A stretch of DNA of 54,607 nucleotides from a virus (lineage: Duplodnaviria; Caudoviricetes). Positions 1 to 54,607 of this stretch are shown here, piece after piece. The DNA is taken from positions 1 through 54,607 of the IMG/VR virus record IMGVR_UViG_3300042507_001934; one strand, given 5' to 3'. The translations under genes and the position numbers were made by a program. The notes beneath the pieces were generated by a model that was not told where the DNA came from, did not search any database, and was given only the letters and a program-made list of their open reading frames with translations. The stretch's first letter is position 1, and the number at the start of each line of letters is the position of its first letter.

Positions 1-147
1 GGGATTAAAGTCTCTTGAAGTGATGCTGTCAATAATTTCGTCTGGATCAGTTAAGTCTGTGACATGGCAGGTAGTCCAGATTGTATCTTTGTGAGTAGCC
101 AGCAAACGCCTTGTTCCTGCTTCTGTGATGCCGCTGTAGCCTGTTTT
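1..147. repeat. Terminal direct repeat (circular assembly overlap), copy 1
   Basis: Identical to 54461-54607 except position 127 (g) vs 54587 (a). Confidence 0.97.
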
Positions 148-423
148 GTAGCGGTGGGCAGGGATACCATGATACCAGACAGTCACATCACCTTTCATCA
201 CGAAGAATGGATGCGTAGTCAAATGAAGCAAACTTGTCAGAATCGTATCCTTCGGCATATAGATTTCCCGAATATACATACCCGGAGTAAACCTATGCAC
301 CAGCGGACATTCCCGTGGAGGCAGTTTCAGAATCTCCAAGTCCATCAAGTTTAGCTCGTAGTTTGGATCACCATATCCAATTACGCTCTTTGCTTCAATC
401 TTGTCTGGAATCGTTAAATTCAT
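1..423 (-). CDS. Cupin-like protein, 162 aa, spanning the circular junction (423->1 then 54460->54395); absent from the ORF track
   Basis: Hand translation MNLTIPDKIE...HRFTPGMYIREIYMPKDTILTSLLHLTTHPFFVMKGDV...TCHV...RTDLIK*; ATGA overlaps with both neighbours; His pattern of a cupin beta-barrel. Confidence 0.8.
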   Translation of the reverse strand, partial: MNLTIPDKIEAKSVIGYGDPNYELNLMDLEILKLPPRECPLVHRFTPGMYIREIYMPKDTILTSLLHLTTHPFFVMKGDVTVWYHGIPAHRYKTGYSGITEAGTRRLLATHKDTIWTTCHVTDLTDPDEIIDSITSRDFNP

Positions 424-1382
424 CGATAGAGGAAGTAGTCGTTGGGTGTTGGTGACAATATATCAGCACCGATTAGGTTGTCTGCCCGACTATAGTTTGC
501 TATCCGTAATGGAGCGCAAGTTGGGATTTCTAAGCCTTCCATCTCCTTCTCTTGCTCTTGAACAGCAAGAGATAGATTTTGCAAAAACTCTTGCGCCTTG
601 CGATTCTCACGCGAGTTCAATGCAAGAACCGCATAGATCATTGCATCTGGGATGAACTCAACCAATTCTTTTGGATCGGTTAGGTCAAAGTATTTCTTCG
701 ATGCGTAGAGCGTGATACACTCGCAAGTTTTCGGTGCTTTGAATCGGCGGAAGGTTGGATTAGCATCGTTCGGTTGATAGATGGCAATCAGCGTCTTTGC
801 TTCCAATGCAGTATCGTAGGCATACACGCGAATCCTGCCTTTAGTTACTGGCTTGGTTACTGACCGAATTCCTTTAACAAGTAAATCGGATTTAGCAAGC
901 GTTGGAGGATTGGCAGTAGTCACCTTAACCTTGTGGTAGGTGTCATACTGGTCTTGCGCTTCAAACATCAACTCTACGCCGATGTCTTCAGCTTCCTCGG
1001 CCATTACTCCGATTTGGTATGGATGAGTAGTATAATCTCGGAAGAGAACATGGAGTCCTCCGACTTCTACAATTCCTCTATGGCATGAGTTCCCTGCTTG
1101 AAGAGCAAAAGCGTTCGTCGCATTGAACCATTCATCAGCGAGGCTCGCAGAGTTGTCCCCGATCCAAGCAAGTTTGATTTGCTCATATCGGGCTGGAAGG
1201 GTGAAGCAATCGTTCACGCAGCAAATTTGGACATACTCTTCTTGAGTAGTCCATGCCCGTTTATTCCAGAGTAGTCGCCTTGCTTGGTTTACGGCTTTGA
1301 CTCCGCGCTCGTATGAACAAGTGCCAGAGTCTCCGACGAACCCCTTCACAAGCTCTACCATCTCTTCGAGGGTATCAGCCAT
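420..1382 (-). CDS. Probable head-tail adaptor / tail tubular protein A-like
   Basis: 320 aa in the virion operon; N-terminal helical 'VNQARRLL...W' pattern then 'FTLP' as in podoviral adaptors; synteny. Confidence 0.5.
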   Translation of the reverse strand: MADTLEEMVELVKGFVGDSGTCSYERGVKAVNQARRLLWNKRAWTTQEEYVQICCVNDCFTLPARYEQIKLAWIGDNSASLADEWFNATNAFALQAGNSCHRGIVEVGGLHVLFRDYTTHPYQIGVMAEEAEDIGVELMFEAQDQYDTYHKVKVTTANPPTLAKSDLLVKGIRSVTKPVTKGRIRVYAYDTALEAKTLIAIYQPNDANPTFRRFKAPKTCECITLYASKKYFDLTDPKELVEFIPDAMIYAVLALNSRENRKAQEFLQNLSLAVQEQEKEMEGLEIPTCAPLRIANYSRADNLIGADILSPTPNDYFLYR

Positions 1383-1403
1383 AGGGATTATCGTTTCCGA
1401 TAA

Positions 1404-1562
1404 TTATTTCTGGTAGCCTTGCTTGGGAGTGCCAGCAGTCGTGTAGATGCTTGGCTTCTTCTTGCCCAAGTTAGGCATATTGCCCATACCTTCACGGATC
1501 ATACCGCGAGTAGGTGAGCCGCCGCTAACGAGTTTCGGATCAGTTCCTTTTAGTGGTGTCAT
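1404..1562 (-). CDS. Small basic hypothetical protein, 52 aa (not in ORF track)
   Basis: MTPLKGTDPKLVSGGSPTRGMIREGMGNMPNLGKKKPSIYTTAGTPKQGYQK; fills the gap in the operon. Confidence 0.65.
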   Translation of the reverse strand: MTPLKGTDPKLVSGGSPTRGMIREGMGNMPNLGKKKPSIYTTAGTPKQGYQK

Positions 1563-1590
1563 ATGTTTAGTTTTTCTTATGGCTTGTTTA

Positions 1591-2091
1591 TTACGAAGCG
1601 TGAACCGCCATCCAATCCACGTTTGTTATTTGAGAAAGATTGTTTTCTATACGAATAGAAAATCCAGTAGTTGTTTTGCTGCCATCAACCAAAGCAAATA
1701 ATGGTGTAGCAGAAGTTCCAATTGTTGCATTGCAGTTAGGTGTTATAGAGATTCCGTAGGTTGCAGAAGGCAATGCAGCAAACGATACAGTCTGGATAGA
1801 GTCGCCAACAGGGATGCTGCCGATGTTTCCATATCGAGCTTTAACTGCTGGTTCTAATGCGGTAACTCGCGTATCAAGCGCATCAATTTCGTTTTGTTGA
1901 TTAGCAAGCTGTTCGTTGATTTGCGCGATCTGTTGTGGAGTTACATCACCCAACCCCGGAACAAGAATAGTTCCGTTAGTCAGAACCTCATCAATAAATA
2001 CTTGAAAGACATTCTGCCAGTTACCAGTTGGACAAAAATCATCTGGAACATTTGGAAAAGTAATTGCTGGAGATGAATCGGCGTTATCCAT
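1591..2091 (-). CDS. Virion structural protein (short coiled coil plus beta-rich C-terminus)
   Basis: Likely start MDNADSS at 2091; heptad segment QIAQINEQLANQQNEIDALDTRV; fibre-tip-like C-terminus (TTTGFSIRI...VDWMAV). Confidence 0.6.
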   Translation of the reverse strand: MDNADSSPAITFPNVPDDFCPTGNWQNVFQVFIDEVLTNGTILVPGLGDVTPQQIAQINEQLANQQNEIDALDTRVTALEPAVKARYGNIGSIPVGDSIQTVSFAALPSATYGISITPNCNATIGTSATPLFALVDGSKTTTGFSIRIENNLSQITNVDWMAVHAS

Positions 2092-2096
2092 AGCTC

Positions 2097-4103
2097 TTAA
2101 TTTACGATATTGTATTCCCAATATTTCTCTTGGCAACACAAAAATGGTTCACACTCTTGATTTTCTTCGGGGCAATCACCAACCGGAGAGTCGTCGTTGT
2201 TCTTGATGTTTGCCATCAATCTTACTCGGTCAACTGTAGCTGCTCCAGTTAGGTTTACTTTGATCTGGAATTCTGATCCTTCTACCGATGGGATGCCTGC
2301 CAAGTCATTGCACTCACTTGGGTCTGGCGTGTTAAACTTGTAACGTTTGTAGCGATTGCCTCCTCGTTGCGGGAAGCATTCAGTTACTTTAGGTGAACAT
2401 GGATCACACCCATAAGTCGTAGGCACTTTAAGTTCTGACCAGCATGGGTTGGAGTCTGCGCGGAATTCGGCTGAACTATTCACTTCCCCTTTAATCTCGC
2501 TCATCCACATTTCTCCACCAGTAATCTTTTTGCGGAGAAACTTGTTGGTAACTCCGCTTCGGTTGAAGTCATACCTACCAGTTGTGAAGAAGGATTCAAT
2601 CTGCCTACTTCCATTCGGGCCATAATCGTCACCTTGGGATATAGTGAACTCGTAAAGTCGGTTCTTGTTGTCTGCATCAAACGAGAATCCGAATCCACGC
2701 TTCTCACTATTTATCAATGCAGTCAAAAGTTGAGTTGGTCTGATGCCTGTCCAAATGCCATTCCAGCGGAATTGAAGCTGTGCGTCTGGTGCAGGCGAAG
2801 AAGATTGGTCAAGGTCGAGAACTACCATCCCACGATGATACCTATTCAGCCCCTCTACACCTTCTGCGCGGTAGGTCTGTGGCGCAACTGTGCTGATGAG
2901 GTAGTTGTTGAAAAACATTGTAGAAGCAAATTGCTTCAGCCAAGGAGTATCATTCTCCACCCACTTGTTTACTTCCCTCGATAGTTTGCGAAGTGAGAAG
3001 TATCTTGCAAATTCAGATTGGCTATTGGAGTAGAATGCCCAGCCATCGTGTGACCTAAACCAAAGTTCTGAGTTAGCGAGTCCAACATACGGGCTTGTGC
3101 ATCCTCGCCCAAGGAGTGAGATGCGCTGGATGTTAGATGTGTTCCATTGATCTCTTGGAATTGATACATCCATTGAGAACGCTCCGTTGCCAGTTAGGAT
3201 AACAAGTTCACCTTGCCCGCGAAGGTTGGTTCCGATCTGAGGCATGACCTTCATCCCTGTGATATTCCCCATCATAGCAGGAGTCGAGAACGCGCCGCCT
3301 TCTGCCCAGTATCCTATCTCTGTAAAGTTCTCTGTATTCTTGGTATCGGTGAATCCGCCGCCATAGATGATGTCGGATGCGTAGATTTGATTGAATCTAT
3401 CAGCTACGAATACTCGACCGAAAGCATACTCCATGATCGTTCCAATCGGCATTTTTGCCAAGTATGGGTTCAGTCGGTATGCAGGTATCTTGACTGTTCC
3501 GGTTCCGATTCCTTTTTGAGTATCTGTAATGATTGCTGTAAACTTAACTCCAATCGTATTGGATGGCGCACCTATTAAAGTAAAGTTTGTAGTTCCAACT
3601 GAAACAATCTCGCAGTAGTCTCCATCTTGAATCTCGCTTGCTGTCAGAGTTCCCAATACTCCATCCCATGCTATAGCATTTTGGTATCCATTTTGGATAT
3701 ATGCACGATCTTCAGCTTGCACAAACCATGTGTGCATCATACCCGGATCGTTGCCTTCAATCAGCTTGTAGGCAAATGCCCGGTTGTTTACGATCTTTAG
3801 AAAGTAGATAATGCCAGATACCGATAGTAAGATACCATCGCTCGTTCTCAAGTTAGTTGCACGATATGGATACGCGCCTTGGAAATTTCCACCAAGACTA
3901 TCGTTAACGATACTCGCCGATTGCTCTGCCCCTGCAACTATTTGGATATTCCGAATACTTGGTCGAGTTCGGTTAACGCCTCCTCGGAATGTCCTATTTA
4001 CCGATTCCGATACTACAGACTCTGGTAAATACGATGGATGAGTATCAGCGTCTTGAGCGATAATACTTGTGAATCCATCAAAGACTGATCCTTCTGTTGG
4101 CAT
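2097..4103 (-). CDS. Probable tail nozzle / tubular protein B (P22 gp10 / T7 gp12-like)
   Basis: 668 aa, beta-propeller-like (GRVFVA..NQIYASD, ELVILT, ELWFRSHDG); position in the tail module. Confidence 0.6.
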   Translation of the reverse strand: MPTEGSVFDGFTSIIAQDADTHPSYLPESVVSESVNRTFRGGVNRTRPSIRNIQIVAGAEQSASIVNDSLGGNFQGAYPYRATNLRTSDGILLSVSGIIYFLKIVNNRAFAYKLIEGNDPGMMHTWFVQAEDRAYIQNGYQNAIAWDGVLGTLTASEIQDGDYCEIVSVGTTNFTLIGAPSNTIGVKFTAIITDTQKGIGTGTVKIPAYRLNPYLAKMPIGTIMEYAFGRVFVADRFNQIYASDIIYGGGFTDTKNTENFTEIGYWAEGGAFSTPAMMGNITGMKVMPQIGTNLRGQGELVILTGNGAFSMDVSIPRDQWNTSNIQRISLLGRGCTSPYVGLANSELWFRSHDGWAFYSNSQSEFARYFSLRKLSREVNKWVENDTPWLKQFASTMFFNNYLISTVAPQTYRAEGVEGLNRYHRGMVVLDLDQSSSPAPDAQLQFRWNGIWTGIRPTQLLTALINSEKRGFGFSFDADNKNRLYEFTISQGDDYGPNGSRQIESFFTTGRYDFNRSGVTNKFLRKKITGGEMWMSEIKGEVNSSAEFRADSNPCWSELKVPTTYGCDPCSPKVTECFPQRGGNRYKRYKFNTPDPSECNDLAGIPSVEGSEFQIKVNLTGAATVDRVRLMANIKNNDDSPVGDCPEENQECEPFLCCQEKYWEYNIVN

Positions 4104-4987
4104 TATGCGTTGACACTTTTAACTACAATGAATCGCAGAGTAAGAGGTTCGGATAATGATCCTGCGGTGATATTTCGGATTACGATATTGGCATTGCCTG
4201 CCGCTGGAGCCGCCGCAAAGTTGTATGAACCAAGTGTTCCTCCAGATATATGACTAACCAATACAATATCTGTAGCCTCGATAACCGAATTGCTCAAGTT
4301 GAAAGTAACGGCAGTATTGGCAGCAAGAGCGGAACTATCGGTAACGATAATTCCAGTAGGACGATTGAGCGTAACAGAATTTGTCTTTGCGCCTGCACCT
4401 TGAGTTACCGACCCGCCAGCACCTGTATCATATCCAATCTTGGATGAGTTGCCATTAGCAAGAATTGTGCTGTTTGTTGTGAGTGGGCCAGTCATTGCGT
4501 CTCCAGCCTTGTTGAGCTTGAGAGCGTCAGCGGTATCTACATACTGCTTGGTTGTCGCTTGAAGATTTGTAGTTGGATTTGCTGCTAAAGATACACTTGC
4601 TGCTGAAACTACTCCAGTAGCATTTACGCTTGCTGCGGTAATTGTTCCAGTAGTAGTAACACTTGCTGCATTAATCGCCCCAGTAGTAGTCAATGGTTGG
4701 CTACCAAGATCAACTGGTGCAGATTGGAGAAGACTATTCAGAGTAATAAACTCTACACTTCCAGTAGAGGTTTTGCGAAGGACAGTATTATTCGCTCCAT
4801 TAGTCCACGATATTGTCCCGTTTGTGTTAGACACAAGAACTTGACCAGATGGTGGAGTCTGAAGAGTCCTATCACAAGCGGAAGAATCTTCTACAACCAA
4901 CCTTTTAGCGATTGCTGTAAGCTCGCGGGGTTCGCAAAACAATGGATATTCCAAGTCGCATGGAGGTGCTGGAGTGCAAGGAGTCAT
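4103..4987 (-). CDS. Tail fibre-like protein
   Basis: Likely start MTPCTPAPPC; T/S/G/A-rich; ATTKQYVD and GDAMTGPL fibre motifs. Confidence 0.65.
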   Translation of the reverse strand: MTPCTPAPPCDLEYPLFCEPRELTAIAKRLVVEDSSACDRTLQTPPSGQVLVSNTNGTISWTNGANNTVLRKTSTGSVEFITLNSLLQSAPVDLGSQPLTTTGAINAASVTTTGTITAASVNATGVVSAASVSLAANPTTNLQATTKQYVDTADALKLNKAGDAMTGPLTTNSTILANGNSSKIGYDTGAGGSVTQGAGAKTNSVTLNRPTGIIVTDSSALAANTAVTFNLSNSVIEATDIVLVSHISGGTLGSYNFAAAPAAGNANIVIRNITAGSLSEPLTLRFIVVKSVNA

Positions 4988-5018
4988 AATATTTAGTTCA
5001 GAATATCGTGCTAAGTTG

Positions 5019-5273
5019 TTATGCGTTGTAATAAGGAATTTTTCTACTTGATCCATTTATGGAAATAGAAATATACCCAAGCGGAGTTGCAGGCAATGCA
5101 GAGGCTCCTCCAGCAGAACCAACAGTTGTTGCTGTTGTTCCAGATGAGATTACAATATTACCAGAAGTAATAGTTCCAGTTGTGGTTAAATTTTGATTTC
5201 CAAAATTATTCGCACTCGTCAGCGAAGTCGCATCGTTAAAAGTAATACCTGCGGAGTCGATTGTTGTTGGCAT
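5019..5273 (-). CDS. Small fibre-associated protein
   Basis: 84 aa, T/S/G-rich, C-terminal GYISISING..RKIPYY. Confidence 0.65.
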   Translation of the reverse strand: MPTTIDSAGITFNDATSLTSANNFGNQNLTTTGTITSGNIVISSGTTATTVGSAGGASALPATPLGYISISINGSSRKIPYYNA

Positions 5274-5274
5274 A

Positions 5275-5508
5275 TTATGAAACCCTTATTTGAACTACAG
5301 AATTATTGCGATAAAATTGACCAACTGCAACCCCTCCAGCAGCGGCAGCAACATCATTAGCATACGATGTGCTTCCAGAAAGTGTTGTTGAAATTATTCT
5401 TGGAAAAATAACTGAATTAGTAGTCAACGTAGCAGCAGTTGAACCATTGACTTTGATATACCCTTGCGCGAGGGAACTGTCGTTTTCGAGTGTGAGTGAT
5501 GTTGCCAT
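5275..5508 (-). CDS. Small fibre-associated protein
   Basis: 77 aa ending YANDVAAAAGGVAVGQFYR; tightly packed in the operon. Confidence 0.65.
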   Translation of the reverse strand: MATSLTLENDSSLAQGYIKVNGSTAATLTTNSVIFPRIISTTLSGSTSYANDVAAAAGGVAVGQFYRNNSVVQIRVS

Positions 5509-6107
5509 TATTCGTAAGAGATGTTAATTGTTCCAGCGTCAAATGTGTCTGTGCCGTTAGATGTGGTAATTCTTATTCTATCTAATGAACCAGATAATGA
5601 AGGTGAAGTTCCAGCGGATTGGAATCCATTGCTTGTGCTGCTATTATAGCCAAATATACCAGATTCTATCCAAGTATTTGAATTAAACAAACACAATTGA
5701 ACAATTCCATTTTGCAAAACGCTACCCGGAACTTGAAATATAACAAATCCATTTGTAATAACTCCAGTTCCAGAGGTTGCCCATGCTTGCGATGAATATC
5801 CTGTATTAACGATTGAACCAGAACCAATTTGAATTAAACAATTACTTGATCCACTTGTGCTTATTCCGCTAAACATCACAGTAATCCGATTTACCCATGA
5901 TGGAATGCTTGTAAAGTCAACAGAAGTTCCAGATGCAGTTTGTGCCGTTGCAAGAGTAATAGAACCACCAGAGGTTGAACTTAGGTAATCCGTTCCTGCT
6001 ACAGCTTGCGATATAACTCCAGATGTTGCTTTAAGTATACCTGTAATTGCTCCGATTGTTGCTCCCGGCGTTACTACACCAGTTGTTCCGTTTAATGTGA
6101 TTGGCAT
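5508..6107 (-). CDS. Tail fibre-like beta-sandwich protein
   Basis: 199 aa; SGTSVDFTSIPSWVNRITV...LDRIRITTSNGTDTFDAGTINISYE, a pattern common in aquatic phage fibres. Confidence 0.7.
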   Translation of the reverse strand: MPITLNGTTGVVTPGATIGAITGILKATSGVISQAVAGTDYLSSTSGGSITLATAQTASGTSVDFTSIPSWVNRITVMFSGISTSGSSNCLIQIGSGSIVNTGYSSQAWATSGTGVITNGFVIFQVPGSVLQNGIVQLCLFNSNTWIESGIFGYNSSTSNGFQSAGTSPSLSGSLDRIRITTSNGTDTFDAGTINISYE

Positions 6108-6119
6108 AATTTTTCTCCT

Positions 6120-6749
6120 TTATACTACTGTCCAAACTGATCCACTTGGGATTGTGACTACTACTCCTGCATCGATTGTGATTGGCCCAGCAGTCATTGC
6201 GTTTTTAGTTGATGGAATTGAATAACTGGCAGTCACCGATTGGTCATTCAAGAAAAATACTTCATTTGTTCCCGATCCTCCAATAGCTCCAATTCCCGAC
6301 GCTCCTGTTGCTCCAGTTGCTCCTGATCCCGGCCCTGTTGCGCCTTGAATTCCCGTAGCTCCAGTTGGGCCAGTCGCTCCCGCTCCGGGGCCAGTTGCCC
6401 CAGTTTTACCATTCAATGATACAATGACAATCTCATCTCCAGATGGCACTGGAACATTCATTGTGATTGTATATGGATATCCTTGGTTAATTGTATAATC
6501 CAATGGGTCTTGGACTACTCCATCAATCGTTACAAGGAATGATGCGGTATTCGTTGTTGCGGCTCCATCAATATTGAAGGTAGTTTCGGTTCCATCACCA
6601 ATATATCCCCATCGAATTCCTCCACCAGTCTCTGAAGCAGTTATTGCTATGCGAGCATAGTAAGCTGCACGATCTGCAATAGAGTTTAATGCCGCCTCAC
6701 TTGGGCCGCACGGATTGCATTTAGAACTTCTGGAATTTCCACAACTCAT
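6120..6749 (-). CDS. Short collagen-like virion protein
   Basis: GATG repeats; GDGTETTF...IDGVVQDP.DY Ig-like module; C-terminus shared with 6809..9121. Confidence 0.75.
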   Translation of the reverse strand: MSCGNSRSSKCNPCGPSEAALNSIADRAAYYARIAITASETGGGIRWGYIGDGTETTFNIDGAATTNTASFLVTIDGVVQDPLDYTINQGYPYTITMNVPVPSGDEIVIVSLNGKTGATGPGAGATGPTGATGIQGATGPGSGATGATGASGIGAIGGSGTNEVFFLNDQSVTASYSIPSTKNAMTAGPITIDAGVVVTIPSGSVWTVV

Positions 6750-6808
6750 AGTTGATTATCGTTTACGATAGTGTTGATTGTTTTCATTGCAAGTATTATT
6801 TTCAAGAA

Positions 6809-9121
6809 TTACACCACTGTCCAAACTCCACCACTTGGAACTGTGACAACAACTCCAGATGCAATTGTTATAGGGCCAAAACTACCAGCGTTTTGTGATG
6901 CTGGAATTGTGTAAGATGTATTTACTGTTTGTCCATTCAAAAAGAAAATTGCATCAGTTCCTGCTCCAGTAGCCCCGCCTCCACCGATTCCTGTTGCCCC
7001 CGTAAGTCCTGTTGCTCCAGTCGCCCCTATACCAGTAGCCCCTTGGATGCCTTGAGGGCCAGTGCTGCCAGTTGAGCCTTGAATTCCTTGAATGCCTTGA
7101 ACGCCCTGCAAGCCTGTTGAACCTGTCAAACCTTGGATACCTTGAATTCCTGTCGCACCTGTGCTCCCTTGGATGCCTTGTATACCTTGGATACCAGTTG
7201 ATCCCGTAGCACCTTGGATGCCTTGTATGCCAGTAGCTCCAGTGCTTCCTTGAATACCTTGAATTCCTTGTATACCTGTAGCTCCGGTAGAACCTGTTAA
7301 ACCTTGAATTCCAGTTGAACCTGTTGATCCTTGGATACCTTGAACGCCCGTTGCACCTGTGCTTCCTTGAACTCCAGTTGCCCCAGTAAGACCAGAAGTA
7401 ACAATTGCAAAAATAAGTTGTTGGTTGTTTGCGAATTGAGATGTTCCACCAGATGTAACAAGTGATACTGGAATTGAGATATAACTATTAAGAACAACAG
7501 TTGGAGTAGCGGTAATTATCCAAGTCTGGAAATTGCTTGAGTTTCCTTGATCTTGAATGATGAAGGTGTCTCCAGTTTTGAAAAGCGGAAAGAAAACATC
7601 AATGTCATTTCCAAGAGCATCAATGTGAGAAAGTGTTACAATCGTAGATGCTGTTTGCGTTGCGTTATTCCAATACAATGTTTGAACTGTAGGAACTCCA
7701 GACAATGTAACTGCATCAGCTTTGTAATTGTAAAAAGATGAAGATTGTCCAGCAGCACCAGTTGCGCCAGTTAAACCAGTTGCACCTGTAGCTCCTAATC
7801 CCGTAGCTCCAGCAAGACCAGTTGCTCCAACATTTCCTGTAACACCTGTGGCTCCTGTAGTTCCAGTTGCACCTTGACCTCCTGTAACGCCCGTTGAGCC
7901 CGTTGAACCATCTAATCCAGCAACGCCTGTAGCTCCTGCTACACCTTGAATACCTTGAAGTCCCGTAGCACCCGTTGATCCTTGTCCACCTGTAAGTCCA
8001 GTAGAACCAGTTGCTCCAACATTGCCTTGGATACCTTGAATTCCTTGGACTCCTTGAGGGCCAGTAGCTCCAATTAATCCCTGTAATCCTGTTGATCCAA
8101 TTGTGCCGATACCTGTTGCCCCAGTGCTGCCTTGCAGTCCAGTTGCGCCATTAAGCATGGCAGTTGTTTGGATTGTTCCATCTCCAAATTTAACGCCAGT
8201 AGAATCAACGGACAATGCAACTGTTGCGTCAGGAGTTACGCCAACACCGACTCGTCCAGTATTAGAAACCACAAATGCCGTGGCATCAGGAGTTGTGTCA
8301 TCCTCAACTCGCAATGCCTCCCCTGTTCCTCGTTGTGTAACTCGCAATGCTGGAACTGTGCTTAAAGGTGAAGTTTGAATTGTTTGATTTGCACTAAAAG
8401 AATTTGCAAGATTAGATGCAGCAGCAGAGATTGTTGTTGATGCTGTCCTCCATTTAAGCAAGTTGTCGGCAGTTGAAATCCAAGTATCTCCGGTTACAGG
8501 AGATATTGGGTTTACTCCGTTTCCGATATTCAATCCAGCTTCTGTTGTTGTTGACGCTGGTAAATTTAGTTTTCCAGTCATCGTATCACCAGACTTCAAC
8601 ACATACGCTGAAAGGTCTGCCGTTGGCCCAGTAGCACCTGTGGCTCCAATTCCACTTGCTCCCATTGGGCCAGTTAAACCTGTGGCTCCGCGAGGGCCAA
8701 CCATTCCGGTTGCTCCAGACGAACCTATAAATCCTTGTTGACCAGTTGCTCCTGTTGCACCAGAAGCCCCAATTCCTGTTGAGCCTTGTAAACCTGTAGC
8801 ACCTTGTTGACCTTGAATCCCCGTGCTTCCAGTGGCTCCGCGCAAACCTGTAGCTCCAGTAGTGCCGTTAATTCCAGAGATGCCTGTAGCACCCGTTGCC
8901 CCTTCGCCTGTAGCTCCCGTTGCCCCTGTCGGCCCTCCCGATGGGCCAGTCGATCCAGTTAATCCCGTTGCACCTGTAGCTCCAACTCCAGTAGCTCCTG
9001 TAGCTCCGCTCGCTCCAATGGATTGCTGTGCAAGACAAGCAGATTGAGCCGCGCTGATGGCACTCTCTTTTGCTGACCTTGCATAAGATGCAACTATAAT
9101 AGTTTCATTACAATTTCCCAT
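6809..9121 (-). CDS. Collagen-like (G-X-T/G-X-Q) tail fibre
   Basis: 770 aa with three long Gly-X-Y tracts separated by globular domains. Confidence 0.85.
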
Positions 9122-9155
9122 ATGGATTATCGTTTACGATAAATTAATTTTTGAT

Positions 9156-9701
9156 TCAAGATGTTTGTTCCACTAAAAGATAGGGAATTGTTTTTTGGTT
9201 GTATCTATTCATTTCCGAATAGACGAGGTTGATGAATCCATCCCATTGCGCTGGGTAGATTGTTTGGCATCCTTCGCTTGAGGTAGATTTGTAACTGCCC
9301 TTATGAATGTTGATAGCGATGCCCATATCGTCTCCAGTGCCGTCTCTCGTAACAGGCAACTCCTCTTTGGCGTTAGCAGGTCGCAACGCTGGATAGCCGC
9401 CTCCGGGTTTACTAATGCCATGATTCCCTTTACGATACCTATGAACGCCCGTTTTGAGAACCGCAATACCTTTTTTGTAAATTGAAGGATCAGTGTTGGC
9501 ATTGAAAGTAGCATGAACAGAATGAGATAGTAGTATAATCGCATCATCGTAAATACCCCTATCGTTCTTTCCTTTGACCCCCATTGAGTCTGCATAATAT
9601 CCGCGAATTCCGACCAGCGCGACACGATCCTCGATCCCCGCTTTGATAACCATTGCGAGGGTCTTCTCCTTTGCCTGTTGTGGTCTGGAGTTAGGAACCA
9701 T
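9156..9701 (-). CDS. Probable endolysin, L,D-transpeptidase-like (YkuD fold)
   Basis: INIHKG...SSEGCQT matches the HxG...SxGC catalytic motif; adjacent to membrane proteins. Confidence 0.65.
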   Translation of the reverse strand: MVPNSRPQQAKEKTLAMVIKAGIEDRVALVGIRGYYADSMGVKGKNDRGIYDDAIILLSHSVHATFNANTDPSIYKKGIAVLKTGVHRYRKGNHGISKPGGGYPALRPANAKEELPVTRDGTGDDMGIAINIHKGSYKSTSSEGCQTIYPAQWDGFINLVYSEMNRYNQKTIPYLLVEQTS

Positions 9702-9871
9702 TAGCCTTTACGGATTACATTGATGAGTCCAACAAGGCCGAGTCCTGCAACAAGGATTGCCTCTTGGAGTTCTGGTTCGATCTTAACTCCGACTGCCGTA
9801 GCAATCAGAATCAATCCGCGCCATGTGCTATTCTCTGATAGCCGTTGAAGTAGTATATTTACGATTTTCAT
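9701..9871 (-). CDS. Holin-like membrane protein
   Basis: MKIVNILLQRLSENSTWRGLILIATAVGV...ILVAGLGLVGLINVIRKG; two hydrophobic helices. Confidence 0.7.
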   Translation of the reverse strand: MKIVNILLQRLSENSTWRGLILIATAVGVKIEPELQEAILVAGLGLVGLINVIRKG

Positions 9872-10026
9872 TTCTTTGTTCCTTTTGGTTCGGGTAGTTC
9901 GTATGTCAGCCTCCCGTAGTCTGTCTGTAGGGAAATTCCAAGTGTTGTGCAACCAGTCAAGAATGCCATCGCAAGAAAAGCGAATGATATGATAATCAAT
10001 CCAAGCGCTATATGACCGGGTTTCAT
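9868..10026 (-). CDS. Small lipoprotein, possibly spanin-like, 52 aa (not in ORF track)
   Basis: MKPGHIALGLIIISFAFLAMAFLTG-CTTLG...: signal peptide with lipobox LTGC; ATGA overlaps on both sides. Confidence 0.7.
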   Translation of the reverse strand: MKPGHIALGLIIISFAFLAMAFLTGCTTLGISLQTDYGRLTYELPEPKGTKK

Positions 10027-10202
10027 TTTGATTTGTTCCAATTTTTAATGATTACGGCAAGTGATCCAATACCAACTGTAATACCAACAAGAAGCGATGC
10101 GATCCGCAACCATGCTTCAATCTCTGGCAATAGAGATATGCCAATGGATGTTGCCGTAGCAAGAACTCCCGCCATTCCTGCGTTAAGTGAGTGAGTGTCC
10201 AT
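10023..10202 (-). CDS. Two-helix membrane protein, holin-like, 59 aa (not in ORF track)
   Basis: MDTHSLNAGMAGVLATATSIGISLLPEIEAWLRIASLLVGITVGIGSLAVIIKNWNKSK. Confidence 0.7.
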   Translation of the reverse strand: MDTHSLNAGMAGVLATATSIGISLLPEIEAWLRIASLLVGITVGIGSLAVIIKNWNKSK

Positions 10203-10237
10203 TATTCTTGTTTTTTAGTATTATTTAATTATAAATT

Positions 10238-12568
10238 TTAATACTTTAATGTATAGGCATAATTAACTGAATTTGAATTAGCACTGAATCCAATAGCTTC
10301 TACAGTCCAATCTAATGTTGGAGATACACTTGAAGAAGTTGAACTAATACATATTGCACTTACTGCTACATCTGAAATGTCTGATGGCTGAGGAGTGTTT
10401 GAAGCACCAGAAACAGAATTAAATTGGACATGGGGTATGTCTGTATAAATGTCGTGCGGGTCTCTTAAAAATGATGTTTGTTGATTAGATTGTAAATTTC
10501 CAATTAAACTTGAAGTAGTCACTTCTTCTGTTACTGTTCCAGATGTTCCTGTTACTGCAACTCCATTATAAACAAATACACATCCAATAGTTGCTGTTTC
10601 AGCACCTATAGCAACCCAGTTCACACTTCCAACTGAAAGAATTGTATATGTTCTACCAGAAACTAATTGTCCCGGTGTAAAAGCATTTAAAGTTACTAAT
10701 GTTTGTTGAACTATTTTTGGCGAATCAACTGCACAAATTAAATATCTAAATCCTCCAGCTAATGTTTGTGAACTTACTGTTGATGATCCATACATAGTTG
10801 GGTGTAGCCCAATCGCATAATCAAATCTATTTGTAAATGGAATTGGACTTGTTGGAGGATTTTGCACATTATAGGTAAATATATTAAAAAATATTTGTCC
10901 TTGAGTAATAATTCTATTTTTAGTAGTTATTACTGCCCATACAGTTTGTAAATGTTTCTTTAAAATTTTTGGAGATGGGTCTGTTGTAAATGGCAATGAG
11001 TTATTATAATAAGGATTATAACAAAACCATGAAACTTTTGTAGATACTCCTGTTGTTCCAACTTGTTTAAAATTTCTCCAACCATTTTGTGTTCCACCTG
11101 TTATTGGTAATGCAGAACCAGAATCTGGAATCCAAGAAGACGGAGAGCCAACACCATTTAAACCAGTATAAAAAACTGTAGAGGATATTTGTCCATTTAA
11201 TGTTGGAACAATTTGTAATCTATTTTGTATTCCCAAACTTATATCAGCGGATGGGCCAGTTGCACCTTGAACTCCAGTAGCACCTTGAGGCCCAAGTTGG
11301 TTATACATCACTTGCATTACTGTGATGATGACAGATGGAATATTAGGTGCTGGTGCAACTGCTGTATTGTGGTCGATACCAATATTAGTATTGTCAGTTG
11401 ACCACATGATCTGAAAATTGTCTCCAGCAGCAAAGTTATCCATGAAGTCCCATGCAGCTACCGAATATGGAGTATTTGTTGGGACAGCAATTCTTGTTGC
11501 AGAATCTGGAATATCAGTTCCATTTTTGCGGAACCAAATCTGAACAGTGTTTCCCCCACCCCCACCACCATTGTTATGCAATTGAGCGGAGAATTGGATG
11601 TCGTATGTTCCCGGACTTGTAAATGTAACTTGCGATCCGCTAACTACTGAAATGCCATTTTGTCCAATGACATTATTTACTGTCATTGCATATGCAGTAT
11701 TAATAGCGACGGCAGTTTGATCTACATTGCTAAAATACGATCCGTAAAATCCAGAAGCTCCACCAGCACCAGTTAAACCAGTTGCCCCCTGTAAGCCTGT
11801 AGCTCCAGTTGCGCCCGTAGCTCCATCAACACCAGTAATTCCTGTAGATCCGGTTGCGCCTGTAAGACCCGTTGCGCCTGTGACTCCGGTTGCCCCAGTC
11901 GCCCCTGTTGCCCCAGCAAGCATGGCGGTTGTTTGGATTGTTCCATCACCAAATTTGATTCCAGTTGTATCTACCGAAAGAGCAACGCTTGCATCAGGCG
12001 TAACACCAACACCAACCCGACCGGAATTACTAACAACGAATGCCGTTGCATCAGGAGTTGTATCATCCTCAACTCTCAGTGCTTCGCCTGTTCCCCTTTG
12101 TGTAACTCGTATAGCAGCAATTGAGGCAGTAGTGTCAATTATTTGATTGTTATTAAATGTATTTGCAAGATTTGTAGCTGCTGAATTATATGAAACCCCG
12201 CCTGATCTCCAAGCAAATCTATTGCCACCTGTAATCCATAAATCTCCATTTGCTGTGGTTGCTGGACTTGTTCCCGTAATAGCATTTCCAATATTAAGTT
12301 TAGAAGCGGTATCGTCAGCGGCGGCAGTCAATTTGCCTGTCATTGTATCGCCTGACTTCTGAACGAATGCGGAAGTATCTACTGCTGGCCCAGTTGCGCC
12401 AGTTGAACCTTGCGTTCCTACTCCAGTTGCCCCAGTGCTTCCTGTAGCACCTGTAGCACCAGTTGGCCCACCACTTGGCCCAGTTGCTCCTGTTGCGCCG
12501 ATAGCTGCAGTGGCTTGACTTCCAGTAAAATCAAGTTTACCAGTAAAAGGATTAAATGTAAGTGCCAT
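10238..12568 (-). CDS. Collagen-like tail fibre with BclA-CTD/C1q-like domain
   Basis: 776 aa; GAT repeats; FYGSYFS...[11 protein letters not shown]...[10 protein letters not shown]1q-like domain; AT-rich C-terminal region. Confidence 0.8.
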
Positions 12569-12571
12569 ATA

Positions 12572-12838
12572 TTATGGGTAAGCTATAGATACAGTTGTCA
12601 GATTTGCATCGTTCGCAGTTGGAGGTTGAACAGCATATGTAAGTGTTAATGTCGCAACTGGACTACCACCATTCAAATATTGAACAGTTGCAATGTTGTT
12701 TGTTACTCCGTAATACGAGATGTCAATTTGGTCATATGCAGGAATCTCAAACCCTGCAATTTCTTTCAAAGATTCGTATAGATTGAAATTTTGCTGATCT
12801 GGAGTTAGATTGATAAAGCAGGGTTGAGTGAGTGCCAT
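12572..12838 (-). CDS. Small virion protein
   Basis: 88 aa, tightly packed; YDQIDISY...IATVQY...VATLTLTY. Confidence 0.7.
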   Translation of the reverse strand: MALTQPCFINLTPDQQNFNLYESLKEIAGFEIPAYDQIDISYYGVTNNIATVQYLNGGSPVATLTLTYAVQPPTANDANLTTVSIAYP

Positions 12839-12860
12839 AATATTTTATCGGTTACGATAA

Positions 12861-13127
12861 TTAACCAACTGGTGGAAGAGCAGCAGCAAGAGCTTCGTTA
12901 GTGAGGAAGTATTGCTGGTCTTCAGTTTTTTGCACAAAGCAATTCTCGGTAACTGGTGTCAGTTCACCAATAGTTGCAAGTCCAACATAGAATTGATAGA
13001 GCTTTGAAGCATCACTTGCAGCGTCATAGCAACCATAAGAGATTGGATCAATGCCAGCAGCGGCGGCGATTGTTTGAACGAAAGGGTAAGATTTATTGCG
13101 GTAGTCGAGAGCGGTGAAACAAGCCAT
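12861..13127 (-). CDS. Small virion protein with three C-[FY] repeats
   Basis: 88 aa; CFTALD / CYDAAS / CFVQKTEDQQYF, resembling the N-terminus of 12572..12838 (CFINLTPDQQNF). Confidence 0.65.
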   Translation of the reverse strand: MACFTALDYRNKSYPFVQTIAAAAGIDPISYGCYDAASDASKLYQFYVGLATIGELTPVTENCFVQKTEDQQYFLTNEALAAALPPVG

Positions 13128-13131
13128 AATT

Positions 13132-13172
13132 AAAAAAGGGGTTAGGGTGAGGAAGTATTTACTTCCCCACCC
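13132..13172 (-). terminator. Intrinsic terminator
   Basis: Stem gggtgaggaagta/tacttccccaccc followed on the minus strand by a T-tract. Confidence 0.6.
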
Positions 13173-13183
13173 AAGGTTGAGGT

Positions 13184-13798
13184 TTAGTAGTAGATGCCAA
13201 CAACGTAGGCATTCACATAGAGTGCGCCAACACGTCCAGCGGTATCAGCACCCGAAGCGACATTAGCACCAGCGTTTGCATAGGTGAAGGTGGTCGAGTC
13301 AACGACAGTAACCTCAGCCTGCACATCGTTGAATGTAGTGTCAGTCATGCTGGCAATCGTGATCGTGTCACCCGTGGCAAAACCATGAGCAGCACCAGTA
13401 ACGATTGTAGCAACGCCCGAAGTGCGGGAACGAGTTGCGGTAGCTTGACCAAGACCAACAGTGGATTTCAACAAACGAAGTTTGCGGGAACCAGTGATAA
13501 CAAAAGGATTGGCAACAAACGCGAGAGGATTGTAGCGGCCTTGGTTATCAAGAGCGTCAGTGATGGTAAGCGAAGAGGTGATGTTTTCGCCAGTGGTTCC
13601 GTTGTCAACGATCACAACTGGATCGGTGGCAGTAGTTCCGCGAGCGTAGGCAGTCTCCAGCACGATGCTTGTTGGAAAGAACTTGGTGTCTTCGTCGTTA
13701 AGGACGAGAAGGTCAGCGTCTCCAGCAGCGAGAAGGTTAACAGGGATCGGGCCAAACAAGTTGACACGATCATAAGCGAGTGGTCGAGAATTAGACAT
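13184..13798 (-). CDS. Capsid decoration / minor capsid protein
   Basis: 204 aa directly downstream of the major capsid gene; internal ATIVT..AHGF..GDTITI...TFTY beta module. Confidence 0.55.
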   Translation of the reverse strand: MSNSRPLAYDRVNLFGPIPVNLLAAGDADLLVLNDEDTKFFPTSIVLETAYARGTTATDPVVIVDNGTTGENITSSLTITDALDNQGRYNPLAFVANPFVITGSRKLRLLKSTVGLGQATATRSRTSGVATIVTGAAHGFATGDTITIASMTDTTFNDVQAEVTVVDSTTFTYANAGANVASGADTAGRVGALYVNAYVVGIYY

Positions 13799-13817
13799 AA
13801 TTTTTATTTAAGGTTGT

Positions 13818-13845
13818 GGGGAGAGGCTTGAATAAGCCTCCCCCC
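13818..13845 (-). terminator. Hairpin after the major capsid gene
   Basis: ggggagaggctt-gaat-aagcctcccc inverted repeat. Confidence 0.5.
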
Positions 13846-13853
13846 TGTTTAAC

Positions 13854-15263
13854 TTAGGAAGGCACAACGATGTCGCCCACACCAGCGCAGCTATAGCAGT
13901 CCTGAGTGTTGTCAGGAATGATGTAGCTCTGCACAGGGCAGCAGGAACCATAGAGGCTCTTGCTTTGTGGCAGGCGATGCAGGAACGAGTGCATGATGGT
14001 TGGGTCTTTGACCTGTGCAGCGAGACGGAACTGAGCTTGATAGAAGCCCGTTTTGCGCCAGCGGTTGCACTCCCAATCTGGGTTCTTCCATTCCCAATCA
14101 CCAGCGTAGTTCTGGGTCATTTGTTGGGCTTGGCCGTATCCAGTCGAGGATGGCATTGTCCACTTGCACATTGCTTTGTTCACCATAGCAACCGAGATAC
14201 CGAAGTCGGCATTGCGGTAGGCTTTGTTAGGAACATAGGAGCATCCGTTCTCTTGGACGATCTTGATGTAACGAGGCACACGAACGAGACGCGCCCATGT
14301 CGCAGGATCAGCTTCGTTGAACGGAGCGAGACCAGCGTTGAAGGCCGTGTCAGCGTTGAAGCGAGCAGCGTTGATGTCGTAGCCGAAGGCATAGTCACCG
14401 ATGATGCGGTTGATGCCGAGTTTCAGACGGGTCAAACGCTCGTCGAAGTCGGTGTTAGCATCCCAGTAACCATTGTTGCGTTTGGCTTGGAAGTAAAGCG
14501 CACGGCCAACTTGAGGATCGGGGATAACGATGTCGAGCAAAGGCTGACCAGTCGCATCTTGGAGATCAAGACGGAAAGCGTCATCTTCGTCTTGGAGGTC
14601 AACGAGAGCATCGTCGAGCATATCAAGCGAGAGATAAGCAATCTTGTTGAGGTCGGCGGGAGCCATCTTAACGCGAAGAGCGCAGAGGTCATAGCCAGCT
14701 TCGTTGTTGAGCGTATGCTCTGGAACGAACCATGCTTGATCGTCAACGAGGCCGCAGTAAGTGCCGTCATCAGTAGTGATGCCCATCCACTTGTGGCCGG
14801 AACCACCGATGTAGTTAGAACGAAGGAACTCTTCGTGGACATTCTTGGTGATACGGGCATTCGACTCTTCAAACTGGAGAATCTCTTCAGCGGGGAAGAG
14901 GCGATAGAGAAGGCTCTCAACGCAAATCCAGTCAGTGGTCATCTCTTTACGCAGAAGCTCGAAAGTATAGCTCTCAGTGCCGGGGCGTTGGATGACTTCG
15001 GGTTTGCTATCGCAAGAATCAGTCTCGCAGTAGGTGTCGGTGATCGAACGGAAAGGAGTGCAAGGATCGTGGAATCCACGGCCAAAGCGGAATGCTTTTT
15101 GTTCGGTTGTGTGGTTAAGAGGCCATGCTTGCTCCTCGAAACGGGTGAAGTATGCAGAGTTCGTGACGAGCTTCTTCACATAGAGGTCGTTGAAATATTC
15201 GCGGCCCTCGCGGAAGAAACTGTCAATCTCGGCACAACTATTGAAGTAGAGTTGATCGCTCAT
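13854..15263 (-). CDS. Major capsid protein
   Basis: 469 aa; follows portal and scaffold; strong codon bias (long antisense shadow ORF); own promoter and terminator. Confidence 0.8.
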   Translation of the reverse strand: MSDQLYFNSCAEIDSFFREGREYFNDLYVKKLVTNSAYFTRFEEQAWPLNHTTEQKAFRFGRGFHDPCTPFRSITDTYCETDSCDSKPEVIQRPGTESYTFELLRKEMTTDWICVESLLYRLFPAEEILQFEESNARITKNVHEEFLRSNYIGGSGHKWMGITTDDGTYCGLVDDQAWFVPEHTLNNEAGYDLCALRVKMAPADLNKIAYLSLDMLDDALVDLQDEDDAFRLDLQDATGQPLLDIVIPDPQVGRALYFQAKRNNGYWDANTDFDERLTRLKLGINRIIGDYAFGYDINAARFNADTAFNAGLAPFNEADPATWARLVRVPRYIKIVQENGCSYVPNKAYRNADFGISVAMVNKAMCKWTMPSSTGYGQAQQMTQNYAGDWEWKNPDWECNRWRKTGFYQAQFRLAAQVKDPTIMHSFLHRLPQSKSLYGSCCPVQSYIIPDNTQDCYSCAGVGDIVVPS

Positions 15264-15478
15264 TGATTTATTTGATTTTGGTTTAGTTTAGTTTTGCACC
15301 GCAAACTACACCATGAGGAATAGCAAGCGAGTGCTTGGTTTCCTCTGCTGGACTCAACCCAGAGTTTCTTTCTGTCCAGAAATCGTTTTTCATGCGAGGT
15401 CGAAAACTCGCCAGCCAGAGTGCGGCTGAATCCCTAATGATTATCGTAAACGATAACTTTCGGATTTCTCTTTTCGGG

Positions 15479-15507
15479 ACAATGCAACCGACTATTTGCC
15501 ATGTCAA
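15479..15507 (-). promoter_or_regulatory. Sigma70-type promoter for the capsid gene
   Basis: TTGACA (15507-15502) N17 CATTGT on the minus strand. Confidence 0.5.
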
Positions 15508-15517
15508 CAACTTTTTT

Positions 15518-15562
15518 AAAAAAAGTTTGGGGGAGGTAGCAATCCAAAACTACCTCCCCCCT
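15518..15562 (-). terminator. Intrinsic terminator after the scaffold gene
   Basis: ggggggaggtag/ctacctcccccc stem followed by a T7 tract on the minus strand. Confidence 0.75.
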
Positions 15563-15588
15563 ATGCAACCAGATTGCAGAATGATGGG

Positions 15589-16875
15589 CTATGCAGTTCT
15601 TGCTTGCGGCGAAAACTTGGCGAGCTTCGCGGCCAGTCCCTCCGTGATACTCATTCTTGGTTTCTGGGAATCCGATGCACTTGGTGATGATGAGATGCGC
15701 GATGATCCTTTGAGTTGTGCGATATACTCGTCTTTCTCTTTCACCATCTCTTGGTATGCCTTGAGTTGTGCTTGAATCTTCTGATAGGCGCGGCCTTGAT
15801 GGATCAGTCGGTTCATGTCTTCAACTGATGCCTGCTCATTGGTCTGCTGTGTAGCTGCCAGCGCAATAGCCTCGTCGCGGGAGATGTCGAACTTGATTCC
15901 CTTTTCCTTCATGTAGTCAGCAACCACATCTGGAATTTCGGTAGCCCGATCAATCTCCTGTTGAGTATTTTTGTATCCTTCACGCCACTGGTTCAGATAC
16001 TTGTTCCTGCCTTCTTGCTCTTTTTGTTTAGCGGTTTGAATGATATTCTGCTTGGTTTCTTCAAAGTTGACAAGAGCTGCGTGATGTCCTTGAGTTGCTT
16101 TGATGAAGCTGTTAACCTGCTCCGCGAATTGATACTGCTTGAATTGCGAGAGCGAGTTCGTGATTTCCTCGAACGCTTGGTCGCGGTCGGCTTCTGCCGC
16201 TCTACGATCCTCTTCGGATGACGCATTGAAGATGGAGGCATTTGCATTGACAGCACGGGAGAATGTCGAAAGAAGAGTTGGATCATTCGATAGCAATTGT
16301 CGCGCAGTGTCGTAGGTATTCTTGATAGGATCGAGGTAAGTCTTTTTGAAGTCTGGATTGCTCGTAATATCGTGGAAGTCCAGTTTACCCCTAAGTTCCT
16401 TGATCTGCTCTGATAGTTGTTGCTCAATGTCCAACTTCTCTTGGTTGGCTTTGTTGAGTTGTTCTTGGTAGTGGTTGGTTTCTTTAGTCGATGTTGACTC
16501 GGCGACCAATCTCTCAAGTTCTTGGATTTTGGTTTCAAACTTGGGGATTTCATCTTTCTTGTATTTCTCAAGTTCTTCTTTGAGTTTGCGGTTCTCTTCG
16601 ATTTGACGCTCAACAAACCCTTTCTTTTTTCCTGTTCGGTCAGATGTGATTTCAGCTTCGGTAACTCCCGCCACTGGTTCTTCTGGTGGTTCTTCTTCAT
16701 TGAATTTTTTAATGCCGAGATTGGGATCACCAACATTGGTAGCACTGGGCTTGCCTTCGTCGGTTTGTTGTTGGCTGAACTTCTTGAGGAAGTCAGATGT
16801 GTTACCTTTAATCGGAACTTGAGGTTTAGCCTTCAGTTCTTTGATTACTTCTGCTGTGTCGTTTGGGTCTGCCAT
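15589..16875 (-). CDS. Probable capsid scaffolding protein
   Basis: 428 aa, charged coiled coil, between portal and capsid genes. Confidence 0.65.
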   Translation of the reverse strand: MADPNDTAEVIKELKAKPQVPIKGNTSDFLKKFSQQQTDEGKPSATNVGDPNLGIKKFNEEEPPEEPVAGVTEAEITSDRTGKKKGFVERQIEENRKLKEELEKYKKDEIPKFETKIQELERLVAESTSTKETNHYQEQLNKANQEKLDIEQQLSEQIKELRGKLDFHDITSNPDFKKTYLDPIKNTYDTARQLLSNDPTLLSTFSRAVNANASIFNASSEEDRRAAEADRDQAFEEITNSLSQFKQYQFAEQVNSFIKATQGHHAALVNFEETKQNIIQTAKQKEQEGRNKYLNQWREGYKNTQQEIDRATEIPDVVADYMKEKGIKFDISRDEAIALAATQQTNEQASVEDMNRLIHQGRAYQKIQAQLKAYQEMVKEKDEYIAQLKGSSRISSSPSASDSQKPRMSITEGLAAKLAKFSPQARTA

Positions 16876-16878
16876 AAA

Positions 16879-17124
16879 TTAGATTTCGTCGAGGTCTGGG
16901 TCGATTGTGATGTCCGCTGGTTCCTTATGCTTTCCAGCAACTTTTGTTTTTTTGAATGCTCCCTGCTCCTCAGTTCCAATAGCTTCAATAGTTTTGATTG
17001 CATGGATAAGCGTGGTTACTCCTTCTGGTGGGTTTACATTAAGTAGTAAATACGCCTGTAGTTTGTTCCAGTCTTCGTGTGAGGTTATTGCCGCGCATAG
17101 GGATTTTACTTTTTCTGTTGTCAT
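16879..17124 (-). CDS. Hypothetical protein
   Basis: Likely start MTTEKVK, overlapping the upstream stop. Confidence 0.6.
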   Translation of the reverse strand: MTTEKVKSLCAAITSHEDWNKLQAYLLLNVNPPEGVTTLIHAIKTIEAIGTEEQGAFKKTKVAGKHKEPADITIDPDLDEI

Positions 17125-17885
17125 TCTTGTGGTAGTTGTGTTTTTAACCAATCTGCCCAGCGTTTTTGCATGGGAGTTATTGTTCCTACTGATTCATCTC
17201 CCGTAAGAATACGGGCTAAGATACTTTGTTTGAGTGGAGTCTTGTCTTTAATTTTACCATACTGAGTTCCAGCAAATGCTTTCTCTTGTTCTGGTGTTAA
17301 ATTAAATTTGGGGATGATTTGCTTCTCATCAATAAAATGTCTAATAGCTTCATTTTTTGCTACTGCCATTTGTTGATCTTTACTCAAGTTGCTAAAAGGA
17401 TTCAGAACTATTGACCTTGGAGTATCTGTAGATGAATCATTTTTACCTGCGCCCCATTGCATTCCTGTTGTTTGTGGATTTTCCTTAAACCATTTTAGAA
17501 GTCCCTCATCTGGTTTTACAATTGGATAGCCTAAAATTGATTGCGTTATTTTCCTTGCTTCTGTAGGCGACTCATCTGGTTGTGCAAAAAATGGAAGTCC
17601 TTTAGATTCTCTTTCTTTTGCAAATTCAACCGCTTTTCGTGTAATTGATTTATTTAAATCTGGATTTACAGAATTTAATTTATCTGCTGGAGTAGAAAGC
17701 AAATATTTAAGTTCATTATCATCCAAAGTTGGAACCATAGTTGGGATAAGTTTTTCTCCACTACCCCAGTCGATTCCAATAGATAATTCTGTAGAAGAAT
17801 CTTTAGGATTATCAAGTCTTGGAATTGCACCAAGAAATCCCATTCCCTTTACTGTATTATCTGGCCTAAGATTGTTTGCGTTCAT
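17121..17885 (-). CDS. Hypothetical two-domain protein, AT-rich
   Basis: 254 aa; ATGA overlaps at both ends. Confidence 0.7.
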   Translation of the reverse strand: MNANNLRPDNTVKGMGFLGAIPRLDNPKDSSTELSIGIDWGSGEKLIPTMVPTLDDNELKYLLSTPADKLNSVNPDLNKSITRKAVEFAKERESKGLPFFAQPDESPTEARKITQSILGYPIVKPDEGLLKWFKENPQTTGMQWGAGKNDSSTDTPRSIVLNPFSNLSKDQQMAVAKNEAIRHFIDEKQIIPKFNLTPEQEKAFAGTQYGKIKDKTPLKQSILARILTGDESVGTITPMQKRWADWLKTQLPQE

Positions 17886-20377
17886 AGTGTTGCTGGAGGT
17901 GGTTCTTCTGTTTCCATCTCAACTTCTTCGGTAGCCTCTGGAGTTTCGACTTCTACTTCTTCAGTCTCTTCTTCCTCTGGCTCCTCTTCTTCCATCTCTG
18001 GAGCTTCCATCTCTGGTTGCTCTGCTTTCGTCTTACCTTTCATCTTCTGAATCTCAGCGCGAGCTTTAGCCTTCTGAAGCGCAAGTTGGGTGATGCCTTG
18101 TTCCTTGCGTTGTTCGGTGCGTTGAGCGTGTGAGATAGAAGCCTTGCCAATCGAGATGTCAGCGAGCTTCTTCTTGGTATCAATCTCAATGCCAGACTTA
18201 GCGGCGAGGTATTGGAGTTTGATGTCTTCTTCGGAGTTTGGCTGACCAGATTTTTGAGCTTCAGCTTCTGCCATCTGAACATACACTTGCTGGAGTTCGT
18301 CGGCCATTCCTTGAGCCTCGTTCATGCCTTGCATGAATTGTTTCAAGAAGTCCTGCTTCGATGGGTCTTTGCTGATATACTCAACGTGCGCCATGATGTG
18401 ACCACCCTTGAACTTGATAGCACGGACTGCTTTCGAGATTTCGGCAAACTCTGGATTGCCTTGCTGCACGGATTGCAGGTTCATCTGCAACTGCATAGCC
18501 AAGTCTTGGAAGTGACCTTGAGCGTGTTCAATGTGCGGATCAGTTGGCAGCACAGGGAAGTTTGCAGGGTTGACGAACGCATCAGTCATACCAGCATTTT
18601 CAAATCCAATGATACGGGTAGTATCGTCGATCTTGCTTGTCTTAGTATTGCGATAACGAGCTACGTTGTCTCGGCCAGATAGTGCCGCGATTGCGTCTTT
18701 AACTGCATTTTCCTGCCCTTCGTTTGCTGGAGTGATTGCTGTGATCTGCAATAACTTTTCTGCTGTGATAAGTTTGAACGATGGGCTACCTGCTCCGTTG
18801 ATGAGGTTGGAACGGATGCTTGTGATGTTCTTCCATTGAGCGGCTTCTTTCGGAGTGCCGAGTTCTTCAAGAATCTCATAGAACTTCTTCACATACTCAT
18901 ATCCATCATCGCTGGATTTGGAGCTTACGAAGCGTTTGTAGAGTTGTTTGAAGTAAAGAGTTTGGCACTCGTTGAATCGACGAATCTGAGTTCCAGATAG
19001 TTTAGCTGATTCAGCGGCATCCAGTTCTGCTTCGCCTTTTGTCCTTTGCTTTCCACCAGCGGTAGGTGCGTTGATTCGGTATTGCCCCATGCCCCTATAC
19101 ATATCTCCCATGAAGAACTGCATGAAGCTCATGCTTTCTGCTACTGGAAGTTGGAAGCGGTTCTGGATGAACTTTGCTCCATCTGGCATTACGCTGATAG
19201 GTAGCCATTCCATTTGCTTCAGCATCTTGGTTGCATCTGGCCCTTGTCCTTCGATCATCAACATGGAGTTGAGTCGAACGGCATCTACCAGCGAGTTCAT
19301 TGTGAAGTCATACTGACGACAGGCTACGAATGCCGATTCTGCTTGGCTCTTGATGTCTTGGAAGAGTCCGCTACCAACTGAGTCGGTAAGCATATACATG
19401 ATCTCATCCCATGAGTCGAAGAGTCCAATCTTGAGCATCATAAACCCGTGTTGGGTTCTGACATCATCTTCGCTGATCTTGCCAGCACCCTTGATGTTAG
19501 AGTTGATGTAGTCGGAGATTGGTTGGTAGTCTTGAAGGATAATCGCCTTACTGATCTTGCCGTCAAACTCCCTCCAGTAGACTTCGTAGAGGTCGATCTT
19601 CTGGTTTACCGATAGTGACCAGTTGAATCCAGACTCGCTAATCGTGCGGAAGAAGTCTTCGCGGGTCTTGCGGTGGTTGCTGAATGCGCGGTGGAATCGG
19701 ATAGCGTCAATTGCCGCATCTACATTCCATCCCATTGCTTCTGCCGCTGCACGATTCTCGATCTTCTTGTAGAGTTCGTATGGAGTCAAACGGACACGGC
19801 GAACAAACTCCTCAAGGTTGCAGAAGTCGATCCTAATGTCGTCTGGAAAGAGAAGGTCGGAGAGGAATACGTGTTCTGGCATCCATCCCATTGGTGAATC
19901 CCACATTCCGATTCCCTTTCCATACAGCAACATTTCCTCAAGGTCTTGCTCTGTATTGTAGAGGTATCCGGGCCATTCTCGGATTGCTTGGTCAAATGCT
20001 TGGGAAATGTTTTCGGAGTTAACGAGTCGTTCTTTTTCATTTCCAAATTTGCTCTTGATCGTGCAGCAAGCCTGCCGCTCGGTGATTACATCGTAGTAAC
20101 TGGACTTCTGGTTATCAACAATAAATCCAAGTTGTCCGTAGTTTACATCTGATTGCCAAGGTAAACGCTTTTCTGCGAGCTTGCTGTATCCTGTTGGCGG
20201 GAACATCTTATACGCCTTATAGATACGGATGCGTTTGTTCTCGCGCCCGATGTTAGCAAGTCGAAGATGATTTGCTATGTTCCAAGCGTGATTCGCGTTG
20301 GAGATTCGTGTTTCTGGTGGTTTGCCGTCTTGATCTAAAACAGCAAGTGAAAATTGGTCGTTTCCTACGGATAGCAT
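17882..20377 (-). CDS. Portal protein
   Basis: 831 aa; DLEEMLLYGKGIG and RTKGEAEL motifs typical of P22-like portals; acidic tail. Confidence 0.75.
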   Translation of the reverse strand: MLSVGNDQFSLAVLDQDGKPPETRISNANHAWNIANHLRLANIGRENKRIRIYKAYKMFPPTGYSKLAEKRLPWQSDVNYGQLGFIVDNQKSSYYDVITERQACCTIKSKFGNEKERLVNSENISQAFDQAIREWPGYLYNTEQDLEEMLLYGKGIGMWDSPMGWMPEHVFLSDLLFPDDIRIDFCNLEEFVRRVRLTPYELYKKIENRAAAEAMGWNVDAAIDAIRFHRAFSNHRKTREDFFRTISESGFNWSLSVNQKIDLYEVYWREFDGKISKAIILQDYQPISDYINSNIKGAGKISEDDVRTQHGFMMLKIGLFDSWDEIMYMLTDSVGSGLFQDIKSQAESAFVACRQYDFTMNSLVDAVRLNSMLMIEGQGPDATKMLKQMEWLPISVMPDGAKFIQNRFQLPVAESMSFMQFFMGDMYRGMGQYRINAPTAGGKQRTKGEAELDAAESAKLSGTQIRRFNECQTLYFKQLYKRFVSSKSSDDGYEYVKKFYEILEELGTPKEAAQWKNITSIRSNLINGAGSPSFKLITAEKLLQITAITPANEGQENAVKDAIAALSGRDNVARYRNTKTSKIDDTTRIIGFENAGMTDAFVNPANFPVLPTDPHIEHAQGHFQDLAMQLQMNLQSVQQGNPEFAEISKAVRAIKFKGGHIMAHVEYISKDPSKQDFLKQFMQGMNEAQGMADELQQVYVQMAEAEAQKSGQPNSEEDIKLQYLAAKSGIEIDTKKKLADISIGKASISHAQRTEQRKEQGITQLALQKAKARAEIQKMKGKTKAEQPEMEAPEMEEEEPEEEETEEVEVETPEATEEVEMETEEPPPATL

Positions 20378-20390
20378 ATGTTTTTATCGG

Positions 20391-20768
20391 TTACGATAAT
20401 TTGTTTAGTGCAGTCCTTCTTTTATTGCAAGAAGAACATCCTCTCGCTTTATGCTCAAGTTTAGTTCCTAAAACCTTATCAGTAGCCGCTGCTACAGTGT
20501 GAATGGCTTGGGCAATACGATCCCCAATCCCATCAGCATACCAGCAACGATCACTTGGTTGACGCTGGCAGATTTGATCTTCAACCATCTGCTCAATATT
20601 GCTTGGTAGTTCAACTCCGTTTGAGCGATAATCCTTTTGGATATTCTGCATCAAGCTACTCCATGTGCTTCCGTAAACAATAGCAGGAAATGTGAGTTTA
20701 TCACGCTTGATCTCATAACGCCAATACCAACCACCGACTGGAGCGAGGTTTTTGTTTTTCAGTTTCAT
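20391..20768 (-). CDS. Hypothetical Cys-containing protein
   Basis: 125 aa; PVGGWYW...QICQR...RC...GCSSCNKRR. Confidence 0.7.
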   Translation of the reverse strand: MKLKNKNLAPVGGWYWRYEIKRDKLTFPAIVYGSTWSSLMQNIQKDYRSNGVELPSNIEQMVEDQICQRQPSDRCWYADGIGDRIAQAIHTVAAATDKVLGTKLEHKARGCSSCNKRRTALNKLS

Positions 20769-20783
20769 CTTGCCTTTCGACGG

Positions 20784-20811
20784 AAAATATATTTTCTTAT
20801 TGATATGTCAA
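20784..20811 (-). promoter_or_regulatory. Sigma70-type promoter for the virion operon
   Basis: TTGACA (20811-20806) N16 TATTTT on the minus strand. Confidence 0.5.
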
Positions 20812-22655
20812 GAGTTTTTTCTTCCAACAAGGGTATTCAAAAATATGGGATGAAGTTTCCAGAAAACATGGACGAACTTGGGATAGAACTTTATTGCTAT
20901 GCAATTTCCCGTGGAGAGTATGGAAAAGAATACTGCGTTAAGCACAATATTAACCTAACAGATTTTAAATTACTCTCTCCATCTGAACATTTCCTTAATG
21001 CTGTGAAACTTCAATGGCCGACTGAGGTTTCTATCTACAGTCGAGGATATACGAATACTCAGTTGGTTAGGACGCTGGATGAGTTATGTTCCAATACTGA
21101 CATCTGTTTAGCAGGCGCGGCTTCGATGGGTAAGTCATTTCCAGTTGCACTTTGGATTTATCTTGATTGGTGTTCTGCCCCGCACTGCACTTCTTCTTGG
21201 GTTGCTACAACTACTCTGGGTGCATCTGAAGATCGTATATGGGGTATCATTTCTAAACTATGGAAGTCTGCCAGTGTTCAGTATGGTAAGTTGATCGACT
21301 ATCGTCACATGATTGTTTGGGGAGGTGCATCGAACGACGAAGATAAAGATTATCGTAATGCGATAAAAGCTTTGGCTTTTCAGTCTGGTAACGAGGGTCA
21401 GAAGGCTATTGATACTACCCGTGGTCGTAAAAATGATCGTGTTCGCTTGGCACTTGATGAGTTGCCCGAAATGGAGTTAGGAGCAATCACTGCTCGCGTC
21501 AACCTTTCAGCAAATAACGATATTACTTTTATCGGTATCGGAAACCCGTCAGCAGGCGATAACCCACACACCCGTTGGGCTATGCCTAAAGGTCATTCTA
21601 ACTTCGATTCAGTCAATCCAGACTTAATGAAGTGGGAAACGGAGACTGGAGTTTGTTTGTTTTATAACGGCATGAAGTCACCTAACTTCGATGCTCCTCC
21701 AAATGAACCATCTCCATTCCCGTTCCTTATGGATCGGAAGAAACAGGAGATCATGCTCAAACAATGTTATGGGGATGAGAATGCTATCGACTATGTTCGT
21801 AATGCTATCGGTTGGTGGCCGAAAACGGGATTTGCTCAAACTATTCTTACTGCTGATCTCATTCGTAACGCCGATACGAACGAAGAACCACTTTGGGATT
21901 CTGAAGGATTTACTAAGGTAGCAGGATTCGATACTGCATTTACAGTTGGTGGAGATAGGTGCGTTCTGACTATCGCCAAACTTGGGTATGTGCGAGGGAC
22001 TCGCAATCGTGTTATGTGGCTTGAGAGTCAGAAGGTAATCCAACTATCTGCTAACGCCGCTGCTGAGTTTGAAATCCAACTTGCTACTGAAGTTGTTAAT
22101 TATTGTAGGACTGCTGGAGTGCAACCATCCAAGTTTGGTATGGACGTGTCTGGTGATGGTGGCCGAGTTGGACAGGCTATCATTCGTGAGTGGCTACGCT
22201 TTGATTCCTCTGGAGCCGCTATCGCTCTTATCTCATCTATGGGTAAACCTACTGACCGAATCGCGGCAGAGGTTGATAAACGCCCGTGTAAGGATGTTTA
22301 CGATAGGTTGGTATCTGAATACTACTACTCATGCTATCACGCATTCAAGAGTCGCGTCCTATTCGGTGTTGATCCAGCTTCTGATTTGGCGCGGGAACTT
22401 TGCCTTCGCAGATACACGATTAAGTCTAAAAAGATTTCCATTGAGACAAAGGATGAACTTAAAGGAAGAACGGGATACTCGCCCGACTTGAGTGACAGCT
22501 TGATCTATGCCCTCGAAATGGCGCGGCGTAATGGCCTCGTTTTTATCGGAAACGATAAACCAGTTCCGACTAACAGATTTTGGGCGCGGGAGGAAAAGTT
22601 GGCCGATGTTAGTCAAGACGATGACTACGGATCAGACGATAACGGAGATTGGTAA
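20805..22655 (+). CDS. terL: Terminase large subunit
   Basis: Walker A GAASMGKS, Walker B LALDE, GNP motif, nuclease GFDTA...SPDLSDS; likely start MSRVFS at 20805. Confidence 0.88.
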   Translation: MSRVFSSNKGIQKYGMKFPENMDELGIELYCYAISRGEYGKEYCVKHNINLTDFKLLSPSEHFLNAVKLQWPTEVSIYSRGYTNTQLVRTLDELCSNTDICLAGAASMGKSFPVALWIYLDWCSAPHCTSSWVATTTLGASEDRIWGIISKLWKSASVQYGKLIDYRHMIVWGGASNDEDKDYRNAIKALAFQSGNEGQKAIDTTRGRKNDRVRLALDELPEMELGAITARVNLSANNDITFIGIGNPSAGDNPHTRWAMPKGHSNFDSVNPDLMKWETETGVCLFYNGMKSPNFDAPPNEPSPFPFLMDRKKQEIMLKQCYGDENAIDYVRNAIGWWPKTGFAQTILTADLIRNADTNEEPLWDSEGFTKVAGFDTAFTVGGDRCVLTIAKLGYVRGTRNRVMWLESQKVIQLSANAAAEFEIQLATEVVNYCRTAGVQPSKFGMDVSGDGGRVGQAIIREWLRFDSSGAAIALISSMGKPTDRIAAEVDKRPCKDVYDRLVSEYYYSCYHAFKSRVLFGVDPASDLARELCLRRYTIKSKKISIETKDELKGRTGYSPDLSDSLIYALEMARRNGLVFIGNDKPVPTNRFWAREEKLADVSQDDDYGSDDNGDW

Positions 22656-22656
22656 A

Positions 22657-23169
22657 TAGCAGGAACGGTTACGCGCAACCTTTTCAGATACTGGGTTTCC
22701 CAAGGTTACGCCGCCTACCCCGTCATACAACGGATCGGTGACTCGGTAATATACCTCCCAACCTCGATGTGGCATCCCGCTACGCAGTTTGCTCATCAGT
22801 GCATTCTTATCTGCCTGCTAAAATGGTGGCCGGGTTAACTCAGCATTATTGATGCTCACAGGTGATCGTTTCTGTCGCTTGCATCTCATCCGCCGACCAT
22901 ATAAAATTTAATACTGGGCCAAGGCGTTACTCTTGGTCATGGTTTCTGTGACGGCCCCATGTATTGCCGCTTGGTTTGTGAGTCCAATCAAACAAGACTA
23001 CTTCAAAGCTCGTAGTTAGCTGCATGACTCCATGCTTCCCAGTAAATTAAAACCCTACTCCGAAGCGTCCTTCGGCCTCATCTGTCAATTCAGAATGTCA
23101 TGTTGCGCACCGACTATTAAGAAGGAATTAGCGACCCATTGGGAAGCCAGAGGCGTGACGGGTAGTTTC
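22657..23169. ncRNA. Candidate cluster of 3-4 structured non-coding RNA units
   Basis: ORF-free gap made of units closed by terminal stems (tagcagg/cctgcta, atggt/accat, tactggg/cccagta) with several internal hairpins and AT-rich linkers. Confidence 0.5.
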
Positions 23170-23174
23170 AAAGA

Positions 23175-23396
23175 TCAATCGAGAATACCTTCAAGTTCCA
23201 AGGTATTCGCTACTTCTTCTGGCACTACAATACGGATTACTTTCTCCCCGTCAAGGAAACCAAGAGTTTCTTTCACGCGAATATCGCTTTTCTTTACCCA
23301 ACATTGGTTGAACTTCTGACGGAACAGAATCTTAGTTGGGTTCTCACTTACTTCGGTTCCTTCGCAAATGATGCGGGATTCAAACGTTGTATTCAT
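23175..23396 (-). CDS. Hypothetical protein
   Basis: 73 aa, coupled to the HNH gene. Confidence 0.65.
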   Translation of the reverse strand: MNTTFESRIICEGTEVSENPTKILFRQKFNQCWVKKSDIRVKETLGFLDGEKVIRIVVPEEVANTLELEGILD

Positions 23397-23697
23397 AAAT
23401 TAGATAGCCTTTCTCTCTGGCCCATGCAGGGTTGTCGTGGATTTTATTATGGCAGGGACGGCAAACCGCCATGAATGTTGCCATGTTGCAAAGGTTCTTA
23501 CCTCGCTTTGCCTTATGATGAATGTCAGTAGCTGGACAACCGCACACTTCACAATTCGGTTTAAGGTTGAAATAAAGTGTCCGTGCCACTTTATACTTTT
23601 CATTTTCTTCACGCTTGCGGTCACTGAATGCCTTTAGTTTTCCTCCGCGTTTTTTGAAACCCGTTTTTGCTTTAAGTGGGGTTTTTCTTCGTAGCAT
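23380..23697 (-). CDS. HNH endonuclease
   Basis: CEVCG..ATDIHH...N.....VCRPCHNKIH. Confidence 0.85.
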   Translation of the reverse strand: MLRRKTPLKAKTGFKKRGGKLKAFSDRKREENEKYKVARTLYFNLKPNCEVCGCPATDIHHKAKRGKNLCNMATFMAVCRPCHNKIHDNPAWAREKGYLIYEYNV

Positions 23698-23945
23698 AGT
23701 GCGATTACTTTCTCTACTTGTTCTTTCTTTAGGATACTTTTAGAGTTAACTTCGATCTGGTTGATGAGTGATCCAGTCACGCCGATCTTCTCTCCAAGCT
23801 CCCGGACAGTCAACCGCAACATCCTGCGAGTCTCACGCAACTGGGTGGCGAAAGTTTTCCTTCCAATAGAACGAACCATGCGTGATTGCTCGTAGGCAGT
23901 CATGCAGGACTCATATGCGTCTTCTAAAGGATGTCTCATTTCCAT
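23634..23945 (-). CDS. XRE-family helix-turn-helix regulator
   Basis: LRETRRMLRLTVRELGEKIGVTGSLINQIE. Confidence 0.8.
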   Translation of the reverse strand: MEMRHPLEDAYESCMTAYEQSRMVRSIGRKTFATQLRETRRMLRLTVRELGEKIGVTGSLINQIEVNSKSILKKEQVEKVIALCYEEKPHLKQKRVSKNAEEN

Positions 23946-23947
23946 AA

Positions 23948-23993
23948 AAAATAAACCAAGAGTATTGACAAGTCAACACTTTTTTGTTACTAT
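23948..23993. promoter_or_regulatory. Overlapping divergent sigma70 promoters
   Basis: Plus: TTGACA 23965-70 N17 TACTAT 23988-93 with extended TG. Minus: TTGACT 23976-71 N17 TATTTT. Confidence 0.7.
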
Positions 23994-24001
23994 GATTGCT
24001 T

Positions 24002-24370
24002 ATGGATAACACTAACGAAATAAACAACAACGCAGAGAAATTGCTAATGGCAGTTAGGCAGACTGTCATGGTTACGAATCTGTCTTTAGCAGGGGCATTA
24101 GAAACTTCTTTTCAAGCCATGTATGAAAAAAAAGAGGGCATCTTATTTATGGGAATAAGAGCGGATAGCACGGCGGTATTGATTGCAACGGGAGAAGGCT
24201 CAAACTCAATCATTCAATTAAATGTTGTGCTTGGAAAAGATTGTTTTGGTGAACGTAAATCAATCTACAAACTGGAAACACACGAAGAAACTATTCAAGT
24301 GTGGCAGAAACTTAGAGACAAAGTGTATGAATGGTCTGATGAAATGATTGATGAAGTTGAATTGGATTGA
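24002..24370 (+). CDS. Hypothetical protein
   Basis: ORF just downstream of the promoter. Confidence 0.7.
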   Translation: MDNTNEINNNAEKLLMAVRQTVMVTNLSLAGALETSFQAMYEKKEGILFMGIRADSTAVLIATGEGSNSIIQLNVVLGKDCFGERKSIYKLETHEETIQVWQKLRDKVYEWSDEMIDEVELD

Positions 24371-24390
24371 TTATCGTTACCGATAAAAAT

Positions 24391-24597
24391 ATGAAAAAAA
24401 AGAAATCAAAACCAAAACTTCATCGAGACTGGAAGTTCTTCATGGAACTAAATTGCTGTAAAGGTATGTGGCCTGCTGCATACTATATGGATGGTTTGCA
24501 TTTTTGGCCTTGTGGGAAAATAGATGAAGACAGATGCCATTGTGAACTTTGCACAGACATGGCTCGGAATGATTATTATTTGAAAAAATATGGTTGA
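24391..24597 (+). CDS. Small Cys-rich hypothetical protein
   Basis: MKKKKSKPK...CC...C...CHCELC. Confidence 0.55.
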   Translation: MKKKKSKPKLHRDWKFFMELNCCKGMWPAAYYMDGLHFWPCGKIDEDRCHCELCTDMARNDYYLKKYG

Positions 24598-24622
24598 CAT
24601 CGAATACAACCTGTAGTAGTTT
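24594..24622 (+). promoter_or_regulatory. Sigma70-type promoter upstream of the replication genes
   Basis: TTGACA 24594-99 N17 TAGTTT. Confidence 0.55.
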
Positions 24623-24768
24623 TCAGTTGCACGAGAAATTGTGCCTCGGCGTGGAAACCGAGTAATAGAAGATTAAATCGAAATACAAATATCACCTTCC
24701 TGCCATAGAGCTTTCCACCCGACATTCAATCGGTCTTCTTTCTATGGCAGGGGGTGGCCCTTCAAAAA

Positions 24769-25764
24769 ATGATACCTGTAAAACAACCTCAACGCCTATT
24801 CACGCGAATGAAGAAGGCAGTGTTGAGAGAAGATATGATGGCACTAACGCAAGAGGTAACTCAAGCGATGGTTCTTGGACAGATGCTGTATTGGACAAAA
24901 ACCTTGGACAAAGTAAACGATTGGTTGTTTGAGGAGAATAAGCGGTTGGCAGAAGTTGAGCTTCCACAACACGAATATAACTATGGTTGGATTTACAAAT
25001 CAGCACGGGAAATGCGTGAAGATTTGATGAACGCTTTTAGTGAAGACGCAATTCAACGGGCATTCTCGGCACTCGTAACCAAAGGCGTTTTAATGAAAAG
25101 ACACAACCCAATTGTTCGATATGACAGGAAACTTCAGTATCGAATCGACATCGTTTTTTTGCGTCGTTTGCTTAAAGATCGTGGTTATGAAATGACAGAT
25201 TTTCAACTTGCAACCATTCCGCAAGAAGCGGCGTTCATTCCGCATGGTGCGGTATCAATGACGCAAGGTGCGGAAACAATAACAGAGACTATAACAAAGA
25301 TTACAAACAAAGAAAACCTCCTAACCTCCTTGAAGGAGGAAGAGGAAAGTTCGGCAATGGCCTCACATTCCTCGGAAGTAGTAACTCAACCAAATCTATT
25401 CCCGACTAACCCAAGTGAAGCTAACGCTTCGGGTTCGGCTAACGCCAAACTGAACTCTGCCGATGGCAATGGAACTACCCCCCCAATTCCGCTCGCCCCC
25501 CCACGAACCAAACGAGCTACCCAAATCGAAAAGCCAAGCGGAGTGAGCGAGCAAGTCTGGAATGACTTCATCGCCCTCCGTAAAGCTAAACGCGCCCCGC
25601 TATCACCAACGGCACTCTCGGTCATCGCCAAAGAAGCTGAGAAGGCAGCGATGCACATCGAGGAGGCATTGACCGAATGCGTCACCCGTGGATGGCAGAG
25701 CTTCAAGGCTGAATGGATCAAACCAAAAACAACAACCAAACCAGAACGATTCTCCAACTTTTGA
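24769..25764 (+). CDS. Replication initiator / replisome organiser (lambda O-like)
   Basis: N-terminal wHTH (VLGQMLYW...WIYKSARE...SEDAIQRA), low-complexity linker, C-terminal VWNDFIALRKAK...GWQSF domain; upstream of dnaB. Start is 24754 or 24769. Confidence 0.75.
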   Translation: MIPVKQPQRLFTRMKKAVLREDMMALTQEVTQAMVLGQMLYWTKTLDKVNDWLFEENKRLAEVELPQHEYNYGWIYKSAREMREDLMNAFSEDAIQRAFSALVTKGVLMKRHNPIVRYDRKLQYRIDIVFLRRLLKDRGYEMTDFQLATIPQEAAFIPHGAVSMTQGAETITETITKITNKENLLTSLKEEEESSAMASHSSEVVTQPNLFPTNPSEANASGSANAKLNSADGNGTTPPIPLAPPRTKRATQIEKPSGVSEQVWNDFIALRKAKRAPLSPTALSVIAKEAEKAAMHIEEALTECVTRGWQSFKAEWIKPKTTTKPERFSNF

Positions 25765-25799
25765 TTATCGTTACCGATAAAACCTAAATAGAAAGAAAA

Positions 25800-26738
25800 A
25801 TGAATGAGCTACACTTATTTGCTGGAGCAGGGGGAGGAATCCTCGGCGGGATGCTTCTCGGACATACCACAGTCTGTGCTGTCGAACTTGAACCTTACTG
25901 CCGAAAAGTCTTACTCCAAAGACAACGAGACGGCATCCTGCCAAAGTTCCCAATCTGGGATGATGTCACCACATTCGATGGAACTCCGTGGAGAGGAAAA
26001 GTCGATGTCGTCTGCGGAGGATTCCCTTGCCAAGACATATCAGCAGCAGGCAAAGGAGCCGGGATCACAGGAGAGCGAAGCGGACTCTGGGGAGAGATGG
26101 CCAGAATCATTGGCGAAATACGACCTAAATACGCATTCGTGGAGAACTCACCAATGCTTACTCTTCGAGGACTTGACCGAGTGCTTGGCGATCTTTCCGA
26201 GATGGGGTATGATGCACGATGGGGAGTTGTGGGAGCTTACCATGTCGGCGCACCTCACAGAAGAGAACGAATCTGGATTACAGCCAGACGGGATAAATTT
26301 CTTTCATACTCCCAACACAACTGGACTGGATGGGGGCAGCAACAGCAGGAAAGCGTTGAAGAAAAGACAGGAGATGATATGGCCAACTCCACGCAGTTGT
26401 TCAGCAATGGCGGCAACGATAACTCCAGAGTCGGCCTGGAACGAGAATCGTTTTCCAAACTTGGAAACAATTGTGGGGCAAAGAATGTGGCCAACCCCAT
26501 GTGCAAGCGACAATCGGGACAGGGGTCATGTTGGTATGCCAGCGATCCAGCGGAGAAAAGAGAAGGGGAAACAGATAGGGCTTGGTCAGAGCGTGTCGGA
26601 CACATCTGGGGCATTGAATCCAGATTGGGTCGAGTGGCTGATGGGGTGGCCAATCGGGTGGACAGACTTAAAGCCATTGGAAACGGGCAAGTTTCAATCG
26701 TGGCAGCAACAGCATGGAGAATACTTGGAGGAGAATAA
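25800..26738 (+). CDS. C5 cytosine DNA methyltransferase (motifs I-VIII and X)
   Basis: LFAGAGG (I), GGFPCQD (IV), VENSP (VI), PHRRERIW (VIII), RLKAIGNG (X). Confidence 0.92.
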   Translation: MNELHLFAGAGGGILGGMLLGHTTVCAVELEPYCRKVLLQRQRDGILPKFPIWDDVTTFDGTPWRGKVDVVCGGFPCQDISAAGKGAGITGERSGLWGEMARIIGEIRPKYAFVENSPMLTLRGLDRVLGDLSEMGYDARWGVVGAYHVGAPHRRERIWITARRDKFLSYSQHNWTGWGQQQQESVEEKTGDDMANSTQLFSNGGNDNSRVGLERESFSKLGNNCGAKNVANPMCKRQSGQGSCWYASDPAEKREGETDRAWSERVGHIWGIESRLGRVADGVANRVDRLKAIGNGQVSIVAATAWRILGGE

Positions 26739-26742
26739 ATGA
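25804..26742 (+). CDS. Overlapping +1-frame ORF carrying the motif IX-like segment and WPTP repeats (putative second MTase subunit)
   Basis: 312 codons open; FHTP/WPTP/WPTP repeats; LNPDWVEWLMGWPIGWTD; stop overlaps the dnaB ATG. Confidence 0.7.
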   Translation: MSYTYLLEQGEESSAGCFSDIPQSVLSNLNLTAEKSYSKDNETASCQSSQSGMMSPHSMELRGEEKSMSSAEDSLAKTYQQQAKEPGSQESEADSGERWPESLAKYDLNTHSWRTHQCLLFEDLTECLAIFPRWGMMHDGELWELTMSAHLTEENESGLQPDGINFFHTPNTTGLDGGSNSRKALKKRQEMIWPTPRSCSAMAATITPESAWNENRFPNLETIVGQRMWPTPCASDNRDRGHVGMPAIQRRKEKGKQIGLGQSVSDTSGALNPDWVEWLMGWPIGWTDLKPLETGKFQSWQQQHGEYLEENK

Positions 26743-27971
26743 AAAAAGTCCCAATAGCACGAAAGAGTGAAGCGGCAGCATTGTCGCTGATAGCAATCGA
26801 CAGAAACATACTTTCCCAACAAACATGGGATAGTGGTTATTTCGCCATAAACGCCAACAGGATCGTTTTTGAAGCTCTCCAAGGGGTTCACCAGCGGACA
26901 GGTGTTTGCTGCCCGTTCTCCGCCATCGCAGAACTGGAAGCGACAGGAAAGTTAGATGCGGCGGGTGGTGAAGAATCTGTCCATGACACATTACGCACGA
27001 TGAACGTAGCGTCTGGTAAGGTTTGCCAAGACATGGCAGACGATTATCGGAAACATCTTCACCGCACTAAAGCCTACCGAGATGTTCTTACTCTCATGGA
27101 GAAGGAAGAAGTAAACCTCCGCGCAGGCAAAGCGGATTTGAAAGGATTATCGGAAACGATAATGAACTTGGCCGAGGATCGGACAACAAAAGTAAAACCA
27201 GTCAAAGACCTCATCATCGAAATCATTGATGAGATGGAAGGTAAAGCTGTAAAGGAATTCTTTCCTACTGGATTGCTGAAAGTAGATCGTGCGCTCAAAG
27301 GTGGAATGCACAAAGGCGAGATGATGACAGTAGCATCAGAGACTGGTGGTGGAAAATCCATCTACCTTGTCCAAGCTGCACTCGCCAACCTGCAAGATGG
27401 AAAGTCAGTTCTGTTCTTCAGCCTTGAAATGAAAGCAAAGGACATCCTAACTCGTATGGCTTGCAACTTGGCAGGGTATCCGGTGCGTGAACCAGAGGAT
27501 TACAAAAACGCCAACCAACACGAACTCCTAAAAATCAACTCCGCATTGTTGCAATTACACCAGTTACCCCTCGAAATCGTGGATGGAGTAGCCGAAATTG
27601 ACGAGATTGAGGCCCAAATCAACCGATACGTTGGAGAAAAACGGGCAGATGTAATTGTTGTAGATTACCTCCAAATCATCTCATCTGACGGGGAAGAAGG
27701 CAGAGAAAGCCAGATTTCGGAGATTGCAAGGAGATTAAAACTCGCAGCACTGAAGAATAACTCGATTATGCTTACTGCTTCCCAACTAAACGACGAAGGA
27801 AGACTACGCGAATCACGGGCTATTGGAATGCACTCTGACCAAGTAGTGTATATCGAACACATCAAAGAGAAGAGCAGGCTGACGATCAAAAAGAACCGCC
27901 GAGGTGCGAGGAACTACATGACAGAAATCGTCATGCGTGGTGACATCTCAAAACTTGAGGAGGTATACTAA
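26739..27971 (+). CDS. dnaB: DnaB-like replicative helicase
   Basis: ASETGGGKS, FFSLEM, VVDYLQ, SQLN...LRESRAI, KNRRG. Confidence 0.92.
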   Translation: MKKVPIARKSEAAALSLIAIDRNILSQQTWDSGYFAINANRIVFEALQGVHQRTGVCCPFSAIAELEATGKLDAAGGEESVHDTLRTMNVASGKVCQDMADDYRKHLHRTKAYRDVLTLMEKEEVNLRAGKADLKGLSETIMNLAEDRTTKVKPVKDLIIEIIDEMEGKAVKEFFPTGLLKVDRALKGGMHKGEMMTVASETGGGKSIYLVQAALANLQDGKSVLFFSLEMKAKDILTRMACNLAGYPVREPEDYKNANQHELLKINSALLQLHQLPLEIVDGVAEIDEIEAQINRYVGEKRADVIVVDYLQIISSDGEEGRESQISEIARRLKLAALKNNSIMLTASQLNDEGRLRESRAIGMHSDQVVYIEHIKEKSRLTIKKNRRGARNYMTEIVMRGDISKLEEVY

Positions 27972-28165
27972 TGACAACTGACCAAGCATATGGAAAAGCG
28001 TTAAAGTATTTGGAGGCAGCAAACTCAATCTGGGAAGCTCAAGACAAGGAAAGGTATTGCATCGCAGAGAACTATCATAATGAAGGACTCAAGATAATGA
28101 ACCAATACTTTTCTGAAACAAAAGTATTGACACAGATACAAGATATTGATTCAATGCTGCCATGA
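27971..28165 (+). CDS. Hypothetical protein
   Basis: 64 aa, coupled on both sides. Confidence 0.65.
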   Translation: MTTDQAYGKALKYLEAANSIWEAQDKERYCIAENYHNEGLKIMNQYFSETKVLTQIQDIDSMLP

Positions 28166-28365
28166 GTGATACACCAGAGACGGATGCGCTAATTTCAAAA
28201 GCTGGATTTGGTCCAACCGCATGGGAATGGCGACAGCATTCCAGACGGCTTGAACGCGAGCGAGACGAGGCGAGAGCGGAGCGGGACATCCTGCGGCTTA
28301 ACTCGCTTGGAACAATTCAACTGAACATCCCTGTGACTACCGATTGGAAGGAGGAAACAAAATGA
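28162..28365 (+). CDS. TPETDA/ERERDEAR array protein 1
   Basis: MSDTPETDA...RRLERERDEAR...WKEETK. Confidence 0.75.
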   Translation: MSDTPETDALISKAGFGPTAWEWRQHSRRLERERDEARAERDILRLNSLGTIQLNIPVTTDWKEETK

Positions 28366-28676
28366 GGAAGCGACCTACACCAGAGACGGATGCCTTCGCA
28401 AAGGCGATGTATTCGAGAGGAGTGGACTCCCACCACGACGGTCGTGAAGCACTTAAGCACGCGAAAAGGTTAGAGCGCGAGCGCGACGAGGCGAGGAAAT
28501 TTTCCAATGATCTAACAGACAAGTATCTGGAAGCAACAGGCCATTTGCAACGCGAACGAAACGAACTGCTAAAAGCGATGAGAGAGATATTAAAAGTCTC
28601 AGAACCTACTCCAGTTCTGACATATCAAAAAATGGAAGATATTGCATCAAAAGCATTGAAGGATACAGCAAAATGA
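28362..28676 (+). CDS. Array protein 2
   Basis: MRKRPTPETDA...KRLERERDEAR...KDTAK; ATGA start. Confidence 0.75.
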   Translation: MRKRPTPETDAFAKAMYSRGVDSHHDGREALKHAKRLERERDEARKFSNDLTDKYLEATGHLQRERNELLKAMREILKVSEPTPVLTYQKMEDIASKALKDTAK

Positions 28677-29128
28677 GTAAATATAAATTAATTAATGATC
28701 AGTTCAAAGACAAGTGGATCAACAAACCAAACAATATGGGGGATGTTGGAGATTTACAGGATATAACGGATGAGCTAAACAATTTGTTGCATGAGCGCGA
28801 CGAGGCGAGGGAGGAGATCAGCAGCATCCGCAATGTGCTATCCCATAACGGACAGGCCGTTGGAGATGGAGATCATGATTATTCAATTATTGAAATGATT
28901 GAAAATTTAATTAAATCAAGGTATTATTTTGTTCAAAAAAGCGATTCATTAGAGCAAGAGCGCGACGAGGCGCGGGATATACTGCGTAAATTACTGGAAA
29001 TTATTCCAGAACCAGAATGCCACGACTTCGGACATACCAAAGAAGAACAACACGCTTTTCTTGAAAAGTGTCCAGTTATGGCTCGTTACGATGCGCTCAT
29101 CGCACAAGCAAAGGAGGCTGCAAAATGA
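28673..29128 (+). CDS. Array protein 3 (two ERDEAR blocks)
   Basis: HERDEARE and QERDEARD; ends KEAAK. Confidence 0.75.
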   Translation: MSKYKLINDQFKDKWINKPNNMGDVGDLQDITDELNNLLHERDEAREEISSIRNVLSHNGQAVGDGDHDYSIIEMIENLIKSRYYFVQKSDSLEQERDEARDILRKLLEIIPEPECHDFGHTKEEQHAFLEKCPVMARYDALIAQAKEAAK

Positions 29129-29304
29129 GTGATACAGCAAACCAATGGATAATGTTAGTTGCAGTAATTTTTTTGATTGCAGGAACTTTCGTGGTATCAA
29201 ATCAGCGAGATGAATTAAAGGCAGAAGCCGTGAAGCGAGGATTTGCGGAGTGGGTTTCTGACTACAACGGCAACACCACATTCAAATGGAAGGAAACAAA
29301 ATGA
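29125..29304 (+). CDS. Array protein 4 (membrane-anchored)
   Basis: MSDT + hydrophobic helix WIMLVAVIFLIAGTFVV + QRDE; ends WKETK. Confidence 0.7.
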   Translation: MSDTANQWIMLVAVIFLIAGTFVVSNQRDELKAEAVKRGFAEWVSDYNGNTTFKWKETK

Positions 29305-29570
29305 ACAAACCAACACCAGAGACGGATGCCTGCTGGGATAGTGCCAGTTGCAACCTGCTTCACCACGCGCAAAATATGGAGCGCGAGCGAGACGAGGCGC
29401 GAGAGGCTTTGGATCGCATTGCTCGCCCAGTGTGGTGGATGCAAGAAGACCAGAAAAGAAAGACAGGGAGCATTAACGGCATTAGTGGGGGAATGGCTCT
29501 CGCCTTGTCGGAAGATGCAGAATACCTCAAGGGAATTGCTAAGTCCGCATTGAAAAGGAAAACAAAATGA
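29301..29570 (+). CDS. Array protein 5
   Basis: MNKPTPETDA...MERERDEARE...KRKTK. Confidence 0.75.
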   Translation: MNKPTPETDACWDSASCNLLHHAQNMERERDEAREALDRIARPVWWMQEDQKRKTGSINGISGGMALALSEDAEYLKGIAKSALKRKTK

Positions 29571-29980
29571 GTGAGCGACCTACACCAGAGACGGATGCGT
29601 GCATAATTGAACGCCGTAAAATTCATAAGAGCGATGGCAGCGTTCAATTAGTAGAGTTAATTGATGCAGAATTTGCACGCCGACTTGAGCGCGAACGCGA
29701 CGAGGCGCGGGATAAATACGATGCACTCGCAACCGAGCATATGCTGGCGGTTAATAAATTGTGTGAAGAACGCGATGAGGCGCGGGAGAAAGCCCAAAGA
29801 TTGCGAGTCCAATTAAATCATTACACGCAAGCAAATGAGATGGCGGAGCAAGCCTTCCGTGAACGAGATGAAGCGCACAAAATTGCGGAGCAAGCCATTG
29901 ACGATTTGGCGTGGTTCAATGAAACAAATGCACAGAGACTTCGAAATGAACTTGAACAACTTAAAGATGAAAAAAATTAA
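29567..29980 (+). CDS. Array protein 6 (three ERDEA blocks)
   Basis: MSERPTPETDA...RRLERERDEAR...EERDEAR...RERDEAH. Confidence 0.75.
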   Translation: MSERPTPETDACIIERRKIHKSDGSVQLVELIDAEFARRLERERDEARDKYDALATEHMLAVNKLCEERDEAREKAQRLRVQLNHYTQANEMAEQAFRERDEAHKIAEQAIDDLAWFNETNAQRLRNELEQLKDEKN

Positions 29981-30254
29981 ACGACCCACACCAGAAACAG
30001 ATGCGGAGTCATTTTGGCCGCATTATTCAAAATATAAAGTTTGCGATGTGGAATTTGCTCGCAAACTGGAACGCGAGCGCGACGAGGCGCGGGAGGCATT
30101 CAAGATAGTTTACAACGAGCGAGTCCAAATGGAACTTGAGCGTAACGAATGGAAAAACAAAGCATACTCTCATGCTACAGACTACACTCTAATGGAAGCG
30201 AAGTGCTTTAGATTGGAACAACAACTCAAAGAATATGATAAACTCAAGAGCTAA
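29967..30254 (+). CDS. Array protein 7
   Basis: MKKIKRPTPETDA...RKLERERDEARE. Confidence 0.75.
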   Translation: MKKIKRPTPETDAESFWPHYSKYKVCDVEFARKLERERDEAREAFKIVYNERVQMELERNEWKNKAYSHATDYTLMEAKCFRLEQQLKEYDKLKS

Positions 30255-30564
30255 AGGCGCAAGAGGAGAGCGGCAGTGGAGAGATCAGCTTCGCGCCGAA
30301 GGCTACACCGCTAAACGAGGACAACAATTCGCAGGAGGACAAGACTCACCAGATGTAATCTGTGAGGAACTCAAAGGTAAACTTCATTTCGAGGTAAAGT
30401 GCGTTCAGAATTTGAATTTAGATAAGGCTTGCGAACAGGCCGAGCGAGATGCTAAAGGCATTGCTTGGGCAGTAGCTCACAAGAAAAATAATAAGAACTG
30501 GAAGGTAACAATCCCTGCCGACACGTTCTTCAAACTACTAAGGGATGGAAGTGACGGACTATGA
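30235..30564 (+). CDS. Holliday junction resolvase (Hjc-like PD-(D/E)XK)
   Basis: NSRAKGARGER...SPDV...HFEVK. Confidence 0.8.
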   Translation: MINSRAKGARGERQWRDQLRAEGYTAKRGQQFAGGQDSPDVICEELKGKLHFEVKCVQNLNLDKACEQAERDAKGIAWAVAHKKNNKNWKVTIPADTFFKLLRDGSDGL

Positions 30565-30746
30565 AACCAACAACCAAAGCAGGTAAGGCCGCGAAGGTGG
30601 CAAAAACAATGCGTGAATACAAAGCTGGCAAATTGAAGGCTGGCATCAACCCTAAAGGCCCGAAGAAAGCACCAATGGCTAAGAGTCGCAAACAGGCAGT
30701 TGCAATTGCACTCTCACGCGCAGGAATGGCTAAGAAAAGCAAGTAA
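30561..30746 (+). CDS. Small Lys/Ala-rich basic protein
   Basis: KVAKTMREYKAGKLK...SRKQAVAIALS. Confidence 0.75.
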   Translation: MKPTTKAGKAAKVAKTMREYKAGKLKAGINPKGPKKAPMAKSRKQAVAIALSRAGMAKKSK

Positions 30747-30747
30747 T

Positions 30748-30894
30748 ATGAAAACAGGACTTTACGCAAATATCAACGCCAAACGCAAACGCATCGCAGC
30801 AGGTAGCGGTGAAAAGATGAGGAAGGTTGGAAGCAAAGGCGCACCAACAGCAAAGGCATTTAAACAATCAGCAAAAACAGCAAAGAAGAAGTAA
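30748..30894 (+). CDS. Small Lys/Ala-rich basic protein
   Basis: MKTGLYANINAKRKRIAAGSGEKMRKVGSKGAPTAKAFKQSAKTAKKK. Confidence 0.75.
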   Translation: MKTGLYANINAKRKRIAAGSGEKMRKVGSKGAPTAKAFKQSAKTAKKK

Positions 30895-30955
30895 ATATAC
30901 TAACTTATATCAATGTATAACAAGTTTAGTGTATAACTCGATAAACTAACTATAT

Positions 30956-31180
30956 ATGGAAAAGCGATTCACAAAGGTAGTCAAGAATGCCAAAACTGGC
31001 AGGACTAAGACAGTCAAGTATGGTCAGAAAGGCGCGACAATTTCTCCGGGTTCGGCCAAAGGGAATTCCTACTGCGCCCGTTCAGCTAAGATCAAAGGTG
31101 ACTGGAAGAAAGACCCAAACTCCCCAAACAACCTCTCGCGCAAGAAATGGCGTTGCCGAGGCAGCAAGTCGATGAAATGA
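30956..31180 (+). CDS. Small basic protein
   Basis: SYCARS...DPNSPNNLSRKKWRC. Confidence 0.75.
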   Translation: MEKRFTKVVKNAKTGRTKTVKYGQKGATISPGSAKGNSYCARSAKIKGDWKKDPNSPNNLSRKKWRCRGSKSMK

Positions 31181-31347
31181 AGATCAACGGAAAGAATACC
31201 GAAGCTAATGTTGATTTAGACGATGGTAGGGTAGGGTGGAAGTATCCACTCAACTCAAAGCAAATCGCTAAAGCCTGCGAAGACTTCTTCAAGAATCGCG
31301 GCATGAAGCAATACGACTGCTGCGGCAGACCTAAGAAAACAGAATGA
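31177..31347 (+). CDS. Hypothetical protein
   Basis: ATGA-coupled; MKINGKNTEA. Confidence 0.55.
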   Translation: MKINGKNTEANVDLDDGRVGWKYPLNSKQIAKACEDFFKNRGMKQYDCCGRPKKTE

Positions 31348-31598
31348 CGTGTCCTAAATGTGATTCACCTACTGAAGTCATCAATAGTAGAAAGAGAGAT
31401 GGCACAGTGGTAAGGAGGAGGCTTTGTGCCTGCGGAGAAAGGTTCTCGACCAAAGAAGTAATTACTACTTCAAGGAAAGTTACCTTCAATAAAGTAGTTA
31501 AAGCACTATCCATGACTAAAGCAGTCACTGGAGAGTGGACAGTAAAAGTAGATGAGAACACGCCTGAATGGGCAAAGAAAATGCTAATCAACCTATGA
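31344..31598 (+). CDS. NrdR-like zinc-ribbon protein
   Basis: MTCPKC...TEVINSR...VRRRLCACGERFST.E; no ATP-cone. Confidence 0.75.
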   Translation: MTCPKCDSPTEVINSRKRDGTVVRRRLCACGERFSTKEVITTSRKVTFNKVVKALSMTKAVTGEWTVKVDENTPEWAKKMLINL

Positions 31599-32728
31599 GT
31601 ATCGTTAACGATAAATTCACCTTCCATGTCCTTGGACTTCCGCACACAGTTTCTTCCAAGGAATTCAACGCCTGTGCCTACACCCAAAAGGTAGTTAAGT
31701 TCGGCAAGATGATGACCGAACGTGGACATACAGTAATCCATTACGGCCATGAGGACTCTGATCTAATCTGCACAGAACACGTTCCAGTCCTAACCAACCA
31801 TGACTTCAAGAAGAGTTACGGATCACATGATTGGCGTAAGACATTCTTTAAGTTCGATACCAACGATCATGCCTACCAAACATTCTACAAGAATGCTATT
31901 AAAGAGATCGGGCAGAGGAAGAACAAGCATGACTTTATTCTACCATTCTGGGGTAGTGGTGTTCGTCCAATCTGTGACGCGCATCCAGACCTAATCACAG
32001 TTGAGCCGGGCATTGGATATGCGGGTGGACATTGGGCAAGGTGGAAAGTATGGGAATCCTACGCAATCTACCATGCCTACTGCGGGCTACAGAATGTAGG
32101 AAACTGCAATCAAGACTGGTATGACGTGGTAATCCCAAACTACTTCGATGTAGAGGATTTTGACTTCAACCCCAAGAAAGAAGATTACTTTCTCTATCTT
32201 GGACGAGTATATAGCGGAAAAGGAGTAGATGTAGCTATCCAAGCCACTCAAAAAGCAGGCGTAAAATTGGTAATCGCAGGACAAAAAGAGGAAGGTTATC
32301 AATTACCAAGCCATGTTGAGTATGTCGGATATGCCGACGTGCCTACCAGAAAGAGGTTAATGGCAAATGCTAAAGCATCCTTCCTTCCATCTATGTATGT
32401 AGAACCATTCGGTGGAGTTCAGATAGAAAACCTACTTTCTGGCACTCCTACTATAACTACAGACTGGGGAAGTTTTACAGAAAACAACATCCACGGGGTA
32501 ACTGGATACCGCTGCCGAACGATGGGTGACTTCGTAGATGCAGTCAAAAACATAGATAGGATCAACCCATACGACTGCCGCGCATTCGGAGAAAACTTTA
32601 CACTGCAAGCCATAGCTCCAATGTATGAGAAATACTTCTCAGATGTCATGGATGTCTACACGGGAGCAGGATGGTATGCCGAGGGAAATGGAATCAACGC
32701 AATGAAAAGATTCTATCCTTCACTATGA
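31595..32728 (+). CDS. Glycosyltransferase, GT-B fold (GT4-like)
   Basis: FLYLGRVYSGKG...PSMYVEPFGGVQIE...GTPTITTDWG. Confidence 0.88.
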   Translation: MSIVNDKFTFHVLGLPHTVSSKEFNACAYTQKVVKFGKMMTERGHTVIHYGHEDSDLICTEHVPVLTNHDFKKSYGSHDWRKTFFKFDTNDHAYQTFYKNAIKEIGQRKNKHDFILPFWGSGVRPICDAHPDLITVEPGIGYAGGHWARWKVWESYAIYHAYCGLQNVGNCNQDWYDVVIPNYFDVEDFDFNPKKEDYFLYLGRVYSGKGVDVAIQATQKAGVKLVIAGQKEEGYQLPSHVEYVGYADVPTRKRLMANAKASFLPSMYVEPFGGVQIENLLSGTPTITTDWGSFTENNIHGVTGYRCRTMGDFVDAVKNIDRINPYDCRAFGENFTLQAIAPMYEKYFSDVMDVYTGAGWYAEGNGINAMKRFYPSL

Positions 32729-33297
32729 GTGACTACACATTTGAAGCAAACTATTGGGGAGACTGCTGTAATACCTTCGACGAGGATCAGAAACACTATG
32801 TCTACGCTCGTTATATGGGGCTAAAACAAGTAGGTTACTCATTCGATGTAGAGGGTAAAACAATCCTCGATATAGGAGGAGGGCCGACATCCATGCTACT
32901 AAAGACAATCAACCTTGGAGGAGGAGTTGTAATTGATCCGCTAAAGTATCCAGACTGGACTTATCAGAGGTATAAAGCCAAGGGAATTGATTACGAAATC
33001 AAGCGAGGAGAGGATGTTGATGAAGAAGGATTCGATGAGTGCTGGATATACAACTGCCTTCAGCATACTGACGATCCACAACAAATCATCAAGAACGCAC
33101 TGAAAGCAGCAAAAGTATTAAGAATCTTTGAATGGGTAGACATCCCGCCGCATGACGGGCATCCAATAGAACTCACAAAATACAAAGTAGATAAATGGAT
33201 AGTGAATGGAAGTGAAAGATCGCTCTACTCATACGGACACACACAGCAACTTGCAGAGTCTGGGTGCTACGGAAACGCCTACTTCAACATAGCATGA
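32725..33297 (+). CDS. Class I SAM-dependent methyltransferase
   Basis: ILDIGGGP motif I; FDECWIYNCLQHTDDP. Confidence 0.8.
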   Translation: MSDYTFEANYWGDCCNTFDEDQKHYVYARYMGLKQVGYSFDVEGKTILDIGGGPTSMLLKTINLGGGVVIDPLKYPDWTYQRYKAKGIDYEIKRGEDVDEEGFDECWIYNCLQHTDDPQQIIKNALKAAKVLRIFEWVDIPPHDGHPIELTKYKVDKWIVNGSERSLYSYGHTQQLAESGCYGNAYFNIA

Positions 33298-33683
33298 ACT
33301 GGGACGAATACGGCATGAGCATAGCGGAGGTAGTTGCTAAGAAGAGCAAAGACCCGTGGAGACAAGTCGGGGTAGTAATACTCAGAGAAGACAACTCCAT
33401 AGCATCAGTAGGGTATAACGGATTCCCTCAAGGTGTAGAGGAAGACTGGTCATCAAGAGAAGAGAGGTCAAAGTATGTAATACACGCAGAACAGAACGCA
33501 CTTAGATACACCAGTCCGGGCGAAGGAAAGATACTAATATCAACCTGCCTACCATGTAGGGACTGCCTAAAGGCCATAGCCGCCTATAAGATAAAGAGAG
33601 TCCTCTACAAAGATGTTTACCACACCGATCCTATAGCTTTAGAAATAGCAGAAAAAATGGGAGTCACACTAACTCAAATATGA
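33294..33683 (+). CDS. dCMP deaminase family protein
   Basis: SKDPWRQVG, GYNGFP, HAEQNA, PCRDC zinc motifs. Confidence 0.9.
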   Translation: MNWDEYGMSIAEVVAKKSKDPWRQVGVVILREDNSIASVGYNGFPQGVEEDWSSREERSKYVIHAEQNALRYTSPGEGKILISTCLPCRDCLKAIAAYKIKRVLYKDVYHTDPIALEIAEKMGVTLTQI

Positions 33684-33880
33684 CTGACGAAATCATGGCA
33701 TTAACCTTAGCATGGACTATAGTGGTAGCATGCTTCATCATAGAGATAAACACCCGAAAATAATTTGAGATGCAATAACGTGGTATTGTGGCGGGGGGCA
33801 AACCTTGGCGGGTGAACCTCTGGTTAAAATTAAAACCATTCCAGTAACCACATAAAACTGGAACTCTCATTACTAACAAT

Positions 33881-34063
33881 ATGAAACAAGAACAAGAAAT
33901 ACTCGAACTAATCAAAAACAATATAGATAAATTCAAAACTGAAGATGAACACTTTGACAGAATGTTCAACCTCGGAGAGATAACCGATAACAGAGGAAAC
34001 CGCCAAAGGGTATGGCTAACCTTCACATCGACCAATATGAAACTAAAAAATAGAGAACTCTAA
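33881..34063 (+). CDS. Hypothetical protein
   Basis: 60 aa ORF in the operon direction. Confidence 0.55.
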   Translation: MKQEQEILELIKNNIDKFKTEDEHFDRMFNLGEITDNRGNRQRVWLTFTSTNMKLKNREL

Positions 34064-34078
34064 TTATCGTTACCGATA

Positions 34079-34627
34079 ATGAACTACACAAAAATCGGCG
34101 CACTGCCAACTCATCGCTACATCTGGGTAGATAGCAAATACACCCACGAAAAACCAATCGGGCCAGTAGAAGCTATGTGGGTAGGACTAACCAGCATCCC
34201 AAGCAGAACATGGGGAATCAATGTCATCCTAAGAAAAGGCGGCGCACTCTACAGAAACATCCCACCAAACGCAGTAAGATTCAAAGAAGAAGCATTGGAA
34301 AACTGGCGCATAGAAGAGAGCCAACTATGGAACTGCTACTCATATAACTTCTCCATACTACAAAACCCAATACTAACAGGACTTCAAGTAACAGCCAAAG
34401 TAGGGCCAAACATACTAAAGGGAACCTACCTCTTCTCAACTACCCACCTAAACGATGGCTGGTCAGATAGCCCAGACCAAGACAAAGAATTCATCTTCAT
34501 AGAACTCACCAACGGAAGGCTAACAATCCAACCAACGAACAGAGTAGCATTCCAAGACAAATCATACATCCTCCCAACCTGTATGCCTAAACTAAAACTA
34601 CAGGATACCATCTACTCATGCGAGTAG
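34079..34627 (+). CDS. Hypothetical protein
   Basis: 182 aa; GALYRNIP...QLWNC...NGRLTIQPTNR. Confidence 0.75.
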   Translation: MNYTKIGALPTHRYIWVDSKYTHEKPIGPVEAMWVGLTSIPSRTWGINVILRKGGALYRNIPPNAVRFKEEALENWRIEESQLWNCYSYNFSILQNPILTGLQVTAKVGPNILKGTYLFSTTHLNDGWSDSPDQDKEFIFIELTNGRLTIQPTNRVAFQDKSYILPTCMPKLKLQDTIYSCE

Positions 34628-35706
34628 TAGAAAATGCAATTCAAGCATTCAGATTTGTATTTCAACACAGAAAATACAATTGAGTAGCATACGACATTAG
34701 AAATAGCATACGACTTAGTGAGACAGGACATCTGTCAAGAGATTTTTATTGACATACAAAATACGAGTTTTTATGGGGGGAGGGGTTTCCGCATTGGGAG
34801 CTGCCGCGCATGGGTGCATGGGGGAGTCCGGTGCCGGGGTCGCTGCTCTATAGAATAAGAGATTGCTTAGGCCCGTGCCCTGTGCCATGCGTTGCCTGTG
34901 TCATGCTCATAGTATAGCTGCGTTGCCAGTGTCACAGCGTAGCCTTGCCAATGATCGGCTGGCGTTGTTGAGACTGGCATTGCATCCATTATCGACGCTA
35001 TGTGATTATCAGAAGTTTTCAATCTCATTAGTGAATAGAGTATAATGCAAGCGAGTTGCAATAATCTTTGCGCGAGGTTGGCGCAGGATTGCGTTGTTTC
35101 AATCGGGCGGGATAGTGGCATTGGTGGATTTTGGGTGCAATCGCGTTTTCGGAGATGAGGTGGAAAAGGGGAATCGCTTTGCTGTGACATTTGCGCAATA
35201 GGGTTTCCTGTATATGGCGACACTTTGCATTTCTCGCATCATTCCCGCTGATTGGATACATCGCTGTATCGTTATATCGTTATATATCGATATATCGAAG
35301 TAACGCATCGTTTGCCTTGTCGTGTTCTCCCGATGCTTTGCCTTGTCTTTTGCTTGGCATAGTTCCTGCTAATATATTTTTATTTACAGCATGGCATGGT
35401 TTATGCTTTGCGCTATCTTGTCACCCTAAAAAATAAGTTAAAAAAATCTGTTGACATATTGTGGAGAGTGTGAGAATATGTCTCCCGTGATGCTTGCGGA
35501 TGCCCTTTGAATAAGGCTCTGCTGGTAATTTCACAAATTGCTCTTTGACTAAAAAAACTTTTCGCACCTGTCATTTGATAGGCTGTGAATCAATACAACA
35601 TGAACAGACAACTCTATGCGCTGAAAATCAAACTTGCGTCTTTGACCGATGCAAAAAAGATTCACGCGCTTAAACTCAAAATACAACAAATAGAAAAAAC
35701 CCAAAA

Positions 35707-36057
35707 ATGAAAATGACACTGACAACATCACAAGTCGCAGACGAACTACGTAAAGACACTAACGCAAATTGGAGTTATGCGGGTGCGAATGCCCTCGCTG
35801 AATATCTCGAAGAGTATGAGGAGAGCACGGGCGAGGAAATCGAACTCGATACTTGCGCTATTCGCTGTGACTTCTCCGAGTATGCCAGCCTTCAAGATTG
35901 GGCGCACGATCATTTCTCGAATGCCCTCGAAGAATTGGGCTTTGACGAAACCGAGGAAAACGACGACGACGAAGTGAACGACAAAATCCGCGAATATATT
36001 CAAGACCACGGGCAGCTAATCGAGTTTGACGGCGGTATTATCGTTTCCTCATTCTAA
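35707..36057 (+). CDS. Acidic early protein
   Basis: 116 aa, strongly D/E-rich; WSYAGANALAEYLE...ELD..AIRCDFSEY. Confidence 0.75.
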   Translation: MKMTLTTSQVADELRKDTNANWSYAGANALAEYLEEYEESTGEEIELDTCAIRCDFSEYASLQDWAHDHFSNALEELGFDETEENDDDEVNDKIREYIQDHGQLIEFDGGIIVSSF

Positions 36058-36065
36058 TCCAATGC

Positions 36066-36100
36066 GCGGGATGTTCAATCCGTCCCGCTTTTCTTCTCTT
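36066..36100 (+). terminator. Terminator-like hairpin
   Basis: gcgggatg-ttcaatc-cgtcccgc followed by ttttcttctctt. Confidence 0.55.
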
Positions 36101-36408
36101 CTTATGTCTAAACTCTCCTCTTCCTATCAATACAACAGAGCAAAGAATCGCTTTTTCGGTCTTTTGCTTATTCTCTCCACACTCGGCGCAATCTTAACCT
36201 TTATCCTGCTTTAATCCCCTCCACACTATGCGGGAAGAGTCCGAACCTCTCCCGCATTTGCTCTATTCGCCCCGCATTCTCTCTTTTATTCTCTCTCCGC
36301 TACTATGCCCTTCCTCTTTCTTTCGCGCATTCCACGGGCTTTGATCGTTTCCGATAATCTTCCCCTCCTATTTTCCCCTCCACAACACAACAAACCACAA
36401 CACAAAAC

Positions 36409-36609
36409 ATGAATAATACACTCCACACACCCGGCCCTCAATGGGTCAAAGTAAAACGCAAACGTAAGTTTGATCCGGTCAAAGCATCTGCGCCTATGTT
36501 ACTCTCCACATTACAGGATATTTGCGCTATGATCGTTTCCCCGAACGATACCCGCGCCGATATTCTTGCCCATGCCCGCGCCGCAATCGCTAAAGCCGAA
36601 GGAAAATGA
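36409..36609 (+). CDS. Small early protein
   Basis: HTPGPQW...APMLL...ARAAIAKAEG, a common small phage protein pattern. Confidence 0.7.
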   Translation: MNNTLHTPGPQWVKVKRKRKFDPVKASAPMLLSTLQDICAMIVSPNDTRADILAHARAAIAKAEGK

Positions 36610-36830
36610 AAATCCAAAAAGTCACATTTCCCGCTGGAGGGATTCTTGGACGATTCGCCCTCCACAAAATAACCTCGCCATACTTTTCCGGCCATTGCTC
36701 GGCGTGGTATGACGCGAAGGGTAGGCTACAGGATTGCGAATGGATTCGCCGTGATGGCACTCGGCGTTTGATTCCAATCGGCACTCCGATGTATCGGTTT
36801 CTTGAATCCCTCGGCCCTGTCTGGAAGTAA
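36606..36830 (+). CDS. Small early protein
   Basis: ATGA-coupled, 74 aa. Confidence 0.65.
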   Translation: MKIQKVTFPAGGILGRFALHKITSPYFSGHCSAWYDAKGRLQDCEWIRRDGTRRLIPIGTPMYRFLESLGPVWK

Positions 36831-36852
36831 ACTCCACAAATGCGGGGAAGTC

Positions 36853-37449
36853 CTATCCCTCTCCGCTTTCCACTATGGTTGCCAATTCTGACTCGTTTTC
36901 CATGCCCTCCGCTCCACGGACATATTCGCCGGATACAATTTCGATTTTATCTGCTTTCTGTGGGCCAGTAACATGAAGCTGAATCATAGCATTAACCGAT
37001 AAACCCTTTCTGTCGTGCATATTATTCTCATCCAGTCCCAACGCTCTTGTGGCAATTTTCTCGTATTCCGCGAGAATATCCAAACGCTGCGCTTGTTCTT
37101 TAATGTTCCCCGCTTTGTGTCTCCCCTCAATTTCTTTTCTCTCCGCTGCAATCTCGCGCAGCATAAATTGGTAATGATTAGCGGTTTCTGCTACCATCAG
37201 GTCTTCCAACTTTGGCGCAACGACATTCGCCACTTGCTCTCTCAGGCGTTTCCTCTTCTCGATCCACTTCCCTTTCACCATGCAATTCTTCAAGTAGAAT
37301 TTGCTCATTTGAGCGAACTCAGGCAACTTCAAAATGTCGCTCATCTCAGCCCCTCCCATGAATAGAGTTTCAATTCTCTCCATGTCCCATTTCTTCCTGC
37401 CTTTCCCTCGGCCTAACTTTTCGCTGTCCAATTCGGGTGTTTTGTTCAT
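36853..37449 (-). CDS. Possible terminase small subunit / HTH DNA-binding protein
   Basis: Likely start MNKTPELD; KWDMERIETLFMGG...W...R N-terminus, coiled coil, RALGLDE. Confidence 0.45.
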   Translation of the reverse strand: MNKTPELDSEKLGRGKGRKKWDMERIETLFMGGAEMSDILKLPEFAQMSKFYLKNCMVKGKWIEKRKRLREQVANVVAPKLEDLMVAETANHYQFMLREIAAERKEIEGRHKAGNIKEQAQRLDILAEYEKIATRALGLDENNMHDRKGLSVNAMIQLHVTGPQKADKIEIVSGEYVRGAEGMENESELATIVESGEG

Positions 37450-37524
37450 AGTTGAGTATTTACAAAATGCCCTTAGATTGTCAAATGAATTTCCCTCCAC
37501 AACGCAACCCAAAATAGAAAAACC

Positions 37525-37665
37525 ATGAGTGCAACAGAAAAAAACCAACCGACCTGCCTTCCACCAGAGGCATACATCCGCATCATTCGCCACTGCGAAA
37601 ACAATGTTCCGAAGTTCCGTTCTTCGGTTTATCCAAAACCACAACCAACCAAAAAGACAAAATGA
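37525..37665 (+). CDS. Small hypothetical protein, 46 aa (not in ORF track)
   Basis: MSATEKNQPTCLPPEAYIRII...; stop overlaps the next ATG. Confidence 0.5.
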   Translation: MSATEKNQPTCLPPEAYIRIIRHCENNVPKFRSSVYPKPQPTKKTK

Positions 37666-37850
37666 GAACATTTACCATGCACAAACAGAAACCCCTCTTC
37701 CGTTACAAGGACTCCCCGCTTTCTGGAGAGTCTGTTAAGCGGGAAATGATGGAAGCACTGGAAGCAGTCTTGGATTGCTACGGCGATTCTGACTCTCTCC
37801 TTATGATGCAATGCAAGGCGGCTCTTGATCGTGCAAGGAGGAATCCATGA
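37662..37850 (+). CDS. Small hypothetical protein
   Basis: ATGA-coupled on both sides. Confidence 0.6.
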   Translation: MRTFTMHKQKPLFRYKDSPLSGESVKREMMEALEAVLDCYGDSDSLLMMQCKAALDRARRNP

Positions 37851-39463
37851 ACATCCACGATTTGATGGCAACAGTTGAGTGGTCGCAACCCATTCAACTC
37901 AATACTAAACGAGGAGTCCGACTCCTCAAAAAAGCTCCTATCGAACAGGCTTTTTGGAAAGTCTACGGAGAGGACAAGGAACTTTTCAAAAAGCAAATGG
38001 GTGACGCTGGCATCCAGCTTGGAAAGTTCCGCGATGAGTGGCAGTTGACTTGGTGGTCAGACGATCAGCTTAAATTTAAGCAGATTATCGTAACCGATAC
38101 TCAACAAGAAGCGGTTCAAGAGTTAGAACTAATCCCTCTACTTCACCCCGAAGGCTTGTTAGAGTATCAGTTGACCAGCGTCCAGATGGGCGTTGCCTCC
38201 ATGAATAAGTATAATCGCGCCCTACTCGGCCATTCCACTGGTGTTGGTAAAACATTCTGTGCTTTAGGAATTGCCAGAGAGCTTGGTAAACGAGTTGCGG
38301 TTATCTGTCCCAAACCCATTACAACCGACTGGCATAGGGCCGCGAAGATGATGGGCGTTGAGGTATTTGAGATTTGCGGATGGGAATGGACTAAAACTGG
38401 AAAGAGCCAGATGGGTAGATGGACAGATGAGAAGAAGAAAGAGTTTCGCTTCATGCTGCCGCCCGATGTTATGTTGATTTTCGATGAGGTTCACAGAGGC
38501 AAAGGCGAGGCAACGCAAAACGCCTATCTGGTCAGAGATTCAGTAGTTCAGAACATCCCTGCTATTGCTCTATCTGCTACCATTGCAGACGATCCAACAA
38601 AGCTATGGGCGTTAGGTCAGTTCCTCGGCCTGCACCAAGGCGGGAAAGACTATTTCCGATTCCTCAGTCAGAACGGATGCAGGAAGACCCGATTTGGGAT
38701 GCAGTTCACTGGAGGGCATTCTGTCTTGAAGAAGTTGCACTCTCGCATCTATCCAGAGCGAGGCAATCGCCTTCGACACTCTGACCTCGGTGACGCATTC
38801 CCTGAGACTCTGATTAAGGCCAAGGCATTTGATATGGACAACGCCAAGAAGATTGCAGGCGAATACGATGACCTCTGCAACCGAATCGAGGAGTTGCGCG
38901 GTCTTGAAAACTTCTCAGCCAATGTGCTGGCAGAACAAACCCGTGCAAGACAACGGATCGAACTCCACAAAGCCCCGGCTGTTTGCGCTATGGTGAGAGA
39001 TATGATCGAAGAAGGTAACTCCGTATTCGTTGCGGTGAACTACTCGGAGACACGCAAGTTCATTCTGGATGAGCTAAAGACTAACTGCTCAATCCATGGA
39101 GGACAGAATGAGATGGAAAGGCGAGGTAACATTGATGCCTTCCAGCGCGATGACTCACGGGTTATCGTTGGCATCATACAAGCTTGCAGGGAAGGTCTAA
39201 ACCTTCACGATCTCAACGGCAACCATCCGCGAGTTGCGCTAATCATGCCTTCACCTTCGGTCTTCGATCTTAAACAGGTCTTAGGCCGAGTCCATAGGTC
39301 GGGCGGTAAGTCAAAGTCCCTGCAATACATCGTGTATGCCGCTGGCGTAGGGATTGAAGAGTCTATCTGCGAGAAGTTAGATACCAAACTGAAGAGGCTT
39401 GATGTCTTAGCGGATGGGGAAGTCGATCCAACAATCTCACTCGCTCCAAAAGAAGTAGCCTAA
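37847..39463 (+). CDS. SF2 (SNF2-like) helicase
   Basis: TGVGKT, IFDEVH, LSAT, EGLNL, QVLGRVHR. Confidence 0.88.
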   Translation: MNIHDLMATVEWSQPIQLNTKRGVRLLKKAPIEQAFWKVYGEDKELFKKQMGDAGIQLGKFRDEWQLTWWSDDQLKFKQIIVTDTQQEAVQELELIPLLHPEGLLEYQLTSVQMGVASMNKYNRALLGHSTGVGKTFCALGIARELGKRVAVICPKPITTDWHRAAKMMGVEVFEICGWEWTKTGKSQMGRWTDEKKKEFRFMLPPDVMLIFDEVHRGKGEATQNAYLVRDSVVQNIPAIALSATIADDPTKLWALGQFLGLHQGGKDYFRFLSQNGCRKTRFGMQFTGGHSVLKKLHSRIYPERGNRLRHSDLGDAFPETLIKAKAFDMDNAKKIAGEYDDLCNRIEELRGLENFSANVLAEQTRARQRIELHKAPAVCAMVRDMIEEGNSVFVAVNYSETRKFILDELKTNCSIHGGQNEMERRGNIDAFQRDDSRVIVGIIQACREGLNLHDLNGNHPRVALIMPSPSVFDLKQVLGRVHRSGGKSKSLQYIVYAAGVGIEESICEKLDTKLKRLDVLADGEVDPTISLAPKEVA

Positions 39464-39466
39464 TCT

Positions 39467-39513
39467 AAAAAGCAAGAAGCCCACCAAGGAGAAATCCAAG
39501 GTGGGCTTTTTTG
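39467..39513. terminator. Bidirectional intrinsic terminator
   Basis: aagcccacc...ggtgggctt stem flanked by A-rich and T6 tracts between convergent genes. Confidence 0.8.
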
Positions 39514-39525
39514 TTGTCTTAATGG

Positions 39526-39807
39526 TTAGCTGATAATCCGAGAAGGCTCTTCTTTCTCCTCTTCCTTATCAAATCGCTTGCGGAACTGAGCATTCTGATA
39601 ATACATGAATGCCAATTCCAGATACTTGATGCACTCAAACCCTTCACCCTTACGGGATTCTGATTTGATAACCATCATGCTTGCTGTATGCAACAGGCTT
39701 GCCATTGCATGGACTCGTTCGTTTAGTGTCTCGTCGGCTGACTTAATGAAGGTAAACGCTTCAAGGATAGCTTTCGAGGTTTCGTTTTGTGGTGTTTGTT
39801 CTGACAT
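39526..39807 (-). CDS. Hypothetical protein
   Basis: 93 aa ORF. Confidence 0.65.
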   Translation of the reverse strand: MSEQTPQNETSKAILEAFTFIKSADETLNERVHAMASLLHTASMMVIKSESRKGEGFECIKYLELAFMYYQNAQFRKRFDKEEEKEEPSRIIS

Positions 39808-39810
39808 AAA

Positions 39811-40311
39811 TTATTTTGTTTCTACATTTCTATCTAATAGGTCATCGCCTGAGTTGTAAAAGACTTCGCAAAACGAAATCCATGTCCAACCCTTCCAAGT
39901 TCCACTCACTCGCTTTCGAGTATCTGAAGGTCGAAGCCCTTGAATTCCACGATGCGCTTTGACTGGAATATCATCTGCATCAAATAAGTGTGAGTGTGTG
40001 CGAATGAACTCAGACAAATTTAAGAAATGATATTCTACATTTGAAGGACTTCGGAGATGCCACTTTCGTCCAGCATGATGCTTTAAACCAGCCTTACATT
40101 TCTCACTCTGCATCATTACTTCAATCATTTTTTTTGTAGCCGATTTGCAAGCGGAACTTTTTTTACGAGCATCAAGATTTCGTTTTTTACTCTCTGGACT
40201 TTTCCAAATCTCGACAATTTTTTGTCTGGATTCTTTCCATTTTTCGGAAGCCAGTCTTGCGGTTAAGGCTTTCTTTTGTATTTCAGGCGTGTGGAACCAT
40301 GTTGGTTTCAT
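39811..40311 (-). CDS. Basic protein resembling homing-endonuclease-associated DNA-binding modules
   Basis: NUMOD3-like HTPEIQKK / WKSPESKKR repeats; WHLRSP...FLNLSEFIR...WKGW; no clear nuclease motif. Confidence 0.45.
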   Translation of the reverse strand: MKPTWFHTPEIQKKALTARLASEKWKESRQKIVEIWKSPESKKRNLDARKKSSACKSATKKMIEVMMQSEKCKAGLKHHAGRKWHLRSPSNVEYHFLNLSEFIRTHSHLFDADDIPVKAHRGIQGLRPSDTRKRVSGTWKGWTWISFCEVFYNSGDDLLDRNVETK

Positions 40312-41297
40312 TATTGCTCCTTCAAGAATCTCTGCCATTCGTTCTCTGCTGGATCGAACCATGACTTGTCGGACAGGTCGATTAAGAGTTGGTGTTCTTC
40401 TACTTCTTGCGGCATGGAGCGGAGGACTTCCGAGTTAGAGAAGTTGCCCATGTTGAGGAGCAGGAAACGATGACCAGATGGTTTGTCGTCTTTACCTTGC
40501 TCGCTACGCACTCGGTTCCTAACCTCAGTTGAGGATAGCTTCTCGGTCTTCGCGGCTTGAAGAAGCTCCTGCTGTTTCTTGGTGCTGTCATCTCCGAAGT
40601 TTGCGTTGCCAATCTCACGATAGACTGTGAATGGAAGGGCAGGGTCACGCTTGTCAGCAGGGAAAGCACGGCAGGCACGGGCATAACCAGAAACAGTCGG
40701 ATAACTTTTCTTGAATTGGGAGCAGAGTTGATTGACTACATCCTCATGCCCTGCATTCTCCAAGGCTACTACTGAGTCGCCAATGATCCATTGCGCCCCG
40801 CTTTCGAGAGTCAAACCGAAGGCGAATGCTGCCACCCAGTCCTTCATATCTACTTCACCTTTAGGAACGCACTGAGTCATTCCCGATCCGATGTCGAACT
40901 TCTGTGTGAATGAGGAGAGTTCCAATCCGTTCTTCACGCTCTCCACGAGGGCGAGCGATTCGTTGACTGGTTCTTCGATAGGTTCATCTTCGGTCAGTTC
41001 AACCTCAACTTCTTCCACTACGGGATTAGCCAAGCGTTCTTCTGCCATTTCCTCGGCCATGTCCAAGTCTGCTGACATTTTCTCAAACATCTCTAGCATT
41101 TCATCTGGTGCATCGTCTTCAAGGTATTCGTTCTTCGTTACCTTCGACCATGCCTTCTTGATGTGGGTTTCGGTGATGTTGATACCCGGCCATTCGGTCT
41201 TAACATACTCGGCCATTTGAGTTAGGTATTTTGACAGAGGGACAATGATTCCCTCTTGAGTTGGGCTGAACAATTCTAATTCTGGTTTCTTTTTCAT
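40311..41297 (-). CDS. Putative DNA-binding protein
   Basis: AQWIIGD...KKSYPTVSGYARACRAF...LPFTVYREI helical HTH-like region; acidic N-terminus. Confidence 0.55.
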   Translation of the reverse strand: MKKKPELELFSPTQEGIIVPLSKYLTQMAEYVKTEWPGINITETHIKKAWSKVTKNEYLEDDAPDEMLEMFEKMSADLDMAEEMAEERLANPVVEEVEVELTEDEPIEEPVNESLALVESVKNGLELSSFTQKFDIGSGMTQCVPKGEVDMKDWVAAFAFGLTLESGAQWIIGDSVVALENAGHEDVVNQLCSQFKKSYPTVSGYARACRAFPADKRDPALPFTVYREIGNANFGDDSTKKQQELLQAAKTEKLSSTEVRNRVRSEQGKDDKPSGHRFLLLNMGNFSNSEVLRSMPQEVEEHQLLIDLSDKSWFDPAENEWQRFLKEQ

Positions 41298-41336
41298 TTT
41301 GGTGTTATTAGGTTGGGTGTTCTGGGAGGAACAGAA

Positions 41337-42158
41337 TCAATATGGAATCTCGTCTGCTTCCTCTTCAACAGGGGCATCGAGGTTGAGGTCTATTGCGGCT
41401 TGCTCTACGCACTTAGCGAAGGGAGTTGTAAATCCTTTCTCCAAGTAAAACTGGTAGAGTTTAGTGAGTGCAGGCTTGCCGATTGCACCGAGTTTTTTAT
41501 CCTTGTGCGATCCGCTTGGGACGATAGCAGATGCCCAGTCAGCGGGGTCGAGTTCTGCTTTTGGTTCCTCCACTTTAGGTTCTGACTTTGGTTCTGACTT
41601 GGAGATGGAGATTCCTTTCCGATTAGCTTCGATGAAGACCGACGAGACATACGCCCGAAGAGTCTCCTCATCTGTTACCTTTCCAAGGTATGCCATACGG
41701 ACAAGGCTATCAATGTAGAGGTGAGTCTCCACGATGCGATCAAGTTCCTGTTCGGGATTATCGGTTACGATACTCTTGGGTGTTGATGCAACACGGACAG
41801 GTTCTTCACTCACGCCATCGTATTCCAACTTCGCCGAAGCTGAAACCTTGATGACTTGGTTGTGAATCTGCTGACCTTCTTTGTTCTTGTAGGACTCCTC
41901 TTCAAAGGTAACTCCGTTCAGACCATGCTTGCCGCGAGTCGAGGACAAGGTGACTGTCCTACCCTTCGCAGATTCTGGTTGTGTATTCTTCCAGAAGGCG
42001 AGTTTGTATGTTTTCCCATCCACTTCAATCTCACCATTCTGGATGGTGTATGGGCCGTAGTTACCTTCGTGTTGCTTCTCTGGAAAGAGTTTAGTGATCT
42101 TCCCTGTTACTTTCTTGATGATGTCTTTAGGCTCGATGCCTTCTAATTGGTTACTCAT
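41337..42158 (-). CDS. Probable single-stranded DNA-binding protein
   Basis: OB-fold-like beta N-terminus; acidic C-tail EEEADEIPY; next to the exonuclease. Confidence 0.6.
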   Translation of the reverse strand: MSNQLEGIEPKDIIKKVTGKITKLFPEKQHEGNYGPYTIQNGEIEVDGKTYKLAFWKNTQPESAKGRTVTLSSTRGKHGLNGVTFEEESYKNKEGQQIHNQVIKVSASAKLEYDGVSEEPVRVASTPKSIVTDNPEQELDRIVETHLYIDSLVRMAYLGKVTDEETLRAYVSSVFIEANRKGISISKSEPKSEPKVEEPKAELDPADWASAIVPSGSHKDKKLGAIGKPALTKLYQFYLEKGFTTPFAKCVEQAAIDLNLDAPVEEEADEIPY

Positions 42159-42265
42159 TTTAATATTAATGTCATTGTTGCGGATAATGCTCCACAAATT
42201 ATACCTGCTGTGAATCCTAATATAATACCTATTAAGGCAAATTTGGTTGTAGGATTAATTCTCAT
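42155..42265 (-). CDS. Small membrane peptide, 36 aa (not in ORF track)
   Basis: MRINPTTKFALIGIILGFTAGIICGALSATMTLILK; overlaps both neighbours. Confidence 0.5.
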   Translation of the reverse strand: MRINPTTKFALIGIILGFTAGIICGALSATMTLILK

Positions 42266-42498
42266 TACCGGTTGTCAATATTTACTTCCAGTTCTTTGAT
42301 TTCTTTAGTTGCTTTGTCGTAGATATAATAGAAGTCCGCTAACCCACCGAGGGAAATTCGGATTTCCCATCGACTGATTGGATCAACTGTTTCGTCTATG
42401 CTTGCTGGAGGTTGGTTTGCCATCCAATCTAATGCTTCTTGCTTGTTCTCTTCTGGCAGCATCGTCAGTCTTTCAATAGGTGGTAGTCTCTTACTCAT
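42265..42498 (-). CDS. Hypothetical protein
   Basis: 77 aa, coupled. Confidence 0.6.
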   Translation of the reverse strand: MSKRLPPIERLTMLPEENKQEALDWMANQPPASIDETVDPISRWEIRISLGGLADFYYIYDKATKEIKELEVNIDNR

Positions 42499-42697
42499 TT
42501 GGTTTGTTTGCTAATTGTTTGTGGATGGACGCTGCCATCATTGTTATGTCGTGTTCTGGTTCGTTTGCAATTATTGCGCTGGCTAACTCGTTTGCTCTAT
42601 GCCGCCAGATTAGTGTCTCGCGGATGTAGTGCTTGAGCATATCAAGAGACTCATCGAGTCCCTCAACATTTTTACTCAGCAGTTCCTTTATTTCCAT
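42491..42697 (-). CDS. Hypothetical protein
   Basis: 68 aa, coupled. Confidence 0.6.
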   Translation of the reverse strand: MEIKELLSKNVEGLDESLDMLKHYIRETLIWRHRANELASAIIANEPEHDITMMAASIHKQLANKPNE

Positions 42698-43550
42698 AGG
42701 TTGCTTTGTAGTAGTGACAGAAGGGTGCTACTGAGCAATAACGCTCGCATCGCATATCCCCGCCATTTCGTTTTTCGATTGAGTGTTTCGCGCCATAGGT
42801 AGGAAGGAGTTGTTGTGCTTCCTCAAATGTTTCGCACACTTTTGCTGCTCGTTTGTTTCCGTCCTTCTTGATGGCAAAGGTATCTGGTTTAGCCCAGCGT
42901 TCCTTTGGATCACAGCATGGAATGGTATCGTCTGGCATTTCAGCCGCCGCTTGGTGGAGTTTGATCCGTTCCGTAGCGTAGGCTATGCACTCTTCGTTAT
43001 CCCAAAGAGGTATGTCTACAATGTGGACTGCACACTGAGGATACTCTTTGTCAAACTCAGCCTTGCTTGCCTGCCAATCACGAAGGATAGCGACGATCTG
43101 GAGTTTCTTTGGGGAGTAGCCATACTCTCTCCAAAGTAGGGCGTTGCAGTTGAGTTGGGCTACCCACTCAGATTTTTGTCCGAGAAGAAATGAGAAGACT
43201 GAAGTTACTTTGAAGTCAGAAAGGATTCCTTTCTCCACTTCGTAGAGGTCAGTCTGTCCGGTCAGCGTCCATCCATTGATCTCTTTGTATAGACGCTTCT
43301 CAGTCATCTCATCCTCGCCTCCAGCCAGCTCAAGAACTTTATGCACTGACTGACCAAGTAATGCCCACACCCTATCGGATGCGTCTTCTACGATCTGGTC
43401 AGAGTAGCGTTTCTTAAGTTGGTTGATTTTAGGTGGCCCGATCAAGGTAGTTACTGAGATGTCTGCCTTCTTTGTTCCTGCCATATACCCATCATGGGAA
43501 AGAGCGCGAAACATAGGGGCGGGTAGCCCGAAGTTATTCGTGATCGTCAT
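42672..43550 (-). CDS. PD-(D/E)XK exonuclease (Cas4/RecB-like)
   Basis: GQSVHKVLE...E...GQTD...DFKVT...QLNCN; C-terminal RCERYCSVAPFC. Confidence 0.8.
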   Translation of the reverse strand: MTITNNFGLPAPMFRALSHDGYMAGTKKADISVTTLIGPPKINQLKKRYSDQIVEDASDRVWALLGQSVHKVLELAGGEDEMTEKRLYKEINGWTLTGQTDLYEVEKGILSDFKVTSVFSFLLGQKSEWVAQLNCNALLWREYGYSPKKLQIVAILRDWQASKAEFDKEYPQCAVHIVDIPLWDNEECIAYATERIKLHQAAAEMPDDTIPCCDPKERWAKPDTFAIKKDGNKRAAKVCETFEEAQQLLPTYGAKHSIEKRNGGDMRCERYCSVAPFCHYYKATYGNKGTAE

Positions 43551-43595
43551 TGTCTGGTTCGTCAGAGGGTCGGCGAGTGCGATAGATGTCGTCCA

Positions 43596-43805
43596 TTACT
43601 CGTAGCACTTGGCAAGGATTTCAGCTACACCTTTGAGGTGGTCGCCCTGCTTGACTACTGCCTGTGCATTGGGAAGATTTCCCAAGAGGAATCGTCCGTC
43701 TGCTGCTGCCGATGATACCAAGCGGAGGTAAATCTCGCGTTGGAAATCTGAGTTCACTGCTGGTTTTTCTGCTACTTCTTTTTTTACTGTTGGTGTATCT
43801 TTCAT
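43596..43805 (-). CDS. Hypothetical protein
   Basis: Likely start MKDTPTV. Confidence 0.6.
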   Translation of the reverse strand: MKDTPTVKKEVAEKPAVNSDFQREIYLRLVSSAAADGRFLLGNLPNAQAVVKQGDHLKGVAEILAKCYE

Positions 43806-43844
43806 TAGGTTTTTATGGACGGAGGTTGTGCCGTTCACAAGGCA

Positions 43845-43872
43845 AATCTACACCCTCCGATTATCGTGTCAA
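43845..43872 (-). promoter_or_regulatory. Sigma70-type promoter
   Basis: TTGACA N16 TAGATT on the minus strand. Confidence 0.6.
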
Positions 43873-43917
43873 TAGATTTTTAATACTTTTTAGAAAATAT
43901 TTTTATCGGTTCCGATA

Positions 43918-43952
43918 ACAGAAAACGCACCCCGAATTTCTCCGAGGTGCGT
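43918..43952 (-). terminator. Intrinsic terminator after the giant gene
   Basis: acgcacc...ggtgcgt stem followed by tttctgtt on the minus strand. Confidence 0.6.
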
Positions 43953-43998
43953 CCCCTAATGAATAACATGAAACAAACCCAATGCAGTTTGCAGAACC

Positions 43999-44026
43999 AA
44001 TCTACATCAGCCTCTGCGGGTGTCAA
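43999..44026 (-). promoter_or_regulatory. Second promoter with identical hexamers
   Basis: TTGACA N16 TAGATT on the minus strand. Confidence 0.55.
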
Positions 44027-47000
44027 GGTTTTTTTGTAGCTACCCTAACCTTGTTCTCCGCGATGTCCCTTGCACGATTACCGATTCGCTCAACAACCTT
44101 GCTGTAAGCCTCCGGTTTCATCGCAGAAAGTTTCTCGTAATTCTTCTTCATGGACTTCGTGAGAACCGCGCCATATTCTTTCACGAACATCTCGTATTCT
44201 TTGTTGGTCGGGTCTCTGTCGAGCCTTTGTGCAAGCTGATTCCGGGTCGGAATGCTTGGCCCACCACCCTTACTCAAGACTAACTCATGGAGCATGATTG
44301 ATTCTCTGTCAGTCGGGATGTCATAGACAATCGGAACTCCGAGCTTAAACATTTTGCTTGCGAAGTCAGTTGAAAGCGCAGGTTCACCAAAAGCATTCAA
44401 AGATTTCGGTGCTACGGCAGGCCCGATGAATGGGATGTTTGACCATACCGCACCATCCAGAGTGCGTCTATCAATCGGGTCGTTGATGAAGTTTGAAATG
44501 TTACTTGCAAGGCTTGTTCCCAATACTGGAATCAGAGTCTTTGCGGGGAAGGTCAACCCTTTGGCAACGCCCTCTACACCGATGTCTCCGTATGTTCCGA
44601 AGAGTGATTTTGTAGTGAAAGCATATGGCCCGCGACGAAGTGCTGCGTCGAATACAAACCCAGCTACAATGCTCGCGTCTTCCAATTGAGTTCCAGTCTT
44701 TGCATCTCGCTTTTGTTTCTTGCGAATCTCCAAATCATCCAACGCACCAAGCGTCATGGCGGGCCAAGTAAATGCCTCAAATCCTCTCATCATGTTCAAG
44801 TCAAATTTAGACTTCCCGAAATACACGCTCATGGTGTTTGGCTTGTTGCCTGCTTTATACCAAGAGTCGTAGAACTGAGGATCGTCGCTTCTCTTCGGGC
44901 CGTTACCAGTAAATACTATCTTGAACTCATCTTCCTCTGGCTCGTCGGTTGAACCAGCGCGGAGGGACGCAAGAGCGATCAATGCTACAGTGCCAGCAAT
45001 GGCTTCGTTTAGCCTTTGGCTATACTGAACATCAGTTCCGAGTGACTGAGCGTAAGGAGATGTTTTATTCATCTTTTTTGCCAACCAATCATATCCAAAG
45101 CGCACGAATCCGTATGGCGAGAACCAAGCTGTTTCACGAATCACGCGAGCAGGGACGATGGCATATCCATAGATTATTCGGCTGAACAATTTCAAAATCT
45201 GGCTTTCAGTTTGATTGGACGCGCTTGCCATTGACTCCAGCAACCACAAGGCAGGCATCGAAGCAACGCCAGCGTCTTTCAACTTGGTTGACTCGTCTTT
45301 CAAAGAGTCAAGTGACTGCCTATTCCTACCAACTGAGGACAACGCATCGTTGATCGCGGCATCCATTGCTTGCTTAATATCACTCTTCTCTACCCCCGCT
45401 TTAGTCAGAGCATTATTCCATGAAGAAATGTAGAACTCATCCGCGAGAATGCTTGCTTTGTTTTTATCGGTTCCGATAGCGATTTGCTCAAGGTAGAAAT
45501 CATTCTTAGCTTTCATCATCACCGCAAACATTTCGTTGCCTTCTTTGGTAGACATCCCTTGCCGTTTCATTACCGCCATCGAATACTTGCTGATGTTCTG
45601 ATTTTGAAGTGAGGCAATCGCTCCGTAATCGAGAGCATTCAACATACGACGAACATAGTCCATCATACCAACCATCATGTTCTTTACTCCGTCTGCTCGT
45701 TCTTTTGGGTTCTTACTCTTCGTGAATTGATCAACGCCCTTGCGATAAAGTCGAAGGAGATTGTCATCGTTCACAATGTAATCCACATTGGAATAGACTG
45801 TGACATTGTTTTTGAAAGAGAAGGCTACTGTATTCGCCCATGACTTGATTGAATCTACAAGGGCAGTAGCTGCATTAGTAATAGCCTTCGGATTACCTTT
45901 GAGTGTTCCTGATCCAATCTCAACGATAGCATTTCGCATAGCAAATGCGATTGGTGAGAATGCGTTCACAGTTAAGGTAGGAATACCGCTCAATGCTTGA
46001 GCATCGTAGTATTGCCCGATGACATCTCTTGCGCGGATGGGTAGCTTGGCTTTAGAAATTACATCTTGGATTGCTTTGTGCGCTTCAGCTTTTGTTGCAT
46101 CAGCCGACTCTGGATTAGAGAGGATAGCGTCATTCTTGAGTAGGACTTTGTATTGCTCTGGAGTAAACCCAGTCCATCCATTCAATGCCGCCATGTCACT
46201 CAATACATTCCTTGCTGGGTCTAATGCGCCAGCGCGGAGGGCTTGCAATACCTTTTGGAAGGCGCGGCGGCTTCTTGTATCTCCAGCTTTCCAAGGTGCA
46301 GTCTTACTGATAGCATCTGTGAATGCCTGCTCCTGCGCCATTGTGAAGCGTTTCTGGAGCGAGATGTCCATCAACTTCGCAATCCTTTCAGACTGGGCGA
46401 CATTTAATCCTGCCCTGCGGAGGTAGTCACGCATGACTTCGTATCTCCAGTTAGGATTCTGTTGCTCTTCCAGCGGAGTATCTTTGATTGCTTTAACAAT
46501 TTCCGAGATTGATCCTTTCTCAATCGCACGATCAATGGATTTGAGTTGGTTGTTTAGAGAGTTGATTTCAATCTGTCTTCCTACCACATCAGCAAGAATG
46601 TCTGCTGCTGTTTCTTCAACACCCAATCCCTTGAGTTCTTTCACAAATGACTTCTTGAAATTAGAAATGATTTCTCCGGATTGCTTCGGATCAAACATCT
46701 TATTCAGATTCAACTTCAAGGCATTTTTTACTGCATCACGGACGGGATTCATTTTCGCCTCGGATGGTAGCTTCACCTCAAATGATGGAGTGTCAGATTG
46801 AATCTTGGCAAGTTTACCTATTTCAGATTTTGCTTGGTTTTGTATTTTCTGCATCTGACTATCAACTTCATTTTGTTGAAGTTCTATCTTTTTTGACATC
46901 GAATTTACTTCGATCTGCCTTCCAACTACACTTGCAAGTATTGATGCAGAAGAATCTTTAACTCCAAGTTTAACAAGTTTTTCAATGAATGCAGGTTTCC

Positions 47001-50000
47001 ATTTTTGAACAAAATCATTTGCTTCACCAGCATCAAGTTTCAACGCATCTCGTATTGCTTTGCGTATTGTTTTTAATACAGATTCAACTTTTTGTTTTGC
47101 TGGTTTAGCTTCTACAAACCAAGAAATTGTGTCTGATTGAATTTTCGCAAATTCATCAATCTGTTTTTGCGCTTCGTTCTCTGCTTTCTCTGCTTGCAAA
47201 TCAACACTACCTTTAGCTTCTTTAGCTATCTTCGCTTTAGCTTTTGCCGCCGCTTCTTTAAGCAACCTTTCTTGAATCAATCCTTGAAGTTGGTTCTCTA
47301 AGTTTTCTTTTAAAAGGGTGTAATCAGCAGAACTTGGATAAACAAATTTAATTTTAGAAATCTTTTCAATGATTGCATTTATCAAACCATCTTGCTTGCT
47401 TATTGCATCGTTTGGATTTTCATCCATCATTTTCACAAGTTTGACGATGCTTGTATTTTCTTCTTTTAGTTCATTGAAGATAAGTCGGCGTAAAGTGGAT
47501 TCGCTTATTGGCATATCCAATTGCTGCGCCATTGCTTTATCCCATGCGTTTTCTATGCCATCATACTTAACATTGATAGCATCTTGCTCATCTGAATCCT
47601 CGGTATCATCCAGTTCTTTCTCCCTCTTCCGTTTGATTTCAGCCCTAATATTTTCATCAGCAAGTTTGATCTTGTCTTGTGAAAGTGGTTTCTCCCCAAG
47701 AATACTGGCAACCTGTTCGTAGATAGACATCTTGGTATTGGGTGGAGTCCCCTTTAATCCAAGAGATATAAGCATACTTTTAACGATGCTTCCAAGCTCT
47801 CGGTTTTGTGCTGCATCCAATTCTCCAAGTGAACCGGGTTTGTTTTCTTCGTTAGATAATGTTTTCCAGAATCCAGTTTCCAATCCAGTAGCCGCACCCT
47901 CAACCATCTTTTGACGATAGTTACTCAATCCTTCTTTTAGGATTTTCTTTACACCTTCAAATCGAGAACTCGCTCTTTTACTATATGGTAGGTATTTAGT
48001 TTCAATTGTTCCACCGCCAAGTTTTTGAAGTGCCAACATCGCCGCTACTATCGGGTCTTTAGCAGTAGATGTAGCTTGAGCAATCTCATCTTCAATCTTT
48101 GCTACCAAATCTGTGCCTGTCTTCTTGCCTACTTCATTAAGCTCATCAGTCAATTCTTCAGCAGTTGGTTCTTCAACTTTCTCTACCGCATCGTATCCGA
48201 TCTGGATAGAGTCAACTTGTTCTTTGGTTGGGTTCGGGCCGTAAACGAACTCAGCGGCGTAGTTAATGAAAGCATCCTGCTCGGCTTGCGCCATAGTAAG
48301 GAAGGTATCTTTCATCTCCCTTGCTGCTCGCAATGCCCTACCAGCATCACTTCGGCCTTCCGTTCCTGTTGGCAACCGATTGATGTTGGTCATCATTATG
48401 CCAAGCATCATCTTCTGCCCTTCCGCTGCCAGCCTTACAGCATACTCAAAGAGGTCATTGACGAACAATGCAGCTCCCATGCTTACTTCAGAAGCCGCGC
48501 CAGTATCTTCTACAATCGCAGCAATATCATTGAGTTCATCAGCAAAATCCCTTCTTTCTTGCTTATTGCCAGTCAGCTTTCCAAGCGCACGGAATGCTTC
48601 AATCGTATTCTGTTCGGTTACTTTGGTAGGATCAAATACTCTTTCACGAAGTAATGCCTTGGTTTTAGCTATGATGTTTTTTGGTGTGTCTTTCAACTCA
48701 CCAATCTCTTCGCCCATTATTTTTTTACGGGCTGCTGATGGGGTTTCTGTTACAGGTTCGGTTGGCTTCTCTGGTGTAGGCGTTGGTTGTTCTGGAGCAG
48801 GTTGTGCTGGCTTTTCTACGGATTTAGCTTTTTCCCCTATCTTACCCTTACCAACATTGACCGCACCAGTCTCACCCTTCTTAGGAAGATACCCCATCAG
48901 TTCATTCAACTTCGCTGGCGCACCACTCACCGCTTGCCATACTTCCCCAAGAAATTCTCTGACCGCATCACCGAATCTTTGGATCATCTGTTTAGCCCAA
49001 GCACCAAACTCCATGCCAGCCTCGTAGATGTTCTGTCCTGCTTGGATGAAGTCTTCTTTGGTAGGGATTAGAACGCCGCCTTTTTGTCCGATTTTTGGTT
49101 TGGTTATCGTTTCCGATACTGCGGGGGTGGTTGATATAATTTCTGGAGCAAGATTTGTTGGTATGAATATTTGATTTTGATTCCAATTTGAATCACTCAA
49201 CTTGCTGTAGTCGTCCCAACTTACATTAAGAAGTTTAAGTGATGCCTTATCAAGTTCTGCATTTCTTTGTTCCTTGGTAGCCTTTCCTTGCGGAATGTTT
49301 TTTTGTAAATTCTTTTCTGCAAGGTCGGTTATTTTTTGATATTGATCTTCCCTCCATCCCCTTACAATAATTGCATCGTAATCTTTATTATCAATTCTTT
49401 GTTTAATTGCATCATATCCATATTTTCTCAATGTTTCGGGAGTAATTAGAATAGGATTTTTAGGATTTACTTTTATTTTATTTTTATAATTTCCAAGTTT
49501 ATAAATATAAGACCAATATAATTCATCGCTTGGCTCCATCGCATAGAATCCATTATCAAAAACATTATCAAATGATTCAGATAAATCTGCTTCCTTTTTA
49601 AGCTCCATCGGGGCTTTTGAATAATGCGTTGCTTCAATCCCTTTGTTTTTAATATCAGAAATTTGTTGTTCTTCTGATATATTTTCAAACTGAACTGGCT
49701 GAATAATATTTTTTTCTGGAGCTATTTGCTTAAACAAATTTTCGGCACGCGCTTTTACTTCGCTTGAAATATTTGGTCGTGTAGCAATTTCCCATACGAC
49801 ATATTCTCCTTTTTTATTTTTACTTTTTTCTGGATCAATTTTATCAAGAACACTATTTAATGTTGCATTATCATCTGTAGATTGTGATACAGTAAGTAAA
49901 AACTCATCTGGATACATTGAGTAAAAACTTTTTTCTGGTAGCGATCCTTCAACTGCTGCCTTATATGTTTCTTCCCAATTTTGAGGGGGTGTAAAATCGC

Positions 50001-51390
50001 CTTTAACCTTTGGCGCAGGCGCAACCTCTACTGGTGGCGTGACTACTTGTTCTACTGGTGCGGCCTGCGTAGGTTGAACTGTCAAGGATTGCTTGACAGT
50101 TGGCTCTGCGGGTGCGGTAATCGTTTTTGCTAACGCTGCCTGCTGTTCTTCTATCGTGGTTATCGTTTCCGATAATCCAAACTTGGCAGCTTCAGTTTTA
50201 AGTGTAGCCAACTTCTTTTGGTCTGCCGCGATGTCCAGTCTCAAGCTACTCGCTTCTGGTGAAGTAGATTCAAGTGCATCCAAGTCTTGTCGTTTGTTAT
50301 CAATGCCCCGCTCCAGCCTTGTGATCTCTGTAGAGAGTGCTTGCGCTGCTGGATTATCAGATTCCAAGTCGCGCATCCTGCGGTTAGCTTCCTTTTCAAT
50401 ATCGGTAAGAGCCTTCTGTTCTGGACTCGCAGCTTCGATAGCACCCGCCGCGCCACCGACAACGCCTCCAGCAACGATTCCGGTTGTAGCACTTTCAATC
50501 GCACCTTGAAATGTCGGGACATTAAATCCTTCTCTCTGTAGTGCTATGTTAGGAGCAATCGCTTCTTGTGCGCTTTGGACACCTTCAATTGGGGATTCTG
50601 TGCCAATACCTTTCAAGATACCTTTGATAATATCTTCACCTACATCCTTACCTTGTTTGGAAAGAACGCGAGTCAAAATAGCTTCAGCACCCGTAGATGC
50701 GGCGAGAGCGTTCAGTCCACCGCTGAGAAGAAGTTGATCCAAGTTTTTGCCATTATACGCTTGCGCCCGTGAAGCGATAGGCTCAATCTGATCTTCTGGG
50801 ACACCTTGCTCACGAAGATAGTCTTTAGTGCCTTGGTAGATATTCCCCTTACCCATACCTACGCCTTGGGCAAATCCAGTTCCAATAGTAAGACCAACCT
50901 GCGCGGCTTTAGACAACTGCGCGGCTTTGCCTGCCACACCAAATACTAATTGGGGAACCATATACCCCAAAGTATTTGCAGTCATCTCTGCTGGTGCAGA
51001 TGCAAACGCTTCAAATCCCGCCGCAACTTTATCTAAGAATCCACCATCTTTAGCCTTCTGTAGAAGCTCTGATACTCGCTTGGAATCTTTCTTTGATTCA
51101 GCAGAGAGTATGCTATCCATGTAGTCCTCATAACCAGCGATGGATTTGGATACTTCATTATCCGCGCCAAACAAATCCGTGTATCCCCTCACCGCACTAC
51201 CTACACCCTTGGCAAACTGAATAGGTATATCAGCAGCTTGGCGCAAGAATCCAGATGACTCTGGTTCTATATTTTTATTTATTGATGGATCGTATTGATC
51301 TAAAAATGATGTTGTGCTGGATGCAGGTTCTTGACTTACGCTCCTTTTATTAGAAGGATCGTATTGATTTAGAAAATCTTCTGCTGTCAT
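44023..51390 (-). CDS. Giant internal virion / ejection protein (polyvalent-like)
   Basis: 2455 aa; last of three internal-protein genes; Gly/Ala-rich membrane-like N-terminal region and long helical body. Confidence 0.7.
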   Translation of the reverse strand: MTAEDFLNQYDPSNKRSVSQEPASSTTSFLDQYDPSINKNIEPESSGFLRQAADIPIQFAKGVGSAVRGYTDLFGADNEVSKSIAGYEDYMDSILSAESKKDSKRVSELLQKAKDGGFLDKVAAGFEAFASAPAEMTANTLGYMVPQLVFGVAGKAAQLSKAAQVGLTIGTGFAQGVGMGKGNIYQGTKDYLREQGVPEDQIEPIASRAQAYNGKNLDQLLLSGGLNALAASTGAEAILTRVLSKQGKDVGEDIIKGILKGIGTESPIEGVQSAQEAIAPNIALQREGFNVPTFQGAIESATTGIVAGGVVGGAAGAIEAASPEQKALTDIEKEANRRMRDLESDNPAAQALSTEITRLERGIDNKRQDLDALESTSPEASSLRLDIAADQKKLATLKTEAAKFGLSETITTIEEQQAALAKTITAPAEPTVKQSLTVQPTQAAPVEQVVTPPVEVAPAPKVKGDFTPPQNWEETYKAAVEGSLPEKSFYSMYPDEFLLTVSQSTDDNATLNSVLDKIDPEKSKNKKGEYVVWEIATRPNISSEVKARAENLFKQIAPEKNIIQPVQFENISEEQQISDIKNKGIEATHYSKAPMELKKEADLSESFDNVFDNGFYAMEPSDELYWSYIYKLGNYKNKIKVNPKNPILITPETLRKYGYDAIKQRIDNKDYDAIIVRGWREDQYQKITDLAEKNLQKNIPQGKATKEQRNAELDKASLKLLNVSWDDYSKLSDSNWNQNQIFIPTNLAPEIISTTPAVSETITKPKIGQKGGVLIPTKEDFIQAGQNIYEAGMEFGAWAKQMIQRFGDAVREFLGEVWQAVSGAPAKLNELMGYLPKKGETGAVNVGKGKIGEKAKSVEKPAQPAPEQPTPTPEKPTEPVTETPSAARKKIMGEEIGELKDTPKNIIAKTKALLRERVFDPTKVTEQNTIEAFRALGKLTGNKQERRDFADELNDIAAIVEDTGAASEVSMGAALFVNDLFEYAVRLAAEGQKMMLGIMMTNINRLPTGTEGRSDAGRALRAAREMKDTFLTMAQAEQDAFINYAAEFVYGPNPTKEQVDSIQIGYDAVEKVEEPTAEELTDELNEVGKKTGTDLVAKIEDEIAQATSTAKDPIVAAMLALQKLGGGTIETKYLPYSKRASSRFEGVKKILKEGLSNYRQKMVEGAATGLETGFWKTLSNEENKPGSLGELDAAQNRELGSIVKSMLISLGLKGTPPNTKMSIYEQVASILGEKPLSQDKIKLADENIRAEIKRKREKELDDTEDSDEQDAINVKYDGIENAWDKAMAQQLDMPISESTLRRLIFNELKEENTSIVKLVKMMDENPNDAISKQDGLINAIIEKISKIKFVYPSSADYTLLKENLENQLQGLIQERLLKEAAAKAKAKIAKEAKGSVDLQAEKAENEAQKQIDEFAKIQSDTISWFVEAKPAKQKVESVLKTIRKAIRDALKLDAGEANDFVQKWKPAFIEKLVKLGVKDSSASILASVVGRQIEVNSMSKKIELQQNEVDSQMQKIQNQAKSEIGKLAKIQSDTPSFEVKLPSEAKMNPVRDAVKNALKLNLNKMFDPKQSGEIISNFKKSFVKELKGLGVEETAADILADVVGRQIEINSLNNQLKSIDRAIEKGSISEIVKAIKDTPLEEQQNPNWRYEVMRDYLRRAGLNVAQSERIAKLMDISLQKRFTMAQEQAFTDAISKTAPWKAGDTRSRRAFQKVLQALRAGALDPARNVLSDMAALNGWTGFTPEQYKVLLKNDAILSNPESADATKAEAHKAIQDVISKAKLPIRARDVIGQYYDAQALSGIPTLTVNAFSPIAFAMRNAIVEIGSGTLKGNPKAITNAATALVDSIKSWANTVAFSFKNNVTVYSNVDYIVNDDNLLRLYRKGVDQFTKSKNPKERADGVKNMMVGMMDYVRRMLNALDYGAIASLQNQNISKYSMAVMKRQGMSTKEGNEMFAVMMKAKNDFYLEQIAIGTDKNKASILADEFYISSWNNALTKAGVEKSDIKQAMDAAINDALSSVGRNRQSLDSLKDESTKLKDAGVASMPALWLLESMASASNQTESQILKLFSRIIYGYAIVPARVIRETAWFSPYGFVRFGYDWLAKKMNKTSPYAQSLGTDVQYSQRLNEAIAGTVALIALASLRAGSTDEPEEDEFKIVFTGNGPKRSDDPQFYDSWYKAGNKPNTMSVYFGKSKFDLNMMRGFEAFTWPAMTLGALDDLEIRKKQKRDAKTGTQLEDASIVAGFVFDAALRRGPYAFTTKSLFGTYGDIGVEGVAKGLTFPAKTLIPVLGTSLASNISNFINDPIDRRTLDGAVWSNIPFIGPAVAPKSLNAFGEPALSTDFASKMFKLGVPIVYDIPTDRESIMLHELVLSKGGGPSIPTRNQLAQRLDRDPTNKEYEMFVKEYGAVLTKSMKKNYEKLSAMKPEAYSKVVERIGNRARDIAENKVRVATKKP

Positions 51391-53312
51391 TGCATCTTGA
51401 ATTGGTTTTTGAGAATAGAATCCGCTTGCGCTCTTGTCAATAATCCAGATTGCAATGCTTCACCAACTTCTTGTGGAGTATCATACTTTCCTTGCAATAT
51501 CTTCTTTTGCTTTTTAAGTTGTGCAATTTTTTGAATGTCAGCTTGAGCTTCTTCTGATGTTTTACTTCTTGCAGGTATATTTCCTTCAGACGCAAGGCGA
51601 CCGCCTCTTTCAATAGTTGTAGAACTCAACCGCTTGATTTGTGCGTCAATATCCTTAATCCGCGCTTCAACATTCTTGGCTGTTTCTCCAGCTTTAGCGA
51701 CTTGTCCTTGATCGACTAACTTTTGTAGAGCCATTGCCTCTTCTGGTATTTCTGGAATTGCTGCGGCTGGTGGAGGTTGAGTCGCTGGCAGTCCACCTTG
51801 AGTTGGTGCGGGAGTGGTGGTAGGTTGTTGTCCTTTAAGATAAACCCTATCCATTTTGTTTGTGTTGGAAATAGGAACAACCATTTCAATAGATTGTAAA
51901 AGTTCAGCATCTTTTCCTGTTACCAATACTTTTTGTTCTCTATTCTTTTTATTGATAACTTCAAAACTTGCCGAAACATCTTCAATTTCACCCTCTTTAA
52001 TATTACCCTTTGAAGCTGGAACGGATTTGATTTCTACATTCTGCCATCCACCTGCGTTTGCATAAAGATCGCGCAAATCTCGCCTTCCATTTACGACATT
52101 GAATGCTGTTTGCAATCTTTCAATACTTGCCGCCGCTCCGTTATTTGGTTCGTATCCGGTTATCTTACCTTGTGCATTACGACCTTTTTCTACATTGCGT
52201 AGGTATTTGATACCGACCAGCTCTGGATCAACTACTCCAGCATTAACTTGAGTGAATCCAATTTGCTCAGTATTTAAATTTGGCAAATCATTTTGAAGCG
52301 CATCTTGATTATCGTAAACGATACTCCTTTCTGAATTCATTTGCTTTTTCTCTTTAGGACTTGCGGAGTTATACTTATCAGAATTTTTTGCAAATGTCTC
52401 AAGCAATCGCTCACTTGGCTCGTATGGTTTTGCTCCAAGTTGGGTAAAGGATGCGGCGGGAGACTCTAAAGTAAATGGTTGATTTGGTGTTGCTGCAACT
52501 GGAGTTTCGGTTGTCGGAGTTACCATTGCTGGAATACCTGTTGCTGGTTGAGGAACTTCATCTGGAAGTAGCACAGCATTTGTAACATCTTGTGCGGCTT
52601 GTTCGATTGTTGTTCTATCAGTTGAAGTTAATGGAGTTCCCGCACTCCTTGGCCCTCCAATGCCTGCCGCGCCCTCATACGATTGTTGGAAAGAAGTATC
52701 TTGACCATATCCAAGTTTTTGCTGCCTATAAGCAATGTCTGAATCAAGCCTTTCCTCATCTAAATCAAGTCGTTGCAATTGAATATCAATACGAGCTTTT
52801 TCATTTTCATCTCGCGCATCGTAATATTCCCTTTGAAGTTTAAGGCGTTCTTCTTGGATACCGAGTTTTCTTGCGTCCACTTCAGCTTTTGCTGTTGCTT
52901 GATCTCGTCTTAACCCAAGAAGGGAGTTTTGGTAATCTGACCTTGCACCATACATTTCTTTGGTTGCCTCAATCTGACTCTTCCTCAAGAAGTCATCCGC
53001 TGCCACTTGATTCATCTTAATTCCAGCTTCCAATGCTGGCATCATAAATGGATTCCTCGCAACTGATGGATCAGTCAAGAATGGCATCAGCTTCGCATAC
53101 GCCTCGCCAGTCTGTCCTTTTCCAGCAAGATTCATCGACTCCTGCATACTCTGTTGCAAGAATGGTAGCATCTCCTGCGCTTGCTTCTGCTGCTCGCGTT
53201 GAGCTAACGCTTGTCCTACATTCTGACCAAGTTTAGCCAAAGAATCTCCAACCCATGCGGTAGATTCCGATGCGCGATTGGTTCCTGTCATTATGAGTTC
53301 TGCGATAGACAT
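51387..53312 (-). CDS. Internal virion / ejection protein
   Basis: 641 aa, Q/E-rich coiled coil; synteny analogous to T7 gp15 / P22 gp20. Confidence 0.6.
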   Translation of the reverse strand: MSIAELIMTGTNRASESTAWVGDSLAKLGQNVGQALAQREQQKQAQEMLPFLQQSMQESMNLAGKGQTGEAYAKLMPFLTDPSVARNPFMMPALEAGIKMNQVAADDFLRKSQIEATKEMYGARSDYQNSLLGLRRDQATAKAEVDARKLGIQEERLKLQREYYDARDENEKARIDIQLQRLDLDEERLDSDIAYRQQKLGYGQDTSFQQSYEGAAGIGGPRSAGTPLTSTDRTTIEQAAQDVTNAVLLPDEVPQPATGIPAMVTPTTETPVAATPNQPFTLESPAASFTQLGAKPYEPSERLLETFAKNSDKYNSASPKEKKQMNSERSIVYDNQDALQNDLPNLNTEQIGFTQVNAGVVDPELVGIKYLRNVEKGRNAQGKITGYEPNNGAAASIERLQTAFNVVNGRRDLRDLYANAGGWQNVEIKSVPASKGNIKEGEIEDVSASFEVINKKNREQKVLVTGKDAELLQSIEMVVPISNTNKMDRVYLKGQQPTTTPAPTQGGLPATQPPPAAAIPEIPEEAMALQKLVDQGQVAKAGETAKNVEARIKDIDAQIKRLSSTTIERGGRLASEGNIPARSKTSEEAQADIQKIAQLKKQKKILQGKYDTPQEVGEALQSGLLTRAQADSILKNQFKMQ

Positions 53313-53321
53313 AGCTTTTTA

Positions 53322-54398
53322 TTATCCGTATCCTCCTGTTAATGCCCTTGAAGCAGAGGCTGATGGTTGCAATCTTGGGCCTTTATAAGTATCTGTCATT
53401 GTATCTACTTGTCCACCTAAATATTGTAAATTAGGATTCGATACCCTGCTAACATAATTAGCAGAACCTCCCGCGCCACCAAGCATTTGAGCATATCCAC
53501 CCATACCTCCACCCATACCGCCAGCACCAAACGAAAGTCCTTGTTGTGCAGCACCAATATTACTCATGCCCATCAACGCTCCAGAAGTAGCCTTGCCGAT
53601 GTCAGATACACCTTGGCCGACTGCTTGCTGTGCAGCGTAACTTGCGGCGATGTTTTCTTTGTTTGCTCCGTAGATGTTCTGGTAAACTCCAGCAGTCATT
53701 CTTGCTTTTTGCAATCCTACTTCTGCTGCTGCTGTTTGGAATCCGAGTTGAACCCTACCTACATCCAATGGGTCTGCTGTAAATGCTCTCGCCAACTGCT
53801 GCCAATTCATTGCTGTGTTTTGAATTTGAGAAGTAGCAGCCAATCCTTGTCGTTGAAGATCAAGCGAAGTTAATCCAAATTGTCTTGGAACTAATGCTTG
53901 TGCTGCTTGGAATCCCCCCGCTCGGCCTGCTGTTGCTGGGTTAAATCCTGCCCCACCAAACTCGGCAATGTTACGCATGGTTTGTTCTCTGACATCTTGT
54001 GGGATTTCTCCCCTCAAGTATTGGTCAGTAACATCCATTGCTTTGTTGATTTGACCAACTGATCTTGCTCTTAATGCCGTTGCTCCGGGCTGAAACTTTT
54101 CTACTTGCTGTCTATTGTATTCTGAAATCTGTGCAGCATCTCCAATCATTGCTCCAAGGTTATACTCTGGTGCTTTAACCGCATCAATCATTCCTTGAAC
54201 TTTGCGTTGTCCTTTCTTATATGCTGCCGCTGCCTTGCCTTGAGCTTTCTTTGCTCTATCTGCTGCCGACATTGAAATACCAGCAGCAGTTCCAGCGGCA
54301 GCTACAGCTACCACACCAGCGGCAATAGCGAATCCGCTGGAGTGAAACATCTGAGAATGTTTATCGTTGCCTAATGGGTCTGGTAGAAGAAATCTCAT
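53322..54398 (-). CDS. Internal virion / ejection protein (P22 gp7 / T7 gp14-like position)
   Basis: 358 aa; hydrophobic Ala/Gly N-terminal helix; G/A/Q-rich. Confidence 0.6.
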   Translation of the reverse strand: MRFLLPDPLGNDKHSQMFHSSGFAIAAGVVAVAAAGTAAGISMSAADRAKKAQGKAAAAYKKGQRKVQGMIDAVKAPEYNLGAMIGDAAQISEYNRQQVEKFQPGATALRARSVGQINKAMDVTDQYLRGEIPQDVREQTMRNIAEFGGAGFNPATAGRAGGFQAAQALVPRQFGLTSLDLQRQGLAATSQIQNTAMNWQQLARAFTADPLDVGRVQLGFQTAAAEVGLQKARMTAGVYQNIYGANKENIAASYAAQQAVGQGVSDIGKATSGALMGMSNIGAAQQGLSFGAGGMGGGMGGYAQMLGGAGGSANYVSRVSNPNLQYLGGQVDTMTDTYKGPRLQPSASASRALTGGYG

Positions 54399-54460
54399 TT
54401 GATTAAGTCGGTTCGGTTATGCCGCCACTTCTGCACCCTTGGGTCTTCCTTGGCGATGTG
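54395..54460 (-). CDS. 3' end of the junction-spanning cupin-like gene
   Basis: In-frame continuation HIAKEDPRVQKWRHNRTDLIK*; its TGA overlaps the ATG of 53322..54398. Confidence 0.8.
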   Translation of the reverse strand, partial: HIAKEDPRVQKWRHNRTDLIK

Positions 54461-54607
54461 GGGATTAAAGTCTCTTGAAGTGATGCTGTCAATAATTTCG
54501 TCTGGATCAGTTAAGTCTGTGACATGGCAGGTAGTCCAGATTGTATCTTTGTGAGTAGCCAGCAAACGCCTTGTTCCTGCTTCTGTAATGCCGCTGTAGC
54601 CTGTTTT
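54461..54607. repeat. Terminal direct repeat, copy 2; unit genome length 54,460 bp
   Basis: Repeat of 1-147; a gene reads through the junction without a stop. Confidence 0.97.

Follow-up and report, generated by a model that had tools for sequence, protein, structure and literature searches.

The array and its flanking genes

The window, that is, the whole stretch of DNA analyzed here (54,607 nt), is a complete virus record (54.6 kb). Seven short ORFs (o1–o7) run in it from 28162 to 30254, between a dnaB-like gene and a Holliday-junction resolvase gene. This position and the coupling of the ORFs had been proposed in an earlier note made from the sequence alone, and both were borne out: the flanking genes match phrog_19 and phrog_244, a further small ORF (o0) sits beside dnaB, and o1–o7 are linked in a chain by ATGA or longer overlaps of stop and start. 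The genes and the repeated blocks are as follows.

26739..27971, + strand, dnaB-like replicative helicase; conserved left flank (phrog_19 match, 1.8e-52)
27971..28165, + strand, o0, conserved ORF of 64 aa; left anchor of the variable interval
28162..28365, + strand, o1, family ORF of 67 aa; TPETDA at 28171, ERDEAR at 28258
28362..28676, + strand, o2, family ORF of 104 aa; TPETDA at 28377, ERDEAR at 28479
28673..29128, + strand, o3, family ORF of 151 aa; ERDEAR at 28793 and 28958, no TPETDA block
29125..29304, + strand, o4, membrane peptide of 59 aa, from the hydrophobic stretch in its translation; non-family cassette
29301..29570, + strand, o5, family ORF of 89 aa; TPETDA at 29313, ERDEAR at 29385
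29567..29980, + strand, o6, family ORF of 137 aa with five modules; TPETDA at 29582, ERDEAR at 29693, 29768 and 29861
29967..30254, + strand, o7, family ORF of 95 aa; TPETDA at 29988 (two synonymous changes), ERDEAR at 30075
30235..30564, + strand, RusA-like Holliday-junction resolvase; right anchor (phrog_244 match, 1e-18)
28171..28187, + strand, TPETDA DNA block (17-mer search); others at 28377, 29313, 29582 and 29988
28258..28272, + strand, ERDEAR DNA block (15-mer search); others at 28479, 28793, 28958, 29385, 29693, 29768, 29861 and 30075

Three recurring elements were found in the array. One is the TPETDA block, a 17-mer that is exact at the first four positions listed and has two mismatches, both synonymous, in the copy at 29988; five copies were found against 0.08 expected (both strands of the 54.6-kb window, up to three mismatches), and none occurs elsewhere. 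Another is the ERDEAR block, a degenerate 15-mer present at eight of the positions, to which the copy at 29861, earlier described as diverged, adds a ninth with one mismatch; 0.25 copies were expected, and every copy is on the + strand. All the blocks of these two kinds lie on this strand between 28171 and 30089. The last is the AAGGA...AAAATGA stop/start junction, which was found before 28362, 28673, 29125, 29301 and 29567. The blocks are also richer in GC than their spacers, as had been noticed: the local GC along the array is 0.35–0.56, and G or C accounts for 12 of the 15 bases of the block. The description of the array as built from such blocks fits most of the ORFs, but not o3 with respect to the TPETDA block, nor o4, which has neither block. 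The exact identity that runs through pairs of blocks in the window is short, with a median of 9 nt and a maximum of 20 nt for ERDEAR, and 8–25 nt for TPETDA.

Mosaic proteins with breakpoints at the blocks

We examined the same interval in related phages. In IMG/VR, 113 of 120 pattern-matching stretches encode DnaB relatives, and we retained the 80 best of these, with identities down to 55%; both anchors are present in 68 of these 80 related loci, and all the sequences compared are metagenome assemblies. The interval between dnaB/o0 and the resolvase is 193–2338 bp long (median 601) in the 68 loci and carries 0–4 family ORFs, versus 6 in the window. When the window is included (69 intervals), there are no family ORFs in 7 intervals, one in 48, two in 10, three in 2, four in 1 and six in 1 (the window), and two of the intervals are wholly empty. 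The ORF o0 is immediately 3′ of dnaB in 66 of the 68 loci, the exceptions being L012 and L085. A Mom-family gene (6.5e-39) is found in L012, where it is placed ahead of o0, and a MazG gene occupies the same interval in L054. The expectation that relatives would differ in the content and order of their ORFs held clearly: 17 distinct ORF sets were found in 18 loci whose DnaB is at least 93% identical.

The family proteins are mosaics. When 77 unique proteins were cut after R[DN][DE], 240 pieces were obtained, which fell into 120 clusters, hereafter referred to as modules; o4 and a few other non-family ORFs were also caught by this mechanical split. More than one successor was found for 25 of 89 modules and more than one predecessor for 24 of 76. 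At the extremes, an N-terminal module has 9 successors and a C-terminal module 12 predecessors, and one module has both 9 predecessors and 6 successors.

The ORFs of the window illustrate this pattern. An N-terminal module and a short C-terminal module compose o1 (module string 5-46), and the stretch that runs from its ERDEAR block through the TPETDA block of o2 (28258–28393) is 91% identical to a locus of an unrelated lineage (L160). The modules of o2 are absent from the 68 related loci. In o3, the stretch 28793–28975 matches L033 at 77%, and the stretch 28959–29129 matches L135 and L166 at 93%; the borders of both are blocks or a gene junction. The string of o6 is 15-1-28-19-73, of which modules 15 and 1 also occur in L009 and modules 28-19 in L044, and the C-terminal modules of o7 (8-38), whose 3′ end overlaps the start of the resolvase, are found again in L011, L032 and L058. 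The membrane peptide o4 is a member of a separate cassette family with neither block type, and two tandem homologues of it adjoin a family ORF in L240, a 432-kb scaffold of a Terrimicrobiaceae MAG.

The breakpoints of the mosaics lie at the blocks, as the earlier note had predicted, and this was seen in pairwise identity, in near-identical genomes, in the ends of local alignments (HSPs) and in codon linkage. In pairs that share the left module and differ in the right one (n = 214), the median identity falls from 0.73 upstream and 0.76 in the block to 0.30 downstream, whereas in pairs that share only the right module (n = 370) the respective values are 0.30, 0.81 and 0.76. The loci L052, L055, L057 and L049 are 95–100% identical across 1.5 kb up to an ERDEAR block, fall to an identity of 0.25–0.35 for 61–305 nt past it, and return to 93–98% from the first base of the resolvase. 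For 30 distinct internal HSPs on the window array, 40 of the 60 ends lie no more than 6 nt from a block (null, 0.22), and both ends are near a block in 14 of the 30 (null, 0.06). Across all 60 unique intervals the enrichment is modest, with 20% versus 12% of HSP ends within 10 nt of an ERDEAR block, and many other ends fall at TPETDA blocks and gene junctions. The identity at codon −7 is 0.66 in same-left pairs versus 0.20 in same-right pairs, and that at codon +7 is 0.24 versus 0.73; it is within the ERDEAR block that codons pass from being linked to the left module to being linked to the right one. The proposal that modules are shuffled at the blocks is supported by these results, the shuffling being seen between genomes of a population and not within one genome.

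Codons of the blocks and coiled-coil models

The blocks are conserved at the DNA level. The TPETDA codons ACA CCA GAG ACG GAT are retained in 44 contexts of relatives, and the ERDEAR codons GAG CGC GAC GAG GCG CGG/AGG in 110 contexts. Among 54 non-homologous left modules, the latter codons are found 45, 47, 49, 54, 47 and 47 times, respectively, against background shares of 0.41, 0.35, 0.36, 0.41, 0.22 and 0.19 (p from 2e-10 to 5e-27). The same block codons were found in 78 loci without a close DnaB, which were collected with degenerate peptide patterns, divided into three GC classes, and come from phages of 41–61% GC. In phages with GC < 0.5, GAC is used in 29 of 29 ERDEAR blocks versus a background of 0.44, and in those with GC ≥ 0.57, ACA is used in 14 of 25 TPETDA blocks versus 0.15. 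The synonymous sites of the blocks, whose saturation the earlier note would have taken as a sign of simple old paralogy, are therefore not saturated: the same rare codons recur in the 54 non-homologous modules and in unrelated phages of varied GC. When members of one module family are compared, the synonymous divergence of the block (0.354) is no lower than that of the module body (0.307), which indicates that the block is kept across modules and is not frozen within a lineage. The codon conservation could have its cause at the level of mRNA or translation.

Module length is quantised in heptads: of 45 clusters, 21 have a length divisible by seven (chi-square p = 1.9e-7), as do 25 of 53 from other lineages (binomial p = 1.1e-8). 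The structural models agree with the earlier description of the products as coiled-coil proteins. In the AlphaFold2 model of o6 (mean pLDDT 89.8), residues 1–14 are predicted to be disordered, residues 15–31 to form a hairpin and residues 34–136 a single helix. The homodimer model scored 0.66 versus 0.00 for the best of three controls (among proteins of solved structure, 20 of 30 pairs and 1 of 23 single chains attain the mark applied to this score); the runs agreed in at least 94% of the contacts, with a partner pLDDT of at least 84. The modeled contacts are in register (40-40, 44-44 and 47-47) with a 3-4-3-4 spacing, and the Arg and Ala of ERDEAR are at predicted core positions. These models support a self-binding, parallel coiled-coil dimer for o6, which places the modeled protein in a structural class and not in a homology family. 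As for the helix that the array proteins had been suggested to share for docking, a conserved helix is predicted in o6 and begins at the first ERDEAR block, but the N-terminal TPETDA part is a disordered peptide followed by a variable hairpin, with no helix. We also considered DNA mimicry and dropped the idea, since the net charges, −12 to +4, mean that the proteins are not uniformly acidic.

The family comprises 630 proteins matching at E ≤ 1e-3, of which the best 120 are listed. In IMG/VR, at least 599 stretches match the patterns and at least 155 of them encode a relative; 80 of the latter were taken into the sequence comparison. No Pfam domain was found in any of the 23 long relatives (241–335 aa), and the 8 of them that were inspected are longer chains of the same modules. 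Cellular genomes yielded 410 pattern-matching stretches, of which 5 encode a relative, each of them in a MAG. Verrucomicrobiota are a candidate host, as the family ORF and the o4-like peptides in the Terrimicrobiaceae scaffold suggest. The GenBank phages gave no blastn match to 26739–30564 and no tblastn match to o6, and the best match to DnaB among them, in Akkermansia phages, is 26.7% identical. With regard to expression, no RNA data set was listed as carrying the array. For o0–o7, no credible family was found in Pfam, PHROGs or NCBIfam, where there was only sub-threshold coiled-coil noise, and none among the PADLOC defence models at E ≤ 0.01. Foldseek gave no match in the PDB at E ≤ 0.001, the ESM Atlas matches were all either hypothetical viral clusters or generic helical look-alikes, and a full-text literature search gave no description of the family.

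Probable module exchange and its alternatives

In-frame, in-heptad shuffling of modules at coding DNA linkers is well supported by these observations. The explanation that we consider probable as a whole is that, in an uncultured lineage of lake phages, the interval from dnaB/o0 to the RusA-like resolvase is a hotspot of gene content, where modules are exchanged at the blocks and the coiled coils keep their register. According to this explanation, the proteins would share one plan, in which one long helix of one to about eight modules, each with ERDEAR at its end, comes after a TPETDA peptide that is disordered and a hairpin that varies. Recombination among co-occurring phages at short identical DNA tracts (the two kinds of block and the RBS/ATGA gene junctions) would swap, add or drop modules and whole ORFs. 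Because ERDEAR always falls on the same core position of the coil and module lengths are often multiples of seven, a crossover at the block would keep both the frame and the heptad register, so that most recombinants would still be foldable parallel dimers. No dedicated enzyme may be needed, short-homology recombination or template switching being enough; the blocks may be kept identical by concerted evolution or selection; and the products may be variable binding rods in phage–host or phage–phage conflict.

The strongest alternative, which we nevertheless consider unlikely, is an ordinary paralogous coiled-coil family, in which ERDEAR is purely a structural peptide motif, general homologous recombination makes the mosaics, and codons are shared through recent common descent and hitch-hiking, the DNA identity having no role of its own. 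The core positions predicted for Arg and Ala would give a peptide-level reason for the conservation of the motif, and the undiminished synonymous divergence of the blocks within module families and the modest dataset-wide enrichment of HSP ends at the ERDEAR blocks also fit it. However, it does not readily explain why identical rare codons occur in 54 modules without detectable mutual homology, why these codons are shared by phages of 41–61% GC in opposition to the local codon bias in both directions, or why near-identical genomes fall to random identity exactly at the block.

A dedicated diversifier (a diversity-generating retroelement, an integron-like integrase or a homing nuclease cutting at the blocks) is very unlikely. 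An N-terminal module is fused to an HNH domain (PF01844, 5.4e-10) in a locus of an unrelated lineage (L144), the same start is found in L104, and the window has an HNH gene at 23383–23697; such fusions are, however, rare, and no template/variable repeat pair was found in the window. The claim that neither a reverse transcriptase nor an integrase is involved also stood up in the record, which has no RVT_1 match, whereas control genomes matched, and no Phage_integrase match, whereas 14 of 14 control genomes have one. In a search of the record for recombination enzymes, an exonuclease (phrog_2139), the HNH gene, a helicase and the resolvase were found; no annealase or recombinase was recognized there.

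It is still less probable that the mosaics are chimeric metagenome assemblies fused at shared k-mers. The blocks are indeed repeats common to many co-occurring genomes, and Logan contigs end and branch there, but the exact shared tracts in the window are at most 25 nt, and the usual final assembly k-mers, as well as reads, are longer. Moreover, identical ORF sets recur across metagenomes (L014/15, L034–37, L041/42, L051/52, L061–63 and L072/73), and mismatch-free contig pieces from two other studies bridge nearly all the blocks of the window. Contig joints that share only the blocks have sides of 20–44 letters, often with other letters between; they represent other family members and not deletions of the window genome, and were therefore not counted as rearrangements. 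Just as improbable is the idea that the blocks are nucleic-acid sites (iterons, protein-binding sites or RNA structures) to which the ORFs are secondary: they are one-strand direct repeats conserved at the nucleotide level within a replication module, but they are always in frame as ERDEAR within coupled ORFs, their spacing tracks the protein heptads, 7 of the 69 intervals have no family ORF and 2 of these intervals are empty, and the 41-nt windows at nine blocks fold like shuffled sequences (mean z −0.24) into differing structures.

The module exchange favored here can be compared with known systems. Antigenic-variation systems of bacteria and parasites, such as pilE/pilS, vlsE and the homology blocks of var genes, also have variable cassettes edged by short conserved sequences and exchanged in frame, and in them silent cassettes are copied into one expression site within one genome. 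In the array, by contrast, each ORF has its own coupled start, and it is between genomes that exchange is observed. Diversity-generating retroelements and integron cassettes resemble the array in providing a localized library of protein variants or gene cassettes; the array differs in having no reverse transcriptase and no integrase, and its variation is segmental, not mutagenic.

PeSLs are described as intergenic promoter and terminator cassettes in the hyperplastic regions of T4-type phages (PMC2839356; see also PMC4122927). The likeness to PeSL shuffling is that short conserved DNA motifs border non-essential variable genes, and that insertions, deletions and replacements arise between close relatives by recombination at the motifs without a dedicated recombinase (PMC2839356); in close relatives of the array, too, the breakpoints are at a short conserved motif. 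The difference from PeSLs is that the main linkers of the array are coding, lie inside the ORFs, keep the frame and the heptad, and yield chimeric proteins. No stable stem-loop is predicted at the blocks beyond the level of the shuffles noted above, promoter-like sites are not enriched (10 versus 7.3 ± 2.7 in shuffles), and neither are terminator-like sites (7 versus 8.4 ± 2.9), of which the + strand of the array has none. In the gp38 adhesins of T-even phages, hypervariable segments are divided by glycine-rich motifs (PMC3157838). There, as in the array, conserved in-frame motifs of the structural core separate easily swapped variable segments; gp38 is, however, described as a virion adhesin with four fixed segments (PMC3157838), whereas the array varies in the number, order and length of its modules and in the number of its ORFs. 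The array is also in a replication module, between dnaB and the resolvase, and not in a tail-fibre context, and it has no similarity to gp38 or any known family by sequence (Pfam, PHROG and NCBIfam) or by fold (Foldseek against the PDB).

The neighborhood of the Mom and MazG cassettes suggests that the array proteins are perhaps anti-defence, host-takeover or arms-race effectors, as the earlier note had imagined for the first two roles. We tentatively entertain a broader reading, which seems possible without being the one we would lean to: TPETDA and ERDEAR may be portable, selfishly maintained coding linkers, and the modules a natural combinatorial system that constantly builds new dimeric rods, in frame, in heptad register and without a dedicated recombinase, for phage–host or phage–phage conflict. 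Recombination would then have carried the modules into many phage lineages of fresh water, and the DNA identity of the blocks would be kept because it is the modules with the canonical linker that spread in this way. If true, the array would do at the level of proteins what PeSLs and integron cassettes do at the level of genes.

That phages become mosaic through recombination at short conserved sequences is accepted. There are few clean examples of a linker that is itself part of a coding sequence and retains its codons across unrelated phages, and fewer still of one placed so that each crossover leaves a foldable protein. The rule here is that one 15–20-nt block corresponds to one coiled-coil core position and that the modules are heptad multiples. 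If the proteins are effectors in conflict, phages would search protein space by the exchange of segments and not by point mutation, and the same rule would be a ready design rule for shuffled coiled-coil libraries.

The array and its position in the replication module

The record (54,607 bp) has an estimated completeness of 100%, and the array site in it is the replication module:

24754-25764, O-like initiator (family search)
25800-26738, C5 cytosine methyltransferase (PF00145, 1.2e-32)
26739-27971, DnaB (family search)
27971-28165, o0, a 64-aa ORF between DnaB and the array
28162-30254 (+), the array, ORFs o1 to o7
30235-30564, RusA-like resolvase, its start overlapping the end of o7

The array thus lies between dnaB and the Holliday-junction resolvase gene, as the earlier note had placed it, and its description as seven coupled ORFs with three recurring block types proved correct. 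The ORFs o1 to o7 are linked via ATGA or longer overlaps. The blocks are named by their encoded peptides. The TPETDA 17-mer is exact at 28171, 28377, 29313 and 29582, and differs by two synonymous changes at 29988; these are five copies against 0.08 expected (both strands of the window, at most three mismatches), and no further copy was found on either strand within that limit. For the ERDEAR 15-mer 0.25 copies were expected, and nine are present between 28258 and 30089, every one on the + strand. The third type, the AAGGA...AAAATGA stop/start junction, was seen in the sequence and corresponds to repeat families D4 and D6. The ORF o3 has no TPETDA block, and o4, a small membrane peptide, carries neither TPETDA nor ERDEAR. 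Exact identity through pairs of blocks in the window is short: 8-25 nt for TPETDA and, for ERDEAR, 20 nt at the longest with a median of 9 nt. Neither Phage_integrase nor RVT_1 matched in the record, consistent with the claim that no integrase or reverse transcriptase is present. The lineage is uncultured. GenBank phages gave no DNA match, and the best DnaB match among them is 26.7% identical.

Parts of the stretch are present in 20 runs from 15 studies (lake water, sediment), and mismatch-free contig pieces from two studies apart from the possible source tile 28132-30600, bridging nearly all blocks. A contig from a third run is mismatch-free over 29300-29599 and then, immediately beyond the TPETDA block in o6, departs from the window sequence. 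Loose contig ends and joints accumulate at the blocks, and are read as probable other family members and not deletions. It was also found that six ORF sets recur identically across contigs of different metagenomes.

Several other features of the window were recorded. Two ORFs of 312 aa overlap in different frames: one, at 25800-26738, is the C5 methyltransferase, and the other, at 25804-26742, lies one base further. CCGG is strongly depleted across the window, with 47 sites where base composition predicts about 137; no such depletion is seen for GCGC (151) or CGCG (132), and the array carries 11-14% of the GCGC and CGCG sites within 3.8% of the window length. An exonuclease (phrog_2139, 3e-52) is encoded at 42675-43550 (-) and an HNH endonuclease (phrog_740) at 23383-23697 (-). 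For the exonuclease-adjacent ORFs at 40314-42197 no family was found; an annealase could be sited there.

Exchange of segments with joints at the blocks

In a DnaB-based IMG/VR scan, relatives were confirmed in 113 of 120 pattern-matching stretches; 80 loci, from 99% to 55% identity, were kept, and 68 of them hold both the dnaB end and the resolvase start. Directly downstream of dnaB, 66 of the 68 have o0. The distance from the dnaB end to the resolvase start, o0 included, is 193-2338 bp (median 601). Family ORFs, that is, small genes built from TPETDA/ERDEAR modules (the segments between blocks), number none in 7, one in 48, two in 10, three in 2 and four in 1 of 69 intervals, the window counted; six occur in the window alone. 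The content of the interval swaps among relatives, as the earlier note had expected: 17 different ORF sets occur among 18 loci whose DnaB is at least 93% identical. In this interval, one relative (L012:1782-2450) has a Mom-family DNA-modification gene (6.5e-39) and another (L054:7448-7753) a MazG pyrophosphohydrolase gene (5.7e-07).

Other small non-family cassettes also vary after o0 (ORFs of 76, 67, 53 and about 105 aa and several membrane peptides), and Pfam gave no family for them. The resolvase gene (window 30235-30564 and relatives) is itself mosaic: among near-identical genomes, two identity levels occur over its last third, 0.98-1.00 and 0.73-0.77, and the next 300 nt behave likewise.

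Segments are exchanged among genomes with joints at the blocks, which agrees with the breakpoints that the earlier note had proposed. The clearest case is provided by four relatives (L052, L055, L057 and L049): along the 1.5 kb leading to the block their identity is 95-100%, it falls to 0.25-0.35 over the 61-305 nt past it, and it resumes at 93-98% with the first base of the resolvase gene. In pairs sharing only the left module (n = 214), the median DNA identity is 0.73 upstream, 0.76 in the block and 0.30 downstream, and in pairs sharing only the right module (n = 370) it is 0.30, 0.81 and 0.76, respectively. Synonymous codons follow the left module as far as roughly codon -3 and the right module starting near +6 (codon identity at -7, 0.66 for same-left vs 0.20 for same-right pairs; at +7, 0.24 vs 0.73), and inside the block they are alike in all pair classes. 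This switch of linkage places the crossovers in the block.

Among 30 distinct internal HSPs between the window array and all fetched loci, 40 of the 60 ends are no more than 6 nt away from a block or junction (null 0.22), and this is true of both ends in 14 (null 0.06). In some cases the exchanged unit starts at an ERDEAR block, crosses the junction between two genes and ends at the following TPETDA block, e.g., 28258-28393 and 29771-30006. Over 60 unique intervals, the share of HSP ends within 10 nt of the ERDEAR core alone is a weaker result (20% vs 12% expected); it is 37% vs 17% when TPETDA is included and 71% vs 31% with the ATGA junctions as well. Gene junctions and TPETDA blocks thus serve as joints no less often than ERDEAR blocks do.

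Codon uniformity of the blocks and its readings

The block codons are uniform across the family. In 110 distinct contexts, the ERDEAR codons are GAG (85%), CGC (76%), GAC (87%), GAG (96%) and GCG (83%), followed by CGG/AGG; the background in the long ORFs of the window is GAG 37%, CGC 20%, GAC 39%, GCG 16%, CGG 6% and AGG 16%. When 54 non-homologous left modules are each represented once, these codons are found in 45, 47, 49, 54, 47 and 47 of them (p from 2e-10 to 5e-27), and one of two 18-mers is present in 32. A degenerate peptide-pattern scan added another 80 loci, of which 78 lack a DnaB of at least 50% identity, and the same ERDEAR and TPETDA codons appear in all three of their GC classes. 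Even at GC ≥ 0.57, the AT-rich ACA and CCA of TPETDA occur in 14/25 and 12/25 cases (background 0.15 and 0.18).

The earlier note had suggested that DNA identity in the blocks matters as well as the peptide. The uniformity across modules supports this, but one result points the other way: in synonymous differences within a module family, the block (0.354) is no lower than the body (0.307), so that the block is uniform family-wide and not frozen per lineage. We take this as a sign of constant exchange. These same within-family differences also fit an ordinary paralogous coiled-coil family in which ERDEAR is purely a peptide-level motif and DNA identity has no role. We consider the shuffling account of the array distinctly the more probable.

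Mosaic proteins, their distribution and possible role

The translations of the family ORFs are plainly mosaic. Seventy-seven unique proteins were cut mechanically after each R[DN][DE], a rule that also caught a few non-family ORFs such as o4, giving 240 pieces in 120 clusters (at least 60% identity). More than one successor is seen for 25 of 89 modules and more than one predecessor for 24 of 76. Nine different modules come after one N-terminal module, 12 come before one C-terminal module, and 9 come before and 6 after one internal module of 25 residues. The relatives of 241-335 aa (8 inspected) are longer strings of the same modules.

Module lengths are quantised in heptads: in 21 of 45 clusters the internal module length is divisible by 7 (p 1.9e-7), and for none of the other moduli tried on this set did the zero class stand out. 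In other lineages, 25 of 53 clusters are of such lengths (p 1.1e-8). The common 25- and 31-residue modules sum to 56 and swap the two core positions. The AlphaFold2 model of o6 with 20 relatives (mean pLDDT 89.8) has a disordered segment at 1-14, which holds TPETDA, a hairpin at 15-31 and a single helix at 34-136. The homodimer model scored 0.66 vs 0.00 for the best of three controls, a level reached by 20 of 30 pair-solved and 1 of 23 single-chain-solved proteins. At least 94% of its contacts are shared between runs (partner pLDDT at least 84), and the predicted contacts are in register with 3-4-3-4 spacing, the Leu, Arg and Ala of the block being at core positions. As predictions, the models support self-binding of o6 and the earlier claim of small coiled-coil proteins.

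The o6 protein matches 630 proteins of 75-240 aa (E ≤ 1e-3), and no Pfam domain was found among the best 120 of them. The peptide patterns match at least 599 IMG/VR stretches, and 155 of those examined encode a relative. Of the 76 stretches that contain the exact 23-nt block, about 50 are family ORFs on contigs of GC 0.41-0.61; hits at GC 0.64-0.73 have no TPETDA and look like chance. The other loci mostly have a single family ORF (54/80). Their neighbours are diverse (143 clusters among 261), with replication and nucleotide-metabolism genes frequent; in 7 loci a RusA gene of another family is directly downstream. In an unrelated lineage, an N-terminal TPETDA/ERDEAR module is fused to an HNH endonuclease (PF01844, 5.4e-10; L144:10265-10750, same start in L104). 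Relatives occur in five MAG loci; on a 432-kb Terrimicrobiaceae MAG scaffold (L240:5452-6249), two tandem o4 homologues and a family ORF are followed by large ORFs. This region may be a prophage, and Verrucomicrobiota as host is a lead, no more.

In full-text literature searches, neither the motifs nor the family were found described. Two systems in the literature come closest: T4-type phages carry PeSL cassettes (PMC2839356), and gp38 has glycine-rich motifs (PMC3157838). The array differs in that its linkers are coding and keep structural register, module number and order are free, exchange spans gene borders, and the linker DNA is common to phages of very different GC.

The exchange might proceed by short-homology recombination or replication template switching at GC-rich tracts of about 10-25 nt, and this exchange itself, or selection favouring exchangeability, might keep the blocks uniform. 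The proteins would be variable dimeric rods, with the disordered TPETDA peptide as a constant contact point. Because the genes are dispensable and turn over quickly in a hotspot that also accepts Mom and MazG, they may serve in conflict with host defences or other phages, a role that we put forward tentatively.
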